Notes under the pieces: model-generated | What the model was told of the DNA's origin: nothing | The model's database searches: none | The model's input: the letters and a program-made list of their open reading frames with translations, nothing else | From: Bryobacterales bacterium | GTDB taxonomy: Bacteria > Acidobacteriota > Terriglobia > Bryobacterales > UBA6623 | NCBI GenBank assembly: GCA_965207035.1 | Contig: OZ242259.1 | Span: forward strand, 668,502 to 732,501 | Length of the DNA stretch: 64,000 bases | Direction of reading: 5' to 3' | Program-made: the position numbers and the translations under genes | Shown: positions 1-64,000 of the stretch, in pieces | Position numbering within the stretch: the first letter of the stretch is position 1 | Layout: each line of letters begins with the position of its first letter

Positions 1-1480
1 CCCAGAAGAAAAGAATGTCGAATCCAGTGTTGAGAAGCGAGGTCGGATAGAAGGTCTTGAGGTCGTCGGTCTCGTCCGGCCAGCCCATGGTCGAGAAGGG
101 CCACAGACCCGAACTGAACCAGGTGTCGAGGACATCGGATTCCCGGTGAGTGATTGCCTGCCCGCGGCGCGCCGCCTTCGCCTCGGCTTCCTCGACGGAA
201 CGCGCGACGACGAACGATCCGTCGGTCAAGTGCCAAGCCGGTATCTGGTGGCCCCACCATAGCTGCCGCGAGATGCACCAGTCCCGGATGTTGCGCATCC
301 ACTCGAAATAGTTGCGCTGCCACTGATCGGGAACGATCTCGGTCTGTCCTTCCTCCACGGCCTTGATTGCCGCGGCGGCCAGCGTCTTCGTGCGCACAAA
401 CCATTGGGTGGAAACTCTGGGTTCCACCGCGAGCCCTGATCGCTGGCTGCGCCCAATGTTGTTGGTGTACTCTTCGATCTTGTGGACCAGGCCCAGTGCC
501 TGGAGGTCCGCGACCACGCGCTTGCGGGCCTCGTATCGATCCATGCCCGTGTACTTTCCGCCGCGATCGTTGATGCGTGCTTCCTCGTCCAGTACGGTGA
601 TGCACTCCAGACCGTGGCGCTGGCCGGCCGCAAAGTCATTCGGATCGTGCGCGGGTGTGACTTTGACAATCCCGGTGCCGAATTCGGGATCGACGAATTC
701 GTCGCAGATCACCGGCAGTTCGCGGCCGACGAGCGGCAAGGTAACGATCTTGCCGTGCAGGTGTCGGAAGCGAGGGTCGTCGGGATGAACGGCGACTGCG
801 GTGTCCCCGAGCATGGTCTCGGGGCGAGTGGTGGCGACGACGACAAACTCGCCAGGCGAGCCGTTGACTGGATAGCGGAGGTGCCAGAGCGAACCCTGCT
901 GGCTCTCGTACTCCACCTCCAGGTCAGAAATCGCGGTGAGTGTCCCGGGATCCCAGTTCACCATGTACTCGCCGCGGTAAATGAGGCCCCGTTCGTAGAG
1001 TCGGACGAAACACTCCCTGACCGCCCGCGAAAGCCCCGTATCCATCGTGAATCGCTCGCGCGTCCAGTCGCAGCTTGCGCCGACCCGCTTGAGTTGGCCG
1101 ACAATCCTGTCTCCGTAAGTCTCCTTCCACGCCCACACATGCTCGAGAAACGTTTCGCGTCCGATCGCACGCCTGTCGACCCCTTCCTCGGCCAGCTGGC
1201 GCTCGACGAGCATTTGGGTTGCGATGCCGGCGTGGTCGGTGCCCGGCAGCCAGAGAACGCTATTCCCCTTCATTCGCTCCCAGCGCATAGTGATGTCAAC
1301 TTGGGATGTCTCGAACATATGCCCCATGTGCAGCGCACCGGTTACGTTTGGCGGCGGGATGACGAGCGAGAATACCGGCTTGGCTGAGGATGCGTCGGCC
1401 CGGAATAGTCCTTCGCTGACCCACCACTCGGCCCACGCGGGTTCGATCCGCGATGGGTCATAGGCTTTATCCAATTGCAT
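1..1480 (-). CDS. valS: Valine--tRNA ligase, 5' part (runs off left edge)
   Basis: Manual translation of minus strand from ATG at 1480: MQLDKAYDPSRIEP..., HIGH-type motif PPPNVTGALHMGH, WCISRQLWWGHQIP and DVLDTWFSSGLWPF. Not called as one ORF in the track because it has no stop in the window. Confidence 0.96.
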   Translation of the reverse strand, partial: MQLDKAYDPSRIEPAWAEWWVSEGLFRADASSAKPVFSLVIPPPNVTGALHMGHMFETSQVDITMRWERMKGNSVLWLPGTDHAGIATQMLVERQLAEEGVDRRAIGRETFLEHVWAWKETYGDRIVGQLKRVGASCDWTRERFTMDTGLSRAVRECFVRLYERGLIYRGEYMVNWDPGTLTAISDLEVEYESQQGSLWHLRYPVNGSPGEFVVVATTRPETMLGDTAVAVHPDDPRFRHLHGKIVTLPLVGRELPVICDEFVDPEFGTGIVKVTPAHDPNDFAAGQRHGLECITVLDEEARINDRGGKYTGMDRYEARKRVVADLQALGLVHKIEEYTNNIGRSQRSGLAVEPRVSTQWFVRTKTLAAAAIKAVEEGQTEIVPDQWQRNYFEWMRNIRDWCISRQLWWGHQIPAWHLTDGSFVVARSVEEAEAKAARRGQAITHRESDVLDTWFSSGLWPFSTMGWPDETDDLKTFYPTSLLNTGFDILFFW

Positions 1481-1625
1481 TGATTCTTGTGGCGGGGAAG
1501 ACGGTATTCCCAATGTACACCAAGCCTTACGGCCGTGATTGGGACAGGTCGCCAAGCACATACCGCCGACCGGTGAACGGGACTTTCACGCCCGCAACGA
1601 CCGTAGCGGGGATATCATGGAGGGC

Positions 1626-2531
1626 ATGCCACGCCCGATGGACGTGTACGAGGAATTGGTTCAACTGCGCCGTTCCGGAGAAAAGTGCGCCGTTGCCACG
1701 ATTGTTGAAGTGGCTGGCTCGATCCCGAGTTTCCAGAGCGCCAAGATGCTTATCCGGCAGGACGGTACCATGGTGGGCACGATCGGAGGGGGCTGCACTG
1801 AGGCCGAGGTGTGGCAGGCGGCGCGAGATGTCATCGAGACCGAAAAGCCTCGCATGCTGCAATTCCATCTCGGCCAAGATGCCGCATACGACAATGGTCT
1901 GATTTGCGGCGGGCAGCTGAACGTCTACGTGGAACCTATACTCCCGGTACCGAATGCCTTGATCTTCGGAGCGGGCCATATATCGAAGAGCCTGTCGAAG
2001 GTTGCCACGCTCGCCGGATTCGCCACCACGATCGTGGACAATCGGGAAACCTACGCCAATCGGGAGCGATTCCCGGAGGCGGTCGAGGTCGTCGCCGAGG
2101 AGTACGAAGACGTGTTTCCCAGGCTTCCGACGAACGATTCAACCTATGCAATCATCGTCACCCGTGGCCACAAGGATGACATGCGTGTGCTCAAGTGGGC
2201 TGTTTCTCAGCCATTGCGCTATGTCGGGATGATCGGTTCCAAGCGCAAGACCCTCGAAGTTGCTAAGCATCTCCGTCGTGAAGGCGTCACCTTGGACAGC
2301 TTGGCCAGGATCCATGCTCCGATGGGCCTGGATATTGGCGCAGTTACTCCGGAGGAGATTGCAGTGGCGGTCGTCGCCGAGATGATTCGGCGCCGCCGCC
2401 ACTCCGAGCAGGGCTGGACCCCTCTCTCGAAATCGATTTTCGCCGCCGGCATTCCTCGAACCCTGGCGAATCTTGGACACGGCGGAGAGGAGCCTGTCAA
2501 CAGGGGCGAAGCGGTCGCCAAGCGTCTGTGA
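1626..2531 (+). CDS. xdhC: XdhC/CoxF-family molybdoenzyme maturation factor
   Basis: GTIGGGC, GLICGG, IFGAGHI, TRGHKDD, YVGMIGSKRK, PMGLDIGAVTPEEIAVA motifs. Start uncertain (1626 or 1638). Confidence 0.9.
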   Translation: MPRPMDVYEELVQLRRSGEKCAVATIVEVAGSIPSFQSAKMLIRQDGTMVGTIGGGCTEAEVWQAARDVIETEKPRMLQFHLGQDAAYDNGLICGGQLNVYVEPILPVPNALIFGAGHISKSLSKVATLAGFATTIVDNRETYANRERFPEAVEVVAEEYEDVFPRLPTNDSTYAIIVTRGHKDDMRVLKWAVSQPLRYVGMIGSKRKTLEVAKHLRREGVTLDSLARIHAPMGLDIGAVTPEEIAVAVVAEMIRRRRHSEQGWTPLSKSIFAAGIPRTLANLGHGGEEPVNRGEAVAKRL

Positions 2532-3115
2532 GTTCTACTGGCCTCATATTGGCCGCCGGCCGGTCCTCGAGGATGGGGCGTGACAAGGCGTTGCTTGCCT
2601 ACCGTGGAAAAACATTCCTGAACCATTTGATCCACCTGGCGCTACCCCGCGTCGAGTCGCTTGTCGTCGTGCTAGGGCACAACGAGCAGTTGATTTCCGA
2701 GTCCCTGCCGAGTTCCCAGCGGATCAGTGTTGTCGTCAACCGCGACTACGACCGAGGCATGCTTTCTTCTCTGCAGAAAGGCTTGGAATCAACGGCCGCT
2801 GACGCGGAATGGATTCTATGGATGCTCGTCGATCATCCTGCGGTACGGGGCCGCACGCTGGATGCACTGATCGCATCAACGAGCCATACGCCCGCGCCGC
2901 TTGTGATACCCCGGTTCAACGGGGACCGCGGCCATCCAATTATGGTGTCACGGCGCGTCGCGGAGCGGATGCTGCAGTTGGATCAGAGCGCGAGCCCGCA
3001 AGATGTCGTGCGGTCTCACTATGCCGAGACACGATTCGTTGACGTCGACGATGCCGGGGTGATACTGGATGTCGACCGGCCCATCGACTATCGCGGGCTG
3101 GGGGCAACCGGCTAG
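2528..3115 (+). CDS. mocA: Molybdenum cofactor cytidylyltransferase-like nucleotidyltransferase (MocA/NTP_transf_3)
   Basis: ILAAGRSSRMGRDKALL, GMLSSL, LVDHP, GHP, DVD motifs; GTGA overlap with xdhC. Confidence 0.82.
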   Translation: MSSTGLILAAGRSSRMGRDKALLAYRGKTFLNHLIHLALPRVESLVVVLGHNEQLISESLPSSQRISVVVNRDYDRGMLSSLQKGLESTAADAEWILWMLVDHPAVRGRTLDALIASTSHTPAPLVIPRFNGDRGHPIMVSRRVAERMLQLDQSASPQDVVRSHYAETRFVDVDDAGVILDVDRPIDYRGLGATG

Positions 3116-3152
3116 GGCGCTTGCAAGGCTCGAAATCAGGGTGCCCTCCGCG

Positions 3153-4727
3153 TCATGCCCGTGACGCGTTGGGCAATTCGGTTGGCGGCAGAGATCCCTG
3201 CCAGCCTTCTCGAAGCATGTGCGAGAGCCCATTGACGAGGGAGGCGTACTCAGGCCGGTTCGCGATATTCCGCGACTCGACCGGCGCCTCCTTGTAGTCG
3301 TAGAGTTCGAGGGTGCTGTAGGGGCTGTCGATCCCAGACCACTGCGTGTAACGGTGGCGGTCCGTTCGCATCGAGTGTCCCATGCCTGGCCCCACGCCAG
3401 GAATTGTGCGCGGATGCTGGCTGTAGACCGCGCGCTTCCAGAGTCGTTGGGGGTCGTCGAACAGACCACGCCAACTCGAGCCTTCAAGCCCCGCAGGCCT
3501 CGGAACCTGGCACAAGGAGCAAAAGGAAGGAAACAGATCGACCAACTCGACAAGCGCCTCGGTCTTGCGGCCCGCGTTTTTTTCTCCGGGGGCGCGCACC
3601 ACGAGGGGAGTGTGTGTCGCGGCATCGAAGTTGGAGTGCTTGTTCCAGAGTCCGTGTTCCCCAAGATGGGATCCGCTGACACCCACAACTGCCACCACCG
3701 TAGATTTCGACAAACCGTGCCGATCCAGAGCGTCGAGCAAGACGCCGATCTGCGCGTCGGTGAAACTGACGCAAGCCCGGTAGGCTCGGATCAGCTCCTT
3801 TGCTTTGGATTCAGGAATCGGACCTTCACTCGGAATGTCATCGAATCCCCGAATTCCGCGAGAGTCGTGCAGGGCGAATGCGGGCACGTCGAGTGGGGGC
3901 TCGGGAGACTCCGGGCCGCCCCAGGTGCCGATCGGATAGAGATCGAAGTAGCCACTTGGCGCGACCAGAGGGAAGTAGGGCCGCGCGAACGAGACCGCGA
4001 TCAAGAATCGTTGATCCTTGAATTCCCCGACCGCAGTTGCTGCTGCCCGGGCGATCTTGCCATCCGGCAAATCTGCATCCGCAACGCTCGCGGCCTCCCA
4101 ACTCCTCGGCGATCCCCCCAAGGCCGCCGGTGATGCCTGCGATGGCGATTCGGAAGAAGGCGTGTCCCCGATCCAAGCGTTCGCTACCAATCGCCTCCAA
4201 TTGGAATCTGCAAGGTCGCTCCCCTCGGAACTGCCCCATGCCGGCCCGCCAGGCACCCACGGAACCACGGTCCATGATCGTGGGTCCTCCAAAGCGGGGA
4301 TTCCGAACACGGGACCGAAGGCGGTTGTCGTGTAGCCGAGGCTCCTGAAGTGCTCCGGCAACGTCACAGCATTCGGCAGTGCGCGCCGGAAATGAACACG
4401 GTCGTCATAGACGCGAGTTGTATCCGGCCTTAGCCCCGTGAGGAGTGAAGTTCGCGAAGGCCCGCTCGCCGCTTGCTGGCAATAGTTGCGCAGGAACGTC
4501 AAACCCGTGTCAGCCAGACGGTCGATGTGGGGGGTCTTCGCCTTCGCGCTGCCAAAGCAGCCCAATTGTGTACGGAGATCCGGAACCAAGACCAGCAACA
4601 CGTTGCGGCCCTCCCGGATACTACGGCCCTGCTGGGCCAATGTTCGTCTTGCGCCGCCCGTCGCGGTCAGGTATGCGCTGCCCTTTAGGAGGAATTCTCG
4701 GCGAGACGATGGCGAGTCGGCTTTCAC
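3153..4727 (-). CDS. Tat-exported iduronate-sulfatase-like protein with degenerate active site
   Basis: SSRREFL Tat motif; scaffold motifs KTPHIDRLA, PSRTSLLTG, VTLPEHF, HLGEHGLWNKH; several catalytic positions substituted (see findings). Confidence 0.85.
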   Translation of the reverse strand: MKADSPSSRREFLLKGSAYLTATGGARRTLAQQGRSIREGRNVLLVLVPDLRTQLGCFGSAKAKTPHIDRLADTGLTFLRNYCQQAASGPSRTSLLTGLRPDTTRVYDDRVHFRRALPNAVTLPEHFRSLGYTTTAFGPVFGIPALEDPRSWTVVPWVPGGPAWGSSEGSDLADSNWRRLVANAWIGDTPSSESPSQASPAALGGSPRSWEAASVADADLPDGKIARAAATAVGEFKDQRFLIAVSFARPYFPLVAPSGYFDLYPIGTWGGPESPEPPLDVPAFALHDSRGIRGFDDIPSEGPIPESKAKELIRAYRACVSFTDAQIGVLLDALDRHGLSKSTVVAVVGVSGSHLGEHGLWNKHSNFDAATHTPLVVRAPGEKNAGRKTEALVELVDLFPSFCSLCQVPRPAGLEGSSWRGLFDDPQRLWKRAVYSQHPRTIPGVGPGMGHSMRTDRHRYTQWSGIDSPYSTLELYDYKEAPVESRNIANRPEYASLVNGLSHMLREGWQGSLPPTELPNASRA

Positions 4728-4806
4728 GGGCTAGTTCCATCCCCGCCCTCGGGCTTTGACCGCGAGGCGCTCTCTCCAATCCGCGTTCTCGCGGTACGGG
4801 CGGACG

Positions 4807-5139
4807 TCAGGTAACGTGCGTGTCGAGTGTTGCAGCGAGCCGCGATTCCGGGACCGATCCCACGATTTGCTCGACGGGCTGGCCCCCCTTGAAGAGCAGC
4901 ATTGTGGGGATCCCGCGCACATTGAATCGCTGTGCCGCAGCCGGATGATGGTCGACATCCAGCTTGCCGATCTTGATCTTGCCGGCGTATTTCTCGGCAA
5001 GCGAATCGATGACAGGAGCCATCTGGCGGCACGGACCGCACCAAGTAGCCCAGAAATCGACCAAGACAGGCTGATCGGACTGCAAAACTTGGGCGTCGAA
5101 GTCTGAATCGGTAAACGTAAGCGTATGGGAGCCGGCCAT
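4807..5139 (-). CDS. trxA: Thioredoxin
   Basis: VLVDFWATWCGPC, VRGIPT; GGAGG Shine-Dalgarno upstream. Confidence 0.96.
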   Translation of the reverse strand: MAGSHTLTFTDSDFDAQVLQSDQPVLVDFWATWCGPCRQMAPVIDSLAEKYAGKIKIGKLDVDHHPAAAQRFNVRGIPTMLLFKGGQPVEQIVGSVPESRLAATLDTHVT

Positions 5140-5201
5140 CGGTGTCCTCCAGAAGAACGAAGTTTCAGCGTAGCAGAACTCGGGACCTAGGGCTTCCGTC
5201 G

Positions 5202-7808
5202 TCAGTCATCCAGCCGTTGCTGCCATTCGTCCAGCAAGGAAATGGCCTCAATGGGAGTCAGCCTGTCTAGATCGAGGTGGCGTAGCTCCTCCAGGATCGT
5301 GTCCGGCAATGGCTCGAAGATGCTTCCCTGGCGCTCCTTGGCCGAGACCGGCGTGGCATCCGCCGCGATTTCCCCGTCGCGTTCGTGCTCCGCAAGGACC
5401 GCGCGAGCGCGCTCAATTACGGCAGGGGGCAAGCCGGCGAGGCGGGCCACTTCGATACCGTAGCTCTTGTCTGCGTTGCCCGGTTGGATTCGACGCAGGA
5501 ACACGAGCTGGTCTCCCGTCTGACGAGCCGACACGTGCAAGTTGAATATCCCATCATGCGCGCTTGGCAAGGCGGTCAACTCGTGATAGTGGGTTGCGAA
5601 GAGGGTTTTCGCGCGAACCTTGGCGTGAATGTGCTCGACTACGGCCCAGGCTATTGCCAGTCCGTCAAACGTTGCAGTGCCGCGGCCGATCTCATCCAGC
5701 AAGACCAAGCTGCGCTCGGTTGCCATGTTCAGGATTTGCGCGGTCTCGGTCATTTCGACCATGAATGTCGACCGCCCGAGTGACAGGTTGTCGCTCGCCC
5801 CGATCCGCGTGAAGATCCGGTCGATCAGCGGAAGGATGGCCTTGCGGGCCGGAACGAACGAACCGGTCTGGGCCATGATCGCAGTGAGCGCGATCTGCCG
5901 CAGGTAGGTCGACTTGCCGCCCATGTTGGGTCCCGTGATGACTGCCAGTAGATGCTTTTCGTTGTCCAAGTACGCATCGTTCTCGATGAAGCGCTCGCCG
6001 AGGTCGTGCTCAAGCATTCGTTCAACAACCGGGTGCCGCCCCGCCTCGATCTGAAGCTCGCCTGTCACCGAGAATCGAGGACGGCTATAGTCGTATTCGA
6101 CCGCGACCTCCGACAGCCCCCGAAGCACATCAAGCTCAGCCACGGCAGATGCCGCCTCGCGGATGCGTGGGGCCCGAGGCAGTATTTCCAATCGCAGTTG
6201 CTGGAGGAGAGCAGCTTCCCGCTGTTTGATGCGGTCCTCGGCGTCCAATACCTTGGCCTCGAGTTCCTTGAGCTCGACTGTCGTGAATCGCTCGGCGTTC
6301 ACTAGCGTTTGCTTGCGGTCGAAGCGCTCCGGAACCTTGGCTAGGTTCGCTTTCGAGACCTCGATGAAAAAGCCGAAGACATTGTTGTAGCGAACCTTGA
6401 GCGAATCGATCTGGGTGGTCTCGCGCTCACGTCGCTCCAGCTGGGCAATAAAGGATCTGCTGCCTTGCTGGATCTCCCGGAGCTCGTCGAGTTCGGGGTC
6501 GAAGCCCGCAGCAATGGCGCCGCCGTCGCCGGCGGTGACTGGGGGCTCCTCGGCAAGCGTCTCAGTTATCAATTCCGCGATATCCTCAAGACCGCCCATT
6601 GTTTTCAGCACTGAGTGAATGCGCGAGCCGGGCAGTCCAGAGGCTAGTTTCACGAGGGTCGGGATGCGGCGCAGTGAACTTCCAAGGTGGAACGTTTCGC
6701 GAGGGCCGGCCGAGCCAAGTGTGACCCTGGCCAGGAGCCGCTCGATGTCGTGAAGCTGCTTGAGCTCGCGGTGGAGTTCGGATCGGCTGATCGTGTCGCC
6801 GAACAGTCCCGAGACAGCTTCGAGACGCAATTCGATTTCGCGGACATCGAGACTCGGCCTCCGTATCCAACTGCGTAGGAGCCGCGCCCCCATCGGCGTG
6901 GCGGTACGGTCCATGGCCGACAGCAGCGTAGCGCGCTGCTCTTGATGCTGGGAATTGAACAACTCGAGATGTTGCGTAGTGACGGGGTCGAGCATCATCC
7001 GGTCGTGTTGCTCGAAATAGGCAGGTCGAGCGAGGTGCGGTAGCGCAGAGCGCTGAGTCTCCGTCAGATAGTGGAGCAGCGCCCCGGACGCTGCAACGGC
7101 GAGAGGGTGATCCTCAAGGCCCAGACCCTCGATTGTGTGCAGTTTAAAGGCATCCCGCAGCAACCGCGAGGCGTAGTCGTGGTCGAACACCCAGGACTCG
7201 ACTTCAGTCTCGATGTACGGAGGTTCCGGCCGAACAGGGTGATTGCCTGACGACGGGTCGAACAGCTTGCCGCTCGTGGCGCGCAATACTTCCTTGGCCC
7301 CGATTGAACCCAGCATGTCCTCCACTTCCGAGACCGCCAGTTCGGTTGCCCGAAACTCTCCCGTTGAGACATCGACATAGGCCAGGCCCGTTCTGCCGTC
7401 GCGCTCATGGACAGCTGCGAGGTAGTTGTTCTGGCCCGACTTGAGAAGGTTCAGATCGCTCGCCGTTCCCGGTGAGAGCACGCGAACGATTTCCCGGCGG
7501 ACGAGTCCACGGGACTTGGCCGAAGCTTCAACCTGGTCGCAAATGGCGATCCGGTGGCCCTTGTCGAGGAGCTTGGCGAGGTAAGCGTCTGCCGAATGCA
7601 CGGGAACCCCGCACATCGGGATCGCCTCGCCCTTGCCATTCCGACGCTTCGTGAGGGTGATGCTGAGATCCGCCGAAGCGGTGACAGCATCCTCGAAGAA
7701 CAACTCGAAGAAATCGCCGAGACGGAAGAAAAGTAGGCAGTCTGGGTACTCCTGCTTGGCAGAGTGATACTGCTGCATCACAGGAGTTGTGGATGCGCTA
7801 GGGGCCAT
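5202..7808 (-). CDS. mutS: DNA mismatch repair protein MutS
   Basis: TPVMQQY, FRLGDFFELFFEDA, Walker A GPNMGGKSTYLRQ, STFMVEM, LDEIGRGT, FATHYHELT, SYGIEVA. Start trimmed to ATG 7808. Confidence 0.97.
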   Translation of the reverse strand: MAPSASTTPVMQQYHSAKQEYPDCLLFFRLGDFFELFFEDAVTASADLSITLTKRRNGKGEAIPMCGVPVHSADAYLAKLLDKGHRIAICDQVEASAKSRGLVRREIVRVLSPGTASDLNLLKSGQNNYLAAVHERDGRTGLAYVDVSTGEFRATELAVSEVEDMLGSIGAKEVLRATSGKLFDPSSGNHPVRPEPPYIETEVESWVFDHDYASRLLRDAFKLHTIEGLGLEDHPLAVAASGALLHYLTETQRSALPHLARPAYFEQHDRMMLDPVTTQHLELFNSQHQEQRATLLSAMDRTATPMGARLLRSWIRRPSLDVREIELRLEAVSGLFGDTISRSELHRELKQLHDIERLLARVTLGSAGPRETFHLGSSLRRIPTLVKLASGLPGSRIHSVLKTMGGLEDIAELITETLAEEPPVTAGDGGAIAAGFDPELDELREIQQGSRSFIAQLERRERETTQIDSLKVRYNNVFGFFIEVSKANLAKVPERFDRKQTLVNAERFTTVELKELEAKVLDAEDRIKQREAALLQQLRLEILPRAPRIREAASAVAELDVLRGLSEVAVEYDYSRPRFSVTGELQIEAGRHPVVERMLEHDLGERFIENDAYLDNEKHLLAVITGPNMGGKSTYLRQIALTAIMAQTGSFVPARKAILPLIDRIFTRIGASDNLSLGRSTFMVEMTETAQILNMATERSLVLLDEIGRGTATFDGLAIAWAVVEHIHAKVRAKTLFATHYHELTALPSAHDGIFNLHVSARQTGDQLVFLRRIQPGNADKSYGIEVARLAGLPPAVIERARAVLAEHERDGEIAADATPVSAKERQGSIFEPLPDTILEELRHLDLDRLTPIEAISLLDEWQQRLDD

Positions 7809-7893
7809 CCGGAATCGCAACTGGAATCTTCCAATCATATACCGCATGGCGAGTGCGGCCGGAGTTGCGCTGTAATGGGTCTGGGTTCCCACA

Positions 7894-8400
7894 ATGGACA
7901 CTTCCTTTCCTTCTCTGGCCAAAGTCATTGTCCCGGCGGCCTTCGTGGGCGTCGCGGCGGCCGCAGCGGTTGGGGGCTTCTCGTACGGGCGTGCTACGGC
8001 GCTGCCCGACACGCGTAGGATCGAAGGCGTGTGGGAAGTGACCTCCGTGCGCAATCTCACAAGAGGTGAGGTGCAACCCCACCGTCGGGAGTTCCACCTC
8101 TTTGGCAAGACCCATCAGATGGTTGTACTCGCCGGCGAGGGGCGACCTAGGCTCACGAAGTCGCTGAGCGACATGAATCCCGATGAGTTCGAGAGCCAGC
8201 AGCCGATCGGGGCCGGGTTCTATCGCTATGAGTTGGAAAATGGAAAGATCACTCGCACCAACATCGCAGCTCTCTCCGCCTACTACGAAGGCCGAACATT
8301 CCCGGGTGAAATTGAGTTCGTAGGGGATTCTCTGATGCTCCGCGACAGTCACTCGGCTGACGGCGACGAACGTGAATGGAGCATGCGGCGCGTCCAATGA
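7894..8400 (+). CDS. Hypothetical exported protein, lipocalin-like beta-barrel
   Basis: N-terminal hydrophobic helix, IEGVWEV (GxW lipocalin-like motif), GFYRYELENG; fits the gap between mutS and the TonB receptor. Confidence 0.6.
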   Translation: MDTSFPSLAKVIVPAAFVGVAAAAAVGGFSYGRATALPDTRRIEGVWEVTSVRNLTRGEVQPHRREFHLFGKTHQMVVLAGEGRPRLTKSLSDMNPDEFESQQPIGAGFYRYELENGKITRTNIAALSAYYEGRTFPGEIEFVGDSLMLRDSHSADGDEREWSMRRVQ

Positions 8401-11400
8401 TTCCGACGATGTACCAACTGGCAAGACGATTCCGGAAAGCCCCGCTTCCGGCCGGGGATGGTCGCGGACCGGGCGGTTTGCGAAGTTCAGGGATCCTGGC
8501 GGCCTTATGCGCCTTGGCCTTGGTCGCACCCCTGGCTGCACAGTCCGACGCGACCTTAGAAGGGACGGTCATCGATCCTCAGGGTCGCTCGGTGCCTGGT
8601 GCCGAGGTGCTGGTCAGGAGAGTAGGGACGAACGCGATTCGCAGGGTGCTCACCGACAACGAAGGCCGCTACGTCGTACCCTCGCTCGAGTCTGGCAGCT
8701 ATTCGGTCGAAGTAGCCCGCAACGGGTTCCGGCCAGTTTCCGCAGCTGGCATCGAGTTGATCAGCGGTCGGACCGGGCTGTTCGACGTGCAACTGGAACT
8801 GGGACCGGCCCGGGACGGCATCGAAGTGGCCGCGATCATGCCCTTGGTTTCAACGAGTGCCGCCGATTGGGGAGGGCTCGTCCCGGAACGCAGCCTCCGG
8901 GAATTGCCGTTGAATGGTCGCGACCTGTTCGAGCTGTCGGCGCTGGAGCCCGGGGCGACGCTGCCAGCCTCCGCCCGGACAGGGTTGGCGCAGGGTGTCG
9001 GGCGTCAGATCTCCGTGCGAGGCGCGCGTCCCAATCAGAACAGCTTTCGCCTCGACGGGGTCTATGTTAACGATGCGGCGTCGGCATCTCCCGCAAGCGC
9101 ATCCGGGAACGTGCTTGGCCTGGAGATGGTGAAGGAAGTCCACTTGGTGACCAATCCATACAGCGCCGAGTACGGCCGTTCCGCCGGTGGTGTCTTCACC
9201 GCGGTGTCAAGGACGGGCGGCCGGCAGCTCCATGGAAGCCTGTACGAATATTTCCGCAACAACTCGCTGGACGCGCGAAACTTCTTCGATTCGCCTAACG
9301 CGGGGGCGCCCCCGCTGCGGCGCAATCACTTCGGCGCCTTGCTGGGCGGGCCGCTGGCGGGGCCCAATGCGTTTTTCCTGTTGAACTACGAGTCCCTGCG
9401 TGAGAGGCGCGGGCGCACTGCGCAGCCCGCAGTCCCGACGGCCGAGGCGCGCCAGGGACGCCTGCCGGGAGAGGACATTGCCGTTGCGCCCGAGGTCCGT
9501 CCGTACCTCGATCTATATCCGCTTCCTAACGGACGCGATTTCGGCGACGGCACGGCCGCTTCGGTCCGTCAGATCTCCGACCGGACGGACGAAGCCTATG
9601 CGTCCGCCAAGGTTGACTTGACGCTTGATTCTGCCACCCAGCTTTCGGCGCGGTACACGTTCGATGACGCAGCTAGTCGGACACCTGACCCGATGGACCT
9701 TTGGGTGTTTGGTTTCGATTCGAACGATCACTTCCTCCACGGGCAGCTCAAGCGGGTCCATTCGGCAAACGCGCTTTCCACTTTGCGGGCATCGTTCAGC
9801 CGTGTTGACAATTTCGAAAACAGCACGACTTCCGTGCCGTCCGATCTTTCATTCGTTGAAGGCCAGCCGATGGGAACGATCACGGTGAATGGCCTCGGCA
9901 ACATGGGTGGTTTCCAAGCGCGCGCGAGGCCTCGCCGGTTTGTCCTGGAAAGCTTCCAGTTGGGCGGATCAGTGGTGCGGACGGCTGGCCGCGGAACATG
10001 GCGAATCGGCGGCGGATACGATCGTGTTCGTTTCAACCAGGTCTCGGACCTGAGCGCGGTGGGAGCGTACACATTTGATTCCCTTGCCCTGTTGCTACAA
10101 GGGCGTCCGCGCATCGCCGAGGTGATGCAGCCGGGATCGGACACGGCAAGAGGCTGGCGCTATCACCAGTTCTCCGCGTTTGCGCAGCACGAAATCCAAG
10201 TCCACAAGCAATTCGGGGTCAGCTTCGGCATCCGTTACGAAGCTGTATCCACGCCAACCGAGGTCAACGGCAAGATCGCCGTGCTGCGGGACTTCATCAA
10301 CGACGCAGAGACCACGGTTGGCGGGCCGCTCTGGAAGAATCCGACTGCCGACAACTTCGCGCCGCGGATCTCGGCTGCCTGGGATCCCGTGGGCGATGGC
10401 CGCACGGTGTTTCGTGCCGGGGCGGGTATCTTCTTCGACCTGCTCGGCAGTAGGGAATTGACGATCGCGGGCGTTCGGACACCCCCGCTGTTCAATCGAA
10501 TCCTGGTCTTCGGTCGGCCCGGATTCCCCGATATCCTCCAAGCCGCGGCCGGTCGAAATCCATCGAAGTCCATGGATGGGCTCGACTACGACTTGAACCA
10601 GCCCTACATGGCGCGCTGGCAGTTCAACTTCGAGCGCCAGCTTGGTCGTGGCACCTTGATTCGCGGCGGCTACAGTGGGGCACGTGGAATTCACCTCTTC
10701 GGGCAGTTGATCAGCGCGAACTCCCCGGTTCCCGAGGTCCAAGCGGGCGGCACGCTGTATTTCCCGCAGGGCAGCCCGTACGTGAATCCAGCGTTTTCTA
10801 GAATCGGCTTGCGACGTTCCCAATTCAATTCGTTCTATCAGGGCTTGACATACAGTTTGGAGAGCCGCTTTGGAAACCGGTTTTCGATGCGCGGCAAGTA
10901 TACCTGGAGCCGCTCAATCGACGAAACCTCCAACCATACATTCAACGATTTCGTTGCGAGCGACCAGGTTCCCACGATCTGGAACTATCGCGCAAACCGC
11001 GGTTTGTCTGACTTTGATATCGAACAGGTCTTTGCCGGGAGCTTTTCCTGGTCGCCATGGGACGGCAACTCCTCGGAGCTGGGCGGCGCCCTAGGCGGGT
11101 GGCAGATTCATGGCATGGCCCGGATTTCAAGCGGCACGCCATTCGCGCCGCGGGTTGGATTCGACCGGGCGCGTCTGCGGCCCGGGTTCGGAGACGTTGG
11201 GCAGCGTCCCAACCTTGTTGCTGGCCGTTCGGCCGAGAACATTGTGTTGGGAGATCCAGCGGGCTATTTCGACCCCGGCGCGTTCGATCTGCCTGTGGCG
11301 GGCTACCTCGGCAACTTGGGCCGCGGTACCCTGCGGGGTCCGGGGATCCTAGCCTTTGATCTCGCCCTGCACAAGACCCTGTTTTCGACCGAGCGCCAGA

Positions 11401-11573
11401 GCGTTGAACTTCGTGGCGAAGCCTTCAACATGACGAACCATCCCAACTTCCAAGTGCCTTCCGGGCGGGCCCTCTTCACCAGCAGCGGCGGACGGATTGG
11501 CAGTGCCGGCCGAGTCACGTCCACGAGCACCTCGTCGCGGCAAATCCAGCTCGCGTTACGCTGGGAGTTCTGA
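8397..11573 (+). CDS. TonB-dependent outer-membrane receptor with carboxypeptidase-regulatory-like N-domain (Oar-like)
   Basis: LEGTVIDPQG, LPLNGRD, YSAEYGRSAGG, LYEYFRNNSLDARNFF, NFAPR, LRGEAFNMTNHPNF, C-terminal RQIQLALRWEF. Start uncertain. Confidence 0.93.
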   Translation: MIPTMYQLARRFRKAPLPAGDGRGPGGLRSSGILAALCALALVAPLAAQSDATLEGTVIDPQGRSVPGAEVLVRRVGTNAIRRVLTDNEGRYVVPSLESGSYSVEVARNGFRPVSAAGIELISGRTGLFDVQLELGPARDGIEVAAIMPLVSTSAADWGGLVPERSLRELPLNGRDLFELSALEPGATLPASARTGLAQGVGRQISVRGARPNQNSFRLDGVYVNDAASASPASASGNVLGLEMVKEVHLVTNPYSAEYGRSAGGVFTAVSRTGGRQLHGSLYEYFRNNSLDARNFFDSPNAGAPPLRRNHFGALLGGPLAGPNAFFLLNYESLRERRGRTAQPAVPTAEARQGRLPGEDIAVAPEVRPYLDLYPLPNGRDFGDGTAASVRQISDRTDEAYASAKVDLTLDSATQLSARYTFDDAASRTPDPMDLWVFGFDSNDHFLHGQLKRVHSANALSTLRASFSRVDNFENSTTSVPSDLSFVEGQPMGTITVNGLGNMGGFQARARPRRFVLESFQLGGSVVRTAGRGTWRIGGGYDRVRFNQVSDLSAVGAYTFDSLALLLQGRPRIAEVMQPGSDTARGWRYHQFSAFAQHEIQVHKQFGVSFGIRYEAVSTPTEVNGKIAVLRDFINDAETTVGGPLWKNPTADNFAPRISAAWDPVGDGRTVFRAGAGIFFDLLGSRELTIAGVRTPPLFNRILVFGRPGFPDILQAAAGRNPSKSMDGLDYDLNQPYMARWQFNFERQLGRGTLIRGGYSGARGIHLFGQLISANSPVPEVQAGGTLYFPQGSPYVNPAFSRIGLRRSQFNSFYQGLTYSLESRFGNRFSMRGKYTWSRSIDETSNHTFNDFVASDQVPTIWNYRANRGLSDFDIEQVFAGSFSWSPWDGNSSELGGALGGWQIHGMARISSGTPFAPRVGFDRARLRPGFGDVGQRPNLVAGRSAENIVLGDPAGYFDPGAFDLPVAGYLGNLGRGTLRGPGILAFDLALHKTLFSTERQSVELRGEAFNMTNHPNFQVPSGRALFTSSGGRIGSAGRVTSTSTSSRQIQLALRWEF

Positions 11574-11624
11574 CGGGACTTGGTCGGACTCCAGAGCCGC
11601 CAGTCGGCTGGTAGACTAGCGCGT

Positions 11625-13337
11625 ATGCTGCAAACCATTTCCCGCGACGGGGACGTCTATGACGCCGTTGTCGTTGGGTCGGGAGCCACCGGCGGCGTTG
11701 CCGCTTGGCAGCTCTCTACTGCGGGCCTCAAGACCTGCGTGCTCGAAGCCGGCCCGAAGATCACCGACGCGGACTTTACCGAGCATGTCATGCCGTACGA
11801 CCTCAAGTATCGGGGCAATTCGTCCAGATACGTCAGAGGCATTCCAAAGTCTCCCGACCTCATGCGGAACCGCCCGATCCAGGGGCTGGTCTACGCCTGC
11901 CGCGAATCGAACTACGAGTGGTTTGCGGATGACATTCGCAACCCATACCAGGTACCGGAGAACAAGCCGTTCCATTGGATTCGGATGCGTGTGCTAGGAG
12001 GTCGGTCGCTGTCATGGGGCCGTCAGTCGTATCGGATGGGTGACATCGACTTCCGTTGCGCTGACCGGGACGGCTACGGCGAGAACTGGGGTATCTGCCA
12101 CGCAGCCCTAGCTCCGTACTACGAGAAGGTTGAGCGATACATTGGCATCAGCGGCATCAAGGAAGGGCTCGAACAGCTTCCGGACAGCGTCTTTCAGCCT
12201 CCGATGCCGTTCACGTGCGGTGAGGCCCTTTTCCGAAATCGGCTGCGCGCAAGGATGGGTCGCGTGGCGACGATCGGCCGCTCCGCGATCATTACCGAGC
12301 CGCACAACGGACGCCAGCCATGCCACTACTGTGGACCGTGCGAGCAGGGCTGTGTGACCCATTCCTACTACAACAGCCTGACGACGACACTGAGGGCTGC
12401 GCTCGATACGGGAAGCTGCGACCTGCTGACTGATGCGGTGGCCAGCCACCTGACACGCGATCCGCGAACCGGGAACGCTGCGGGTGTTGCCTACGTGGAC
12501 CGCGTGGGCCGGGCCGCTCGCGAGGTTCGCGCGAAGGTGGTCGTGCTGTGTGCCTCAACGCTCGAGTCAACGCGGCTGTTGATGCACTCGGCGGACCACG
12601 GCCTAGACTTCAATTCCAGCGGCAGCCTCGGGCGCTACTTGATGGACCACATCTACATGGGCGGGGCCGTTGGCAAGATGCCGGAGCTCAACGCTAGGCC
12701 GTGGGTAGGTCCTCCGGACCGGCCCAATGGAATCTACGTGCCCCGATTCCGGAATCTCGACCGGGCCCACACGAAGGGCATGATTCGAGGGTATGGCTAC
12801 CAGGGCCGTAGCGGCCCCCAGTTCAACTTGGCAGCCAAGGGCTTTGGCGTTGCCTTCAAGCAGGCGGTGCATGACCAGAGCAGCTGGGGTACCCAGCTGG
12901 GCGCGTGGTGCGAATGTCTGCCGCGTTACGAGAACTATGTCGCCTTAAATCGGGTCCGTCGGGATGCCTGGGGCATCCCGACGCTCGACATCAACTTCGA
13001 GTGGTCCGACAACGAATTGGCGCTCTGGAACGACGCCCGGGAACAGGCGGCAGAAATGCTAGAGGAGACCGGCCACACCAGGGTGCGCATGACGGGGCAG
13101 CCTTCGGTGGGGGGCTTCTGTATCCATGAGGTCGGAACGGCTCGCATGGGGACCGATCCCAAGAAGTCCGTCTTGAACACATGGACACAGACTCACGACG
13201 TGGACAACGTGTTTGTCACCGATGGCGCGGCATGGGCTTCGATCGGCTGCCAGAACCCCACGTTGACGATGATGGCGATCACCGCAAGGGCTGCTGACTA
13301 CATCGCCGAAGAGGGCCGCAAGGGACGCTGGGCATGA
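11625..13337 (+). CDS. GMC family flavin oxidoreductase
   Basis: VVVGSGATGG FAD motif, LGGRSLSWGRQ, CHYCGPCEQGC, IHEVGTARMG, QNPTLTMMA. Confidence 0.92.
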   Translation: MLQTISRDGDVYDAVVVGSGATGGVAAWQLSTAGLKTCVLEAGPKITDADFTEHVMPYDLKYRGNSSRYVRGIPKSPDLMRNRPIQGLVYACRESNYEWFADDIRNPYQVPENKPFHWIRMRVLGGRSLSWGRQSYRMGDIDFRCADRDGYGENWGICHAALAPYYEKVERYIGISGIKEGLEQLPDSVFQPPMPFTCGEALFRNRLRARMGRVATIGRSAIITEPHNGRQPCHYCGPCEQGCVTHSYYNSLTTTLRAALDTGSCDLLTDAVASHLTRDPRTGNAAGVAYVDRVGRAAREVRAKVVVLCASTLESTRLLMHSADHGLDFNSSGSLGRYLMDHIYMGGAVGKMPELNARPWVGPPDRPNGIYVPRFRNLDRAHTKGMIRGYGYQGRSGPQFNLAAKGFGVAFKQAVHDQSSWGTQLGAWCECLPRYENYVALNRVRRDAWGIPTLDINFEWSDNELALWNDAREQAAEMLEETGHTRVRMTGQPSVGGFCIHEVGTARMGTDPKKSVLNTWTQTHDVDNVFVTDGAAWASIGCQNPTLTMMAITARAADYIAEEGRKGRWA

Positions 13338-13367
13338 TCGGGGATCGTCCGGCTGGCGCGACGGGAT

Positions 13368-13706
13368 CTACTGGACGGGCGGCGACCGGGGAATCTCGGC
13401 CAGCAGGGCATAGAGCCTTTCCCACGTGTAGATTCCAGTGGAATGGCCGTCGCTCCAGAAAACCTGGATCGCGTACCGTCCAACAGGCTCGATCTTCGTA
13501 GGGTAGACCAGGATCGGCAGCAGGTTGGGCGTGACGATGCGTTTGCCGGTGAGTTCATCGACGCACGTAGCGCATGGGCATTGGCCACGCAAGAATCGAG
13601 CCGGGTAGATTCCATCTTCTCCCGTGTTCCAGCGGATCAGGATGTCGTGATCACCGTGGCGGTTGATCTCCAAGGGCCGGGGTCCGTGCGCGGAGGTTGC
13701 AGGCAT
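13368..13706 (-). CDS. DUF971 / gamma-butyrobetaine-hydroxylase N-terminal-like protein
   Basis: LRGQCPCATC, VGRYAIQVFWSDGHSTGIYTW. Confidence 0.88.
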   Translation of the reverse strand: MPATSAHGPRPLEINRHGDHDILIRWNTGEDGIYPARFLRGQCPCATCVDELTGKRIVTPNLLPILVYPTKIEPVGRYAIQVFWSDGHSTGIYTWERLYALLAEIPRSPPVQ

Positions 13707-13965
13707 CAATTAGCAGTGTAGTCTGGCATCCTTGCTTGGAACGATTGCTCGATGGCGGCGCCTACTGCGAGGCGCGCCGGTGCCGGACCACTTCTGGGCC
13801 TGTGCGAGCAGCAGTCCAGATCAGGCCCGTGATAGACGTCGACGGTCCATCCGGACTGCTTGCTTCCGTGCTCGAAACGCCGTCAAGCGCACGAGTAGCG
13901 GGTTTGGCGGGGCTCTGGTTGCCAGTCGTTCAGGACGGGCGATGTTCCCGTGTCGGTCAAGAATC

Positions 13966-15351
13966 TCAGAAGTCCCTGAACGGGCCGCGGGGTTCTGCAT
14001 CCGCCATTTGCCGAATCCATTCCAGGTAGCGGCTCTCAACCCGCTCTCGGACCTCGGGCAGCTCCTCGCTGAGATCATTTGATTCCCCGGGGTCTTCGGC
14101 AAGGTCGAACAGGCCGCCGCCGCGCCGCGAGTCAACGAGCTTCCACTTGCCCACGCGAGCGCCGTATTCGCCCTGGCGTTCCCAGAACATGACTTCGCGA
14201 GGCGACTTTGCGCGTCCTTGCAGGACCGGCAGCATGTCGAATCCATCCAGCACGACGTCTTGCGGAAGCTCGGCCCCGGCCGCTGCGGCAAGCGTTGGGA
14301 AGACCTCGAGGGCGGTGACGAATTCGTTCGACACCGTTCCGGGGGCGATCTGCCCAGGCCACCGCATCAGGAATGGAACTCGCACGCCCCCTTCAAACAT
14401 CCTCCCCTTGCGGCCGCGCAGTGGGCCGGAATCGCCGCCAGACCCCGCACCGTTGTCTGAGACGAAAATTACGATCGTATCCTCTGTGAGCCCGTACTCG
14501 TCCAACCTGTCAAGGATTCGCCCGATCGAGTCGTCCATGCACGTCACGGCTGCCATGAACTTCCGGCGGTGTTCCCCCTCGATCCGATCAGGCGACGGGT
14601 AGCGGTCGAGACATCTGCCCGGAGCCTGTGCGAACCCGCGGATGTTCCGGTCAAGGTTGGACGCACCATGGGGGGCATTGTAGGAGAGGTAGATGAAGAA
14701 GGGCTGGCCCTTGTGATTGGTGATGAAGCGAAGCGCCTCGCGCTCGAAGATATATGTTGCGTAGGTGCCGCTGTCTTCCTCGGTCGGGACATTACCCCGG
14801 TACATCGAGGGGATGCCATAGCGCTCGTGAGTCCAGTAGTCAATGCCGGTGTTGACGAACCCGTAGAAGTCATCGAACCCCCTCTGCATTGGCAGGAAGC
14901 GTCGCAGGGAACCGAGGTCCCACTTGCCGAATACTCCTGTGGCGTAACCGGCTTCGGACAGGATGTTCGACAGCAGTACTTCACGGGTGTCCATGCCGAG
15001 GATGCGCTCGGGGCTCAGCTGGTATTCGTGCTGCGGGTAGAGGTAGTTGTCGTTCACCCGGTCGTTGCGGAAATTGTCATATGTTCCGTTGCGCTGGGGG
15101 TAGCGGCCAGTGAGCAAGGCCCCTCGCGAGGGGGTGCAGACCGGAAACGCTGCGTAGTAGCTGGTCAGGCGCACGCCCTCAGATGCGAGTTGGTCGAGCC
15201 GCGGTGTCCGGATATCAGGGCTGCCCATGGACCCGAGGTCCATGTACCCTTGATCGTCCGAGACGATCAACAGGATGTTGGACTGCCATGCTAGGAGCGG
15301 GGCGTAGGCGAGACTCAGCAGGATCGCCAACCGACAAGTGGTCGCCTGCAT
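13966..15351 (-). CDS. Arylsulfatase-family sulfatase (Cys-type)
   Basis: Signal peptide, IVSDDQGY, CTPSRGALLTGRY, GKWDLG, YNAPH, SDNG, FEGGVRVP, LFDLAEDPGESNDL. Confidence 0.93.
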   Translation of the reverse strand: MQATTCRLAILLSLAYAPLLAWQSNILLIVSDDQGYMDLGSMGSPDIRTPRLDQLASEGVRLTSYYAAFPVCTPSRGALLTGRYPQRNGTYDNFRNDRVNDNYLYPQHEYQLSPERILGMDTREVLLSNILSEAGYATGVFGKWDLGSLRRFLPMQRGFDDFYGFVNTGIDYWTHERYGIPSMYRGNVPTEEDSGTYATYIFEREALRFITNHKGQPFFIYLSYNAPHGASNLDRNIRGFAQAPGRCLDRYPSPDRIEGEHRRKFMAAVTCMDDSIGRILDRLDEYGLTEDTIVIFVSDNGAGSGGDSGPLRGRKGRMFEGGVRVPFLMRWPGQIAPGTVSNEFVTALEVFPTLAAAAGAELPQDVVLDGFDMLPVLQGRAKSPREVMFWERQGEYGARVGKWKLVDSRRGGGLFDLAEDPGESNDLSEELPEVRERVESRYLEWIRQMADAEPRGPFRDF

Positions 15352-15392
15352 TGCAATCACGGGATGATGTCGCAGTGGCACGGGAATCACTG

Positions 15393-16283
15393 CTATCGAC
15401 TCAGGGCCTTGTCTCGAGTCAGGCTCATCACTGTGCGAAGCTGGGTGCGGGTGTTGCGGGACGCCAATCGCCGAAGCATCCATCCCAGTCCCGACGGGAT
15501 GGCACGCGTTAGGGACACGGTGCGGTACTCAGCTACGACGCCTCCGTCAATTTCCCCGAAGCGCCAGTAGGTGTGCAGGCGCCAGAGGTACCCGCTGTCG
15601 TGTCCCGGCGGGCGCAGCGATTCACCCGGTTTTCCCGGGTTGCGGACCTCCTGAACGCGCACGGCCCGTGACCGCCCCCACCACCGTTGATTATCCAGGC
15701 GGGCATACCTGGCTCGATGCTCTACTTCAAGTACCACCCTCCGAAGTGCGTTGTACATCACCCTCATGGCGACGTGGTAGTTGGAACCGTCCCCCTCTAC
15801 AATGTCAGACCGCAGAATCGAGAAGGAATAGGTGATCTCGTGCGAGTCGTAGTCGGTCACGACTCGCACGACGTCAGAGACGTCAACGCCGGGCACGAAC
15901 ACGGCGGCGACCCAATCGTGGATCAGACCTCCCCGCACGTTCAGTCCTGCGGCATTCGCTACAGGTTCAATGACCACCTCGCCGTTCAACAGCGCCCCGG
16001 ACGTGGCCTCCTCAGAGAGGCTCCAGAGAAACGCCTCCGTGCCGTCGAGGCGTGATGCGAACTGCTTGTCAGCAGTCTCGGAGTATTGATCGAATGCCGC
16101 GATCGTCTCGGGAATCAGCTTGACGTCCGCCGACAGTTGCCTCGGAAGCAGCGTCAGGATGACAACGTGGGCCGTTACCAACAATGCCCGATTTGCGACG
16201 GCGTGTCGGAGAGCTATGGATGCTGCCTGCACAGTCATGAAATCCGTGGCGAACCCGCTAGCAACATGATGGCTTGCGGTCAT
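15393..16283 (-). CDS. Conserved hypothetical exported protein (possibly START/SRPBCC-like)
   Basis: GGLIHDWVAAVFVPG, DSGYLWRLHTYWRF, SLTRAIPSGLGW blocks look like a real conserved family; start uncertain (16283 or 16238). Confidence 0.65.
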   Translation of the reverse strand: MTASHHVASGFATDFMTVQAASIALRHAVANRALLVTAHVVILTLLPRQLSADVKLIPETIAAFDQYSETADKQFASRLDGTEAFLWSLSEEATSGALLNGEVVIEPVANAAGLNVRGGLIHDWVAAVFVPGVDVSDVVRVVTDYDSHEITYSFSILRSDIVEGDGSNYHVAMRVMYNALRRVVLEVEHRARYARLDNQRWWGRSRAVRVQEVRNPGKPGESLRPPGHDSGYLWRLHTYWRFGEIDGGVVAEYRTVSLTRAIPSGLGWMLRRLASRNTRTQLRTVMSLTRDKALSR

Positions 16284-17649
16284 TCGAGCCGGTAGAGTGG
16301 AAATAGCGCCGGGCCTCCCGCATCACATGCGGCGATAGCAGGAGGGAAGATGTCATGGTTGGAATGGCCATGAATCCATACATCCCGTCAATGAAATCGA
16401 GCACGGCGGTCAGGGATGTCATCGAACCCACAACGATGGCGGTGACGTAGATGTACTTGTACAGGTGTTGGCGCTCTGCGCCGATCAGGTACCCCAGCGA
16501 TTTCTCGCCGTAGTATCCGCATGACAGGACCGTTGTAATGGCGAAAATCACCACACAGAGAACCAGGATGTAGGTTCCGATGCCCGGTAGGGCTTGCTCG
16601 AAGGCTGCCGCCGTCACTGTCACGCCACTGCTGGAGGTGTCCTCCCAGGTTCCGGTGGAGAGAATGATCAGGGCCGTAGAGCTGCACACGATGAGGGTGT
16701 CGATGATGGGCCCGAGCATGGCAACAAGGCCCTCACGGACCGGCTCGTTGGTCTTGGCTGCCCCATGCGCGAGGGCCTCCGAGCCGATGCCTGCCTCGTT
16801 GGAGAATGCGGCGCGGCGGACGCCCGTGACAATGACTGTTCCAATCGCACCGCCCGCGACGGCGCTGCCACTGAATGCGTCGGAAACGATCATCTTGAGC
16901 AGCGAAGGGATGCTCTCAATTTGGACGAGGAGGATAGCAAGGGCCGAGCCGAGGTAGAGCACGACCATCGCGGGCACCAATCTAGAGGCGACAAGACCGA
17001 TTCGCCGGATACCTCCCAGCAACGTCCAGCCAGCTGTGGCGGCCACGGTCAGGCCGAGTGCCAAGTTGAATCTCCAGGCATCGCCTGGGACTGAGATCCA
17101 GCCGAGCGGACTTGCGACCGTGTCGCGCAGTATCTGGACGAGTTGGTTCACCTGAAACATCGGAAGGGTGCCGAATAGAGCGCATACCGAGAAGAACATG
17201 GCGAGCAGCTTCCATGAGTGGCCGAGACCGTTCTCGATGGCGTACATGGGACCGCCTTGGATGACGCCTCGACTGTCCGGGCCGCGGAACTGGATCGCTA
17301 GAGTGCAGGTAAAGAACTTGGTAGCGATACCAGTAATCGCGCAAACCCACATCCAGAGGACAGCGCCTGGCCCTCCGGTTTGTATCGCGACGGCAACTCC
17401 GGCGATGTTACCCATTCCGATTGTGCCGGCCAGAGCGCTGCTCAAGGCTTGGAAGTGGGGGATCTGGCCTGTGTCGTTCGGGTCATCGTAACGGCCCAAG
17501 AGAACTTGCACTGCGTGGAGCAAGTGCCGGAATGGCAGCATTCGCGAATAAGCGAAGAAGTAGCAGCCGCCTCCGAGCAGGAGTACCAGCAGCCACGGTC
17601 CCCAGGCGAAAACTGCGAAGCTGCTGGTGATTTCAGCTAGACGGTCCAT
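16258..17649 (-). CDS. Alanine/glycine:cation symporter (AgcS/AlsT family)
   Basis: FQALSSALAGTIGMGNIAGVA, GGPGAVLWMW, GGPMY, RAAFSNEAGIGS, IDTLIVCS. Confidence 0.93.
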   Translation of the reverse strand: MDRLAEITSSFAVFAWGPWLLVLLLGGGCYFFAYSRMLPFRHLLHAVQVLLGRYDDPNDTGQIPHFQALSSALAGTIGMGNIAGVAVAIQTGGPGAVLWMWVCAITGIATKFFTCTLAIQFRGPDSRGVIQGGPMYAIENGLGHSWKLLAMFFSVCALFGTLPMFQVNQLVQILRDTVASPLGWISVPGDAWRFNLALGLTVAATAGWTLLGGIRRIGLVASRLVPAMVVLYLGSALAILLVQIESIPSLLKMIVSDAFSGSAVAGGAIGTVIVTGVRRAAFSNEAGIGSEALAHGAAKTNEPVREGLVAMLGPIIDTLIVCSSTALIILSTGTWEDTSSSGVTVTAAAFEQALPGIGTYILVLCVVIFAITTVLSCGYYGEKSLGYLIGAERQHLYKYIYVTAIVVGSMTSLTAVLDFIDGMYGFMAIPTMTSSLLLSPHVMREARRYFHSTGSNDRKPSCC

Positions 17650-17765
17650 GATCCCAGCAAGGCACCTGCCCCAGCGGCCAATCAGGGCCGTCCCCGGTCG
17701 CGCTGCACGATGGTGGGCATCGAGTGTTGGATTCCGGAGCGGCTCTTGACCGACCGAGTGGGAGC

Positions 17766-18248
17766 CTATGAGTGTAGCGGGGATTGAGCCCAGCGCTCGG
17801 CCGAGCAATCGTCTTCGAAGTCATCTCCCGCACGAGGCGGCGAAGAACCACGCTGGCCGAAACGCAGATCACGAGCCCGAATGAACGGGTGTCCTGAGTG
17901 GGGCTGCCATTTCTCCAATCTCTTGCGATGGCTCGCAATTGAGGCGGACGAGCTATCCAAGTAGTAGAGATTGTTCATCTCCAGTGGGTCTCGGCGGCGA
18001 TCGAAGAGCAGGCTGTCGTCATCGCTGCAGCGGGCCAGTCTCCAACCGTCGGGGCTGATCACCCTCCTGCCCTCGATCCCGTCCAGGGGGCTGAACCGTT
18101 GGATGAATACATGGCCTTCAAGCAACGGCCCGCCGCGGCACACGCCATACAGGCTATCACCGGAAAGCATATCCGGGGCACCGTGCCCGAGCAGCTCAAG
18201 CGGCGTGGGCATGATGGAGACAGTGCTCACCGGTTGGGAAACATGCAT
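17766..18248 (-). pseudogene. C-terminal remnant of a sulfatase
   Basis: PVSTVSIMPTPLELLG...LLFDRRRDPLEMNNLY...LEKWQ matches the sulfatase C-terminal region; no CxPxR-containing N-terminus. Confidence 0.6.
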
Positions 18249-18268
18249 TCCCCAAGGCCGCCGTACGT

Positions 18269-19843
18269 TTAGTTGGACCAGTCCTCGATCATCTTCTCTA
18301 CCGTCGCCAGATCGTAGCGTCCGGACGGCACGAAGTCTTGGTTCTTCAGCATGTCCTCCATGCTGTAGGGACCGGAGTCGATGCCGTCCGAGGGAACATC
18401 CGCGCCCGCGATCCAAGCAATGGCGTTCAGGACGAGCTTGCGATAGCCGGGGTGGGCCCAGTTCCAGTGAACGTGCCCGCCGGTGAATCCAAAGCCACGG
18501 CCGCCTTGCGGACGCTCGCTTGCCCACATCAGGGTCTGTGGCTCGCGTCGGTTCACCGCGGCGCGTGCGTAGGGGTTGCCGGAGGCGGGCCCGTCAGGGC
18601 GGTTCATCGACTCTCTCGGGGGGATCGCTTGGAGAATCGGCGTCACGCCCTGCATCCCCTGGCGGAAGCGCATGTGGAAATACCACTCGTCATTGATTTC
18701 AAAGGGCTCCACCCCGTTCGTAATCGGATGCCCTTCCGCTAGCTTTGGGTTCTTGATGGTCCAGTGTGGATTGACCGACCACCAGCGTTCGAAGTACCCG
18801 CCGATCCAGTCCAGAAACTTGGCCCCGGGATCGCCTTGCGGGAGTTCCACCGCGAAATGGATCGCGCCGATCCCTGCCTTGCGCGCAGCCAGCGCGTCAA
18901 CCTGCCGGAGAGCGTGCAGCCACGGATGCCCGAGGCCGCCATTGCTGTAAAGGACGACGGCATCCGCATTGTCGAGCGCCGTCGGATCGGTCGGGTGACC
19001 GTCGAAGTACGCGACGGAATGGACCTCCGGGAAGTTCTCGTTCAGCGCGTGCATCAGCAACTTGATTCCGGCGGTGTGTTCGTGAGAGGCGAACCCGTGA
19101 CTCTTCACCCCGCCAATGAATACGACTTTGTGGCGGCCAGCCATCTTCAGTCGCTTCAGTTCAATCTTGCGAAACTTCACCGTCATCGGCGGTCCGCGGT
19201 GGACTTGCAATCCCAGCAGTCCGGAGACCGGCGCGTTCGGGTCGTTGTCGGTGACATCGACCATGACGTGCCCGTTGATCTTGTGGATGTAGCGGTTCCC
19301 CCGGGCGAGGACAGCAAAGCTGTTCCATCCATCCACATCGATCAGGGACTGGAGTTCGGCTGGATCGCCAAGGCTACCGGTGACAGTCGGTTTCCCGTCG
19401 GTGCCGACCTGTGCCTTCTCGCCACGGCGCGCGAGGATCCGCCGGGAGCGTTCTCCGTAGAGACCGCCGGTGTGCCGCTCGCCGGCCTCGAAATCAGCTT
19501 GCAGGCCGCCCAGGATGTGGGGGCCCCACTCGCGGGGCTTCTCGATACTGCGGTACTGAACACCGGAATTGCCCCCTTTGATCATGAACTCGAACCTGAG
19601 CTCGAAGTCGTCCACGACACCCTCGCGCCAGATCAGGAATGAATTCGCGGGAATGGGGTCGTTCTCAGTCGTGCGGCCGACGATCGCTCCTTCCTCGACG
19701 CTCCAAAGCTTGGGATTGCCCTCCCAGCCCTTGAGGGAGACGCCGTCGAAGATCGGCACGAAACGCCCGGCTGACTCCGCAGCCGATAGCGTGAGCGAGC
19801 CCGCTAGGGCTGCAACAAGGAGTTTGGAGTGGAGTGATGGCAT
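18269..19843 (-). CDS. Secreted DUF1080 (3-keto-disaccharide hydrolase-like) + ThuA-like domain protein
   Basis: IFDGVSLKGWEG, DFELRFEF, GNSGVQYRS, GLQVHRGPPM (DUF1080); HEHTAG, HPITNGV, DEWYF, GRGFGFTGGHVH (ThuA-like). Confidence 0.85.
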   Translation of the reverse strand: MPSLHSKLLVAALAGSLTLSAAESAGRFVPIFDGVSLKGWEGNPKLWSVEEGAIVGRTTENDPIPANSFLIWREGVVDDFELRFEFMIKGGNSGVQYRSIEKPREWGPHILGGLQADFEAGERHTGGLYGERSRRILARRGEKAQVGTDGKPTVTGSLGDPAELQSLIDVDGWNSFAVLARGNRYIHKINGHVMVDVTDNDPNAPVSGLLGLQVHRGPPMTVKFRKIELKRLKMAGRHKVVFIGGVKSHGFASHEHTAGIKLLMHALNENFPEVHSVAYFDGHPTDPTALDNADAVVLYSNGGLGHPWLHALRQVDALAARKAGIGAIHFAVELPQGDPGAKFLDWIGGYFERWWSVNPHWTIKNPKLAEGHPITNGVEPFEINDEWYFHMRFRQGMQGVTPILQAIPPRESMNRPDGPASGNPYARAAVNRREPQTLMWASERPQGGRGFGFTGGHVHWNWAHPGYRKLVLNAIAWIAGADVPSDGIDSGPYSMEDMLKNQDFVPSGRYDLATVEKMIEDWSN

Positions 19844-19898
19844 CGTTGTCGTGTCTTTCTGTCTCGCTTGCGAAAATGCGGCGGCGGACTTGTTTTCT

Positions 19899-21707
19899 TC
19901 AGGAAACTGAGAGCGCTGCGTGAACATCCGGTATGGGCGGAGGTGCTAACTCCTTCGCCCGCACGTACGGCAAGGCAAACCAAAACGTAGAGCCCTTGCC
20001 AAGCTCGCTTTCGACCCAAATGGTGCCCTCGTGCGCTTGTACCAAGTGCTTTACGATCGCCAGGCCGAGACCGGTCCCGCCGAGTTCACGTGACCGCGCT
20101 TTGTCGACTCGATAGAACCTCTCGAAGAGCCTAGGGATGTGGTCCGCATGGATTCCGATTCCCGTGTCCCGGACGTACACCGCGAGCTTGGTCTCTCGTT
20201 CCACGACGCCGACAATCACGCTGCCTCCGGCGGGTGTGTACTTGACAGCATTGTCGAGCAAGTTCGCCAAGACTTGATGGATCGCGCTCGGGTCGCACTC
20301 GACGGTGACTTGGCTACTCACAGGTTGCATCGAGAGTTGCAGTGAGTTTCTCTCCGCCACAGGCCTCATTCCTTCGATTGCCAAGCGAAATAGCTTGGCA
20401 ATCGACTGCTTTCCGAATTCGAATTCCAGGGATTTGAATTCAATCTGAGACAGTGTCATCAGGTCTGACGTCAGCTGGGATAGGCGTTGGGCGTTCTGCC
20501 AGAGGATCCGGATGAAGCGCTCGTTGTTCGAGGGGTCGTGAATGGCGCCGTCCATGAGGGTTTCCGCGTAGCCAATGATCGAGGCCAGCGGGGTGCGCAG
20601 TTCGTGGGAGACGTTGATCACGAAGTCGCGGCGCATCCGCTCCACACGCTCGAGCTCGGTGATGTCGTGGAAAACCCCTGCGACTGCTTGGATCTTGCCC
20701 TTGCGGTTGAGGATTGGAGCGCACGAGACCCTCCATGAGCGCAGGGCCGGCTCCTGCACGGACAGCTCGACTGAACACGGCCTACCGCTCTCAATTGCGT
20801 CGTTGAAGATCTTTGCGACCTCCTTGTTTTCCCAATGCAACAGTGACGCATCGGCATGCAGGGGCTCGTTCGGGAACATGTGCTCGACAGCAGGATTGAC
20901 CAACACGATCCGCTGTCTCCGGTCGGACACCAGCAGCCCTTCGCCAATCGAGTTCACTGCGGCCGCAAAGCGGGAGCGCTCTTCTTGAAGCTGGTTGAAG
21001 GTTGAGCGAAGCTTGCTTGCTGTTGTTCTTAGGCTGTTGGCCAAGTCATCCAATTCCCGCAGGTCCCCCCGTTTGGGGATGTGCGGTGTGACCTCGAAAT
21101 TGCCGTCGGCGATCTCACTCGATAGACGGACGATGCCTGAGAACTGCTTCGAGATTCTGCGGGCGAACCACGCCGTTGCCAGGACCACCGGAACGACAAT
21201 CAGCATAATGATTGATGTAATACGGTCACGGCTCGACGATACCAGTGCATTGACCTCCTCGAGCGGCAGAGCGAGCCTCACGGCTCCTCCTCCGATCCTT
21301 GGAATCGCTACGTACAGAAATTCTGCGCCGACGGTACTGCTGAGGCGCCGGCTGACGGCGGTCCGCCCACCGTGGATGGATTCGATGAATTCTGGCCGAT
21401 CGGCGTGGTTTTCCATCCTCGCGGGATCGGCTTCTGAATCAGCAAGTACTGCCCCAGACGCATCGATGACCGTAACGCGGGCTTGGGCTTGATTGGCTAG
21501 ATCCTCGATGCGTGATTGGTACTCCTCTGTTGGTAGAAGGAGCAAGGTGCTCTCCACTAGGCGTGCCTTCTCCGAGAGGCTCTCTTCCAATCCGCTTTCG
21601 AGGTTCTCGACTGTGATCTGTGTCACCAAGACTGCAACTGCCCCTGCCGTGAGAATCAGCGGCAGGATCGTGACGAGCCCGAGCTTGAGCAGAATCCTAG
21701 CGGTCAT
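19899..21707 (-). CDS. phoR: Two-component sensor histidine kinase, PhoR-like (HAMP-PAS-HisKA-HATPase)
   Basis: MENHADRPE, RRDFVINVSHELRTPL, NLLDNAVKY, FERFYRVDKARSRELGGTGLGLAIVKH. Confidence 0.85.
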   Translation of the reverse strand: MTARILLKLGLVTILPLILTAGAVAVLVTQITVENLESGLEESLSEKARLVESTLLLLPTEEYQSRIEDLANQAQARVTVIDASGAVLADSEADPARMENHADRPEFIESIHGGRTAVSRRLSSTVGAEFLYVAIPRIGGGAVRLALPLEEVNALVSSSRDRITSIIMLIVVPVVLATAWFARRISKQFSGIVRLSSEIADGNFEVTPHIPKRGDLRELDDLANSLRTTASKLRSTFNQLQEERSRFAAAVNSIGEGLLVSDRRQRIVLVNPAVEHMFPNEPLHADASLLHWENKEVAKIFNDAIESGRPCSVELSVQEPALRSWRVSCAPILNRKGKIQAVAGVFHDITELERVERMRRDFVINVSHELRTPLASIIGYAETLMDGAIHDPSNNERFIRILWQNAQRLSQLTSDLMTLSQIEFKSLEFEFGKQSIAKLFRLAIEGMRPVAERNSLQLSMQPVSSQVTVECDPSAIHQVLANLLDNAVKYTPAGGSVIVGVVERETKLAVYVRDTGIGIHADHIPRLFERFYRVDKARSRELGGTGLGLAIVKHLVQAHEGTIWVESELGKGSTFWFALPYVRAKELAPPPIPDVHAALSVS

Positions 21708-22397
21708 TTAGGGGATCTCGAACCTGTAGCCGAATCCGCGAACGGTCTGAATCCAGCGTGGCCGTTTCGGCACTTCCTCGATTTGCTCGCGAATTCGCCG
21801 AACATGCACGTCGATGTTCCTGGGCACAACGTGGGATCGGCCGTTCCAGATTCGCGTGATCAGTTGCTGCCTGGTGAATGCCTTGCCCGGGTTTGCGGCG
21901 AGAAACCCAAGCAGTTCGAACTCCGTTGCTGTCAAGTCGAGCGCTTTCCCGTTCAATTGGGCTCTCCGGGCGTCATAGTTTATCTCAAGCCCCTGGGCCT
22001 CCAGAGACTTTCGCGGCTCTTGGTTTGGACCTCGTCTCAGATGAGCCTTGATCCGGGCAAGCAGTTCTCTTGGACTGAACGGCTTGGTTATGTAATCATC
22101 GCCACCGATTTCGAGCCCGAGCACCCTGTCAACCTCCTGGGAGCGAGCCGTGAGAAAGAGGACTGGAATGCTGGCGGTCACGGCATTTGCCCGGAGTCCG
22201 CGGCAGAACTCGAAGCCGTCACCGTCCGGCAGCATCACGTCGAGGATGATCAGGTCGGGACGGTGATCTCGAATCAGTTGGTCAGCGCCATCGAGGCGAT
22301 GGGCGGTTACGACGTCGTAACCGCTGTTGCCCAGGTTGTATTCCAAGAGCGCGCAAAGATCCTGGTCATCTTCGACCACGACAATCGTCTGTCGCAT
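21708..22397 (-). CDS. phoB: OmpR-family response regulator, PhoB/PhoP-like
   Basis: VEDD, LDVMLP, DDYITKPFSPREL, winged helix IQTVRGFGYRF; directly upstream of phoR-like kinase. Confidence 0.82.
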   Translation of the reverse strand: MRQTIVVVEDDQDLCALLEYNLGNSGYDVVTAHRLDGADQLIRDHRPDLIILDVMLPDGDGFEFCRGLRANAVTASIPVLFLTARSQEVDRVLGLEIGGDDYITKPFSPRELLARIKAHLRRGPNQEPRKSLEAQGLEINYDARRAQLNGKALDLTATEFELLGFLAANPGKAFTRQQLITRIWNGRSHVVPRNIDVHVRRIREQIEEVPKRPRWIQTVRGFGYRFEIP

Positions 22398-22406
22398 GCT
22401 GATCCA

Positions 22407-22426
22407 CGGACATTATAGGATGTCCG
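22407..22426. promoter_or_regulatory. Perfect inverted repeat CGGACAT-N6-ATGTCCG overlapping a TATAAT -10 box of phoB
   Basis: cggacat tatagg atgtccg; minus-strand TATAAT at 22417-22412, 14 nt before the phoB ATG. Confidence 0.5.
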
Positions 22427-22703
22427 CAAGAGACGGGCGGGTGCGAACTGTCGAGTGCTCGCGTGCTGGTTTTTCCGATGGGTTCTATCAGGACATATCT
22501 GGCATCCGCGCCAGCCTGCTGTTTCCGGACGGGCGCGATTCCGGCAGGGCCCAACGCGCGCTGCCTCTGTCGAGCGGGAGTTGGCCGAGCGGGTCGGTAT
22601 GCGCAACTCGTGAGATCCCGCCGCTTTCCCAAATGTCGCAGGCAGGGGCGACGAGTATCCGACTAGCTACCATGGATGAGCGCACCACTGACTGGCGGGC
22701 CAA

Positions 22704-23447
22704 ATGCGGGACATGAGACTCAAGGGCAAAGGAGCGATCGTCACGGGTGCTGGCAGTGGCATTGGTGAGGCCGTTGCCAGGTGCTTCGCTCAGGAAGGGG
22801 CCGAGGTCGTCACGGTCGGCCGGACTCGGTCGAAGCTTCAGCAGGCGGTGGTGGATGCGGGTGACTGCGGTGCTCGGCTTCATCCGTATCCCTTGGACGT
22901 GTCCGATGCCCAGGCGGTTGACACTTTGACCGCGTGGGCTGCGGATACACTGCCGCAAATCGACATCTTGGTCAACAACGCCGGCACCAATGTGCAGCGG
23001 CGAGCGCTGGAGGATCTGAGTCGAGAAGATTTCGATACCGTGGTCCGCGTCAATCTCAACGGAGCGTTTTATCTGATGCAGGCGGTCCTGCCAGGCATGC
23101 GCGAGCGGGGCGACGGCGTATTGATTACGGTTTCCTCGATCGCTGGTGTGCGTACTTCGGTACTGGGGGGCGCAAGCTATAGTGCCAGCAAGCATGGAGT
23201 GCGTTCGCTGAGTCTTGCGGCCCATTTGGAGGAGGGTCCACGGGGCATCCGGTCGTGCGTTATCTGCCCTGGGGAAGTGAACACACCGATCCTGGATAAT
23301 CGGCCCGTTGTGCCCGGAGACGACAAGCGCGCCCTGATGCTTCAGCCGGAGGATGTGGCTGATGCGGCGCTCTTGGTCGCTACGCTGCATCCTAGGGCGT
23401 GTATTCCCGAACTCATAATCACACCCACAGTGCAGTCGTTTGCCTGA
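22704..23447 (+). CDS. SDR family oxidoreductase
   Basis: TGAGSGIG, LVNNAG, YSASK, CPGEVNT. Confidence 0.92.
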   Translation: MRDMRLKGKGAIVTGAGSGIGEAVARCFAQEGAEVVTVGRTRSKLQQAVVDAGDCGARLHPYPLDVSDAQAVDTLTAWAADTLPQIDILVNNAGTNVQRRALEDLSREDFDTVVRVNLNGAFYLMQAVLPGMRERGDGVLITVSSIAGVRTSVLGGASYSASKHGVRSLSLAAHLEEGPRGIRSCVICPGEVNTPILDNRPVVPGDDKRALMLQPEDVADAALLVATLHPRACIPELIITPTVQSFA

Positions 23448-23494
23448 AGTGGCCGGGTCCGAGACAGGTCCCAGCCAAGTCCCGGCGAAACGCG

Positions 23495-23761
23495 CTAGAT
23501 TGATCGCAGCGATTTGCCGGGCTTGAACCGGACGGCCTTGCCTGGCCTCAGAGGCACAACTTCACCTGTCCGCGGATTGCGTCCGATGCCTGTCTTGCGT
23601 GGGCGTATTTCGAACACACCGAATCCCCGCAACTCAATGCGCTCCCCTCGAATCAGCGAGTCCTTGATCATGTCCAAGATTGTCTCGACCGCGATCCGCG
23701 ATTGAGCTTGAGTGAGGCCGGTACTGGCGAGCAAGCGATTGACGAGGTCTTGCTTGATCAT
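23495..23761 (-). CDS. HU/IHF family DNA-binding protein
   Basis: MIKQDLV..., IELRGFGVF, GRNPRTGE, VRFKPGK; start trimmed to ATG 23761. Confidence 0.93.
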   Translation of the reverse strand: MIKQDLVNRLLASTGLTQAQSRIAVETILDMIKDSLIRGERIELRGFGVFEIRPRKTGIGRNPRTGEVVPLRPGKAVRFKPGKSLRSI

Positions 23762-24281
23762 GAGAAAGGCGTCCCCTAGGGTGTGTGGACTAATGCTAGG
23801 GAAGGGTTCGCCGAATGTCAACTGGCACATCGGCGCAGTGCCGTGGCACCAGGGCGGTGAGGAGTGCAAGCCTTCTTGACACGCGGGGGTTTCTGTTACT
23901 TTCCGCGTCAGTGGTCACGGGCCAACTCCAACCACTTCAAGCATATGGACATTGGACTGGATGCCCTCCGCCCTCTCCGCCCGGGTAAGTCCGACTTTGG
24001 GTCGTGCGTCGTGCCGCACTGTTGGCGCCCCTCCAGTTCACTCGCCGATGAGTAGGAAGACCGCTCTACGATTGCGGGTGCAAGAAGGACCTGCCGGGGC
24101 GGGATCCTGCGGTGCCTGCTGCACTTGGTTATCGGTCGGAGAACTCGCCGTGCCACCCCGGATTCGCGTGGGACAAGGGGGGCGGGCAACCGCTCGGCTG
24201 GAGTGGCACATACCTGAATCATGCCGGCTGGCCGGAAGAGCCTCGCCCAAGGGCAAGCTTGGAGCGGTGCGGGTCAATTCG

Positions 24282-24415
24282 TGCTACCATAGCCACGCTT
24301 GACAAAAAGCAAGACGCTTGCCTGGATTCCGGGCAGGTCGATGCAGGGACTCTTCTGAGAGACTTAACGATTGCGAGGGATTGGGCGTCGCGAGGCGCAC
24401 CGGTCCCTTTTTGTC
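24282..24415 (+). promoter_or_regulatory. Extended -10 (TGcTACCAT) and structured attenuator-like 5' leader of infC
   Basis: Hairpin 24313-24339; GCGA-tetraloop hairpin 24375-24409 followed by a T-tract; gacaaaaag (24301-24309) is complementary to ctttttgtc (24407-24415). Confidence 0.5.
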
Positions 24416-24457
24416 GCTATGGGTTTCAAGGAAGCTTTGGATCAAAGGAGAATCGTT

Positions 24458-25102
24458 ATTTTTCGTAGACGCCACCGCCCAATTCGAAGGGTCAGACGCC
24501 AAAATGTAAACGAGACCATTCGAGCCCGCGAAGTACGGGTTGTTTTCCCGGATGGCCGGACAACGGTCATGTCGACCAACGAAGGGATACGGCGTGCCAA
24601 GGAACTCGGCTTGGACTTGGTTCTCGTGTCACCCAACGCACAGCCTCCGGTCGCCAAGGTCATTGACTACGGCGAATATTCGTACCTGGAAAAAAAGAAG
24701 AACAACGAGGCCAAGAAGAAGCAGCACAGGATCGAGGTCAAGGAAGTCAAGTTCCGACCAAACACTGACCAACACGACTATGCTTTCAAGAGGAACCATG
24801 CGATCCGCTTTTTGAAGGACGGCAACAAGGTCAAGGCGACAATTTTTTTTCGGGGCCGGGAGATCACGCACGCCAATATTGGCGAGCGAATCCTGCGAGA
24901 GCTCGCCGATGACTTGAGCGAGTTTGGAAACCCCGAAACCCAGCCGCGGATCGAAGGCCGCACGATGAGTATGATGATCGGACCGCGCAAGGTCGCCAAG
25001 TCCGGCAAGAGCTCAGCTGACGAAGGATTGACCCAGGACGCAGTGCCTCCGAGCGGGCAGCCGGACCAAACAGGCACTCGCGGAGAAACCGCTGCGGCCT
25101 GA
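24458..25102 (+). CDS. infC: Translation initiation factor IF-3 (AUU start)
   Basis: NETIRAREVRV, LDLVLVSPNAQPPVAKVIDYG, KEVKFRP, KVKATIFFRGRE; AAGGAG SD 7 nt before the in-frame ATT at 24458. Confidence 0.95.
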   Translation: MFRRRHRPIRRVRRQNVNETIRAREVRVVFPDGRTTVMSTNEGIRRAKELGLDLVLVSPNAQPPVAKVIDYGEYSYLEKKKNNEAKKKQHRIEVKEVKFRPNTDQHDYAFKRNHAIRFLKDGNKVKATIFFRGREITHANIGERILRELADDLSEFGNPETQPRIEGRTMSMMIGPRKVAKSGKSSADEGLTQDAVPPSGQPDQTGTRGETAAA

Positions 25103-25376
25103 CCGGAGCGGCTCTGGCCGAATCCGGTTGCAGTGGCCAGCGCTCTCCCGAACGAGTCGAATTCGGATTGGGGGTCCTATTGCATTCCCTCGAGAAGCGT
25201 CGGCCATCATGATCCCTGACATCAATCCCAAGGTGGAGCGACTGCTGCGAGCCGAGGCCGGACCGGACCGGACCGAGGCGAATTCTGGTGCAACGCGTCC
25301 GCCCTCGCGCCTTGGTTGACCGCGTTCGTTTCCAAGCAGGCGCTTGCCGGAACCCGGCGGGCCTCGGCAAGCCGGG

Positions 25377-28052
25377 TCAGCCGACCCAGCTTCCTGTAAT
25401 CAAGCGGCGGGCGACGACTTTGTCGCCCGCTCTTGCCGTTGCGAGGACCGCTTCTCCGGGCTTGACACCGACTAGTCCACGAATTGACAGCGTCCCGTCG
25501 GCTAGCGTGCGGGAGCCTCGCAACGGCCTGCCATCCTCGGCGGAAAGCAGGACGTCGGCGTTCGGCAAGAGTTTGACCGGCGGCAAGGCGCAAGATGGGG
25601 GTCGGCCGGTGGCGGACGCCTTCGCCCGAACGGAGCCCCCTCCGCGAGGATCTTCGGCCGCGCTGTCGACCAAGTTCCGGACCCGCAGTGCTATCGTCGG
25701 ATCCGCGCCCCGAGGATCGAATTCCATTTCTAGGAAATTCCAGTAGAATGGCCCATCGAGCTTCTTCAGGTCAGGCGTGTCGTATCTCTGGTGGTAGAGA
25801 GCCTTGATCTCCACGTTCCGTCCGTCGAAATCCTGCATTAGCGGGCCGAATCCTTCCTTGACGCCGCGTCCGCCGCTGCGTCCGATCGGCCCGAAGGAGC
25901 ATTCGAAGACCCGGTGCTCCAAATTCTGTAAGATCATGCCGACATGGACGTCTCCGTACACCGTCACCACGCCGTCTCGAGATCCGAGCACTTCAAGGAC
26001 CCTGTCGGCACCGGCCATCACCCATCCGGCATAGTCGGCGGCGACGCGGTCGCGTTCGCCGAGCACGGTCTTGGCGTCCTCTCGACGACCGCTACCCGTC
26101 CAGATCGTATGCATTCCGTTGATGCCAGTCAGGCAGATCAGGGGCGATGAATCGGATCGTATCGTTTCGCTCAGCCACGCGAATTGCTCTTCCCCTAGCA
26201 GGCTTCGGGTGACATCAGAGCGCGAATAGAGGCTCTCCCTGGCCCCCCAGCCTTGGTCGTCCCAGATGTTGGTGTCCTGGCTGGAACGCCACAGTCGCGA
26301 ATCGAGTATCAGGAGGCTGAAGTCTCGATTTGGCATCTTCCAGCGGCGCCATTTCTTGGGATTGGCCGTTCCCGATGGCGCGTCGTCGCCTGTGACCAAG
26401 TGATGTACGATCTGAAAATTCCGGCGCATATAGTCTCGGTCTTGGCCGAGATCGTCGAACGTCCTGATCGCGAGTTGCTCCGGTCCCTTGACGTCGTCCA
26501 TGCCGTAGTCGTGGTCGCCCGGGTTGATGGTGTTCCAGTGCCTCATCATCTGCCAGCGCGTAGTCGGCCCGCAGAGGGTGGTAGTGACAATCTTGTATGC
26601 GTCGTCGGGAGAGGGCGGGTAAAGGAGCAGTTCCATGTACCATACGTCGTCCTCCCACATCATCACTTGGAAGCCGAATTCCTCGAGGTGCTGGTAGGCT
26701 TTGCCTGTAGGCTGGTCGTGGACGAAGAATCCGCCGCCCGCCCCTGCATCAGGAAGCTTCGGCCCGCCCCCGTGGATGGCGTGGCAGGAGAGCCCGCAGA
26801 GCTTGTACGGGGCGGTCAGTCTGGGCAAGCGCCCAACGTAAGAGCCAGTCGAAGGAACTTCGCCAACCTGCCCAGTGCCGATGCCCACCGCGTCAGTTGC
26901 TAGCCGCGGATCGGCGGTCACATCGCGGCCGTCTTTCCAGACGGTGTAATAGAGGTCTTGATCGGCCGGGTTCGATGGAAGTCGGGCGTCAACTACCGCC
27001 GTGTTACGCCGGAAGTCGTTGTTGACAATGGGGGCGGACCCGGCCGGGGCCACCGACTGCCATCCTCCGGCGGGATCGGGAGAGTCCGCGACCCGGATCT
27101 CCGCGGTTTCGCCGTCGCTGCGAAAAAGCGCGATGAAGCGTACTTGCCATGCGTCGTCGACGGGTCTCAAAGTGTCGCCGAGGGCGTAGCAGGAATGGCA
27201 CTCATTGAGCACGGGTTCGAGTGGGATGTTCTCTTTGGGGACGACGCTGAATTTGGCGATTTCAAAGTCCAAGAGGCCTCGTCCGGCGATGCCTGCGAAA
27301 CCTGCCAAGTGCTTTGTAGCGGCGATGTCGTCGACTTGGATTTCGGCCACACGCCGACCGTTGATCTCGAGGCTCACGACCGCGCTGGCCGTGTTCGCGC
27401 GAAGGTCGGAGATCGTGACGGTGATGAGGAAACGGTCTCCCGGGGATGGTGCCGGAACACGCTTTGTGGCTACGACCCTGTCAGAACCATGCTCGCGAAT
27501 GCCGAAGTAGCCGTCGTCGGTCCAGGCAGCGATCCAGGCAGCCTTGCCGTTCTGGCCTGACATTCCGAAGGACTCGAAAAGCGTCGCAGAACCGAACGCC
27601 AGCCCAATGAGCCCATAGCCTTGTTGGTAAATCTTCCATTCCGGAGAGTCGCCTTCCCCCGGACCATGGGCCTTCGCCAGGATCTGCCCTTCCGCTTGCA
27701 GTCCGTATTCGCCCTGCAAACGCCAACGGCGATGCCAAATCAGGCCCGGGGGCAGGGACGGGTCGTAGTCGACAGGCATACTGCGCTCGCCGTCCCGGCC
27801 GTGCGTCTCGTAGTGGTACGGGAAGCCCGTCCTGCGGGCGCGGTCTCCCAAGTTGTGAATTCTCCTGCGGAGAGCCCCGTCCTTGATCTGCCAGTAGCCC
27901 GGATTGAGCGTCTCCCAGTCGTCTCCGTGATAGAGGGAGTCCGGTCCTTCGAACAATGCCTCGCGCGCTGGCAGTCGTGGAACGGCGACGGCCGAAATAG
28001 TGGTCGCCGCCGCAGCCTGCAGGAATCTCCTGCGATTGAATGGATCGCTCAT
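25377..28052 (-). CDS. Tat-exported PhoD-like metallophosphatase with extra domains
   Basis: NRRRFLQAAAA Tat signal; divergent PhoD motifs LSC, WEDDVWY, GDHDYG, LDSRLWR, LLGEEQFAWL, YGDVH. Confidence 0.72.
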   Translation of the reverse strand: MSDPFNRRRFLQAAAATTISAVAVPRLPAREALFEGPDSLYHGDDWETLNPGYWQIKDGALRRRIHNLGDRARRTGFPYHYETHGRDGERSMPVDYDPSLPPGLIWHRRWRLQGEYGLQAEGQILAKAHGPGEGDSPEWKIYQQGYGLIGLAFGSATLFESFGMSGQNGKAAWIAAWTDDGYFGIREHGSDRVVATKRVPAPSPGDRFLITVTISDLRANTASAVVSLEINGRRVAEIQVDDIAATKHLAGFAGIAGRGLLDFEIAKFSVVPKENIPLEPVLNECHSCYALGDTLRPVDDAWQVRFIALFRSDGETAEIRVADSPDPAGGWQSVAPAGSAPIVNNDFRRNTAVVDARLPSNPADQDLYYTVWKDGRDVTADPRLATDAVGIGTGQVGEVPSTGSYVGRLPRLTAPYKLCGLSCHAIHGGGPKLPDAGAGGGFFVHDQPTGKAYQHLEEFGFQVMMWEDDVWYMELLLYPPSPDDAYKIVTTTLCGPTTRWQMMRHWNTINPGDHDYGMDDVKGPEQLAIRTFDDLGQDRDYMRRNFQIVHHLVTGDDAPSGTANPKKWRRWKMPNRDFSLLILDSRLWRSSQDTNIWDDQGWGARESLYSRSDVTRSLLGEEQFAWLSETIRSDSSPLICLTGINGMHTIWTGSGRREDAKTVLGERDRVAADYAGWVMAGADRVLEVLGSRDGVVTVYGDVHVGMILQNLEHRVFECSFGPIGRSGGRGVKEGFGPLMQDFDGRNVEIKALYHQRYDTPDLKKLDGPFYWNFLEMEFDPRGADPTIALRVRNLVDSAAEDPRGGGSVRAKASATGRPPSCALPPVKLLPNADVLLSAEDGRPLRGSRTLADGTLSIRGLVGVKPGEAVLATARAGDKVVARRLITGSWVG

Positions 28053-28258
28053 CGCGGCGGTATTGTACCAGCCGGAGCGCGCCGAGTGTCCATGCCAGGT
28101 CACCTGCTGGCAGGGCTGGTGCGAGCAATTGGTATTGTTGATGTCGAACTCGTCGACGGGTCGATGTCCAAGCTGGATGGTCTGGTCGAGGTTCGAGAGA
28201 GCAGGTGACAATGGGACCGAGATTAAGCGAGTCTGCAACCGTCAATTGCGGTAAGCGG

Positions 28259-29731
28259 ATGGGTTGGATTGAATCGCTGGCGCGCTGGCGTCATCCAGGA
28301 CAATCGTGGGGCGTTGGCTGCGCGGTTGTGTTCCTGACTGTTTGCTGTGGCGGTAGCGCCCAGAATAACGATCAAACCGGGAGCCCGAACATCATTTGGA
28401 TCATGGCCGATGACTTAGGATACGGGGACCTGGGATCTTACGGGCAGGAGCGGATCAAGACGCCGAACCTGGACGCAATGGCGGACGAAGGCATGCGCTT
28501 CACGCACGCCTATGCAGGATTCACGGTTTGCGCTCCGTCCCGTAGCGTCCTCATGACCGGCCAGCACACCGGGCACACGAGAGTGCGGCGCAATGGCTCG
28601 AAAGGTCTGCTGGACGAAGACGTCACAGTTGCAGAACTGCTCCGCTCGATGGGCTATGCGACGGCGCTGATCGGCAAGTGGGGCTTGGGAATGGAGGATT
28701 CTCCCGGGGCTCCCTGGAGACAGGGCTTCGATCATTTCTTCGGGTACTTGAGCCAAGGGCATGCGCACAACTTCTATCCGGAGTTCCTGATGCGAAACGC
28801 GGAACGCACCCCGCTACGAAACGTTGTTGTGCGCTCCAGCCGGTATCAGGGTATGAGCGGCGTGGCCACGGACCGCGTCGATTACTCCCACGACTTGCTG
28901 ATGGCTGACGCTCTGGAATGGGTTGAGTCCCAAAGGGAAGGTCCATTCTTCCTGTATCTGGCCCTAACCATTCCACACGCGAATAATGAGGCCGGTTCGA
29001 GGAATGGCGGCGGGGATCCGGGCATCGACAGCATACTCGACGATTTGGGTGACCATCGGGAGCGAATCGGCATGGAAGTTCCGGATGCCGGCATCTACGC
29101 GGACAAGGAGTGGCCAGGGCCTCAAAAGGGAACGGCGGCAATGATCACCCGCATGGACGGCGGCGTGGGGCAATTGTTCGAGACACTACGACGTCTCGGC
29201 ATCGACGAGAGAACCTTGGTGTTTTTCACTTCGGACAACGGACCGCATGCCGAGGGCGGCAACGACCCCCGGTTTTTCAACTCCAGCGGTCCGCTTCAGG
29301 GGTATAAACGCTCGCTTCACGACGGCGGGATCCGTGTGCCGATGATCGTTCGCTGGCCGGGCCAGGTGGCCCCCGGCACCGTTAGCGACTTGTCGTGGTA
29401 TTTCGCGGACTTCCTCCCGACTGTCGCGGAGTTGGTCGGATTCGAAGTGCCCGATGACGTGGATGGCCGAAGCGTGCTACCAACATTGTTGGGCGAGGAT
29501 CGACCGCGAGACGACAGATTCATGTATTGGGGCGGTACTCGCGGTAACGCTGAAGCTGTGAGGTGGGGGCGCTGGAAGGCTGTTCGGGAGAGTCCCGAGG
29601 AACCGCTGGAGATCTTCGACGTGACGAATGACGCTGGCGAGCAGAACAACGTGGCCGGGGACAATCCCGAGGTCGTGCGGGCAATCGTCGAATTCATGGA
29701 TCAGGCGGTTTCGGACCTGCCGGCGCAGTGA
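28259..29731 (+). CDS. Arylsulfatase-family sulfatase (Cys-type), possible lipoprotein
   Basis: PNIIWIMADDLGYGDLG, CAPSRSVLMTG, GKWGLG, TIPHANNE, SDNGPH, GGIRVP. Confidence 0.93.
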   Translation: MGWIESLARWRHPGQSWGVGCAVVFLTVCCGGSAQNNDQTGSPNIIWIMADDLGYGDLGSYGQERIKTPNLDAMADEGMRFTHAYAGFTVCAPSRSVLMTGQHTGHTRVRRNGSKGLLDEDVTVAELLRSMGYATALIGKWGLGMEDSPGAPWRQGFDHFFGYLSQGHAHNFYPEFLMRNAERTPLRNVVVRSSRYQGMSGVATDRVDYSHDLLMADALEWVESQREGPFFLYLALTIPHANNEAGSRNGGGDPGIDSILDDLGDHRERIGMEVPDAGIYADKEWPGPQKGTAAMITRMDGGVGQLFETLRRLGIDERTLVFFTSDNGPHAEGGNDPRFFNSSGPLQGYKRSLHDGGIRVPMIVRWPGQVAPGTVSDLSWYFADFLPTVAELVGFEVPDDVDGRSVLPTLLGEDRPRDDRFMYWGGTRGNAEAVRWGRWKAVRESPEEPLEIFDVTNDAGEQNNVAGDNPEVVRAIVEFMDQAVSDLPAQ

Positions 29732-29989
29732 CGGTACGGTTTGGCGACGGTCACTTCGAGGTAACCGCTAGCGGGCTGATCTGGGCCGGACCCCCGGTGT
29801 GGAAGTGTGGCCCGGTCCCAGACCGGGTCCTTGCTGCAGCATGCTAGGCTTCAGCGCCTTCAGCGGGTTGCGAGAGTTCCGCATGGGTTGTTGCGCGATT
29901 TCATCGTGGACACGACTTGATGCCCCGCCGAGCCATGTAACCCGGGATTTCCGGAACTCTTCGCAATCTCGTATACTCGCATTGCCCCG

Positions 29990-30430
29990 ATGCGCAAGAA
30001 GCTGTTTGATGAGATTGAAGTTGGTGAGACCCACGAGACTCCGGGAATTACCGTGACGGAATGGCACGTGATGGGCTTTGCGGCGGTCTCGATGGACTTC
30101 TTCGAATTGCACACGAATGATGAGTACGCGCGTCGTACGCAATTCGGGCGTCGAGTCGCTCACGGGTTGTTGGGGCTCGCGTTGGCCGACGGGCTGAAGC
30201 ATCGCTCGACTTTCCAGGTGGAGGCGATCGCCTCGCTTCACTGGTCGTGGGACTTCCGGGCGCCAATCCTCGTCGGCGATACGATTCGTGCCCGGCTGCG
30301 GGTGTCGGACAAGAAGGCTTCTCGATCGAAGCCGGACCGGGGGGCCGTCACGGTTGAATACGAGGTGCTGAATCAACGCGACGAAGTCGTGCAGTCAGGG
30401 ACAAATACGATGATGGTGAAGACATGCTGA
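29990..30430 (+). CDS. MaoC-like dehydratase (hotdog fold)
   Basis: FAAVSMDFFELHTNDEYA, FGRRVAHG, FRAPILVGDT. Confidence 0.88.
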   Translation: MRKKLFDEIEVGETHETPGITVTEWHVMGFAAVSMDFFELHTNDEYARRTQFGRRVAHGLLGLALADGLKHRSTFQVEAIASLHWSWDFRAPILVGDTIRARLRVSDKKASRSKPDRGAVTVEYEVLNQRDEVVQSGTNTMMVKTC

Positions 30431-31749
30431 CACGGAGAGGGTTCATTGCGATTGCCGCCTTGCCGCTGGCCGGGCGGCGAGGTGTCGCCAATTGGCCGGG
30501 GTTTCGGGGCGCGGACTCGACAGGAGTGCCGAATGACGAGTCCGGTCTCCCCCACAGTTGGAGTGCCACGGAAAACGTCGCCTGGAAGGCCGCCATCGGC
30601 GGAAGCGGGTGGTCATCTCCCATTGTCTGGGGCGACAACGTCTTTGTGACATCGGCTCGCGGCGCAACACTGGGATCCGAGCCGGAGGGAGGGTTCTACC
30701 AAGGCGCCGTCGAGAGCCCGCGCCCAGAAGATGAGCACCGGTGGTTCGCGCATTGTCTGGATCTCCAGACCGGTGACACTACGTGGCGGACGGAATTGCA
30801 TCGCTCCGTGCCATCCGTAGGCCGTCACCGGAAGAATACATATGCTTCGGAGACCGCCGTCACTGACGGCGAGCATCTATACGCACACGTCGGTGATCTC
30901 GGCACATGGTGCCTGGACTATCAAGGCAAGATCTTGTGGCACCGACCGTGGCTTCCGGTAAGGACGCGGTGGGGGTATGGCACGGCGTCGTCCCCAAGGT
31001 TGCATGGCGGACGCCTCTACATCGTGAACGACAACGAGGAGCAGTCGTATCTAGTAGCCTTGGACAAAGCCACTGGCGCGGAGATCTGGCGCGTCGAGCG
31101 AGACGAGCCGACGACCTGGTCAACGCCGTTTGTCTGGGAGACCGCCTCCAGAACGGAGATTGTCACCGTCGGCCGGGAGAGAGTGCGTTCGTACGACTTG
31201 GACGGCAGGGTGCTATGGGAGTTGCGCGGCCTTTCGTCCCTAGCCATACCGACACCGTTTGCCTCGGGAGACCTGCTCTATGTCACCTCCGGATATGTAG
31301 GGAGCCAGGAGCGTCCGATCTACGCAATTCGGCCGGGGGCATCTGGAGACATCACCCTCCGAGATGGAGTGACATCCAATGACTACATTGCTTGGTCTGT
31401 GCCGCAGGGCGGGCCGTACCATCCGTCAGGCTTGGTCTACCAGGGCCATTACTACACGCTTCACGATCGAGGATTCTTGACCTGCCACGACGCGCTCACG
31501 GGCGCAGAAACCTACGGCAAGACCCGGATCTCACGCGACAGCGCCAATTTCACCGCTTCGCCATGGGCTTACGATGGCAAGTTGTTCTGCCTTGACGAAG
31601 CTGGCACGACGTTCGTTGTCAAGACGGGGCCGGAATTCAAGTTGATCGGCACCAATGCGTTGGCTGAGATGTGCATGGCGACGCCTGCAATCGTTCCCGG
31701 CGGCTTGTTGATCCGGGCTTACTCGACGCTATTCAAGATTGCGGCGTAG
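30424..31749 (+). CDS. Tat-exported PQQ-binding-like beta-propeller protein
   Basis: TRRGF Tat motif, NWPGFRG, GWSSPIVWG, repeated propeller Trp motifs (GAEIWR, TWSTP, FTASP). Confidence 0.88.
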   Translation: MLTRRGFIAIAALPLAGRRGVANWPGFRGADSTGVPNDESGLPHSWSATENVAWKAAIGGSGWSSPIVWGDNVFVTSARGATLGSEPEGGFYQGAVESPRPEDEHRWFAHCLDLQTGDTTWRTELHRSVPSVGRHRKNTYASETAVTDGEHLYAHVGDLGTWCLDYQGKILWHRPWLPVRTRWGYGTASSPRLHGGRLYIVNDNEEQSYLVALDKATGAEIWRVERDEPTTWSTPFVWETASRTEIVTVGRERVRSYDLDGRVLWELRGLSSLAIPTPFASGDLLYVTSGYVGSQERPIYAIRPGASGDITLRDGVTSNDYIAWSVPQGGPYHPSGLVYQGHYYTLHDRGFLTCHDALTGAETYGKTRISRDSANFTASPWAYDGKLFCLDEAGTTFVVKTGPEFKLIGTNALAEMCMATPAIVPGGLLIRAYSTLFKIAA

Positions 31750-31810
31750 GGCTTTCGCCCTCATCGGAAGGTGATTCCGTGTCATTCGGACGGAAGGGGT
31801 CGGGTCGGTT

Positions 31811-32689
31811 CTAGCAGGCCCACGGAGGCCGCTCGGGAAGGAGCGCTTCGAATTCGGCAATTAGTTGGGCTTGGTACGCTCCCGCGAAAGAGCCGCCGAA
31901 GAAGCGTTCCAGGGCCTCGCTGTTCAGGCGTTCCCAAGACTGCTCTTCGTGTCCAGGGTTGACCGGGTAAAACAAGCAGCCTGTTGCCTCGGCTGCCTTC
32001 CTGTCTCCGGGCGCATCGCCAATCATCAACCGCTTGTCGGGGGCGTAGCGATCTCCTCCGGCCATCGCCCGGAGGTGTTCGGTCTTCTTGCCGAGTTCCT
32101 GGCCAGCGATGACTTGGGGGTAGTGAGCGATGGCATTCTCGTCCCACTCGCGCTGCAACGCTTCTGCGGGAGTGCCCGAAACCACAACCAGATCGGCGTT
32201 GGACACAATCCTGTTCAGTGTGTCGACGACCCTCGGGAAAGGCGGCACGCCAAAGACAATGTCCTTGACCAACACATTGACAGCAAGGCTCCAATCCATC
32301 GTCAAGTCCAGCAGTGGGTGAGGGGATTGCTTGCGGTACGCTTCAAGCCCTGCGTTGCTCGGTGGAAACTCGGAATCGATAAAGGCCTGAAGGGGCCCGA
32401 GATCGGGCACGTCGATCCCTCTCGCGGCGGCTTCCGGCCATTCTGAAACGAGGCGGAGTGACCGTACGCACACCGGAAAGCGGTTCATGCCCCGCGTCTT
32501 GGAGTACAGATTGGCAAACTCCCAAGCACGCCTGGCGTACTTCGACGCCGCTTGCAGGCGCCAATGCTTGATAAACATCGGCGTGAAGCATTCCTTGTGC
32601 TTGATCTCCATCGAGTCGAACACGCATCCGTCCGAATCGAGACCGACGAAATACTCGTGGGAGGGGCTGAAGTCTTGCAATGTCTTCAT
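31811..32689 (-). CDS. HAD-superfamily hydrolase
   Basis: Motif I GLDSDGCVFD, motif II VVSGT, motif IV MIGDAPGD. Confidence 0.87.
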   Translation of the reverse strand: MKTLQDFSPSHEYFVGLDSDGCVFDSMEIKHKECFTPMFIKHWRLQAASKYARRAWEFANLYSKTRGMNRFPVCVRSLRLVSEWPEAAARGIDVPDLGPLQAFIDSEFPPSNAGLEAYRKQSPHPLLDLTMDWSLAVNVLVKDIVFGVPPFPRVVDTLNRIVSNADLVVVSGTPAEALQREWDENAIAHYPQVIAGQELGKKTEHLRAMAGGDRYAPDKRLMIGDAPGDRKAAEATGCLFYPVNPGHEEQSWERLNSEALERFFGGSFAGAYQAQLIAEFEALLPERPPWAC

Positions 32690-32728
32690 GGCTGGCTTGG
32701 AATGGCCGATGGAAAAGCCCTCGAAACA

Positions 32729-34141
32729 CTAGCGGCTCCACTGGGTATGGAACACGCCGTCCTTGTCGAGGCGCCGGTAGGTGTGAGCGCCGAAGTTGTC
32801 GCGTAACGCCTGCAGCAGGTTTGCCGGCAAGAACTCCGAGCGGTAGCTGTCCAGGTAAGCGAGCGTGGCGCCAAGGCAGGTGGTGGCGACTCCGCTACGA
32901 TTCGCAACTTCCACTGCTGTCCTGAGCGCGGGCAGGGAAGCGTTGACGATGGAGGCGAATGCCGGATACACCAGCATGTTTTCCATGTCCGGTCGTTCCA
33001 GGTACGCCTGCTTGATCGGATCCAGGAGCCGCGAACGGATGATGCAGCCTTGTTTCCAGATACGGGAGACCTCGGCGAGATCGGTCCCGAAGTCGTACTC
33101 CCTGGAAGCGACCTGAATGAGGTGCAGGCCCTGTGCGTAGGAAGCGATCATTGCGAGGTACAGAGCGTCGTGCAGCACGCTGACGAGATCGGCCGTGTCG
33201 CCGTCGTACGAGACCTCGGACCTCCCGAGGATGCCGGAAGCCTCAACCCGCGCCTGTTTCAGTCCAGATAGGATGCGGGCATTAACGGATTGCGTGAGAG
33301 TTGGAATTGGAACACCTAGATCCAAAGCGCTTTGCGCGGTCCACTTTCCAGTACCCTTCTGGCCCGCAGTGTCGAGAATCTTTTCAACCAACGGGTCGCC
33401 GGTGTTCTCGTCGATCTTGCTGAGGCACTGGGCCGTGATGTCAACAAGGAAACCGCCTACAGCTGGCGAATCGGTCCAACGCTGGAATACTGCTTGGATC
33501 TCCGACGTCTCCATGCGCGCAGCGCGGCGCAACACGTCGTACACCTCGCAAATCAGCTGCATGATTCCGTACTCGATGCCGTTGTGGACCATCTTCACGT
33601 AGTGCCCCGCGGAGTGACGCCCGCAATAGGTGACGCAAGCGCCGTCATCCTCGGTCTTGGCGGCGATTCTCTCGAGTACTGGGGCGATCCGCTCGTAGGC
33701 CGCTCGGTCGCCGCCAGGCATGATTGAGGGACCCCACAGAGCGCCCTCCTCTCCGCCGGAAATTCCGCAGCCGACGAAGTGGATGCCGGCATCCTGGAGC
33801 CGCATGGCCCTTCTGTCCGTGTCGGGGAAGTGGGCGTTTCCTCCGTCGATGATCACGTCTTCTGGTTCGAGGTGATCGAGCAACGCGTCAATCACACGAT
33901 CCGTCGCAGACCCGGCGGTTACCATCAACAGTACCCGCCTCGGACGATTGAGCAGGGAGGCCAGTTCTTCGATGGACTGGGTAACGGTGACGTTCTTGCC
34001 GGCAGACTCGGCGCGCATACGCTGGGCGTTCTCGTTCCCGCGGTTGTACGCGATGACTGGGAATCCGTTGCGTTCAATGTTCAGTGCAACGTTACGGCCC
34101 ATGACGCCAAGGCCGGCGACTGCGAAGTTGTCTTTTGCCAT
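32729..34141 (-). CDS. gnd: 6-phosphogluconate dehydrogenase, NADP-dependent, decarboxylating
   Basis: GLGVMGRN, IDGGN, GISGGEEGA, GHYVKMVHNGIEYG, GQKGTGKWT, GCIIRS, QALRDNFGAHTY. Confidence 0.97.
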   Translation of the reverse strand: MAKDNFAVAGLGVMGRNVALNIERNGFPVIAYNRGNENAQRMRAESAGKNVTVTQSIEELASLLNRPRRVLLMVTAGSATDRVIDALLDHLEPEDVIIDGGNAHFPDTDRRAMRLQDAGIHFVGCGISGGEEGALWGPSIMPGGDRAAYERIAPVLERIAAKTEDDGACVTYCGRHSAGHYVKMVHNGIEYGIMQLICEVYDVLRRAARMETSEIQAVFQRWTDSPAVGGFLVDITAQCLSKIDENTGDPLVEKILDTAGQKGTGKWTAQSALDLGVPIPTLTQSVNARILSGLKQARVEASGILGRSEVSYDGDTADLVSVLHDALYLAMIASYAQGLHLIQVASREYDFGTDLAEVSRIWKQGCIIRSRLLDPIKQAYLERPDMENMLVYPAFASIVNASLPALRTAVEVANRSGVATTCLGATLAYLDSYRSEFLPANLLQALRDNFGAHTYRRLDKDGVFHTQWSR

Positions 34142-34391
34142 TGGAGTTGTTCCTTGGTGGAAGCGCGGTATTAAGCACCCGCTTGGAGGTATACACGGGG
34201 CTAGAGGAAAGGCTTACCGAATGCCGCGTTGAGACTCTGCACCCCGGACAGAGAGCCGCGGAGTTCGGTGAATCCTCTATTGTACGGTACCGCCTCGGCA
34301 GCTTGGGCCCGACTTGCCGGCCGGCTGTCCGGCGGCTCAGGACTGTTTCGGTTTCTTGCTGGGGCGAGAACCGGGTTAAGATGATATCCTC

Positions 34392-36311
34392 ATGCCTCGC
34401 AGTTCGAACCGAAGGGCCAGGCTCACGCAGCCGCTTGTGCGGCGGAACGGGTCTCTGCAGCCGACGACCTGGGATCATGCATTGGACGTAGCCGCGGGCG
34501 CGTTTCAGCACGCGATTGACAGAAACCCCACCCGGTCGTTCGGCATGTTTAGTTGTTCGAAGACAACGAACGAACTCAACTACACTGCGCAGAAATTTGT
34601 TCGGACCGTCATCGGCTCGAACAATATCGACAGTTGCAACCGCACTTGACACGCACCGAGCGTCGTCGGTCTGGCGACAGTGTTCGGGGCGGGCGGGGGC
34701 ACGAGTTCGTACCAGGAGGTAGAGGAGACGGACCTGATCGTCCTCTGGGGGTCCAACGCCCGCGATACCCATCCGATCTATTTTCACCATGTGCTCAAGG
34801 GCATCCGGAATGGTGCATCCCTTTATGTGATCGACCCGCGCCGCACAAGTTCCGCCCAATGGGCGGACCGTTGGCTAGGTCTGGATGTTGGCACGGACAT
34901 CGTTCTCGCTCATGCAGTCGGTCGAGAGATTCTGGCCCAAGGCCTCGAGAACCGGCATTTCATCGAGCACGCTACCAGCGGCCTGGATGCATATCGCGAA
35001 GCGGTTCAGCATTGCACTCTCGATTTCGCGGAGAAGACGACGGGCGTCCCGAGAGAGGCCATTCGGGAACTGGCGCATGCGTATGCCACAGCTCCGACGG
35101 CGCAGTTGTGTTGGACCCTGGGGATTACCGAACACCACAACGCCGTCGACAATGTGCTGGCCCTGATCAACCTCGCGCTGTTGACCGGCCATGTCGGACG
35201 ATACGGATCGGGGCTGTGTCCTCTTCGCGGGCAAAACAACGTTCAGGGTGGCGGGGACATGGGTGCGTTGCCCGATCGCCTGCCGGGATTCCAGCATGTC
35301 GAGAACAGTGGCCTGCGAGCCAAGTTCGAAGCCGCCTGGGGCTGCAGTGTTCCTCCCGAGAAGGGCTGGAATTTGAGTGAAATGCTCCATGCGATGGACA
35401 CCGGGGAACCGAATACGCTCTACGTGTTGGGAGAAAATCCAATTGGTTCCGAGCCCGATAGCCGCAGCACGATGAGACGCATGAAGGCCTTGGAGTTCCT
35501 GGTCGTCCAGGACATCGTCATGACCCAGACAGCCGAGATCGCGGATGTTGTGCTGCCCGCGCAAGCGGGATGGGCCGAATCGGAAGGGACTGTGACCAGC
35601 AGCGAGAGACGCGTGCAGAGGGTCAGACGTGCCGTGATTCCGCCTGGAGGCGCGCGCGACGACATGCGCATTCTCTTCGACCTGGCCCGTCGGCTGGGAC
35701 ATGACTGGGGCGAACCGGTGGCGGAGGAGATCTGGGACGAGTTGCGTGGTCTGAGTCCGATGCACGCCGGGATGAGTTACGCTCGACTGGACCGTCTTGG
35801 AGGCATTCGCTGGCCGTGCTACGACGAAATGCACCCTGGAGAGTTGTTTCTGCACGGGCGCCTGTGGGCCGATCCCATGATTGGACCGCGCGCGCCATTC
35901 AGTCCCGTGCCGCACGACCCGCCCGTTGAGCAGCTTGACGATGAGTTTCCCGTGCGCCTGACGACTGGACGGCGCCTCGATGCATTCAACACCGGAGTTC
36001 AGTCCGACAGCTATTCGTCTCCGTTGCGCAGGCGCGAGACGCTTGACATATCGCCGGAGGACGGCGAAGCGTACGGATTGGAGGAGTTCGAGAGAGTCCG
36101 AGTGACGTCGAGGCGAGGATCCCTGGTCATTCCCGTACGATTCGATGCCGGGCTGCGTCCCGGTTTGGCATTCATGACACCTCATTCCCCGGATCATGCG
36201 GATGCGAACGTGCTGACAATAGATGCGATCGATCCGAAATCGGGAACCGCCGAGTTCAAGGCTTGCGCAGTTCGCATTGATAAGATGAGAGCCGCTCCGA
36301 GCGGCGATTGA
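34392..36311 (+). CDS. Selenocysteine-containing formate dehydrogenase catalytic (Mo/W-bisPGD) subunit lacking the N-terminal Fe-S domain
   Basis: ORFs 34392..34649 and 34680..36311 are in the same frame, joined through TGA 34647-34649 in NIDSCNRT-U-HAPS; PLRGQNNVQGGGDMG and GTAEFKACAV motifs; SECIS immediately downstream. Confidence 0.92.
34650..34680 (+). promoter_or_regulatory. Bacterial SECIS element
   Basis: gtcgtc-GGTCT-ggcgac hairpin (34662-34678); GGUCU begins at nt 22 counting from the U of UGA, as in E. coli fdhF. Confidence 0.88.
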
Positions 36312-36388
36312 GCGGGCCAACGTTTCAGATGAATTGGTGACCGTCGACGACGCGCTTGGGACCTGCGTCGCAGGCTATGTAGGTTGTT

Positions 36389-38236
36389 GTGGATCTTCAT
36401 TTCACGTCGGACACTGCGGACGAGCGGGAGCGGTCAGCGATCGATGAGGTCCTGGGACCTGCGAGATCGCGCTGGGGCGGTGGAGACCGCTCAGATCGTT
36501 CTGAAGAGCAGACTTCGTCAAGCGGCCAGAGCGTCTCAAAGCTGCGCCACCTACTTTTGCCATTGCTGCACGCAATTCATTCCCGGGTCGGCTGGATCAG
36601 TCCGGGTGCCCTGAACTACCTCTGTCAGAGGCTCGAGGTGCCGCCCGCCGAAGCATTTGGTGTGGCGGACTTCTACGAAATGTTCTCGCTTTCTAAGCAG
36701 CCGCCAGTGGTGGCGCGCGTATGCGATGACATTGCATGCCAAGTCAAGGGCGCGGACACCCTATGCGCAGCATTCGAGACCGCCTTCGGCCCGGCCTCGG
36801 GCAAGGACGGCGCCAGACCCATGAAGTGGGTTCGCAGTTCCTGCCTCGGCCTCTGCGAGCGAGCCCCAGCGGTTCTGGTAACAGGCGCAGGTACGGGCCC
36901 TTGGAATCGCGTCCTAGCCCCGGCCACGGCAAACGAAGTCGCCGCAGTCCCTGCAAACGGTAGCGCCGGCACTAATGACCCGCATCCCGTGGAAGTCTCT
37001 GTTCCTCAAGCCGGCAATCCTTCGCTGAAGCTCTTGCAGAGAGTCCGCTCGGCTGGCACCCATCGATTGGATGACTACCGCGGCCGTGACGGATTCAAGG
37101 CCTTCGAACTGGCACTCAAGAAGGGGCCCGACTGGGTGATCAGCCAAGTGGAGGAGTCCAACCTGCTAGGGAGGGGCGGCGCCGCGTTTCCTACTGGACG
37201 CAAGTGGCGTGCGGTCTCATTGGCCGCCGCTCCCAAGTACTTGATCTGCAATGCGGACGAGTCCGAGCCGGGGACATTCAAGGACCGGGTTCTCATGGAA
37301 GGCGACCCTCATGCCATTGTGGAGGCCATGGCGATCGCCGCCTACGCTGTGGGTTGCGAGCGCGCCTATGTCTACATTCGAGGCGAGTACCCCAGGGCCA
37401 CCGACCGAATGCGGTCCGCAATCCATGAGGTGGAGTCCGCAGGTCTGCTGGCGCACGCTTGCCCGATTGAGATCCGGCGCGGCGCGGGAGCATATATATG
37501 CGGTGAGGAGACGGCTCTGTTCAACTCGATCGAGGGCTACCGAGGCGAGCCGCGCAACAAGCCTCCATATCCGACCGAATCCGGGTTGTTCGGGAGACCG
37601 ACGCTCGTGAATAACGTGGAGACATTTGCGAACGTTCCCCGCATCTTGCTCGATGGGGGAAGTACGTTTTCCGCGGTGGGCACTAGTCGTTCTTCCGGGC
37701 CCAAGCTCTTCTGCCTCTCCGGCCACGTCTGTCGTCCCGGCGTATACGAGGCTCCGTTCGGCGCAACGGTGCGGGCACTGATCAACCTGGCGGGCGGAGT
37801 TGCCGGCACCGGCGAATTGCAAGCAGTGCTTGTGGGTGGTGCAGCCGGCACCTTCCTCGGGCCCGAGGAGATTGATGTCCCGTTCACGTTCGAGGGCATG
37901 CGGTCCATCGGCGCCTCAGTGGGGTCTGCGGTCGTCATGCCATTTGACACCAGCGTGGACCTAGGCCGCGTCCTGTTGCGGATCGCCGATTTCTTCCGCG
38001 ACGAGAGTTGCGGGCAATGCGTCCCATGCCGAGTCGGGACGGTGCGGCAGCATGAACTTATTGAGCGTCTGCGAGCCGGTCAGCCGATCGGTTCCATGGA
38101 GCAGGAGCGGTTGCTTCTCAACGACATCTCCCAGGTGATGCGTGACGCTTCGATCTGCGGCCTGGGACACACTGCGGCAAGCGCAGTGGATTCCGCGCTC
38201 GCACGATTCCCCTTGTTCCCGAGGAGTGCCCGATGA
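36389..38236 (+). CDS. Fused NuoE-NuoF-like (FdsG/FdsB-like) NADH/FMN diaphorase subunit
   Basis: NuoE-type CDDIAC...CLGLC; NuoF motifs GRGGAAFPTGRKW, CNADESEPGTFKDR, GAGAYICGEETAL, ESCGQCVPCRVG, SICGLG. Confidence 0.92.
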   Translation: MDLHFTSDTADERERSAIDEVLGPARSRWGGGDRSDRSEEQTSSSGQSVSKLRHLLLPLLHAIHSRVGWISPGALNYLCQRLEVPPAEAFGVADFYEMFSLSKQPPVVARVCDDIACQVKGADTLCAAFETAFGPASGKDGARPMKWVRSSCLGLCERAPAVLVTGAGTGPWNRVLAPATANEVAAVPANGSAGTNDPHPVEVSVPQAGNPSLKLLQRVRSAGTHRLDDYRGRDGFKAFELALKKGPDWVISQVEESNLLGRGGAAFPTGRKWRAVSLAAAPKYLICNADESEPGTFKDRVLMEGDPHAIVEAMAIAAYAVGCERAYVYIRGEYPRATDRMRSAIHEVESAGLLAHACPIEIRRGAGAYICGEETALFNSIEGYRGEPRNKPPYPTESGLFGRPTLVNNVETFANVPRILLDGGSTFSAVGTSRSSGPKLFCLSGHVCRPGVYEAPFGATVRALINLAGGVAGTGELQAVLVGGAAGTFLGPEEIDVPFTFEGMRSIGASVGSAVVMPFDTSVDLGRVLLRIADFFRDESCGQCVPCRVGTVRQHELIERLRAGQPIGSMEQERLLLNDISQVMRDASICGLGHTAASAVDSALARFPLFPRSAR

Positions 38237-39204
38237 GCAAGCATCACGGTGCCGATGCACCCGATCTGAGGATTCCCGTCCCCCGAGGACCCGTTCCGAA
38301 AGTGCCGGGCCGGGATGCCGGCACTCCCGTGGAGATCACGGTCGATGGTGCGGGCATCGCTGTGCCCGAAGGCTCCACGCTCTTGGATGCATGTCGTCGC
38401 GCCGGAGTGGACACTCCCACGCTCTGCTATCTCGAGACCCTCTCCCCCGTGAATGCGTGTCGAGTCTGCGTTGTCGAACTCGAGGGTTCCAGGACGCTGG
38501 TCCCCGCATGCTCCAGAAAAGCCGAGAGCGGCATGGCGATCCAAACGGACTCCGAGCGTGTGAGGCTCAGTCGGCGCATGGTGCTGGAATTCCTGGCGTC
38601 CAGCACGGATGTCTCGACTGCACCCGAATTGCTCAGGTACATGGAATGCTACGGCGCTGACCCTAACCGATATAGCGATGGCAACAATCGTGCCGCAACG
38701 CAGGAGCAGCCCGTCAAGATCGACAACGACCTGTATATTCGCGACTACTCAAAATGTATTCTCTGCTACAAGTGCGTCGAGGCCTGCGGCGTTGATGCGC
38801 AAAACACATTCGCGATTGCCGTGGCCGGCCGTGGATTCGACGCGCAGATCGCGACTGAGTTCGATGTCCCCCTTCCGGACTCCGCTTGCGTGTACTGCGG
38901 AAACTGTATCGGTGTGTGCCCTACAGGGGCCCTGATGTTCAAGAGCGAGCATGATCTCCGCGCAGCGGGACGATGGGACGAATCCAAGCAGGACACTACG
39001 GACACAATCTGTCCGTACTGCGGAGTCGGATGCACGTTGACCCTGCATACGCAGGACAACCGCATCGTCAAGGCCAGTTCGCCTCTCGATCAAACCGTTA
39101 CCACCGGAAACCTGTGTATCAAGGGTAGGTTCGGCTGGCAGTTCGTTCAGGGACACTCTCCGGACGGTGATGCCGTCACGCCAAGTGGAGGGGATGACGA
39201 ATAG
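38233..39204 (+). CDS. Fe-S subunit (2Fe-2S + 2x4Fe-4S + Molybdop_Fe4S4), equivalent to the N-terminal part of FdsA/NuoG
   Basis: PTLC...ACRVCVVE...C; CILCYKCVEAC; CVYCGNCIGVCP; C-terminal TICPYCGVGC...LCIKGRFG. Confidence 0.92.
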   Translation: MSKHHGADAPDLRIPVPRGPVPKVPGRDAGTPVEITVDGAGIAVPEGSTLLDACRRAGVDTPTLCYLETLSPVNACRVCVVELEGSRTLVPACSRKAESGMAIQTDSERVRLSRRMVLEFLASSTDVSTAPELLRYMECYGADPNRYSDGNNRAATQEQPVKIDNDLYIRDYSKCILCYKCVEACGVDAQNTFAIAVAGRGFDAQIATEFDVPLPDSACVYCGNCIGVCPTGALMFKSEHDLRAAGRWDESKQDTTDTICPYCGVGCTLTLHTQDNRIVKASSPLDQTVTTGNLCIKGRFGWQFVQGHSPDGDAVTPSGGDDE

Positions 39205-39610
39205 CCGGGAGCGCTAGGTCCGTTCCGCATCGCTCGTTTCGCTTGCGCGGATGCAGTTACCCATCGTCGAGGCCGGACCGCCCGAGACAGGTCGTTCCGG
39301 ACCGCCGTTGCCGGCTCCCGCAGATTGGGCATGGGGACCCTTTCCAGCTGTCGCGGCAGTGTCGTTCGCGATCCTGAATCCGGGCCAGCCGCTCCTCCTG
39401 TCCCTTCAGCGACGAACCTGGAATCAGACCGGCAGGGCCAGATTGTCGGGGTCTTGCGGGAGCGAGACACCCTGCGGCTCGTGCAGGACTGGGACGGTGA
39501 TGGCTGAGACCTCACGACCACCAGTTCTACCCCCCCGGAAACTCTTCCCAACTCCTGATTGCGTGGGTGTGGGCTTCCAACCCGCGTCCGGAGCCATCGG
39601 GCTCCGCGTG

Positions 39611-40450
39611 CTACACCCAGGCACCAAGCACTGCCATGCTAGCGAGGCCAGTGAGTACCAGAATGAACTTCAAGACACGGTCTGTGTCCGCTGCCGGCAT
39701 TGGCACATCGTCCTTTCCGGTCAACGCGCTCCGTATGAAGCGCGCGACGCGATCGTCAAGCCTGGACATCTCGGCATTGATGACATCCAGAATGGCCACG
39801 TAAATGAACGTACCGGCTGCCAGGGCATTGAAGCCCCCCTCGATCAGCTCGGCAGTTCTGCTCTCCACAAGGCTTGAGGCAACGGTGCCGAGCGCGATTC
39901 CCAACGGTGTCATCGAGACGAAGATCGAGAGCACGACCCACTGGTATCTCCTGCTGGTGCCGGAGGCAAGCACGCTGACCATGAGAGCGAAGGCGGCGGA
40001 CCCTTTGTGGAACAGGATTCCGATCATGACCAGCACCGAGGTCGCTACGGTGGACTCAAGCCCCAGGGCCGTACCTGCGACAAGCGAATGCATCGACAGA
40101 ACAACGAGCAACACCACGGGATAAATCGGTTGGTGGGATCCCTCGAGGCGACCCGCGTGCGAACGCACCTCGAACAGTACCCGATCAATGAGCAGCAGCA
40201 CGCCGACGCCGACAGCGGCCAGCAGCGGAGCAAGGGGATACTCAATGAATTCCTGGAGGGCCTCGTCTGCTTCCGGCAGAAGGTGAATGAAACCCGCGCC
40301 GAGAAATATGCCGCCGGCAAGCGAATTTCCCAGCGACAGGAAACGGTGGCTCGCACTGCGGCGTAGCACGACGAATGGAATCACACCTCCGACGATGCCG
40401 ATGGCGAGGATGGACACGGCGGCGCCGAGTTTGATCGCGAGCAAGGACAT
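39611..40450 (-). CDS. ZIP family metal (Zn) transporter
   Basis: GGIFLGAGFIHLLPEA, LSMHSLVAGTALG, ILFHKG, TPLG, AAGTFIYV. Confidence 0.9.
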   Translation of the reverse strand: MSLLAIKLGAAVSILAIGIVGGVIPFVVLRRSASHRFLSLGNSLAGGIFLGAGFIHLLPEADEALQEFIEYPLAPLLAAVGVGVLLLIDRVLFEVRSHAGRLEGSHQPIYPVVLLVVLSMHSLVAGTALGLESTVATSVLVMIGILFHKGSAAFALMVSVLASGTSRRYQWVVLSIFVSMTPLGIALGTVASSLVESRTAELIEGGFNALAAGTFIYVAILDVINAEMSRLDDRVARFIRSALTGKDDVPMPAADTDRVLKFILVLTGLASMAVLGAWV

Positions 40451-40854
40451 GCTGCCAGCTAGTACGGTCTCATGTCCCGCGGATTGCCCGGAACGGAGAG
40501 GGGATTGACGTAAGGGTACTAAGGATCTTGCAGCACATGCGAGTACGGGAGTCTAGCAGGTTTGCTGGCGTCTTCCCCGTGCTCGCGCGCCACTAGGGGG
40601 CGCTGCGTCTATATCGGACTCCGCGAGAGCGTCCTCGAGTGCTAGGCCCTCCTATTCAGGGAGACGAAGTGCCGGTTCGCAGCAGCCGTGGTAGCGGATT
40701 GTCGGGGTCCGCCTCTCGCGGGGCTCTCATACGCTGGAGGCGGTCTGAGGCCCCTTGAGAACCGATGCGTGGGTCGCTCCGGAGGGGGGCGGCCAAAGGC
40801 TGCCATCCGCAAGGCGGCAATCCCCTGTGCCTCCCGCGCAAGTACAATCGGGGC

Positions 40855-43728
40855 ATGGCAAGAGCTTTCATTGCAGCCGTCGGGTTGCTCGCACTGGTCG
40901 GACTACCTACGCTTCGGCGCGCAATTGGTCCTGATCACGCTGTGCCAACCAACGCTGTCGCACAGACTGTTGCGAGGGGGGAATGCCCTTCGCAGACTCG
41001 CATGATACTGCGGTTGGGCATCGGAGATGTCGAAGAAACAGACTGGAGCGGCACTGCATCGGGATGGGTTGTCGGAGGTTCATCGTGGAAGATCGACTCA
41101 AGCGCCAGCCCGACCAAGCTAGCTGGCGGACAGCGGGCACATCGGATTCTTCCCGCTGTGGTTGAGTTGGCCTTGCCCTCGGCGGCCTGTGGAAGCGAAT
41201 TGGATCTTGATAGCGAGATCCGAATCGATAGCGCCCAGGGCGCGTTCGAGTTCGCTCCGCTCAGGGTGCGCTTGGGCAACCCGGTTCAGGCGCTCGGTGG
41301 GCGCGTTGAGATCGCGAGGGTTCCGGCGGGAACTCCGATTGCGAGCGCGGACGTGGAGGAAGATTTCCCCGATTGTGCGGTGCTGGATGATCGTTCAGTC
41401 GTTTGCACGTACGTGGAGTACGCGCCGGGCAGGCCCGTCGACGAGGCTGCGGCTCTGGCGGGAGACTTCGATTCGATCGAGTTCGAGGGTAACGGCGACC
41501 GGATCGTGTTGATACGCCGTGAAGGTCCGGGCTGGGGCGATCCGGTCTATGCAACACCTAGCGGCCGTGACATCTGGCGTCCCGCCGTGATGGCTCTTCC
41601 CGGTGGGGGCGCGACAGTACTGTGGTCCGAGCAGCGGAACGGGAACTGGGACATTTTCGCGCGGAGGTATTCGCCAGTCGATGGAACGCTCGGGGCGGAG
41701 ATGCGCATCACTTCCGATCCAGGCAGCGACATCAATGTGGTTGCCAGCAATGGCTATTTCGCGTGGCAGGGCAGGCGGGAGAAGGGATTCGACATTTTCG
41801 CCAGTCGCTTGGAGGGCGAGCCCGTGCGAGTCTCGTCCAGCGATGCGAACGACTGGAGACCGTCGATCGCAACCGATTCGAAGGGGGGTGCCTGGATTGC
41901 GTGGGACACCTACGACGCGGGCAACTACGACGTACTCCTCCGGCGTTTGGACGGCGAAAAAGTCGAGGAGCCGATTGCCGTCGCTGAGTCTCCCCGCTTC
42001 GAGGCCCGCCCGTCAGTGGCAGTCGACGCACGCGACCGGGTCTGGATCGCTTTCGAGGATTCGGACGAGGGCTGGGGCAAGGATGCAGGTGATCGTTGGA
42101 CCGGTAAGCAGGCTACCCCACTGTACGTCACCAAGAACGTGCTGGTTCGAGTCTGGGATGGCTCCTTGAGGAGAACAGCCACGCCGCCGACGGCCGCGAC
42201 CCTCGATTCCGTTCACGACGATCCGCGAGTCGCGACGAGCCAAAAGCACAGGATCAGCATTCCCCGGATTGCATTGGACAAGGTCGGTCGGCCGTGGGTG
42301 TTCTTTCGCAAGCACCCCCTGCAAACGGGTAGCGGCGAGCGCTGGCGGAGCTATGCCGCATACTACGCAAGTGGAGAATGGACTGCTCCGATTCCATTGC
42401 GTGAGTCGGATCATTTGCTGGACAGGTACCCAGGGCTCGCGGTCATGCCCGACGGGAGCGTGCTCGCTGTCTGCGCTGGAGACAAGCGAAAGGCGAATGT
42501 GCGCGATCGCGAGGACAGCGACCTTTTCGAGGCCCTTCTTGTCGCGGAGGGCGATCAATCTGACATAAGACTGGTTCCAGTCGATCCAGCAGAGCCGTCT
42601 CGAGTCCAGGACCCCGTGCATCCAGATGAGACGGATCAAATCGCGCGGATTCGCTCTGAGAGAGTGCGGGTCGGGGGGAGGGAGTTTTGGATTCTTCGAG
42701 GTGAATTCCACCGGCACACGGAGTTCTCCGCACATCGAGACTGGGACGGTCCCTTCGAAGAGGTTTGGCGGTACGGTCTTGATGTTGCCGATTTGGATTG
42801 GATCGGCCCAGGAGACCACGATTATGCGGTCGGCCAGGACTACATGTGGTGGCTCCAGCAGAAGGCAAGCGACATGTACCACGATCCTGGCAGGTTTAGC
42901 GCGATGTACACCTACGAGCGGAATGTGGGCTACCCAAGCGGCCACCGCAACGTGATGCTTCCTCGTCGCGGCATTCGACCGCTGCCCCGAATGCAGGGCA
43001 GGAACCTCGTATTCGGCACCGAAGAGGAGGGATCGCCAGATATCAAGAACCTCTTCGCCTACCTTCGCCACTTCGGGGCGATCTGCTCGTCTCACACGTC
43101 TGCGACAAATATGGGGACCGACTGGCGCGATGGGGATAGCGAGGTCGAGCCTGTTGTGGAGCTATTCCAAGGGCATCGACAGAGCTATGAATTGGCGGGC
43201 GGCCCTCGTGCTGCAACAGGTCCCGAGGACACAATCCAGGGGTACCGGCCGCTGGGATTCGTCTGGGAGGCGTTCAAGAAGGGTCGGCGGTTGGGTTTCC
43301 AGGCAAGCAGTGACCATGTCTCGACCCACATCAGCTATGGCATGGTTCTCGCTGAAGAGAACTCCCGGGACGGCATCATGGAAGCCTTCAAGCAGCGACA
43401 TTCCTATGCAGCTCATGACAACATCGTGCTGCTGGTGAGCTCCGGAAACCACCTGATGGGCGACGAGTTCACTTCATCCTCGGTCCCCAGATTGAGGATT
43501 GTCGCCAAGGGCACTGCGTCGATTGACAAAGTGGATATCATCCGGCAAGTGGGTCTTGAACAACCCAAAGTAGTTGCCTCAATGGAACCAAGGCGCGGGG
43601 AGGTGGATCTAGACTGGTCGGACCCGGCCGCCGTGGTCGGCGAATGGAACATGTACTACGTGCGACTTGAGCAACGCAATGCCGCCATGGCGTGGGCCAG
43701 CCCGATCTGGATCCAGTACCAGCCGTGA
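40855..43728 (+). CDS. Large secreted protein: beta-propeller-like repeats + PHP-like metallohydrolase (CehA/McbA- or DUF3604-like)
   Basis: Signal peptide; repeats WSEQRNGNWDIF / WDTYDAGNYDV; metal motifs GEFHRHTEFS, GDHD, GHRN, SHTS, ASSDH; C-terminal AWASPIW. Confidence 0.72.
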   Translation: MARAFIAAVGLLALVGLPTLRRAIGPDHAVPTNAVAQTVARGECPSQTRMILRLGIGDVEETDWSGTASGWVVGGSSWKIDSSASPTKLAGGQRAHRILPAVVELALPSAACGSELDLDSEIRIDSAQGAFEFAPLRVRLGNPVQALGGRVEIARVPAGTPIASADVEEDFPDCAVLDDRSVVCTYVEYAPGRPVDEAAALAGDFDSIEFEGNGDRIVLIRREGPGWGDPVYATPSGRDIWRPAVMALPGGGATVLWSEQRNGNWDIFARRYSPVDGTLGAEMRITSDPGSDINVVASNGYFAWQGRREKGFDIFASRLEGEPVRVSSSDANDWRPSIATDSKGGAWIAWDTYDAGNYDVLLRRLDGEKVEEPIAVAESPRFEARPSVAVDARDRVWIAFEDSDEGWGKDAGDRWTGKQATPLYVTKNVLVRVWDGSLRRTATPPTAATLDSVHDDPRVATSQKHRISIPRIALDKVGRPWVFFRKHPLQTGSGERWRSYAAYYASGEWTAPIPLRESDHLLDRYPGLAVMPDGSVLAVCAGDKRKANVRDREDSDLFEALLVAEGDQSDIRLVPVDPAEPSRVQDPVHPDETDQIARIRSERVRVGGREFWILRGEFHRHTEFSAHRDWDGPFEEVWRYGLDVADLDWIGPGDHDYAVGQDYMWWLQQKASDMYHDPGRFSAMYTYERNVGYPSGHRNVMLPRRGIRPLPRMQGRNLVFGTEEEGSPDIKNLFAYLRHFGAICSSHTSATNMGTDWRDGDSEVEPVVELFQGHRQSYELAGGPRAATGPEDTIQGYRPLGFVWEAFKKGRRLGFQASSDHVSTHISYGMVLAEENSRDGIMEAFKQRHSYAAHDNIVLLVSSGNHLMGDEFTSSSVPRLRIVAKGTASIDKVDIIRQVGLEQPKVVASMEPRRGEVDLDWSDPAAVVGEWNMYYVRLEQRNAAMAWASPIWIQYQP

Positions 43729-43786
43729 TTTCCATCCAGACTCGTTCCGGATTGTCGAAGGGGCGAAATGGATTGACGACAGGCGG

Positions 43787-44701
43787 CTAGTGAGCGGTTA
43801 GGTCGTGGAACTCTTGGTAGCGGTCTTCGATCCGCCGTTGTTTGAGGCCACGCAGGCCGCCGACACCGAAGTCCTCGCAGCAGAAGCTCCCCATCACCGA
43901 GCCGAATACCACGGCTCGGCGCAGGTCCGCGATTCCGGATTCGCCGGCATCTCGATATCCGCGCGAGGCCAGGTAACCGGTGAAACCTCCGGCGAAAGCA
44001 TCACCCGCGCCGGTCGGATCGACCAAGTCCTCTAGCGGATAGCCCGGGGCGATGAAGCAGTGGTCGTCTCGGAAAAGAGTCGCGCCGTGCTCCCCGCGCT
44101 TGACGACAACTGTCCTGGGGCCCATTGCGTGGATCTCCCTGGCCGCAGACTTCAAGTTGTCGTGCCCGGAGATCTGCCGGGCTTCCTCGTCATTGATCAG
44201 GATCGAGTCCCATTGGCGAATCGTCTGGGCGAGTTCGTCGGGCGTGCGCTCGATCCAGTAGTTCATCGTGTCGCCCGCGACGAATTGCCGGTCGGGCGCC
44301 TGCCGCAACACTCCTGCCTGAAGATTGGGATGAATGTTGCCCAGCAAGATGTGGGGCGTTGCACGATACGACGCCGGGATCCGTGGCTTGAAGTCCGCAA
44401 AAACATTCAACTCCGTTGCGAGTGTCTGACGCTGGTTCATGTCGCGTGAATACACGCCCTTCCAATAGAACGTCTTGCCTCGCACTCGTTCGAGCCCTTC
44501 GAGATCGATGTTGCGGCGGTGAAGGATCGCTTCGTCCTCCGGATCGAAATCGTCTCCAACCACGGCGATCAGGCGAACCTTCGTGAAGTGGCTTGCGGCA
44601 AGAGCGATGTAGGTGCCGGCACCACCCAAGACGCGATCAACCTTTCCGCGTGGGGTCTCGATACCGTCATAGGCGACAGATCCAACTACGAGTAAGGACA
44701 T
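43787..44701 (-). CDS. PfkB-family sugar/nucleoside kinase
   Basis: VVGSVAYD, LGGAG, INDEEA, VKRGEHGA, DPTGAGDAFAGG. Confidence 0.92.
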   Translation of the reverse strand: MSLLVVGSVAYDGIETPRGKVDRVLGGAGTYIALAASHFTKVRLIAVVGDDFDPEDEAILHRRNIDLEGLERVRGKTFYWKGVYSRDMNQRQTLATELNVFADFKPRIPASYRATPHILLGNIHPNLQAGVLRQAPDRQFVAGDTMNYWIERTPDELAQTIRQWDSILINDEEARQISGHDNLKSAAREIHAMGPRTVVVKRGEHGATLFRDDHCFIAPGYPLEDLVDPTGAGDAFAGGFTGYLASRGYRDAGESGIADLRRAVVFGSVMGSFCCEDFGVGGLRGLKQRRIEDRYQEFHDLTAH

Positions 44702-44729
44702 GGCAGAGTCGACCACCGGGCTGCCCGTG

Positions 44730-45584
44730 CTAGAGGTATCTACCAGCTAGCAGAGCGTACTTCTCGCGGACGCGAGCCGGGATCGCTTCGCGATTCGTGA
44801 TGATCGCATTCTTTAGAGCCGATCGGTATGGGCTCGGAGAGTCCGGGATACGCTTGACCGCCTCGATGGCAACCCTTTCCGCGTTAGACGCGTTCCTGGT
44901 GAGGTATTCGATAACGGTCTCGACGGTCACGGCGTCGTGGTCCGGATGCCAGCAGTCATAGTCAGTGACCATCGCGATGGTGCAATAGGACATTTCCGCC
45001 TCACGCGCCAGCTTGGCTTCCTGAAGATTGGTCATTCCGATGACATCGAAGCCCCAATTCCGATATGTGTTGGACTCCGCCAGAGTCGAGAAGGCCGGGC
45101 CCTCCATGCAGCAGTACGTGCCGCCTCGGTGCACTCTGACCCCGACCGCTCGGCAAGCCTCTTCGGCAACATCCGCAAGGCGCGAACAGATCGGGTGAGA
45201 GAAAGTCACGTGAGCGACGATACCGTCATCGAAGAAGGTCGAAACCCGTCCCCGTGTTCGGTCGAAGAATTGGTCCGGCAGAACGAAATGGATCGGTTCG
45301 AGTTCCTGCCGTAACGACCCGACAGCACTGAAGGACAAGACGTATTCGACACCCAGCTTCTTCAGGCCGTAGATGTTGGCTCGGAAATTCAGGTTCGACG
45401 GCATTATGCGGTGTCCCCTTCCGTGACGAGCCAGGAATGCAACGTCCCGCCCTGCCAGTCGGCCGACGACGAATGCATCGGAAGGCTCGCCCCACGGGGT
45501 GTCGACTCGGACTTCTCGCCGCTCCTCCAGCGCGTCCATGTCGTAGAGCCCGCTGCCGCCGATGATTCCGATACGGGTGTCCAT
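44730..45584 (-). CDS. mtnP: S-methyl-5'-thioadenosine phosphorylase
   Basis: IGIIGGSGLY, LARHGRGH, EGPAFSTLAES, IGMT, EAKLAREAE, VTDYDCW. Confidence 0.93.
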   Translation of the reverse strand: MDTRIGIIGGSGLYDMDALEERREVRVDTPWGEPSDAFVVGRLAGRDVAFLARHGRGHRIMPSNLNFRANIYGLKKLGVEYVLSFSAVGSLRQELEPIHFVLPDQFFDRTRGRVSTFFDDGIVAHVTFSHPICSRLADVAEEACRAVGVRVHRGGTYCCMEGPAFSTLAESNTYRNWGFDVIGMTNLQEAKLAREAEMSYCTIAMVTDYDCWHPDHDAVTVETVIEYLTRNASNAERVAIEAVKRIPDSPSPYRSALKNAIITNREAIPARVREKYALLAGRYL

Positions 45585-45848
45585 CAAGCTACCATTCTAC
45601 TGGTGCGACGCGGGTTAACTGAGCCGGCGGGAGCGAGAGGCCCTTGCGCCAGCAATGGCCATCCGTCGCGGAATGCAGTTGCGCGCCGCGAGGCACGACG
45701 CTCGACCAGCCTCGATACCCAACCAAGTTATTGATGTTGGAGATCGGGGCTAGGTGTCTCGCGGCCTCGTCCAGCCCGGTGTCGTTGCCGTCGTCAGTCT
45801 TCCGGTCGTAGCGCCGCTCGAGACCATGAATGAGAAGTAGCACTGTTC

Positions 45849-46685
45849 TTGAGGCGTAGGCGGAACGCCACCTCAGACCCCAATCTTGGGGCGCCGCCCC
45901 AAGGGGGTGACGGCTCTCCGGGGTCTGCTGGCAATGTTGGCGGATACAACGCTTTTTGGCTCGACCGCAGCAGCGGCGCGTTCAAAATGGACGGCAAGTG
46001 GCGTACCTCAATCATCACTGAGCCGAAGAACGGGCGTCGGCCCCCGATGACGCAAGCCGCGCAGGAGCGAGCCGATGCCCGTGCCAATCGCGATCACCCG
46101 AACACGGGAACCGCTTGGTGGCTCGAGAAAGGGCTCGACCCGGGTCCGTACGACGATCCCGAGATCAGGCCGCTAGAGGAACGCTGCTTGCTAGGGCCCG
46201 GCGCAACCGGAGGACCTCCGATGCTGCCCTTCGCCTACAACAACCTCAAGTGGATCGTTCAGACGGAAGACCACGTCATGATCTTGGTCGAGATGCTCCA
46301 CGACGTGTTCATTATTCGTATGAATGCCGAACACGCCCCGTCCGACATCCGCAACTAGCTAGGGGATTCCGTGGGGCGCTGGGAAGCCGATACCCTCGTG
46401 ATCGACACGACCAACTTCAATGACAGCCCTGCGCCGTCCGGTGCCTCGCGCAACTTGCATGTCGTCGAGCGAATCAGTCGGATTGACGCTGACACCCTGC
46501 TCTACCGATTTACCGTATAGGATCCGACCGTTTGGACGGAGCCCTGGAGCGGGGAGTACATGTGGCCGTCCACAGACAGCCGGGTTTGCGAGTACGTGTG
46601 CCACGAAGCGAAATACTCGTTCGGCGGCGTTCTTCGCGGTGCGCGGATATTGGAGGCCGAAGCTCTCGGCAATTCGGTCGACTAG
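45849..46685 (+). pseudogene. Pseudogene of a conserved secreted hypothetical protein (5'-truncated, two in-frame TAG)
   Basis: NVGGYNAFWLD...RTSIITEPKNGRRP...ERCL...YNN...RN*LGDSVGRWEADTLVIDTTNF...FTV*DPTVWTEPW...EYVCHE; TAG at 46356 (Trp position) and 46518 (Glu position). Confidence 0.8.
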
Positions 46686-46729
46686 CCCGAAATCCCCACT
46701 ACGGATTGGGATGTGATTGTTTCGCCTCG

Positions 46730-47400
46730 TCGAGGCCATCACGAGCTTCCGGACTTTGTTGCCGAGCTATGGAATGGGCGGGCGGTCCTCGCCGAATCCG
46801 GCGGCGATCAGCAGGGTGTAATGGGCTCGACGCCCCGGCCGCACCAGAGCGCTGTGCTCGCCGATGCGCGCTTGGGCGGCGGTGCGCTCGAAGCGGTCGA
46901 AGAGCTGACGGGCGCGCTCGCGGCCCTCGCCCAGGCGGCGGCCGGTAGGCGGTACAGGGTAAAAGCCATCAGGGAGAACTGCAGGTCAGCGTCGATCTTC
47001 AGCGGCACGGCCGAAGAGAGCGCGTCCATGTGGAAGAAGTCAATCGACTCGGCAATGGCGTTCTCGATGACCATGTGGCGGGAGTTGAAGACGAGCTCAC
47101 GGGGGAGGGAGCCGGTGCGGTCGCGGAAGGCCTTGGCGAAGCGCAGGGGGCCTCGTTCTGGGCGGTCTTGCGGACGGTGGCGTCGGCGCAGCAAGAAACA
47201 TCGTGCTCGGCGTCACGGGTGAGGATGGCGAGCACGCCGCGCTGGCGGCGGGGGCGTCCGGATACGAAGTGCTTCTTGAGGAAGGCCTCCTTGTCGTGGG
47301 GGGCGGTATGGAAGTCGAGTTTGAAGGAGGAGCCATAGGGGAGGCCGACGGAGCGGGAGGCGTCAAGCCTGGCGGTGGCGAAGCGGGGCAGGAGACCGGG
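46730..47400 (-). mobile_element. Decayed DDE transposase remnant (internal deletion, frameshifts, stop)
   Basis: Frameshifted blocks SFKLDFHT...KHFVS...ELVFNSR | MVIENAIAESIDFFHMDALSSAVPLKIDADLQ...LYRL...RRAHYTLLIAAGF...IP*LG; C-rich third codon positions like the other IS genes. Confidence 0.65.
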
Positions 47401-47824
47401 GTCGATGCGGGTTCTGACCGCAGAAACAGTGCAGATATCTGTGTGGAAATCAGTGAATCGAGTGCGAATGATTGTGATTCCTGAGAGGATGACCCGTCTG
47501 ATACCTGCAAACTACAGCGCGACTCTACAAGACTCTGTCATATCCCAGATGCTGGTGGGGATTCAGGCTGGCACCCGTCACTGAACTGGCCCCTACAGAC
47601 TCATGGTCAGTTCCAAGAGGCCTTGAAGTTCGGAGTACTGATCATGGTGTCCCTGCGCTCGAGCGATCCGAATAGCGAACCGGCGGAACTAGCACCGGTT
47701 CTTGGCGGCGGTAGGCCGCGGCTTTTCGAGCGCCACGGACTGAGCGGCGCGCCAATTGGAGTTCGGCGCTTCGGGGAGCGGCCACTCTGACGAGCCGAGG
47801 CAATGCTAGGCTTGGGATCAACCC

Positions 47825-48478
47825 ATGGATCGTAGCCTCTTGTTCGGAGCGGTCGTTTTGATTCTTTGCATTCGGGACGCGCGCCTGCTTGCCTCCCGGC
47901 CCCGGCTGTCAATCGCATATGTTCCGATTTTGCTTGGGACGACGGTTGGTTGCGGCATGTTTGCCGAAACCCTGTCCGCTTCTGAAGCGGATGCTTGGCT
48001 ACGCGACGTGCGGTTCTGGCTGCCCGCCGCCTCAATCCATGTGGTGCTCTCGTACTGGTCGGAAAGACGAGGTCGACTGGGCCGGAGTGCCGATTGGCTC
48101 GCAATCTTGCCGGCGCCAGTCTGGAGTGTCGGAATGATAGCGGTTGGGCGGCTCGCGCTGACCCATGTTGATGGACTGACAGGGGTTGCGGTCGGCCTTG
48201 TGATGGGAACGGCCTATGTCCTCGTGGTCGGCTCCCTGGCTCTCTGCGGGTGGTTTGACAAGAGTTCTGCGGCTGCGCTGCGGTTCGCAGCGATATCGCA
48301 TCTCAGCGCATTGTTGCTCATCCCCGTAGCCGTGGCGCTTGAACGACCGATCGAGATCCAAACCGTGGATTGGCGCGTCACCGCCCTCGTTGCAGGCTTT
48401 GTGGGGCTGCTTCTAGCGGTGTCGTTCTTTTGGCACCGATCCCGAAACGGATCGTCGTTCACTGCCACGTCACGCTGA
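47825..48478 (+). CDS. Hypothetical multi-pass membrane protein
   Basis: 217 aa with about seven hydrophobic segments; TGcTAGGCT box upstream. Confidence 0.65.
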   Translation: MDRSLLFGAVVLILCIRDARLLASRPRLSIAYVPILLGTTVGCGMFAETLSASEADAWLRDVRFWLPAASIHVVLSYWSERRGRLGRSADWLAILPAPVWSVGMIAVGRLALTHVDGLTGVAVGLVMGTAYVLVVGSLALCGWFDKSSAAALRFAAISHLSALLLIPVAVALERPIEIQTVDWRVTALVAGFVGLLLAVSFFWHRSRNGSSFTATSR

Positions 48479-48722
48479 CTGGTGGCGTGCGACTGCATTG
48501 AATGCTTTCGGTCATGCCCGCCGAGATCGTAGCGCACGCCGTGTCCGTCGCGGTCCGAACAGCTTCCTCTTGGGTTGTTCCCGATGCCGTGGCGCAATTT
48601 GTCCGACCCTTGTATTCCATGCAGACTTCGCATGTGAACTGGTTGAGGCCCAAGGTCGAATACACCAGGGCACCGATCACTAGGGCGATAAAAACAATTG
48701 CCGCCAAGATAGGTTTCGACAT
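48459..48722 (-). CDS. Small membrane-anchored Cys-rich hypothetical protein
   Basis: MSKPILAAIVFIALVIGALVYST TM helix followed by CEVC...C...C...C; TACAAT 10 nt upstream. Confidence 0.72.
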   Translation of the reverse strand: MSKPILAAIVFIALVIGALVYSTLGLNQFTCEVCMEYKGRTNCATASGTTQEEAVRTATDTACATISAGMTESIQCSRTPPVSVTWQ

Positions 48723-48834
48723 CTTCCAGCTCATTGTACAGGCGACGTTCGAGGTGAGATCTTGTGCTCGGCGCCAACGTTGTCGCGCCGAATAGCTTCT
48801 GGCGCATCTGGAATGCACATGAGAGCTGCGCTGG

Positions 48835-51075
48835 CAGGGCTATTTTATTGTCCGTGGTTGAGGAGGCGCACAGCCGTGGGTGAGGGGCTGAGCGGGCTTT
48901 CCTGCTAGACGCTGCGATTCTCGGTTCCTCGCAGTCCGGTCCGCAGGGGCTGGACATTTTGTTGTCGATCTGTCACTCTGGGTCCGATGGGGCCGTTGCC
49001 GACCCAGCGCCGCGCTGTGGACGTGCGCGCGGTCACCGTGCGCCCGACCTTCGGCGCCCAGGAACACCGTCACTGGGACCGGCTGGTCGCGGCCCATCAC
49101 TACCTGGGGTTTGGGGGCCTGTTCGGCAAGGGCTTGCGGCAGGTGGCGACGCTGGGCTCGACGTGGGTCGCGCTGGTGGGCTGGCAGGCGGCCGCGCTCA
49201 AGCTCACGGCCCGTGACCGCTGGATCGGCTGGACCCTGGAGCAGCAGTTGCAGCGCCTGCATCTGGTGGCCCAGAACTCCCGCTTTGTGATCCTGCCGGA
49301 CTACCAGGGGGTACCCAATCTGGCCTCGCGGGTGCTGGGGCTGAGCCTGCGGCGGTTGAGCGGCGACATGCAACGCGAGCACGGATTTCCGATCTTGCTG
49401 GCGGAGTCATTCGTGGACCGGGCACTCTTCGCTGGGACCTGCTATCGGGCGGCGAACTGGCGCTCGCTGGGGTTCACCGGCGGCTACGCACGCCAGCCGG
49501 CCGCGGTGCCGGAGTGGCGCCATCACGGCCAGCCCAAGGAGGTGCTTGTGTACGAATTGGAAGCGCATGCGAGGGCGGCCTTGGGCCAGCCCGAGGAGGA
49601 TCCGGCCTGGCAGGGCCCGGCGCGGACCGCGCCGCCGTCCGCGCCGCAGTTGCGCAGCATGTTCGAGTGCCTGGGCGAGGTGCCGGACTACCGTTGCGCG
49701 CGGGGCCAGCGTTACCGCCTGCGCACGGTGCTGGTGCTGGCCATGGCGGCGCGGCTGGCCGGCTACCGCGGGGTGACCGCGTTCGCCCAGTTCGCGGCCC
49801 TGCTGGACCCGGCGCAGCGCCAGGCGGTGGGCTGTTTCTACAGTCCCAGCCGGCAGCGCTACACGACCCCGTCGATCACCACGTTCCACAACATCCTGGC
49901 CACCCTGCCGCCGGAGACGCTGGAGCAGGCGGTGGCGGCTTGGACCTGGCAGCAGAACGGGCAAGTCCCGCCGGATGAGGAGGATAGCGGCTCGCAGGAA
50001 ACGGCCGGGAGGGTCCCCGGGGAAGACGCCCGGCCCACGCTCCTGGCGGGTATCGCGATGGACGGGAAGGATGTCCGCGGGGCCTCGAAGCAGACGCCGG
50101 ACGGCCGCCGCATGCTGGTCGCGGCCGTGGAGCACTCCCCCACGCGGGTGCTGGGACAGGTCGCGGTCGCCTCCAAGACCAACGAGATCCCGGCGGTGCG
50201 CGAACTGGCCGCGGGGTTGGACCTGGCCGGATGCGCCGTCACCCTCGACGCGCTGCACGCGCAGCAGGAGACGGCGCGCAGCCTGCTCGAGGACTGCGCT
50301 GCCGACTACCTGATCACCAGCATCAAGGACAACCAGCCAACGATCCTGGACGACCTCCAGCACATGCTGTTCCCGGACGCTCCCGACCACGAGACCCTCG
50401 ACAAGGAGCACGGCCGCATCGAGCGCCGCCGCTACTGGGTGAAGGATCTCAGCGACCCGGACTGGGACGGCTATGCCGACCTGTACGGCCGCCAGCAGGC
50501 CATCCGCATCGAGCGCGAGCGGCAGGTGGTCAAGACCGGAGAGACCAGCACCGCAGTGAGCTACGCGCTGACCTCGCTGACGGCGGAGCAGGCCACGCCC
50601 GCGCAGCTGGCGGCGCTGATCCGCAACCACTGGCACATTGAGAACCGCCTGCACTACGTGCGGGACTTCACCTACGACGAGGACCGCTGCCGGGTGTGGG
50701 TGCGCGACCTGCCGCGCAATCTGGCCTGCCTGACCAACGCGGCGATCTCGATCATCCGCTGCCAGCCCGAGTTCCGCTGGGTGCCGGAGGCCAACCGCCA
50801 TTACGCGGGCCGTCCGCAGGAGGCGCTGGACCTGCTGCTGGCCCCGCCCCGGAGCTAGCCTGGCCGGCGCGCTGGCCAGCGCGCCGTGTTCCGCCGGACC
50901 CGGCGGAGCCGTACCGCTGTGTCCGCGCTTGCGATCCAGCCGTCGCAGCCGCCCGAGGCGCCTGCCCGAGCCCCTCGTGGCTGGCCGTCGGGGCCGTGTC
51001 CAGCGACTGCACAGGACGTGGAAGCAGGCATCAACCTCTCTGAGACCGCCTCAACAGGACAAAAAAATGTGCCTG
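48835..51075 (+). mobile_element. ISAs1-family insertion sequence, copy 1 (2241 bp)
   Basis: Imperfect terminal IRs CAGGGCTATTTTATTGTCC / CAGGCACATTTTTTTGTCC; 10-bp target duplication GCTGCGCTGG at 48825-48834 and 51076-51085. Confidence 0.95.
48987..50858 (+). CDS. ISAs1-family transposase with N-terminal DUF4338 (DruA-like) domain
   Basis: N-term: HHYLG, NSRFVILP, PNLASRVL, ESFVD, GTCYRAANW; C-term ISAs1 DDE: IAMDGK, TLDALHAQ, KDNQP, HGRIERR, HWHIENRLHYVRD. Confidence 0.92.
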   Translation: MGPLPTQRRAVDVRAVTVRPTFGAQEHRHWDRLVAAHHYLGFGGLFGKGLRQVATLGSTWVALVGWQAAALKLTARDRWIGWTLEQQLQRLHLVAQNSRFVILPDYQGVPNLASRVLGLSLRRLSGDMQREHGFPILLAESFVDRALFAGTCYRAANWRSLGFTGGYARQPAAVPEWRHHGQPKEVLVYELEAHARAALGQPEEDPAWQGPARTAPPSAPQLRSMFECLGEVPDYRCARGQRYRLRTVLVLAMAARLAGYRGVTAFAQFAALLDPAQRQAVGCFYSPSRQRYTTPSITTFHNILATLPPETLEQAVAAWTWQQNGQVPPDEEDSGSQETAGRVPGEDARPTLLAGIAMDGKDVRGASKQTPDGRRMLVAAVEHSPTRVLGQVAVASKTNEIPAVRELAAGLDLAGCAVTLDALHAQQETARSLLEDCAADYLITSIKDNQPTILDDLQHMLFPDAPDHETLDKEHGRIERRRYWVKDLSDPDWDGYADLYGRQQAIRIERERQVVKTGETSTAVSYALTSLTAEQATPAQLAALIRNHWHIENRLHYVRDFTYDEDRCRVWVRDLPRNLACLTNAAISIIRCQPEFRWVPEANRHYAGRPQEALDLLLAPPRS

Positions 51076-51121
51076 GCTGCGCTGGCAGCGGTCGTGAACC
51101 GGGTGGCTGTACCATGGATGG

Positions 51122-51619
51122 ATGGCGGCATTACTGCAGGGTTCAAGAGCGCCCGATTTCGCGTTGCCGGATGCCGATGGCACGCAGTTCCGCCTCTCAT
51201 CCGCGCTGCGGTCCGGCCCCGTGCTAGTGACCTTCTACAAGACGGACTGCCCAACCTGTCAGTACGGGCTTCCGTTCTTGGACCGGCTTGCCGGCGGGTT
51301 TGACGGCAGTGGCGCGACGGCTGTCGCTGTGTCTCAGGACACGCCCTTCGAATCTGAGCGTTTTTCCGCTGAGTACGGATTCTCGACCCGCCAAGTCTTT
51401 GACGCGGAGGATTCGGGGTTTCCTGTTTCCGACGCGTACGGGCTCACCAATGTGCCGTCGACGTTTCTCATTGCACAGGACGGACGAATCGCGCACACCA
51501 TGGTGAGCTGGTCCAAGGCGGACGTAGAGGAGATCGCCCGCAAGTTGAATCTCAGTCCGCCGTTCGAGCCAGGGGAGGACGTGCTCCCGTTCCGGCCTGG
51601 TTGAGGGTCACGCAACTAG
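51122..51619 (+). CDS. AhpC/TSA (TlpA-like) redoxin, probable selenoprotein with near-terminal Sec (…FRPG-U-GSRN*)
   Basis: APDFALPD, CPTC active site, YGLTNVPSTFLI; TGA 51602-51604 followed in frame by GGG TCA CGC AAC TAG and a SECIS-like hairpin. The ORF is certain; Sec readthrough is inferred. Confidence 0.82.
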
Positions 51620-51634
51620 CTCCGGTCCGGAGCT
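51605..51634 (+). promoter_or_regulatory. Putative SECIS element
   Basis: agctcc-GGTCC-ggagct hairpin (51618-51634); GGUCC starts at nt 23 from the U of UGA, within 1 nt of the fdh SECIS geometry in this window. Confidence 0.72.
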
Positions 51635-52057
51635 TCCTCTTCAGTTTGAACGTCGTGTCCGGGTAGGCCCGAAGGGTTCTCGTGCACGCGCTCCCTGCGA
51701 CCGTGCCCGAGCGCGGATGCCAAGCCGACCGACGACTCTCCGAAACGGTTCCGGAGATCATCCACCGCCCGGAGAGCACGAGACCATTTTTCTGCGCCAT
51801 CGGAGTCGAAAAGGCCCACTTGGTGCTGTGGGCTGCCTTGTAGCGAGCCTGCGTGCACGCCAAGCAATCGGATCGCTCGGTTCGGCTTGTGATGTTGATT
51901 GTAGAGAAACCGAACCGTGCTCAGTATCACTCCGTCAATTTGGGTCGCCTCGGACAATGTCTTGGAACGGGTCTGCGTGACGAAGTCCTGGTCACGGATC
52001 TTGACCTGAATCGTCTTCGCCCACAGGTGGTGTTCGCGGAGGCGTCTCGCCACTAGC

Positions 52058-54017
52058 CCTAACTTACCCGCCCAGAAAATAGACGGTAGGGCCTAACAGC
52101 TGTTGAAGCAACTGCTTAGCGTCGGATCTGGCAATTTTGTGTACCCATGTAATTGGATTGTTGACTTCCTGTATCACAATTCGATAGGGTTTGTTTAGTA
52201 GCCATGTACATCGAGTCCGTCCCCAACCGCAACTCGCCCCCGGCCATCCTCCTCCGCGAGTCCTTCCGCGTCGGCTCCAAAGTCCGCAAGCGCACCATCC
52301 TCAACCTCTCCAAGTGGCCCCCGGACCTCGTCGAGGGCCTCCGCACTCTGCTCAAGGGCGGCACTGCCGTCGCCAACCTTCAGGACTATTTCGCCATCGT
52401 CCGCTCCCGCCCCCACGGCCATGTCGCCGCCGTCCTCGGCTCCCTCCGCTCTCTCGGCCTCGACTCCCTCATCGATCCCAACCCCTCCCGCTCCCGCTCC
52501 CTCGCCATGGCCCTCGTCGTCTCGCGCATCCTCCAGCCGCGCTCCAAGCTGGCCACCTCCCGCTGCCTCGACCCCGCCTCCCTGGCCCACTCCCTCGGCG
52601 ACGAACTCCAGCTCGGCCACCCCGATGCCGACGACCTCTATGCCGCCATGGACTGGCTCCTGCCCCGCCAGCACGCCATCGAGCAGGCCCTCGCCAAACG
52701 CCATCTCAGCGACGCCTCCCTCGTCCTCGCCGACGTCACCTCCACCTACCTCGAGGGCTCCCACTGCCCCCTCGCCGCCCGCGGCCATTCCCGCGACGGC
52801 AAGCGCGGCAAGCTCCAGATCGTCTTCTCCCTGCTGTGCAACCGTGACGGCTGCCCCGTCGCCGTCCAGGTCTTCCCCGGCAACACCGCCGATCCCGCCA
52901 CCGTCGGCCCCCAGCTCGACACCCTGCGGCGCCGCTTCGGCCTCGCCCGCCTGGTGGTCGTCGGCGATCGCGGCCTGCTCACCGAGGCCCGCATCCGCGA
53001 CGAACTGCGCCCCGCCGGCCTCGACTGGATCTCCGCCTTGCGCGCCCCCGCCATCCGCGATCTCGCCCGCCAGGGCGCCTTCCAAATGTCCCTCTTCGAC
53101 CACCAGGACCTCGCCGCAATCACTTCCCCGGACTATCCCGGCGAGCGTCTGCTGCTGTGCCGCAACCCCCTGCTGGCCGCCAAGCGCGCCCGCCAGCGCG
53201 AGGCCCTGCTGCAAGCCACCGAGAAACTGCTCGACCCGATCGTCGCCGCCACCCAGCGCACCCAGCGGCCCCTGCGCCGCGCCGCCAGCATCGGCCTCCG
53301 GGTCGGCAAGGTCGTCTCCAAGTTCAAGGTGCGCAAGCATTTCGAACTGACCATCGAGGAGGGCCACTTCGGCTACCGCCGCAACCAAGCCGGCATCGAC
53401 GCCGAGGCGGCCCTGGACGGCCTCTACGTGGTCCGCACCAGCGTGGCGGCCGAGGAGCTCGGGCCGGCCGATGCCGTGCGCACCTACAAGAGCCTCAGCG
53501 CCGTCGAGCGCGCCTTCCGCAGCTTCAAGACGGTGGACCTGAAGGTCCGCCCGATCTACCACTACCTCGAAGACCGCGTGCGCGCCCACGTGCTCGTCTG
53601 CATGCTGGCTTACTACGTCGAGTGGCACATGCAGCGGCGGCTCGCCCCGCTGCTGTTCAAGGACGCCGATCCGGACGCGGCGCAAGCCGCGCGGAAGTCG
53701 GTGGTGCAGCCCGCGCAAGTCTCGCCGGAGGCCCGCGCCAAGGCACGCACCCAGCGCACTGCCGCCGGCGAACCGGTCCATAGCTTCCCAACCCTGCTGG
53801 CCGACCTGGCGACGATTGTCAAGAATCGCATCCAGCCCCATGGCGGAGGCAAACCGTTCGACATGCTCACGCGACCGACGGAATTGCAGCGCAAGGCGCT
53901 CGAACTGCTCGGAGTCAGCCTGACCTGTACCCAGTAAATCTCCAGCTGCGAAATCCTAAATCGCTGAAACTACGAGAGAAACCAAGAGCCCGACTATTTT
54001 CTGGAGGGTAAGTTAGG
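52058..54017 (+). mobile_element. IS1634-family insertion sequence (1960 bp)
   Basis: Terminal IRs CCTAACTTACCCGCCCAGAAAATAG / CCTAACTTACCCTCCAGAAAATAG; 6-bp target duplication ACTAGC at 52052-52057 and 54018-54023. Confidence 0.93.
52204..53937 (+). CDS. IS1634-family transposase
   Basis: MYIESVPNRNSPPAILLRES, DVTSTYLEG, GHSRDGK, FPGNTAD, VGDRG, DGLYVVRT, YKSLSAVERAFRSFK, RPIYH, RVRAHV. Confidence 0.93.
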   Translation: MYIESVPNRNSPPAILLRESFRVGSKVRKRTILNLSKWPPDLVEGLRTLLKGGTAVANLQDYFAIVRSRPHGHVAAVLGSLRSLGLDSLIDPNPSRSRSLAMALVVSRILQPRSKLATSRCLDPASLAHSLGDELQLGHPDADDLYAAMDWLLPRQHAIEQALAKRHLSDASLVLADVTSTYLEGSHCPLAARGHSRDGKRGKLQIVFSLLCNRDGCPVAVQVFPGNTADPATVGPQLDTLRRRFGLARLVVVGDRGLLTEARIRDELRPAGLDWISALRAPAIRDLARQGAFQMSLFDHQDLAAITSPDYPGERLLLCRNPLLAAKRARQREALLQATEKLLDPIVAATQRTQRPLRRAASIGLRVGKVVSKFKVRKHFELTIEEGHFGYRRNQAGIDAEAALDGLYVVRTSVAAEELGPADAVRTYKSLSAVERAFRSFKTVDLKVRPIYHYLEDRVRAHVLVCMLAYYVEWHMQRRLAPLLFKDADPDAAQAARKSVVQPAQVSPEARAKARTQRTAAGEPVHSFPTLLADLATIVKNRIQPHGGGKPFDMLTRPTELQRKALELLGVSLTCTQ

Positions 54018-54858
54018 ACTAGCTGGGATAACTTCGCCAGGGTGGCATCGATTAGTACCGGGTCGCGGGAGTCCACCGGGAATGTAGTTTCGTGGCTGAT
54101 TGACTTCGGGCTCGTGTTCTCAGAGACTCCCGGGGAAAACCAGGCTCCGGCATCACGTCCGAGCGACTTGCCCGCGAGGGCAACCCCTGCACGGCCGAAG
54201 TTTCGTTCGAGGAATGCCTCCCCGCGCTCCGCCGCTTGTCCGATCGTCTCGATCCCCGCCTTCCTCAATCTGGCTTGCATCACTTTCCCTACACCCGGAA
54301 TCCGGCCGATGTCCAGAGGGGCAAGAAACGCCGCCTCGGATCCTGGTTCTACGAAGAGCACTCCGTTGGGCTTGGCGAATCCCGAGCCGATCTTTGCCAT
54401 GAGGCGGGAAGTTCCGATTCCGATCGAGCAGGGCAGGGAGGTATCGCTGCGAACAGCTTCGTGCAGGGCATGGGCTGCCCGCAGTGGCGGTCCCAGCAAT
54501 CTCTGAGTCCCTGTGAGGTCGAGATAGGCTTCATCGATCGATGCCATCTCGACGCGCGGCGAGAAGCGGTCTAGCGTGTTCCGGATGCGACGCGAGTAAT
54601 GCAGGTACTTGTGCGGATTCCCCTCCAGGAAGATTGCCTGCGGACAGCGCCGGTACGCTTCTCGCAATGGCATCGCAGACCGCACGCCGAACTTGCGAGC
54701 GGCATACGAAGCAGCCGCCACGACGCCGCGTTCGCCGGGCTTTCCACCAACAACGACCGGCTTTTCCTTCAGGGATGGATCCGCAAGTTCTTCAACGGAG
54801 ACGAAGAAAGCGTCCATGTCAAGATGGAACACCACACGCTTCCTTTCGGTAGAGTCCA

Positions 54859-55467
54859 TCATCGTCGGCTGACGAAGTCATTGTGAGCGATAAAAAAGCG
54901 AAGGTCAAGCTCCCGGGATCTTGAGATGCCAATCCGTTTCGATCGCCGTACCTCGATTCGCTGGGCACGGTTGAAGAGGCGCACTGTCAATGGACCCATG
55001 AGTAAGTCGGTGCCGTAGAGGCCCATCTGGATCGCCATGGCGGCAGTCAGCTTTGCAGGGCCGCTGGCAATATCCTCAACCTTGCGCGCGGTTGCTCGGC
55101 GCTGCCTCATTGCCTCGATTCCGCACAAGGGTTCCAGAGCGCGGATCAGCACGCAGCCGGGTTGGCCGTCGGGCTCGGCTACAACGTTAAGGCAGTGATG
55201 CAGCCCGTAGATCCTGTAGACGTATGCGTGCCCGGGCGGTCCATAGATTACTTGGGTTCGAGGTGTCCGGCCAGCAGCGCTATGGGCGGCATGGTCAGCT
55301 TGGCCCAGATATGCCTCGGTCTCTACGATTCGTCCAGCTGCAAGGCCTTCATCCGTACGGTTGATCAGGACGGCACCCAGAAGATCCTTCGCTACCTCGA
55401 CCGTGGGACGGGCGTAGAAGGCCCGCACGGGCAAGTGGGTCGACAGCTTGAGTTCGTGAGCATTCAC
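54859..55467 (-). CDS. mpg: 3-methyladenine DNA glycosylase (Mpg/AAG family)
   Basis: VAKDLLG, GRIVETEAYLG, AYVYRIYGLHHCLNVV, VLIRALEP, SGPAKL, RIGIS; ATGATGA overlap with dinB. Confidence 0.93.
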   Translation of the reverse strand: MNAHELKLSTHLPVRAFYARPTVEVAKDLLGAVLINRTDEGLAAGRIVETEAYLGQADHAAHSAAGRTPRTQVIYGPPGHAYVYRIYGLHHCLNVVAEPDGQPGCVLIRALEPLCGIEAMRQRRATARKVEDIASGPAKLTAAMAIQMGLYGTDLLMGPLTVRLFNRAQRIEVRRSKRIGISRSRELDLRFFIAHNDFVSRR

Positions 55468-55503
55468 GGATTCCCACCCCCCCCCCGCGGTACGGCGGTC
55501 TCC

Positions 55504-57555
55504 TCAAGCGGCCAGACCCAGACGCCTGAGCAGGGCCTCCGGATCAGGGTCCCTTCCCATGAACGCCCGAAAAAGTTCTTCGGGCTCCGCGCTGTTCCCC
55601 CGCGCAAGAACGTTCTCGCGGAATGCGGTTCCTACTTCTTTGCTGAAGATCCCTTCGCTAGCGAACCGGGTGAACGCGTCGGCGTCAAGCATCTCGGACC
55701 ACTTGTACGAGTAGTAACCCGCCCCGTACCCGACAGGACTGGCGAAAAGGTGCGTGAATCCAGCGATCATCGAGTAGTCGGATGGCAGTTTGACGGGCGA
55801 GTGCTCCTGCAGGATTGCGCGCGAGAGCGAGATGACGTCGCAGCCAGGCTCGGACACACCGGAAGTCCCGGACTCCTCGCGTTCCAGGCCGGTCCTCCGG
55901 TGCAGCGTTAGGTCGAGCGTCGCAAAGCCGACTTGGCGCATCTGGGCGTTGGCACTGCGGAAGTTCTTCGCCTGCCTCATCTTGCTGAAGAGATCTTCCG
56001 GAATTGGAGCGCCGGTCTCGTGGTGCCGAGCGAACAGGTCCAGGGCATCCCGTTCCCAGCACCAGTTCTCCATGATTTGCGACGGCAACTCGACCCAGTC
56101 CCAAGCCACGCTCGTTCCCGACAGGCTCTTGACCTCCACTCGGCTGAGCATGTGGTGGAGCAGGTGTCCGAACTCGTGAAAGATGGTTTCGACCTCTCGG
56201 TGGGTTAGGAGCGAAGGGCGCTCCGAAGTGGGTGGGGTAAGATTGCCGCAGTTCAGCCCTAGGTGCGGGGAGAATCCGTTTGCGGTAGGCTCGCCCGTGA
56301 TTAGTGAGTCCATCCATGCGCCGCCGCGCTTGTTTTCGCGCGGGAAGTAGTCGACGTAGAACGATCCAAGACGGCTTCCGTCGCCATCGTCGATATCGTA
56401 CGCATCGACGGACTCGTCCCAAACCTGGGCTCCTTTCCGCTTCCGAATGCGGATCCCGAACAGGCGCTGGGCAATCTCAAATAGCCCGCCCAGCACACCT
56501 GCATAAGGGAAGTAAGGGCGCAAATCTTCCTCGTCGAAGTCGTATCTATCCCTGCGCAGCTTCTCCGCCTGGTAGGCGACATCCCAAGGCTGCAATCCCC
56601 CCCCGGAGAAGGCATTGAGCTCTTCGTTCTCACGGTCAAATGCAGCTTTGGTGCGACGCCTGAGATCGTTCACGAATCGCCAGGCATTTGCGCCCGCCTT
56701 GGCCATCCGGTCTTCGAGGACGAGATCCGCGAAATCCTCGTATCCGAGCAACTGCGCCTTTTCCCCGCGCAGGGCAAGAATTCGGCGGATGACGTCGCGG
56801 TTATCGAATTCTCCCTCCGCTGCTCGCGTATTGAAGGCCCGGTACATCCTCTCCCGGACTGATGGATCGTCCAGATAGGTCATGACCGCGAGGTAGCTTG
56901 GAGCCTGTAGGGTAAAACGCCAGCCCTCGCGGGCCTTGGAGCTAGCACTGTCGCGAGCGGCTGCGATCGCGCTGGGCGGTAGCCCGGCTAGGCCCTCCTC
57001 GGTCTCGATGTAGAGTTCGAACGCATTGGTGGCGTCCAGAACGTTCTCGGCGAACCTGGTGGTGACCTGCGCAAGTTCGACATCGATCTCTAGCTGCCGC
57101 TGCTTGTCGAGGTCTCCGAGTTCAGCTCCGCTGCGCCTGAAATCGTCAATGGTCTTCTCCAGGAAGCGCCGTTGCGTCGGCCTGAGGCAGGCTGCCTCGT
57201 CGGTATCCGCGAACGCTCGAACGCGCGTCCAGACGCCTTCGTTGATGGGAATGCTGGAGAAGAAAGCGCTCACCTTTGGCTGCACCTTGTTGAAGGCAGC
57301 GCGCAATTCGGGGTACGTCGCTACACTCTCGAGATGACCGACTACCCCCATTGCGTAGCCGAGCTTCTCGCCTAGAGCTTCCAATGCTGCCAGGGTGTTG
57401 GCGTAGCTAGGCGTCTCCCGACTGGCGATCAGGGAATCTAGAGAGGCTTGCGCTTCCGAGATCAATTGATCGATAGCGGGTTCGACATGCTCGGCACGGA
57501 TGGTTTCGAACGGAACGTCAAACCGGATGGCGGTCAACGGATTCACTACGGGCAT
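55504..57555 (-). CDS. prlC: M3 family oligopeptidase A
   Basis: KRGGAWM, TIFHEFGHLLHH zinc motif, VELPSQIMENW, FTHLF, YGAGYYSYKWSE, FRAFMGRDP. Confidence 0.93.
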   Translation of the reverse strand: MPVVNPLTAIRFDVPFETIRAEHVEPAIDQLISEAQASLDSLIASRETPSYANTLAALEALGEKLGYAMGVVGHLESVATYPELRAAFNKVQPKVSAFFSSIPINEGVWTRVRAFADTDEAACLRPTQRRFLEKTIDDFRRSGAELGDLDKQRQLEIDVELAQVTTRFAENVLDATNAFELYIETEEGLAGLPPSAIAAARDSASSKAREGWRFTLQAPSYLAVMTYLDDPSVRERMYRAFNTRAAEGEFDNRDVIRRILALRGEKAQLLGYEDFADLVLEDRMAKAGANAWRFVNDLRRRTKAAFDRENEELNAFSGGGLQPWDVAYQAEKLRRDRYDFDEEDLRPYFPYAGVLGGLFEIAQRLFGIRIRKRKGAQVWDESVDAYDIDDGDGSRLGSFYVDYFPRENKRGGAWMDSLITGEPTANGFSPHLGLNCGNLTPPTSERPSLLTHREVETIFHEFGHLLHHMLSRVEVKSLSGTSVAWDWVELPSQIMENWCWERDALDLFARHHETGAPIPEDLFSKMRQAKNFRSANAQMRQVGFATLDLTLHRRTGLEREESGTSGVSEPGCDVISLSRAILQEHSPVKLPSDYSMIAGFTHLFASPVGYGAGYYSYKWSEMLDADAFTRFASEGIFSKEVGTAFRENVLARGNSAEPEELFRAFMGRDPDPEALLRRLGLAA

Positions 57556-57674
57556 TGCAAAGCTCCAGCGTACCAGCGACCGTTCGGTCTGGTTCCTGGC
57601 AGTGGTATTGGGCTGCGGTGCTCCGAGGAGATTGCATCCGGATCTGCCCACCGCGGTGACGCAAACTAGGGGGA

Positions 57675-58532
57675 ATGCGTTCTCTTGGATTCGTCAAGGC
57701 TCAGGCGGCGGGCAACGACTTCCTGGTCGTCGATGCCGCTAGGATCGCTGAAGCGGGCATCAGCGATGAAGATCACGCGCGGTTCGCCGCCCGGATCTGC
57801 AGTCGCCGGTTCGGCGTCGGGGCGGATGGCTTGGAAGTTGTCAGCGCGTCAAAAGCTCTCAACGCCGACTTCGGCGCCCGACTCTGGAACAGTGATGGAA
57901 GTCCTGCCGAGATCTCGGGAAACGGAACTCGCTGCGTCGCAGCGTACTTGACGGAGCAGCGGCTCGTGTCGGGGCGTTTCTCGATTGAGACGGACGCTGG
58001 GGTCAGGGATGTCGAATTGGTGCTCGCCAGCCCTCCGGGCTTTGAATTCCGGATGAGAACGGACGAAGCGGAGTGCCGCGTGATGGGAGCTGCTGTGGAA
58101 TTGAAGCTGGGAGCGGACCGCCAAACCGTCACGACCGTCGATGTGGGGAACCCGCAGTGCGTATGTCTCGTCGAATCTTTCGGTTTCGATTGGCAGGCGC
58201 TCGGCGCGGCACTGGAATGCCATCCTCACTTCCCCAATCGAACCAATGTCTCGTTTGTCAGAGTCGGGGTGGGCCGCGGGGGTATCCCGAAGCTGGAACT
58301 GCGGTTCTGGGAGCGCGGTGCTGGGGCCACGTTGAGCTCCGGAACAGGCTCGCTGGGAGCAGCAGTCGCCGCTCGACACCATGGTTGGATTCGACGCAGC
58401 GCGGAAATCCATACGCAGGGTGGTGAGATGCTGGTTGACTGGGACGATGGAATCGGCCTGACGGGGCCGGTCAGAATCATCGCTCGGGGCGACTACCTCT
58501 TGGAAGGACAAACTGAACACTCGAGTCGCTGA
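57675..58532 (+). CDS. dapF: Diaminopimelate epimerase-like protein with Ser at both catalytic Cys positions
   Basis: GNDF, GVGADG, NSDGS, SGNGTRC, VGNPQCV, FPNRTNVSF, WERGAG, LSSGTG. Confidence 0.85.
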   Translation: MRSLGFVKAQAAGNDFLVVDAARIAEAGISDEDHARFAARICSRRFGVGADGLEVVSASKALNADFGARLWNSDGSPAEISGNGTRCVAAYLTEQRLVSGRFSIETDAGVRDVELVLASPPGFEFRMRTDEAECRVMGAAVELKLGADRQTVTTVDVGNPQCVCLVESFGFDWQALGAALECHPHFPNRTNVSFVRVGVGRGGIPKLELRFWERGAGATLSSGTGSLGAAVAARHHGWIRRSAEIHTQGGEMLVDWDDGIGLTGPVRIIARGDYLLEGQTEHSSR

Positions 58533-58625
58533 AGCCTATCCAGTCCAGGACTAGAAGGGCGGGCTCTGTTGCCCAGCCTTGGTGTCCAGCCCCCCGAACG
58601 GTTGGGATCTGGCACTCTAGAAGCT

Positions 58626-59546
58626 ATGCGCATCGCTTGGACCTTCTTCTTGGCCGCGTCGGCCGTTCTGGCCCAGGAGCCCCCGGCCGGCGGAATTGTC
58701 ACCCAAGGCCTCGCTGTCGAGACGTTTTCTTGCGGCGACCTAGCACGGGAATGCACTGGCCGGACCCGCCGCTTCGTTGAGGCCCGCTGCGGGATTGTCG
58801 AATCCCCGAACGGTGCACGCCTTCAGGTTCCTACCGAGCCGGCGACGGGGCCGGACCCGGTAGACCTGTACAACGATTGCAGTGGGCCGGGAGCCAATCC
58901 GGACCATCTCGAGCAGTTGGAGACCGTATTGATCGATCAGGATGGTGAAGAGATCACAGGCTACGTCTTCGGAGACAACTACTACGAGTTGTATGTCAAC
59001 GGGACGATCGTGGCCCGGGACCCCGTCGGCTTTATTCCATTCAACTCGGGCGTCGTGCGCTTCAAGGCGAGGGGGCCACTGACATATGCGGTCAAGCTGG
59101 TGGACTGGGGCACGCACCTGGGTGTCGGAATGGAGTATGACCGCTGGAACGTCGGAGACGGAGGGTTTATCGCCCGGTTCAGCGACGGCACGGAAACGGG
59201 GGCCGACTGGAAGTGCCGGGCATACTATATCAGCCCGATCGAGGACGTCTCGTGCGTGAAGCCAGGACCGGACACCTCGGCATGTCCGGAGAGGCCGCCC
59301 TGCGTGGAGAACAATCCCGCGACGTGCCGGGCGCTGCACTACCCGGTGCCGGAGGATTGGGCGTCTCCGAATTTCGATGATTCGGATTGGCACGGGGCTT
59401 CGACATATCCTGCGAGCGATGTCACCAATCAGCGTGCCTACCGCGACTATGCAGAAAAATTCGGAAACGCGGACTTCATCTGGTCACACAATCTAGACCA
59501 GGACAATCTAGTACTCTGCCGCTCGCAGGTGAGTGGCGCCCCTTGA
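58626..59546 (+). CDS. Secreted Cys-rich hypothetical protein
   Basis: Signal peptide MRIAWTFFLAASAVLA; GDNYYELYVNG, GDGGFIA, WASPNFDDSDW, FIWSHNLDQDNLVLCR; ten Cys. Confidence 0.75.
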   Translation: MRIAWTFFLAASAVLAQEPPAGGIVTQGLAVETFSCGDLARECTGRTRRFVEARCGIVESPNGARLQVPTEPATGPDPVDLYNDCSGPGANPDHLEQLETVLIDQDGEEITGYVFGDNYYELYVNGTIVARDPVGFIPFNSGVVRFKARGPLTYAVKLVDWGTHLGVGMEYDRWNVGDGGFIARFSDGTETGADWKCRAYYISPIEDVSCVKPGPDTSACPERPPCVENNPATCRALHYPVPEDWASPNFDDSDWHGASTYPASDVTNQRAYRDYAEKFGNADFIWSHNLDQDNLVLCRSQVSGAP

Positions 59547-59591
59547 TCCAGGGAGACCTTACCAGGTCGCTGGGTGCTCGCCCAAGCGGAT

Positions 59592-60797
59592 TCACGCTTC
59601 CTGCTGGGTCGCAATGCCCTTGACTAGCCGCAATCCCCGGCGCCCGTTCAGGATTGCGACTAGATCCTCGCCGACGAGTTCCACGGCCCTAGGCTCGAGA
59701 ATGCCTGACTTGGCCAACGCCTCGGTGTCTTTGAAATTTCCGCGAAGCAATTCCACCATTGAGTCATTCTTGACGAGCAGTCGAAGCGGTAGCTTGTGGT
59801 CTGCCGCTAACGCGTTCAGGAAGCACCGGAGCACGACTAGCGCGGCTGATTCCTTCGTTGTGGGCCCCCGTTTCGGATTCTCCCTGACATAGTCGCGAGG
59901 TGGCGATTGCGCTCCTCGCTGAATAGCAGCCAGCACTCTGCTTGCGCCGCCGGGCCGCTTTGAAATCCCAAGACCGCGAAAATCCTCGAGCTGCGCCGCG
60001 CTTCCAGGGCGGGCCATCGAGAGCTTGAGCAGGATCTTGTCTTCCGCCAACCAACGGCGCGGAAGGTCACGGCGCCGGGCTTCGTCCTCCCTCCACGCGA
60101 TCAATTCCCCGAGCACTCCGAACGCCGTCGCATCCAGTCTCTTTCCGTCGGCGATCTTTCGGGCGATCAAGAGCGGCTCGAAGTGAGCCTTCGCGTAGTC
60201 GCCAGCCTTAGCGGACAAATCGAATGCCCATTCCTCGCGCTTCAATTCGACGAGCCGCTTCCGCAGAATGTCTGCGGCCTTCGTCAGGTGGGCGACATCG
60301 GCTGCCGCGTATCGGACCATTTCCGGAGGCAGCGGGCGCTTCAGCCAATTGGTACGACTGTGCCCCTTGTCTATATCGACGCGGAGTAGCTTGTGCAGGA
60401 GCGTGGAGAGTCCAACCTGGTCGCCCATCCCGGTCATCGCTGCCGCAACCGAGGTATCGAGCACGGGCTCGGCAACTACACCATAGGATTGGTGGAGGCA
60501 CATTTGGTCTTGGTCGACAGCATGTGCCACCTTGAGAGTGCGTGGCGACACAAACACGTCCATCAAGGGCTTCATCTCCCGAGGGGAAAGAGCCAGAGGA
60601 TCGACTAGCCAGGTCCGCTCGGCGTCCGCGACCTGGATAAGTCCCAAGCGCGGAGAGTAAGTCCGTTCCCAAAGGAATTCCGTATCGAATGCTATCGCGT
60701 CCTGTTGTGCCAATTCACGCCCTAAGGCGCCGAGTTGGCCAGGAGTGTCGACATACAGGATCTTGTTTGAGGTTGAATTGTTCTTGGAAGATGCCAA
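59592..60797 (-). CDS. rnd: Ribonuclease D (DEDDy exonuclease + HRDC)
   Basis: IAFDTEFLWERTYSPRLGLIQ, LKVAHA, LDT, TNWLKRPL, YAAADV, WREDEARRRDLP. TTG start uncertain. Confidence 0.9.
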   Translation of the reverse strand: MASSKNNSTSNKILYVDTPGQLGALGRELAQQDAIAFDTEFLWERTYSPRLGLIQVADAERTWLVDPLALSPREMKPLMDVFVSPRTLKVAHAVDQDQMCLHQSYGVVAEPVLDTSVAAAMTGMGDQVGLSTLLHKLLRVDIDKGHSRTNWLKRPLPPEMVRYAAADVAHLTKAADILRKRLVELKREEWAFDLSAKAGDYAKAHFEPLLIARKIADGKRLDATAFGVLGELIAWREDEARRRDLPRRWLAEDKILLKLSMARPGSAAQLEDFRGLGISKRPGGASRVLAAIQRGAQSPPRDYVRENPKRGPTTKESAALVVLRCFLNALAADHKLPLRLLVKNDSMVELLRGNFKDTEALAKSGILEPRAVELVGEDLVAILNGRRGLRLVKGIATQQEA

Positions 60798-60873
60798 AAA
60801 TATCGGTTAGGTTCAGTACAGCCTAAATCTTAGGATACCATCGCATGTCATCCGCGCCGGGGAGGGGCGTTCG

Positions 60874-63114
60874 CAGGCACATTTTTTTGTCCTGTTGAGG
60901 CGGTCTCAGAGAGGTTGATGCCTGCTTCCACGTCCTGTGCAGTCGCTGGACACGGCCCCGACGGCCAGCCACGAGGGGCTCGGGCAGGCGCCTCGGGCGG
61001 CTGCGACGGCTGGATCGCAAGCGCGGACACAGCGGTACGGCTCCGCCGGGTCCGGCGGAACACGGCGCGCTGGCCAGCGCGCCGGCCAGGCTAGCTCCGG
61101 GGCGGGGCCAGCAGCAGGTCCAGCGCCTCCTGCGGACGGCCCGCGTAATGGCGGTTGGCCTCCGGCACCCAGCGGAACTCGGGCTGGCAGCGGATGATCG
61201 AGATCGCCGCGTTGGTCAGGCAGGCCAGATTGCGCGGCAGGTCGCGCACCCACACCCGGCAGCGGTCCTCGTCGTAGGTGAAGTCCCGCACGTAGTGCAG
61301 GCGGTTCTCAATGTGCCAGTGGTTGCGGATCAGCGCCGCCAGCTGCGCGGGCGTGGCCTGCTCCGCCGTCAGCGAGGTCAGCGCGTAGCTCACTGCGGTG
61401 CTGGTCTCTCCGGTCTTGACCACCTGCCGCTCGCGCTCGATGCGGATGGCCTGCTGGCGGCCGTACAGGTCGGCATAGCCGTCCCAGTCCGGGTCGCTGA
61501 GATCCTTCACCCAGTAGCGGCGGCGCTCGATGCGGCCGTGCTCCTTGTCGAGGGTCTCGTGGTCGGGAGCGTCCGGGAACAGCATGTGCTGGAGGTCGTC
61601 CAGGATCGTTGGCTGGTTGTCCTTGATGCTGGTGATCAGGTAGTCGGCAGCGCAGTCCTCGAGCAGGCTGCGCGCCGTCTCCTGCTGCGCGTGCAGCGCG
61701 TCGAGGGTGACGGCGCATCCGGCCAGGTCCAACCCCGCGGCCAGTTCGCGCACCGCCGGGATCTCGTTGGTCTTGGAGGCGACCGCGACCTGTCCCAGCA
61801 CCCGCGTGGGGGAGTGCTCCACGGCCGCGACCAGCATGCGGCGGCCGTCCGGCGTCTGCTTCGAGGCCCCGCGGACATCCTTCCCGTCCATCGCGATACC
61901 CGCCAGGAGCGTGGGCCGGGCGTCTTCCCCGGGGACCCTCCCGGCCGTTTCCTGCGAGCCGCTATCCTCCTCATCCGGCGGGACTTGCCCGTTCTGCTGC
62001 CAGGTCCAAGCCGCCACCGCCTGCTCCAGCGTCTCCGGCGGCAGGGTGGCCAGGATGTTGTGGAACGTGGTGATCGACGGGGTCGTGTAGCGCTGCCGGC
62101 TGGGACTGTAGAAACAGCCCACCGCCTGGCGCTGCGCCGGGTCCAGCAGGGCCGCGAACTGGGCGAACGCGGTCACCCCGCGGTAGCCGGCCAGCCGCGC
62201 CGCCATGGCCAGCACCAGCACCGTGCGCAGGCGGTAACGCTGGCCCCGCGCGCAACGGTAGTCCGGCACCTCGCCCAGGCACTCGAACATGCTGCGCAAC
62301 TGCGGCGCGGACGGCGGCGCGGTCCGCGCCGGGCCCTGCCAGGCCGGATCCTCCTCGGGCTGGCCCAAGGCCGCCCTCGCATGCGCTTCCAATTCGTACA
62401 CAAGCACCTCCTTGGGCTGGCCGTGATGGCGCCACTCCGGCACCGCGGCCGGCTGGCGTGCGTAGCCGCCGGTGAACCCCAGCGAGCGCCAGTTCGCCGC
62501 CCGATAGCAGGTCCCAGCGAAGAGTGCCCGGTCCACGAATGACTCCGCCAGCAAGATCGGAAATCCGTGCTCGCGTTGCATGTCGCCGCTCAACCGCCGC
62601 AGGCTCAGCCCCAGCACCCGCGAGGCCAGATTGGGTACCCCCTGGTAGTCCGGCAGGATCACAAAGCGGGAGTTCTGGGCCACCAGATGCAGGCGCTGCA
62701 ACTGCTGCTCCAGGGTCCAGCCGATCCAGCGGTCACGGGCCGTGAGCTTGAGCGCGGCCGCCTGCCAGCCCACCAGCGCGACCCACGTCGAGCCCAGCGT
62801 CGCCACCTGCCGCAAGCCCTTGCCGAACAGGCCCCCAAACCCCAGGTAGTGATGGGCCGCGACCAGCCGGTCCCAGTGACGGTGTTCCTGGGCGCCGAAG
62901 GTCGGGCGCACGGTGACCGCGCGCACGTCCACAGCGCGGCGCTGGGTCGGCAACGGCCCCATCGGACCCAGAGTGACAGATCGACAACAAAATGTCCAGC
63001 CCCTGCGGACCGGACTGCGAGGAACCGAGAATCGCAGCGTCTAGCAGGAAAGCCCGCTCAGCCCCTCACCCACGGCTGTGCGCCTCCTCAACCACGGACA
63101 ATAAAATAGCCCTG
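60874..63114 (-). mobile_element. ISAs1-family insertion sequence, copy 2 (2241 bp, inverted relative to copy 1)
   Basis: Same IRs and same length as copy 1; its own 10-bp target duplication GGGGCGTTCG at 60864-60873 and 63115-63124. Confidence 0.95.
61091..62962 (-). CDS. ISAs1-family transposase with N-terminal DUF4338 domain (copy 2)
   Basis: 623-aa translation identical to 48987..50858. Confidence 0.92.
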   Translation of the reverse strand: MGPLPTQRRAVDVRAVTVRPTFGAQEHRHWDRLVAAHHYLGFGGLFGKGLRQVATLGSTWVALVGWQAAALKLTARDRWIGWTLEQQLQRLHLVAQNSRFVILPDYQGVPNLASRVLGLSLRRLSGDMQREHGFPILLAESFVDRALFAGTCYRAANWRSLGFTGGYARQPAAVPEWRHHGQPKEVLVYELEAHARAALGQPEEDPAWQGPARTAPPSAPQLRSMFECLGEVPDYRCARGQRYRLRTVLVLAMAARLAGYRGVTAFAQFAALLDPAQRQAVGCFYSPSRQRYTTPSITTFHNILATLPPETLEQAVAAWTWQQNGQVPPDEEDSGSQETAGRVPGEDARPTLLAGIAMDGKDVRGASKQTPDGRRMLVAAVEHSPTRVLGQVAVASKTNEIPAVRELAAGLDLAGCAVTLDALHAQQETARSLLEDCAADYLITSIKDNQPTILDDLQHMLFPDAPDHETLDKEHGRIERRRYWVKDLSDPDWDGYADLYGRQQAIRIERERQVVKTGETSTAVSYALTSLTAEQATPAQLAALIRNHWHIENRLHYVRDFTYDEDRCRVWVRDLPRNLACLTNAAISIIRCQPEFRWVPEANRHYAGRPQEALDLLLAPPRS

Positions 63115-63628
63115 GGGGCGTTCGAGGCCATGAGCCAGTTGGCAAGGTGTCTCCAACAGTCTCAGTGATGGCGATTGGAAGCGTCGAAGCGCTTCGGTGG
63201 AATGCCACATGACGGATCGATTGGGTGCTCGGTCGGAAATCGGCATTCTCTCACTCCGGCGGAGGACGCGACAGCCCGCTTACGATAGAGGAGATCAACA
63301 GCATCGGCGCTGTTGTGGGTATGCGGCCAATCGAGCTGAGGGAGAACTGGATGCGGCGGGATTCGTGCGGGCCTCGAAAGTGTGCGAAATCAGGTGGCCG
63401 GACCGATAGGGCCCGCGGCCTCTCCGGCGTTCTGCTCCCCGGTCATGTTGGGCCGGATCGTACACGTGGAACACTGGGGCTCTTGTCGCGATCCGCACTA
63501 GTCCCGAGGCCCGTGGAATTCGTGGCGGGATCGCTCCCGGCCCTCCCCGGCTCCCAAGTCTGGAGGTCCATTCGGCTCGCACCCAGTCCTGGCGATCTTT
63601 CGGAATCGCTTGCCTGGAGATCGTTCAA

Positions 63629-64000
63629 GTGATCTTCCCGATCGAATTCCTCGAGGAGCATGGCAGAAGTTTCCCGGCTTGGGGGCTGGATGACTCGCGA
63701 CGTTACACGCGCGCGTTGACCCGAGCGCACTACGAGAACTTCTCCGTCGCGAGCATGCTAGTTCCGAAACGCCTCCGTCAAGACTATTGCAACATTTACG
63801 CATACTGCCGCTGGGCTGACGACCTCGGGGATGAAACTGGTGATCCTGCCAAGAGCTTGGACCTGCTCGGCTGGTGGCGGAGCGAACTCCTGTCAATGTA
63901 CTCCGGACAAGCCATTCATCCGGTCTTCGTTGCGCTCCGCGACACCGTTGTGAGGCACGGGTTGCCGCCACAGGACTTCGAGGACCTGCTGCACGCATTC
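63629..64000 (+). CDS. hpnC: Squalene synthase HpnC, 5' part (runs off right edge)
   Basis: Manual translation from GTG 63629 (GGAGA SD): ...YTRALTRAHYENFSVASMLVPKRLR...IYAYCRWADDLGDE...HPVFVAL...DLL. Confidence 0.9.
   Translation, partial: MIFPIEFLEEHGRSFPAWGLDDSRRYTRALTRAHYENFSVASMLVPKRLRQDYCNIYAYCRWADDLGDETGDPAKSLDLLGWWRSELLSMYSGQAIHPVFVALRDTVVRHGLPPQDFEDLLHAF

Follow-up and report, generated by a model that had tools for sequence, protein, structure and literature searches.

The N-terminal domain of an active ISAs1-family insertion sequence was found to have a predicted GNAT fold whose best solved match is the DNA-modifying protein Mom of phage Mu, and the same module accompanies the transposases of six IS families (ISAs1, IS4, IS701, IS66, ISKra4, and IS1634), a generality that the first-pass annotation of this DNA had missed. 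The reading that we favour, to which we give about an even chance, is that the domain is a Mom-type GNAT acyltransferase of DNA bases, which acts in cis for the element that encodes it.

The window, that is, the whole 64,000-nt stretch of Bryobacterales DNA analysed here, holds two 2241-bp copies of the element, one at 48835–51075 on the forward strand and the other in reverse orientation (Table 1), which are identical over all 2241 nt. The first copy is flanked on either side by the 10-bp target duplication GCTGCGCTGG, while the second has its own, GGGGCGTTCG, at 60864–60873 and 63115–63124. The 19-bp terminal inverted repeats are imperfect, with 15 of 19 positions matching. Both insertion sites fall between called ORFs, and no clear gene is interrupted by either copy (the longest frames across the joined flanks have 72–174 codons). 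Five full copies, 97–100% identical and with five different 10-bp duplications, are present in the genome, and a sixth insertion, a split copy, brings with its own 10-bp duplication the number of different duplications to six; several fragments were also detected, as was a near-full copy whose ends are altered. The empty site of the first window copy is represented by a contig of public run X6, which joins position 48824 to 51076. The element is real and recently mobile: identical copies, an intact DDE transposase, several duplications, and the empty site bear out the first-pass claim of an active ISAs1 element, and the statement that it had moved twice with separate duplications was right for the two window copies and too modest for the genome, where six insertions were found.

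Table 1. Features of the first element copy and its flanks, and position of the second copy (window coordinates)
Feature	Position	Strand	Basis or remark
Target-site duplication, left, 10 bp GCTGCGCTGG	48825..48834	.	Flank comparison; empty site in public run X6
Left inverted repeat, 19 bp, 15/19 matching the right one	48835..48853	+	CAGGG start in most of 16 aligned relatives
Putative weak sigma70-type promoter, TGGACA - 17 nt - CACTCT	48951..48979	+	Ends 7 nt before ATG
Fusion ORF, 623 aa, GNAT domain + ISAs1 transposase	48987..50858	+	ORF list, Pfam, NCBIfam
Mom-like GNAT domain, aa about 10-202 (PF14236 aa 24-167)	49014..49592	+	Pfam, predicted structure, alignments
PF13808 DDE_Tnp_1-associated domain, aa 227-320	49665..49946	+	Pfam; end-binding role inferred
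ISAs1 DDE catalytic core, aa 355-590, D359/D421/E552	50049..50756	+	Pfam, NCBIfam, alignment
Right inverted repeat	51057..51075	-	End comparison
Target-site duplication, right, 10 bp	51076..51085	.	Flank comparison
Second identical element copy, ORF 61091-62962	60874..63114	-	Own duplication GGGGCGTTCG

The element holds one gene, and next to it lie a small ORF and a gene of peroxiredoxin-like type. Antisense ORFs of 180 and 464 aa are also found inside it, and SASNY sites in its ends are few and uninformative. DNA matches occur in all 12 genomes of the same genus, two of which contain at least 12 near-full copies. The nearest named relatives of the element belong to Bryobacterales MAGs, and the organism-labelled public runs that hold it are mostly sponge metagenomes. 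Short pieces at a depth of 2–7 were seen in the RNA runs X16/X17 (which look like a single data set deposited twice) and X20, as contigs that may include DNA. Since copies in Alphaproteobacteria MAGs differ from the window element by a dS of only 0.6–0.8, the sequences suggest that it was transferred between phyla.

As had been noted earlier, the 623-aa frame lies inside the inverted repeats and has an extra N-terminal region ahead of the ISAs1 DDE transposase; all the motifs quoted for this region are present in the ORF, and its proposed match to DUF4338 was confirmed by Pfam. PF14236 (DruA) was recognised with an E of 2.9e-22 (79.6 bits vs 27), though over model positions 58–220 of 297 only, and it was followed by PF13808 and by PF01609 at aa 355–569. 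The ISAs1 transposase model of NCBIfam, NF033564, gave 183.3 bits at a cut-off of 70, and the DDE triad is intact: D359 recurs in 91 of 93 full-length relatives, D421 in 89, and E552 in 88. The target duplications of the ISAs1 family are about 8–10 bp long. By its NF033564 score, DDE triad, inverted repeats, and 10-bp duplication, the element is a member of this family, and it shares with other ISAs1 elements (NF033564; e.g., ISKpn31, ISPa60) the same DDE transposase with PF13808, the likely end-binding part, and PF01609, as well as short imperfect repeats. In contrast, ordinary ISAs1 frames have about 380–410 codons, the larger size of the element described here being due to the added 200-aa GNAT domain. 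That ordinary members lack this domain, as previously claimed, was corroborated by plasmid records, 804 of which match the transposase part and two the N-terminal part. Thus, ISAs1 transposition can do without the domain. No match was obtained among 50,697 phage records, and IMG/VR yielded five loci of 36–38% identity, two of which span just 47 aa. This rarity on plasmids and absence from those 50,697 phage records may explain why the module has been overlooked. We found no link of the domain to transposons in the literature, ISfinder and supplements being outside the scope of the search; work by Iyer and Aravind may mention Mom relatives in mobile elements.

The name of the Pfam model would suggest a relationship to Druantia, and the domain had been described as like the DruA of that system, with defence cargo among its possible roles. 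PF14236 is listed as DruA of type I Druantia in PMC7251935, where this type is defined by druA–E together. The IS-borne domain shares with this protein (PADLOC PDLC00001/2) the PF14236 match and an RDxWIGW stretch. However, no PADLOC family was matched at E 0.1 by the fusion protein, nor was any by an unfused 307-aa relative, while a true 677-aa DruA encoded elsewhere in the same genome, which served as a control, scored 7.6e-205 on PADLOC DruA. This true gene lies in a defence locus with the C-terminal part of DruE, an SNF2 helicase, and a NERD helicase, whereas the elements contain no dru genes and no druB–D or DruE helicase operon was found around the window element. When a profile of the IS domain was compared with the true DruA, one 18-residue stretch was aligned. 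The PADLOC result, the missing dru genes, and this short alignment rule out the identification with Druantia DruA. Sixteen of the 20 PF14236 matches in the genome are in IS elements and two in the one true DruA gene, the others being two more fragments and one further hit of fragment type; as most matches are IS elements, Pfam-based counts of Druantia are inflated, and the database label 'DruA' hides an IS-borne module. The sole passage that we found calling DUF4338 a GNAT concerns a domain fused to some DndF proteins, which is read there as a possible protein-targeting effector (PMC10853773); its context is defence, and the main text of that paper draws no link to transposases. From the earlier interpretation as a whole, the active ISAs1 element, PF14236 inside the repeats, purifying selection, and a GNAT fold nearest to Mom have stood, and the Druantia DruA or cargo part has not.

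The Mom-like fold had been proposed from the letters alone, and structure prediction agrees with it. An AlphaFold2 model of the domain, built on a 128-row alignment (mean pLDDT 95.0), is a GNAT, and Mu Mom (8bv8) was its best match in the PDB by Foldseek (rank 1, E 1.6e-6 vs 4.6e-6 for the next, a small margin over other GNATs) and by VIA-align over 48,161 chains (Z 15.5, rmsd 3.8, 171 residues aligned; next GNAT Z 13.0). With the model of the unfused 307-aa relative, Mom was again first by Foldseek and had a VIA Z of 14.3 (rmsd 3.8, 164 aligned) vs 11.9, so that 8bv8 was the best solved match in all four PDB structure searches with the two models. A phage protein named Mom ranked third in a search of viral models. 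At the sequence level the likeness is faint, though it points the same way throughout. The Mom-like family phrog_1384 was matched weakly (E 0.062), three of 98 relatives matched PF25680 (Mom), one of them above the cut-off, and the window protein did not match PF25680 at E 0.1. Alignment of the domain with 121 Mom sequences by hhalign was also weak (probability 13%, P 0.0022). Searching PDB sequences gave no match at E 10 with the domain and two chance matches only with its alignment. A homodimer prediction of the domain returned a score of 0.00 and the verdict 'no answer'. The domain looks like Mom, yet it fails membership of PF25680.

Mom transfers glycine from charged tRNA to N6-adenine of dsDNA, so forming 6-NcmdA; its likely active-site residues are H58, Y59, R111, S124, D149, R151, and Y159, and deletion of its insertion 175–209 abolishes activity; substrates are not predictable from structure, according to the same source (PMC13219725). 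The hhalign alignment paired H38/Y39 of the domain with H58/Y59 of Mom, N111/S114 with N121/S124, D144 with D149, and G150/Y153 with G156/Y159. R99 was not among the pairs, but from its placement at the end of the same strand it would be the equivalent of Mom R111. The best candidate for Mom R151 is position 147, where R or K is present in 90 of 93 full-length relatives and L in all four distinct alleles of the genome. The R145 residue of the domain might stand in for it, and the window lineage may be weakened by L147. Mom and the domain thus have in common the predicted GNAT fold, equivalents of H58, Y59, N121, S124, D149, G156, and Y159, a basic protein, and a transposing element as carrier. 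They differ in that the two are 13–18% identical, that the HTH-like Mom insertion 175–209 is replaced here by a short two-strand hairpin (aa 167–179), that the window lineage carries L147, and that the domain is joined to either a transposase or three extra helices.

Conservation was followed in 66 domains spanning all element types, which had been gathered by similarity to the query, a procedure that favours conservation: H38, R99, and E140 were kept in all 66, S114 and G150 in 65, Y153 in 64, and D144 in 55 (D or E in 62). The counterparts of Mom H58, Y59, S124, D149, and Y159 hardly vary. The usual GNAT CoA loop carries a Gly, and the corresponding position, N111, is occupied by N in 82% and by H in 12%. 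Selection was estimated from 27 distinct coding sequences (38 gathered, duplicates dropped) in 274 pairs with moderate dS. By a simple counting method, at high GC3 and with pairs that are not independent, the domain had the lowest median dN/dS (0.28), followed by PF13808 (0.35) and the DDE core (0.39); neutral evolution, which the first-pass annotation had named as grounds for giving up its proposal, was thus not observed. Invariant columns make up 39% of the domain, 29% of PF13808, and 26% of the core, and in 92% of 351 pairs it was the domain that showed the higher conservation. The identities of the domain and of the transposase part correlate (Spearman 0.86), as expected from joint inheritance. 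Among the genome copies, 5–8 synonymous and one non-synonymous differences were counted in the domain, against 7–9 and 17 in the core (two related alleles; Fisher P 0.026, 0.064). The domain has a net charge of +10, the family median being +11.

Relatives of the domain form 5761 clusters at 50% identity (E 0.001). In the best 150 of these clusters, 98 representatives of at least 300 aa were scanned, and 75 of them had a transposase domain. In GTDB, at least 585 of at least 598 candidate stretches encode a relative, and 30 of 401 genomes in a sample of the phylum match the domain. For the 29 best phylum loci outside the genome studied here, the context was examined in 27 (two fragments were left out), and 22 were linked to a transposase, while for five no transposase was present in the DNA covered. 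The linked loci comprise six ISAs1 fusions, four IS4/Tn5-type fusions, and separate genes by IS4 (one), IS66 (eight), ISKra4 (two), and IS1634 (one); IS701 is represented by one fusion (P0213) and one neighbour (L084). Altogether, the domain occurs fused to ISAs1, IS4, and IS701 transposases and, as a gene of its own that lies upstream or downstream, beside the transposases of IS66, ISKra4, IS1634, IS4, and IS701. Multi-copy IS66-like elements of three genomes, and an IS4 element, hold such a gene between their repeats; among them is a 3047-bp IS66-like element present in three near-identical copies in the genome studied here. A second family of ISAs1 fusions, 614 aa long and with a domain 51–53% identical, has three copies in the genome. 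In a quick unrooted tree, 38 ISAs1 fusions fell on one side of a branch (support 95), five IS4 fusions grouped likewise (97), and the IS66 partners were scattered. The different transposase partners imply three or more separate fusion events.

A further domain at the N-terminus, some 80 aa long and predicted to consist of three helices with short strands, was recognised in all 22 unfused forms, in all five IS4 fusions, and in six of the 38 ISAs1 fusions, and it is absent from the window lineage. Its matches to HTH or winged-helix models of Pfam were weak (PaaX, 2 of 30 members), and a PDB sequence search found nothing under E 1 (best E 1.1), while in both structure searches with the unfused relative the GNAT part accounted for the matches. 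On the quick unrooted tree, its loss in the ISAs1 fusions is the parsimonious guess. Most simply, the enzyme would depend on a tether to DNA, provided by the three-helix domain or by the end-binding part of the transposase in place of the Mom insertion.

Expression of the fusion gene may start from a putative weak promoter close to the start codon (Table 1). A TGGACA-like hexamer with the same spacing was present in all 17 aligned upstream regions, and in most of these relatives the putative promoter ends 6–8 nt ahead of the start; a consensus promoter scan found none, as the TGGACA/CACTCT pair lies below its threshold. This arrangement suggests low, leaderless expression. In nine of 20 relatives examined (eight distinct), the frame stops 15–60 codons past the KxNQ motif, and the remaining DDE core sits in the +1 frame, with a T run and then a C run at the junction. 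The junction resembles the T5C5 slippage site described for a Roseiflexus IS (PMC5009743). The main product of these frameshifted relatives would be the GNAT domain with the end-binding domain, lacking the last catalytic residue. The window element, unlike them, is in frame.

On the reading that we favour, the domain would transfer an acyl or aminoacyl group to DNA bases, to the benefit of the element itself. It would act as a catalyst, because the conserved residues map to the Mom active site, and its donor would more likely be a charged tRNA than acetyl-CoA, because Asn or His, as in Mom, takes the place of the usual Gly of the GNAT CoA loop. The DNA substrate would be brought in by the end-binding part of the transposase, or by the three-helix domain where the module is a separate gene. 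The mark would keep host nucleases off the ends of the element or off its transposition intermediates, or modulate how it transposes. Selection acting on every mobile copy, together with repeated fusion, speaks for an advantage gained in cis by the element rather than by the host, and a module common to six IS families likely serves the insertion sequence itself.

The strongest competitor, in our view rather unlikely, is an active acyltransferase of protein or RNA, with the transposase itself, a host factor, or tRNA as its target, and this would make the domain a regulator of transposition or a mild addiction toxin. Its structural neighbours among the GNATs mostly have proteins or small molecules as substrates, the DNA-binding insertion of Mom is absent, conserved residues of catalytic type fit any substrate, and protein targets have been suggested for the DUF4338 GNAT in DndF (PMC10853773). 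Mom, however, exceeds every other GNAT by 2.4–2.5 in Z and has more residues aligned, and the replacement of the usual CoA-loop Gly follows Mom as well. GNAT toxins of toxin–antitoxin pairs lie next to a small antitoxin gene and possess a Gly-rich loop for acetyl-CoA. Neither feature was found here: among ORFs of at least 80 aa, the coding strand of the 2241-bp element has one gene and no separate antitoxin-like one, and N111 occupies the loop position. Moreover, the use of one module by six unrelated transposase families would be easier to understand with a shared substrate, such as DNA.

We consider it improbable that the domain, though descended from a Mom-like ancestor, is no catalyst and instead binds DNA or a host factor, aiding target choice, end binding, or synapsis. 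It is true that the element remains active despite L147, that the domain is basic, and that the frameshift of many relatives would make the GNAT and end-binding domains their main product, but the invariant residues cluster at the positions of the Mom active site, the target duplications of the five full copies have no evident consensus, and the module is often a separate gene on either side of the transposase. An anti-phage or other host-benefit cargo of Druantia type, kept because it helps the cell, appears similarly improbable. Besides the match to the Pfam model named DruA, this explanation could draw on the possibility that infection is influenced by a modification of the DNA of host or phage. 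It is opposed by the lack of a PADLOC match and of dru genes, and by the true DruA that sits elsewhere with DruE and has one short stretch in common with the domain; in addition, one copy would suffice for a host benefit, yet the domain has been purified among the copies. Finally, a neutral hitch-hiker, captured once and now decaying, would agree with L147 in the window lineage and with the near absence of the domain from plasmid-borne ISAs1, but it is largely refuted by a dN/dS below that of the transposase, and the 5761 clusters and the separate fusions to three transposase families make it very improbable.

Insertion sequences are usually viewed as a transposase between two repeats. A module found in six IS families, and fused in three, points to an unstudied step, namely protection from, or control by, host nucleases. 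Our wider proposal is tentative, and we hold it to be more doubtful than secure: at least six IS families would carry a Mom-type, charged-tRNA-dependent DNA-hypermodifying enzyme. Either the transposase or the enzyme's own three-helix domain would deliver it in cis, and its mark on the DNA of the element would let the latter escape restriction and cross phyla. TET/JBP dioxygenases, likewise a DNA-modifying family, have been captured by many unrelated lineages of fungal DNA transposons (PMC12730594), a case that is eukaryotic and of other chemistry and serves as an analogy only. The work on Mom offers a ready assay for the domain. If it does modify DNA, its 5761 clusters would represent a large cellular branch of Mom-like enzymes, perhaps with new base chemistry.

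The predicted Mom-like GNAT domain was found fused to ISAs1 transposases in further loci, and in nine of these fusions (L068, L072, L073, L075, L078, L085, L093, L094, and L095) the C-terminal portion of the DDE core was encoded in the +1 frame. All nine carried a T-run/C-run at the frame junction, which lay about 50–60 nt 3′ of the KxNQ codons, and the exact T5C5 motif was present at the junction in L068 and L075. The +1-frame junctions are likely sites of programmed transcriptional slippage. ISAs1 is not named in the available part of the slippage review (PMC5009743).

The copy of the window element at 659942-662182 of the organism's own contig (G000:C1) was identical to the window copy in the DDE core, but its GNAT part differed at 8 synonymous sites; it is a mosaic, probably formed by recombination between copies. 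The other features located in the window and in the same genome are listed below.

Other transposase-related and defence features of the genome
Feature	Position	Position in G000:C1	Content or remarks
IS66-like element, 3047 bp	L003:4632-7678	about 1099632-1102678	Further copies in L008, L009
Defence locus	L002:5355-19974	about 1061-1076 kb	HATPase, true DruA (677 aa), 1021-aa protein, SNF2 helicase
Second IS kind	window 52053-54051		577-aa ORF 52204-53937
Transposase-like fragments	window 46808-47510		Include 128-aa ORF 46808-47194, minus strand

The IS66-like element contained only a TnpC gene and the gene of the three-helix-GNAT form, which has an extra N-terminal domain predicted as three helices; neither tnpA nor tnpB was seen within it. 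In L003, the element interrupts an hsdS-like gene of a type I restriction system.

The second IS kind, which may be IS1634-like, cut a DNA polymerase IV gene (dinB) into 53915-54862 and 51616-52053, and had another copy at G000:C1 2539756-2541756 (99.5%). Its 577-aa ORF had no match in Pfam or NCBIfam, and the 128-aa ORF none in NCBIfam.

The defence locus also encoded the C-terminal part of DruE and a NERD helicase on the other strand, and no family was assigned to its 1021-aa protein; it is an unusual Druantia-like arrangement.

On one 42,680-nt IMG/VR viral contig, the GNAT domain occurred near both ends (L133 and L134, 38% identity). Three unfused GNAT genes from other genomes, L098 (G377), L114 (G050), and L115 (G045), had no adjacent transposase. 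That of L098, flanked by DAHP synthase and dCTP deaminase genes, is perhaps a domesticated copy.

Follow-up and report, generated by a model that had tools for sequence, protein, structure and literature searches.

In mammalian thioredoxin reductase, selenocysteine (Sec) resides in a C-terminal Gly-Cys-Sec-Gly arm, and the SECIS of E. coli fdhF represents a type with a short stem and a GGUC(U/C) loop. With regard to fold, the closest described counterparts of the redoxin treated here are the ResA/TlpA oxidoreductases, such as B. subtilis ResA (PDB 1su9 and 3c71), with which it has the fold and the position of the CxxC in common. Selenoproteins of the same thioredoxin-fold superfamily are listed in Table 1 of a 2026 inventory (PMC13188914), namely the UGC-containing TlpA (ResA-like WAxxUGC, NF041054), the Redoxin family UxxC and the Prx-like thiol:disulfide oxidoreductase, but in these the Sec sits inside the active-site motif. 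Sec close to the C-terminus is known from the UXX-star families, covered in the same 2026 review, and from SaoC, for which the Haft and Gwadz preprint describes a Cys-Sec-COOH terminus and, behind UGA-UAG, a stem of 7 bp carrying a GGU loop; KCU-star is also named there. A SelB hairpin located past the stop codon is therefore not new, as SaoC and KCU-star are precedents. For Occallatibacter, the deep-Sep supplement lists, among others, an AhpD-like and a deiodinase-like protein.

Here, we present an analysis of a redoxin gene on the forward strand (51122..51619) of the window, i.e. the whole stretch of 64,000 nucleotides that was analysed, and based on sequence comparison we consider this gene very probably to encode a true selenoprotein with a SelB hairpin past its stop codon. 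Compared with ResA, the redoxin as read from its sequence has neither a signal peptide nor a membrane anchor, and it carries an extra C-terminal extension of ~35 residues ending G-U-G-S-R-N. Unlike in the redoxin, TlpA and Prx-like entries of PMC13188914, the CxxC is intact and the Sec is placed ~115 residues downstream, in the tail. With SaoC, KCU-star and UXX-star it shares a Sec near the C-terminus and a hairpin past the stop, whereas the folds and motifs of these families are unrelated to those of the redoxin, and in the redoxin family Sec forms far exceed Cys forms.

No model of NCBIfam release 20 scored above its cut-off for the redoxin, the best being the ResA model (60 bits versus a cut-off of 170), while NF041054 gave 34 bits versus a cut-off of 300 and the peroxiredoxin (Prx) models stayed far under their cut-offs. 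The models for SaoC, KCU-star and UXX-star were not among its 14 matches (E <=0.01), and neither was there a match at E <=0.01 to the UGSC family (NF041046 / PF24696), which has its UGSC motif in mid-protein. None of the 119 families and subfamilies in Table 1 of PMC13188914 corresponds to the redoxin, and no description of the redoxin family was found in full-text searches of the literature, although Haft and Tolstoy 2025 could still describe it. With moderate confidence, the family seems to be undescribed.

The UGA codon and the tail behind it

As called, the redoxin open reading frame runs on the forward strand from ATG 51122 to TGA 51602-51604 (51122-51604, 160 aa). The sequence-only reading had pointed out that the frame goes on past this TGA with GGG TCA CGC AAC TAG, and translation confirms this, giving a C-terminus of ...VLPFRPG-U-GSRN when the TGA is taken as U. 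The complete selenoprotein CDS (51122..51619) would then comprise 165 residues (160, Sec and GSRN) followed by TAG, and orthologs align over residues 1-165 with a single in-frame TGA. The product matches the Pfam families AhpC-TSA (E 4.5e-20) and Redoxin (E 2.1e-16), each above cut-off, and its CPTC motif (residues 43-46, codons 51248..51259) marks the N-terminal start of a predicted helix spanning residues 44-58. The putative Sec codon, residue 161, occupies 51602..51604, the sense codons for Gly-Ser-Arg-Asn occupy 51605..51616, and the real stop TAG lies at 51617..51619, where it overlaps the CTA stop (51616-51618) of a convergent dinB 3' fragment encoding an IMS_C domain (minus strand, 51616..52053).

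The extended protein of 165 residues was used as query against 61 related genomes. An ortholog with a single TGA at the Sec codon was present in 42 of these (including G023, where the gene is split by a frameshift), and Cys was found at this codon in three, with PGCGSRN in G001 and G029 and PGCSSKN in G032, while no ortholog was detected with this query in the remaining 16. A one-genome-per-species collection was additionally searched by pattern, yielding at least 600 matches, and a relative of the redoxin is encoded at 590 or more of them. The best 80 of the at least 600 matches carry the taxon labels Bryobacterales, Terriglobales, Acidobacteriaceae, Candidatus Sulfotelmatobacter and similar MAGs, and have TGA at the Sec codon in 77 cases and TGT in three. 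One 3.9-kb contig among the best 80 is labelled Rhodothermales. Pooling the related genomes with the best 80 matches resulted in 108 distinct 80-nt segments, featuring TGA in 105 and TGT in 3. In the protein alignment of 37 orthologs, the residues C43, C46, V111, P112, G160, U/C161, G162 and N165 are invariant.

Two protein searches returned 268 database homologs, 201 of which terminate at the Sec site, as do 109 of the top 150 cluster representatives; Cys is found at the Sec position in 11 of the 268 proteins, and one homolog (P0238) has Arg there. The sequence-only reading had held that annotation would miss the Sec, as these truncated database entries bear out, and had looked to the C-terminal codon of the homologs for a decision, which indeed reads PG-TGA-G(S/A)(K/R)N-stop or, rarely, PG-Cys-GSRN-stop. 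The motif CP(T/V)CQ is retained in nearly all of the 201 homologs truncated at the Sec site, with just a handful showing an altered CxxC flank. Among the 11 Cys forms, the flank is altered in five (CSTCD in three, CPTCE and CPTCH in one each) and a sixth has CTTCQ, three of these being close kin, and such changes in the Cys forms are a weak hint of a coupling between the CxxC and the Sec position.

Behind the TGA, the codons of 41 loci were tabulated, with two distant loci, L055 and L056, left out of the table (here, the TGA is followed by extended 15-residue tails). The first tail codon is GGG, GGT, GGA or GGC, the second is TCC, TCG, TCT, TCA or AGC or encodes Ala, the third is drawn from eight Arg/Lys codons and is rarely Leu, and the fourth is AAC or AAT. 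The Asn is followed by a stop in all 41 tabulated loci (TAG 34, TGA 5, TAA 2). Likewise, the best 80 of the at least 600 matches have the tail consensus (G/S)-S/A-(K/R/L)-N and then a stop at every locus, the stop being TGA in 35, TAG in 27 and TAA in 18 of the 80. Across the 108 segments, the mean column entropy at codon positions 1/2/3 amounts to 0.56/0.63/1.40 bits for the ten codons 5' of the TGA and 0.47/0.27/1.33 bits for the four codons 3' of it, and the three-base periodicity of variation is unbroken across the TGA. Together with the spectrum of synonymous codons, this pattern of substitution shows the UGA and the next four codons to be under coding selection. The other strand is not the source of the tail conservation, since the dinB fragment overlaps the tail codons by one base and the downstream gene in Terriglobales is a different one.

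The hairpin past the stop codon

A SECIS-type hairpin is located at 51618..51634 on the forward strand, with a 6-bp stem AGCUCC/GGAGCU (51618-51623 / 51629-51634) and a GGUCC loop (51624-51628) at nt 23-27 when the U of the UGA is counted as 1, as the sequence-only reading had noted for stem length and loop. Its first base lies 13 nt past the UGA, within the real stop codon, so that the hairpin is placed in untranslated RNA; being wholly 3' of the last sense codon, it also agrees with the earlier claim of a SECIS past the true stop. In the formate dehydrogenase (FDH) gene of the window, Sec is encoded at 34647 (...NRT-U-HAPS...), and this codon and its hairpin span 34647..34678 on the forward strand, with a stem GUCGUC/GGCGAC (34662-34667 / 34673-34678) and a GGUCU loop at nt 22-26. 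The near-identity of the two elements, which had been noted beforehand, is a correct comparison, as both feature a short stem, an apical GGUC(U/C) loop and a G and U ~22-25 nt from the U of the UGA, but the FDH hairpin is translated, whereas that of the redoxin starts within the stop codon.

At 100 of the 147,853 TGA triplets in the whole genome (0.07%), the downstream sequence has a stem of at least 6 bp and a loop beginning with GGU at nt 21-26, and the FDH and redoxin sites both belong to these. With a genome of this size, one such pattern match at a stop codon could be chance, and the case therefore rests on comparison. Folding of the redoxin segment gave z = -0.44 over 70 nt (equalled by 62 of 200 shuffles) and z = -0.95 over 50 nt (28 of 200), and the FDH hairpin, an accepted element, reached a z of only -1.24. 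Because the folding energies of the segments are no better than those of shuffles, stability was dropped as evidence.

In keeping with what the sequence-only reading expected of the homologs, the hairpin accompanies the gene at every locus examined, following directly after the stop in 41 of 41 loci and in all of the best 80 of the at least 600 matches. Within the order, covariation is positive but modest, as the stem is nearly constant there: 90.8% of cells are paired versus 88.6% in shuffled data, and double changes occur in three of six pairs in this model-fitted alignment, while sliding the partner strand cuts pairing to 25-52% in the order-level alignment. For Terriglobales, the covariance model R1, derived from the order-level alignment, gave 51 matches from 93 sources at E <=0.001 with a poor alignment (A5), and was replaced by a loop-anchored count. 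The same model has no match to the FDH hairpin, because it includes tail codons.

The cross-order count was made with a loop-anchored script in which the 3' arms were shuffled 1000 times, and covers 30 distinct 5' arms. Over 107 distinct sequences, the six inner positions are 97.2% paired, compared to a shuffled mean of 56.5% and a maximum of 63.7%, figures to be read with the register having been picked per sequence to maximise pairing, 7 of the 107 sequences being mis-registered and the sequences being related to each other. Stems found across orders include AGCUCC/GGAGCU, UCCCGC/GCGGGA, GCCGCC/GGCGGC, GGCGCC/GGCGCU, AGUCUC/GAGACU and AGUUCC/GGAACU, with the loop GGUC kept. In 99 of the 107 sequences the first loop base falls at nt 23-26, and overall the GGU(C/U) loop lies ~23-27 nt from the UGA. 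The alignments show that the hairpin co-varies, its stem differing from order to order through compensatory substitutions. At the three loci with TGT (Cys) the hairpin is retained, which we read as the trace of a recent change from Sec to Cys, and the presence of a hairpin alone is accordingly no proof of its use.

Contigs from RNA libraries cover 51201-51383 (X17 and X18) and 51520-51680 (X19), and X19 takes in the TGA, the stop and the hairpin, differing by C>T at 51628. All of these contigs are unstranded and lack ends, dinB lies opposite, and DNA carry-over is possible.

Sec machinery, genomic context and alternatives for the UGA

The genome encodes selB (358.5 bits, cut-off 242), selA (511.5, cut-off 268) and selD (296, cut-off 125), with no internal stops, and a tRNA-Sec was also detected, i.e. 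the components whose absence the sequence-only reading would have taken as a refutation are all present. Among the 61 relatives, selA is above cut-off in 54. As had been expected, the TGA form occurs in sel-positive genomes, 41 of the 42 TGA-form genomes having selA, with G050 (86% complete, 840 contigs) as the exception; of the seven genomes that lack selA, six are also without a redoxin ortholog. Elsewhere in the genome TGA serves as a stop and terminates, for instance, the FDH gene. The third selenoprotein gene of the genome belongs to the UGSC family (G000, 2705932-2706438, one TGA). In its RNA, CGUGCA/UGCACG can pair around a GUU loop (nt 23-25), while RNAfold favours a different fold there.

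No conserved operon partner of the redoxin was found at the loci of the Bryobacterales genus or of Terriglobales. In the Bryobacterales genus, dinB is located downstream in convergent orientation, the hairpin of the window falling inside the last six codons of the dinB fragment, and the upstream side is variable and includes mobile elements. The same upstream gene on the same strand is found at 34 of 60 Terriglobales loci, ending ~60 nt before the redoxin start codon. Its visible end of 179 residues resembles MutY (NUDIX_4 29.4 bits, EndIII iron-sulfur motif 17.8 bits), the Pfam scores lying below cut-off because only a fragment is in view. The MutY-like and dinB neighbours give only a hint of a role in protection from oxidative DNA damage.

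A paralog of 522 aa (G000, 2706536-2708104, minus strand) consists of an N-terminal redoxin domain ending ...FQPG-C-VSRH and a subsequent domain of ~360 residues, which had no match in Pfam or NCBIfam and does not recur elsewhere in the genome or next to redoxin loci. PGC is found at all 11 paralog loci (FQPGCVSRH in nine, PGCASRH and PGCMSRH in the other two), and the PG-C of the paralog provides a second case of Sec/Cys pairing, at a greater distance. In 9 of the 11 loci, the paralog is followed by the UGSC selenoprotein gene. A link between the standalone redoxin and UGSC was rejected, as 14 TGA-form genomes are without a UGSC match and G024, G026 and G034 have UGSC without an ortholog; the Atlas lead from redoxin to UGSC stands at rank 30 with a score of 0.89.

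Were TGA 51602 an ordinary stop, the protein would have 160 residues and the conservation around its end would stem from a shared terminator or stabilising hairpin, or from the end of dinB. Such a reading can draw on the 201 of 268 database homologs that are called as ending at this point, on the location of the hairpin between convergent genes and over the last dinB codons, and on its unexceptional folding energy. However, the four codons after the TGA vary at the third position while their residues are kept and a stop always comes next, and in some genomes a Cys codon replaces the TGA with the tail unchanged. Furthermore, tail and hairpin are kept in Terriglobales despite a different downstream gene, dinB covers a single base of the tail codons, and at most loci there is no T run after the hairpin, so that we regard an ordinary stop as very improbable. 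We give hardly any credence either to a read-through of the UGA as a standard amino acid, be it by near-cognate Trp or Cys or by recoding without SelB. In favour of this reading, the data show translation past the UGA rather than the identity of the inserted residue, and the only other residues at this position in homologs are Cys (11 forms) and, in P0238, Arg; yet a pairing of Cys and TGA typically marks Sec, the GGU loop lies at a SelB-type distance like that of FDH in the window, the TGA forms track selA (41 of 42), and TGA is a stop elsewhere in the genome, as at the end of FDH.

The insertion of Sec at the UGA, the central proposal of the sequence-only reading, is on the other hand supported by the 105 of 108 segments with TGA, the three with Cys, the coding tail, the hairpin and the machinery. 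We are highly confident that the redoxin is a selenoprotein, and as such it would be a systematically mis-annotated one, constituting a new family of a kind that is already known.

Fold, proposed mechanism and meaning

The best profile match in the PDB is 3c71 (ResA; E 6e-20, query residues 6-130), with other TlpA-type structures matching as well, and the AlphaFold2 model (pLDDT 96.2, pTM 0.92) matches ResA in Foldseek with E 1.6e-12 and TM 0.71. As in a thioredoxin fold, the first long helix has the CxxC at its N-terminal end and V111-P112 is invariant, P112 being the presumed cis-Pro. The last ~35 residues are without counterpart in solved ResA-type chains. As for its location, the conserved APDF follows M1 at a distance of 10 residues and in our reading of the sequence corresponds to residue 2 in the soluble domain of ResA, arguing against an extracytoplasmic protein, and the redoxin is probably cytoplasmic. 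The peroxiredoxin motif PxxxTxxC(U) is absent (VTFYKTDCPTCQ), with neither Pro at -7 nor Thr at -3 of either Cys, and a strict peroxiredoxin identity was thus ruled out.

The sequence-only reading had combined an internal CxxC with a flexible Sec tail and had likened this to the redox arm of mammalian thioredoxin reductase. The combination of an internal CxxC with a C-terminal Sec holds, but the flexibility does not, as AlphaFold2 assigns a pLDDT of 97 to residues 151-160 and 95 to residues 161-165, and the Sec tail is probably ordered rather than a loose arm. The likeness to thioredoxin reductase is kept as an analogy of mechanism only: both would have a Gly-flanked Sec in the penultimate region beside a dithiol centre, and in both termination at the UGA would yield a nearly full-length protein. 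The redoxin differs in lacking an adjacent Cys, and with it the Cys-Sec pair, as well as the FAD/NADPH domain and the eukaryotic SECIS, and in having a tail that is predicted to be ordered.

In the mechanism that we propose, SelB and tRNA-Sec would decode UGA 51602 as selenocysteine under the direction of the hairpin, giving a cytoplasmic redoxin of 165 residues with the ResA/TlpA fold and the mature C-terminus ...FRPG-U-GSRN. Tentatively, this protein could work as a relay leading from Sec161 on the ordered extension to C43, C46 and finally thioredoxin, a possibility that we put forward at somewhat less than even confidence. Sec161 would attack an oxidised substrate (peroxide, sulfenate or disulfide), C43 would resolve the selenenyl intermediate as an Se-S bond, C46 would form the C43-C46 disulfide, and the thioredoxin system would re-reduce this disulfide. 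As stopping at the UGA costs only five residues, low selenium would be expected to result in a stable 160-residue isoform with the CxxC only.

The main functional rival to the relay is a soft metal or metalloid site (As, Hg, Cu, Se) with Sec161, C43 and C46 as its three ligands, in which case the redoxin would serve in sensing or as a chaperone rather than as a catalytic relay. While three invariant chalcogen residues would suit a trigonal site, the neighbours are dinB, mobile elements and the MutY-like gene, with no metal-resistance genes nearby, and both the fold and CP(T/V)CQ are typical of thiol-disulfide oxidoreductases; we consider a metal site quite unlikely. Returning to the relay, its most far-reaching version would have the redoxins as an undescribed, Sec-dominated family that ranks among the commonest Acidobacteriota selenoproteins and uses a three-centre chalcogen relay, with selenium supply switching between a 160-aa isoform with the CxxC only and a 165-aa isoform with Sec. 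In this complete form we regard the proposal as speculative and rather doubtful.

The results can be turned into a rule for annotation, in which a redoxin ending ...[RK][PA]G-TGA-G/S-S-K/R-N-stop followed by a GGUC hairpin would be extended through the TGA, and the gene offers a compact natural model for a SelB hairpin located past the stop codon. Public copies of the protein are almost all five residues short and are thereby without the probable catalytic residue. The Acidobacteriota selenoproteome would gain one family, which is common in this dominant soil phylum, with at least 590 encoding matches, and the ratio of Sec to Cys of 105:3 among the segments suggests that selenium chemistry is under strong selection at this position.

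Insertion sequences around the redoxin gene and dinB

In the window, the redoxin gene and a split dinB gene (DNA polymerase IV) are enclosed by a composite-transposon-like unit, since both lie between two inverted, identical copies of one insertion sequence, each 2,241 nt long. The left copy occupies window positions 48835-51075 and the right copy 60874-63114, with 9,798 nt between them, and the two are 100% complementary. The redoxin start codon lies 46 nt past the end of the left copy, whose open reading frame (48987-50858) encodes 623 aa comprising a DruA-like N-terminal region followed by DDE_Tnp_1_assoc and DDE_Tnp_1 domains. Downstream and convergent with the redoxin gene, dinB is interrupted by a second insertion sequence, and domain searches placed its C-terminal part (IMS_C) at 51616-52053 on the minus strand, the 577-aa DDE transposase of the interrupting element at 52204-53937 on the plus strand, and the N-terminal part with IMS and HHH domains at 53915-54862 on the minus strand. 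In relatives, dinB is unbroken, encodes approximately 425-433 aa and occupies the same convergent position.

Variant orthologs and a paralog paired with a UGSC gene

One ortholog from a member of the genus (L061, G023:C56:147097-148386) was recovered as two matches in different frames, covering query residues 1-87 and 85-164; it is frameshifted, either as a pseudogene or through an assembly error, and its second piece retains the TGA. Two cluster representatives among the database homologs also differ at the C-terminal end, with P0238 carrying Arg at the Sec position (...LPGRGTKN), which could be a TGA-to-CGA change, and P0139 ending in ...KPGGGGAA.

The genome holding the window additionally encodes a 522-aa paralog, in which the redoxin domain is followed by FQPGCVSRH and a domain of approximately 360 aa without family assignment. 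The paralog is followed by a gene for a UGSC-family selenoprotein, with the TGA within ALAD-U-GSCTTC, and the two genes together span G000:C1:2705932-2708104 on the minus strand (locus L046, 1433-3605). This pairing was found again in 9 of 11 related loci. A weak lead in the same direction is that 16% of the members of an Atlas cluster of the approximately 360-aa domain carry UGSC.

The region upstream of the redoxin gene

In the Terriglobales, a same-strand gene ending in ...GKWIAIDRIPQIPITGLTRKILKAGGII lies approximately 60 nt before the redoxin gene in 34 of 60 loci (L094-L154). Its product resembles the C-terminus of MutY; the Pfam scores fell below threshold, as the search covered no more than a 179-aa fragment of the protein.

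A box, GGCTA(C/T)(C/G)AT, located approximately 7-12 nt before the start codon, is kept in all 10 genus members displayed (loci L017-L038 and the window, where it falls within 51100-51121 and reads TACCAT). The box looks like a -10 element and is so near the ATG that the redoxin transcript may begin with a very short leader or none at all. The closest relative (84% identity) has a gene for a group II intron reverse transcriptase/maturase, with RVT_1 and GIIM domains, upstream of the redoxin gene (L017:1-1278). The site upstream of the redoxin gene draws differing mobile elements in differing genomes.
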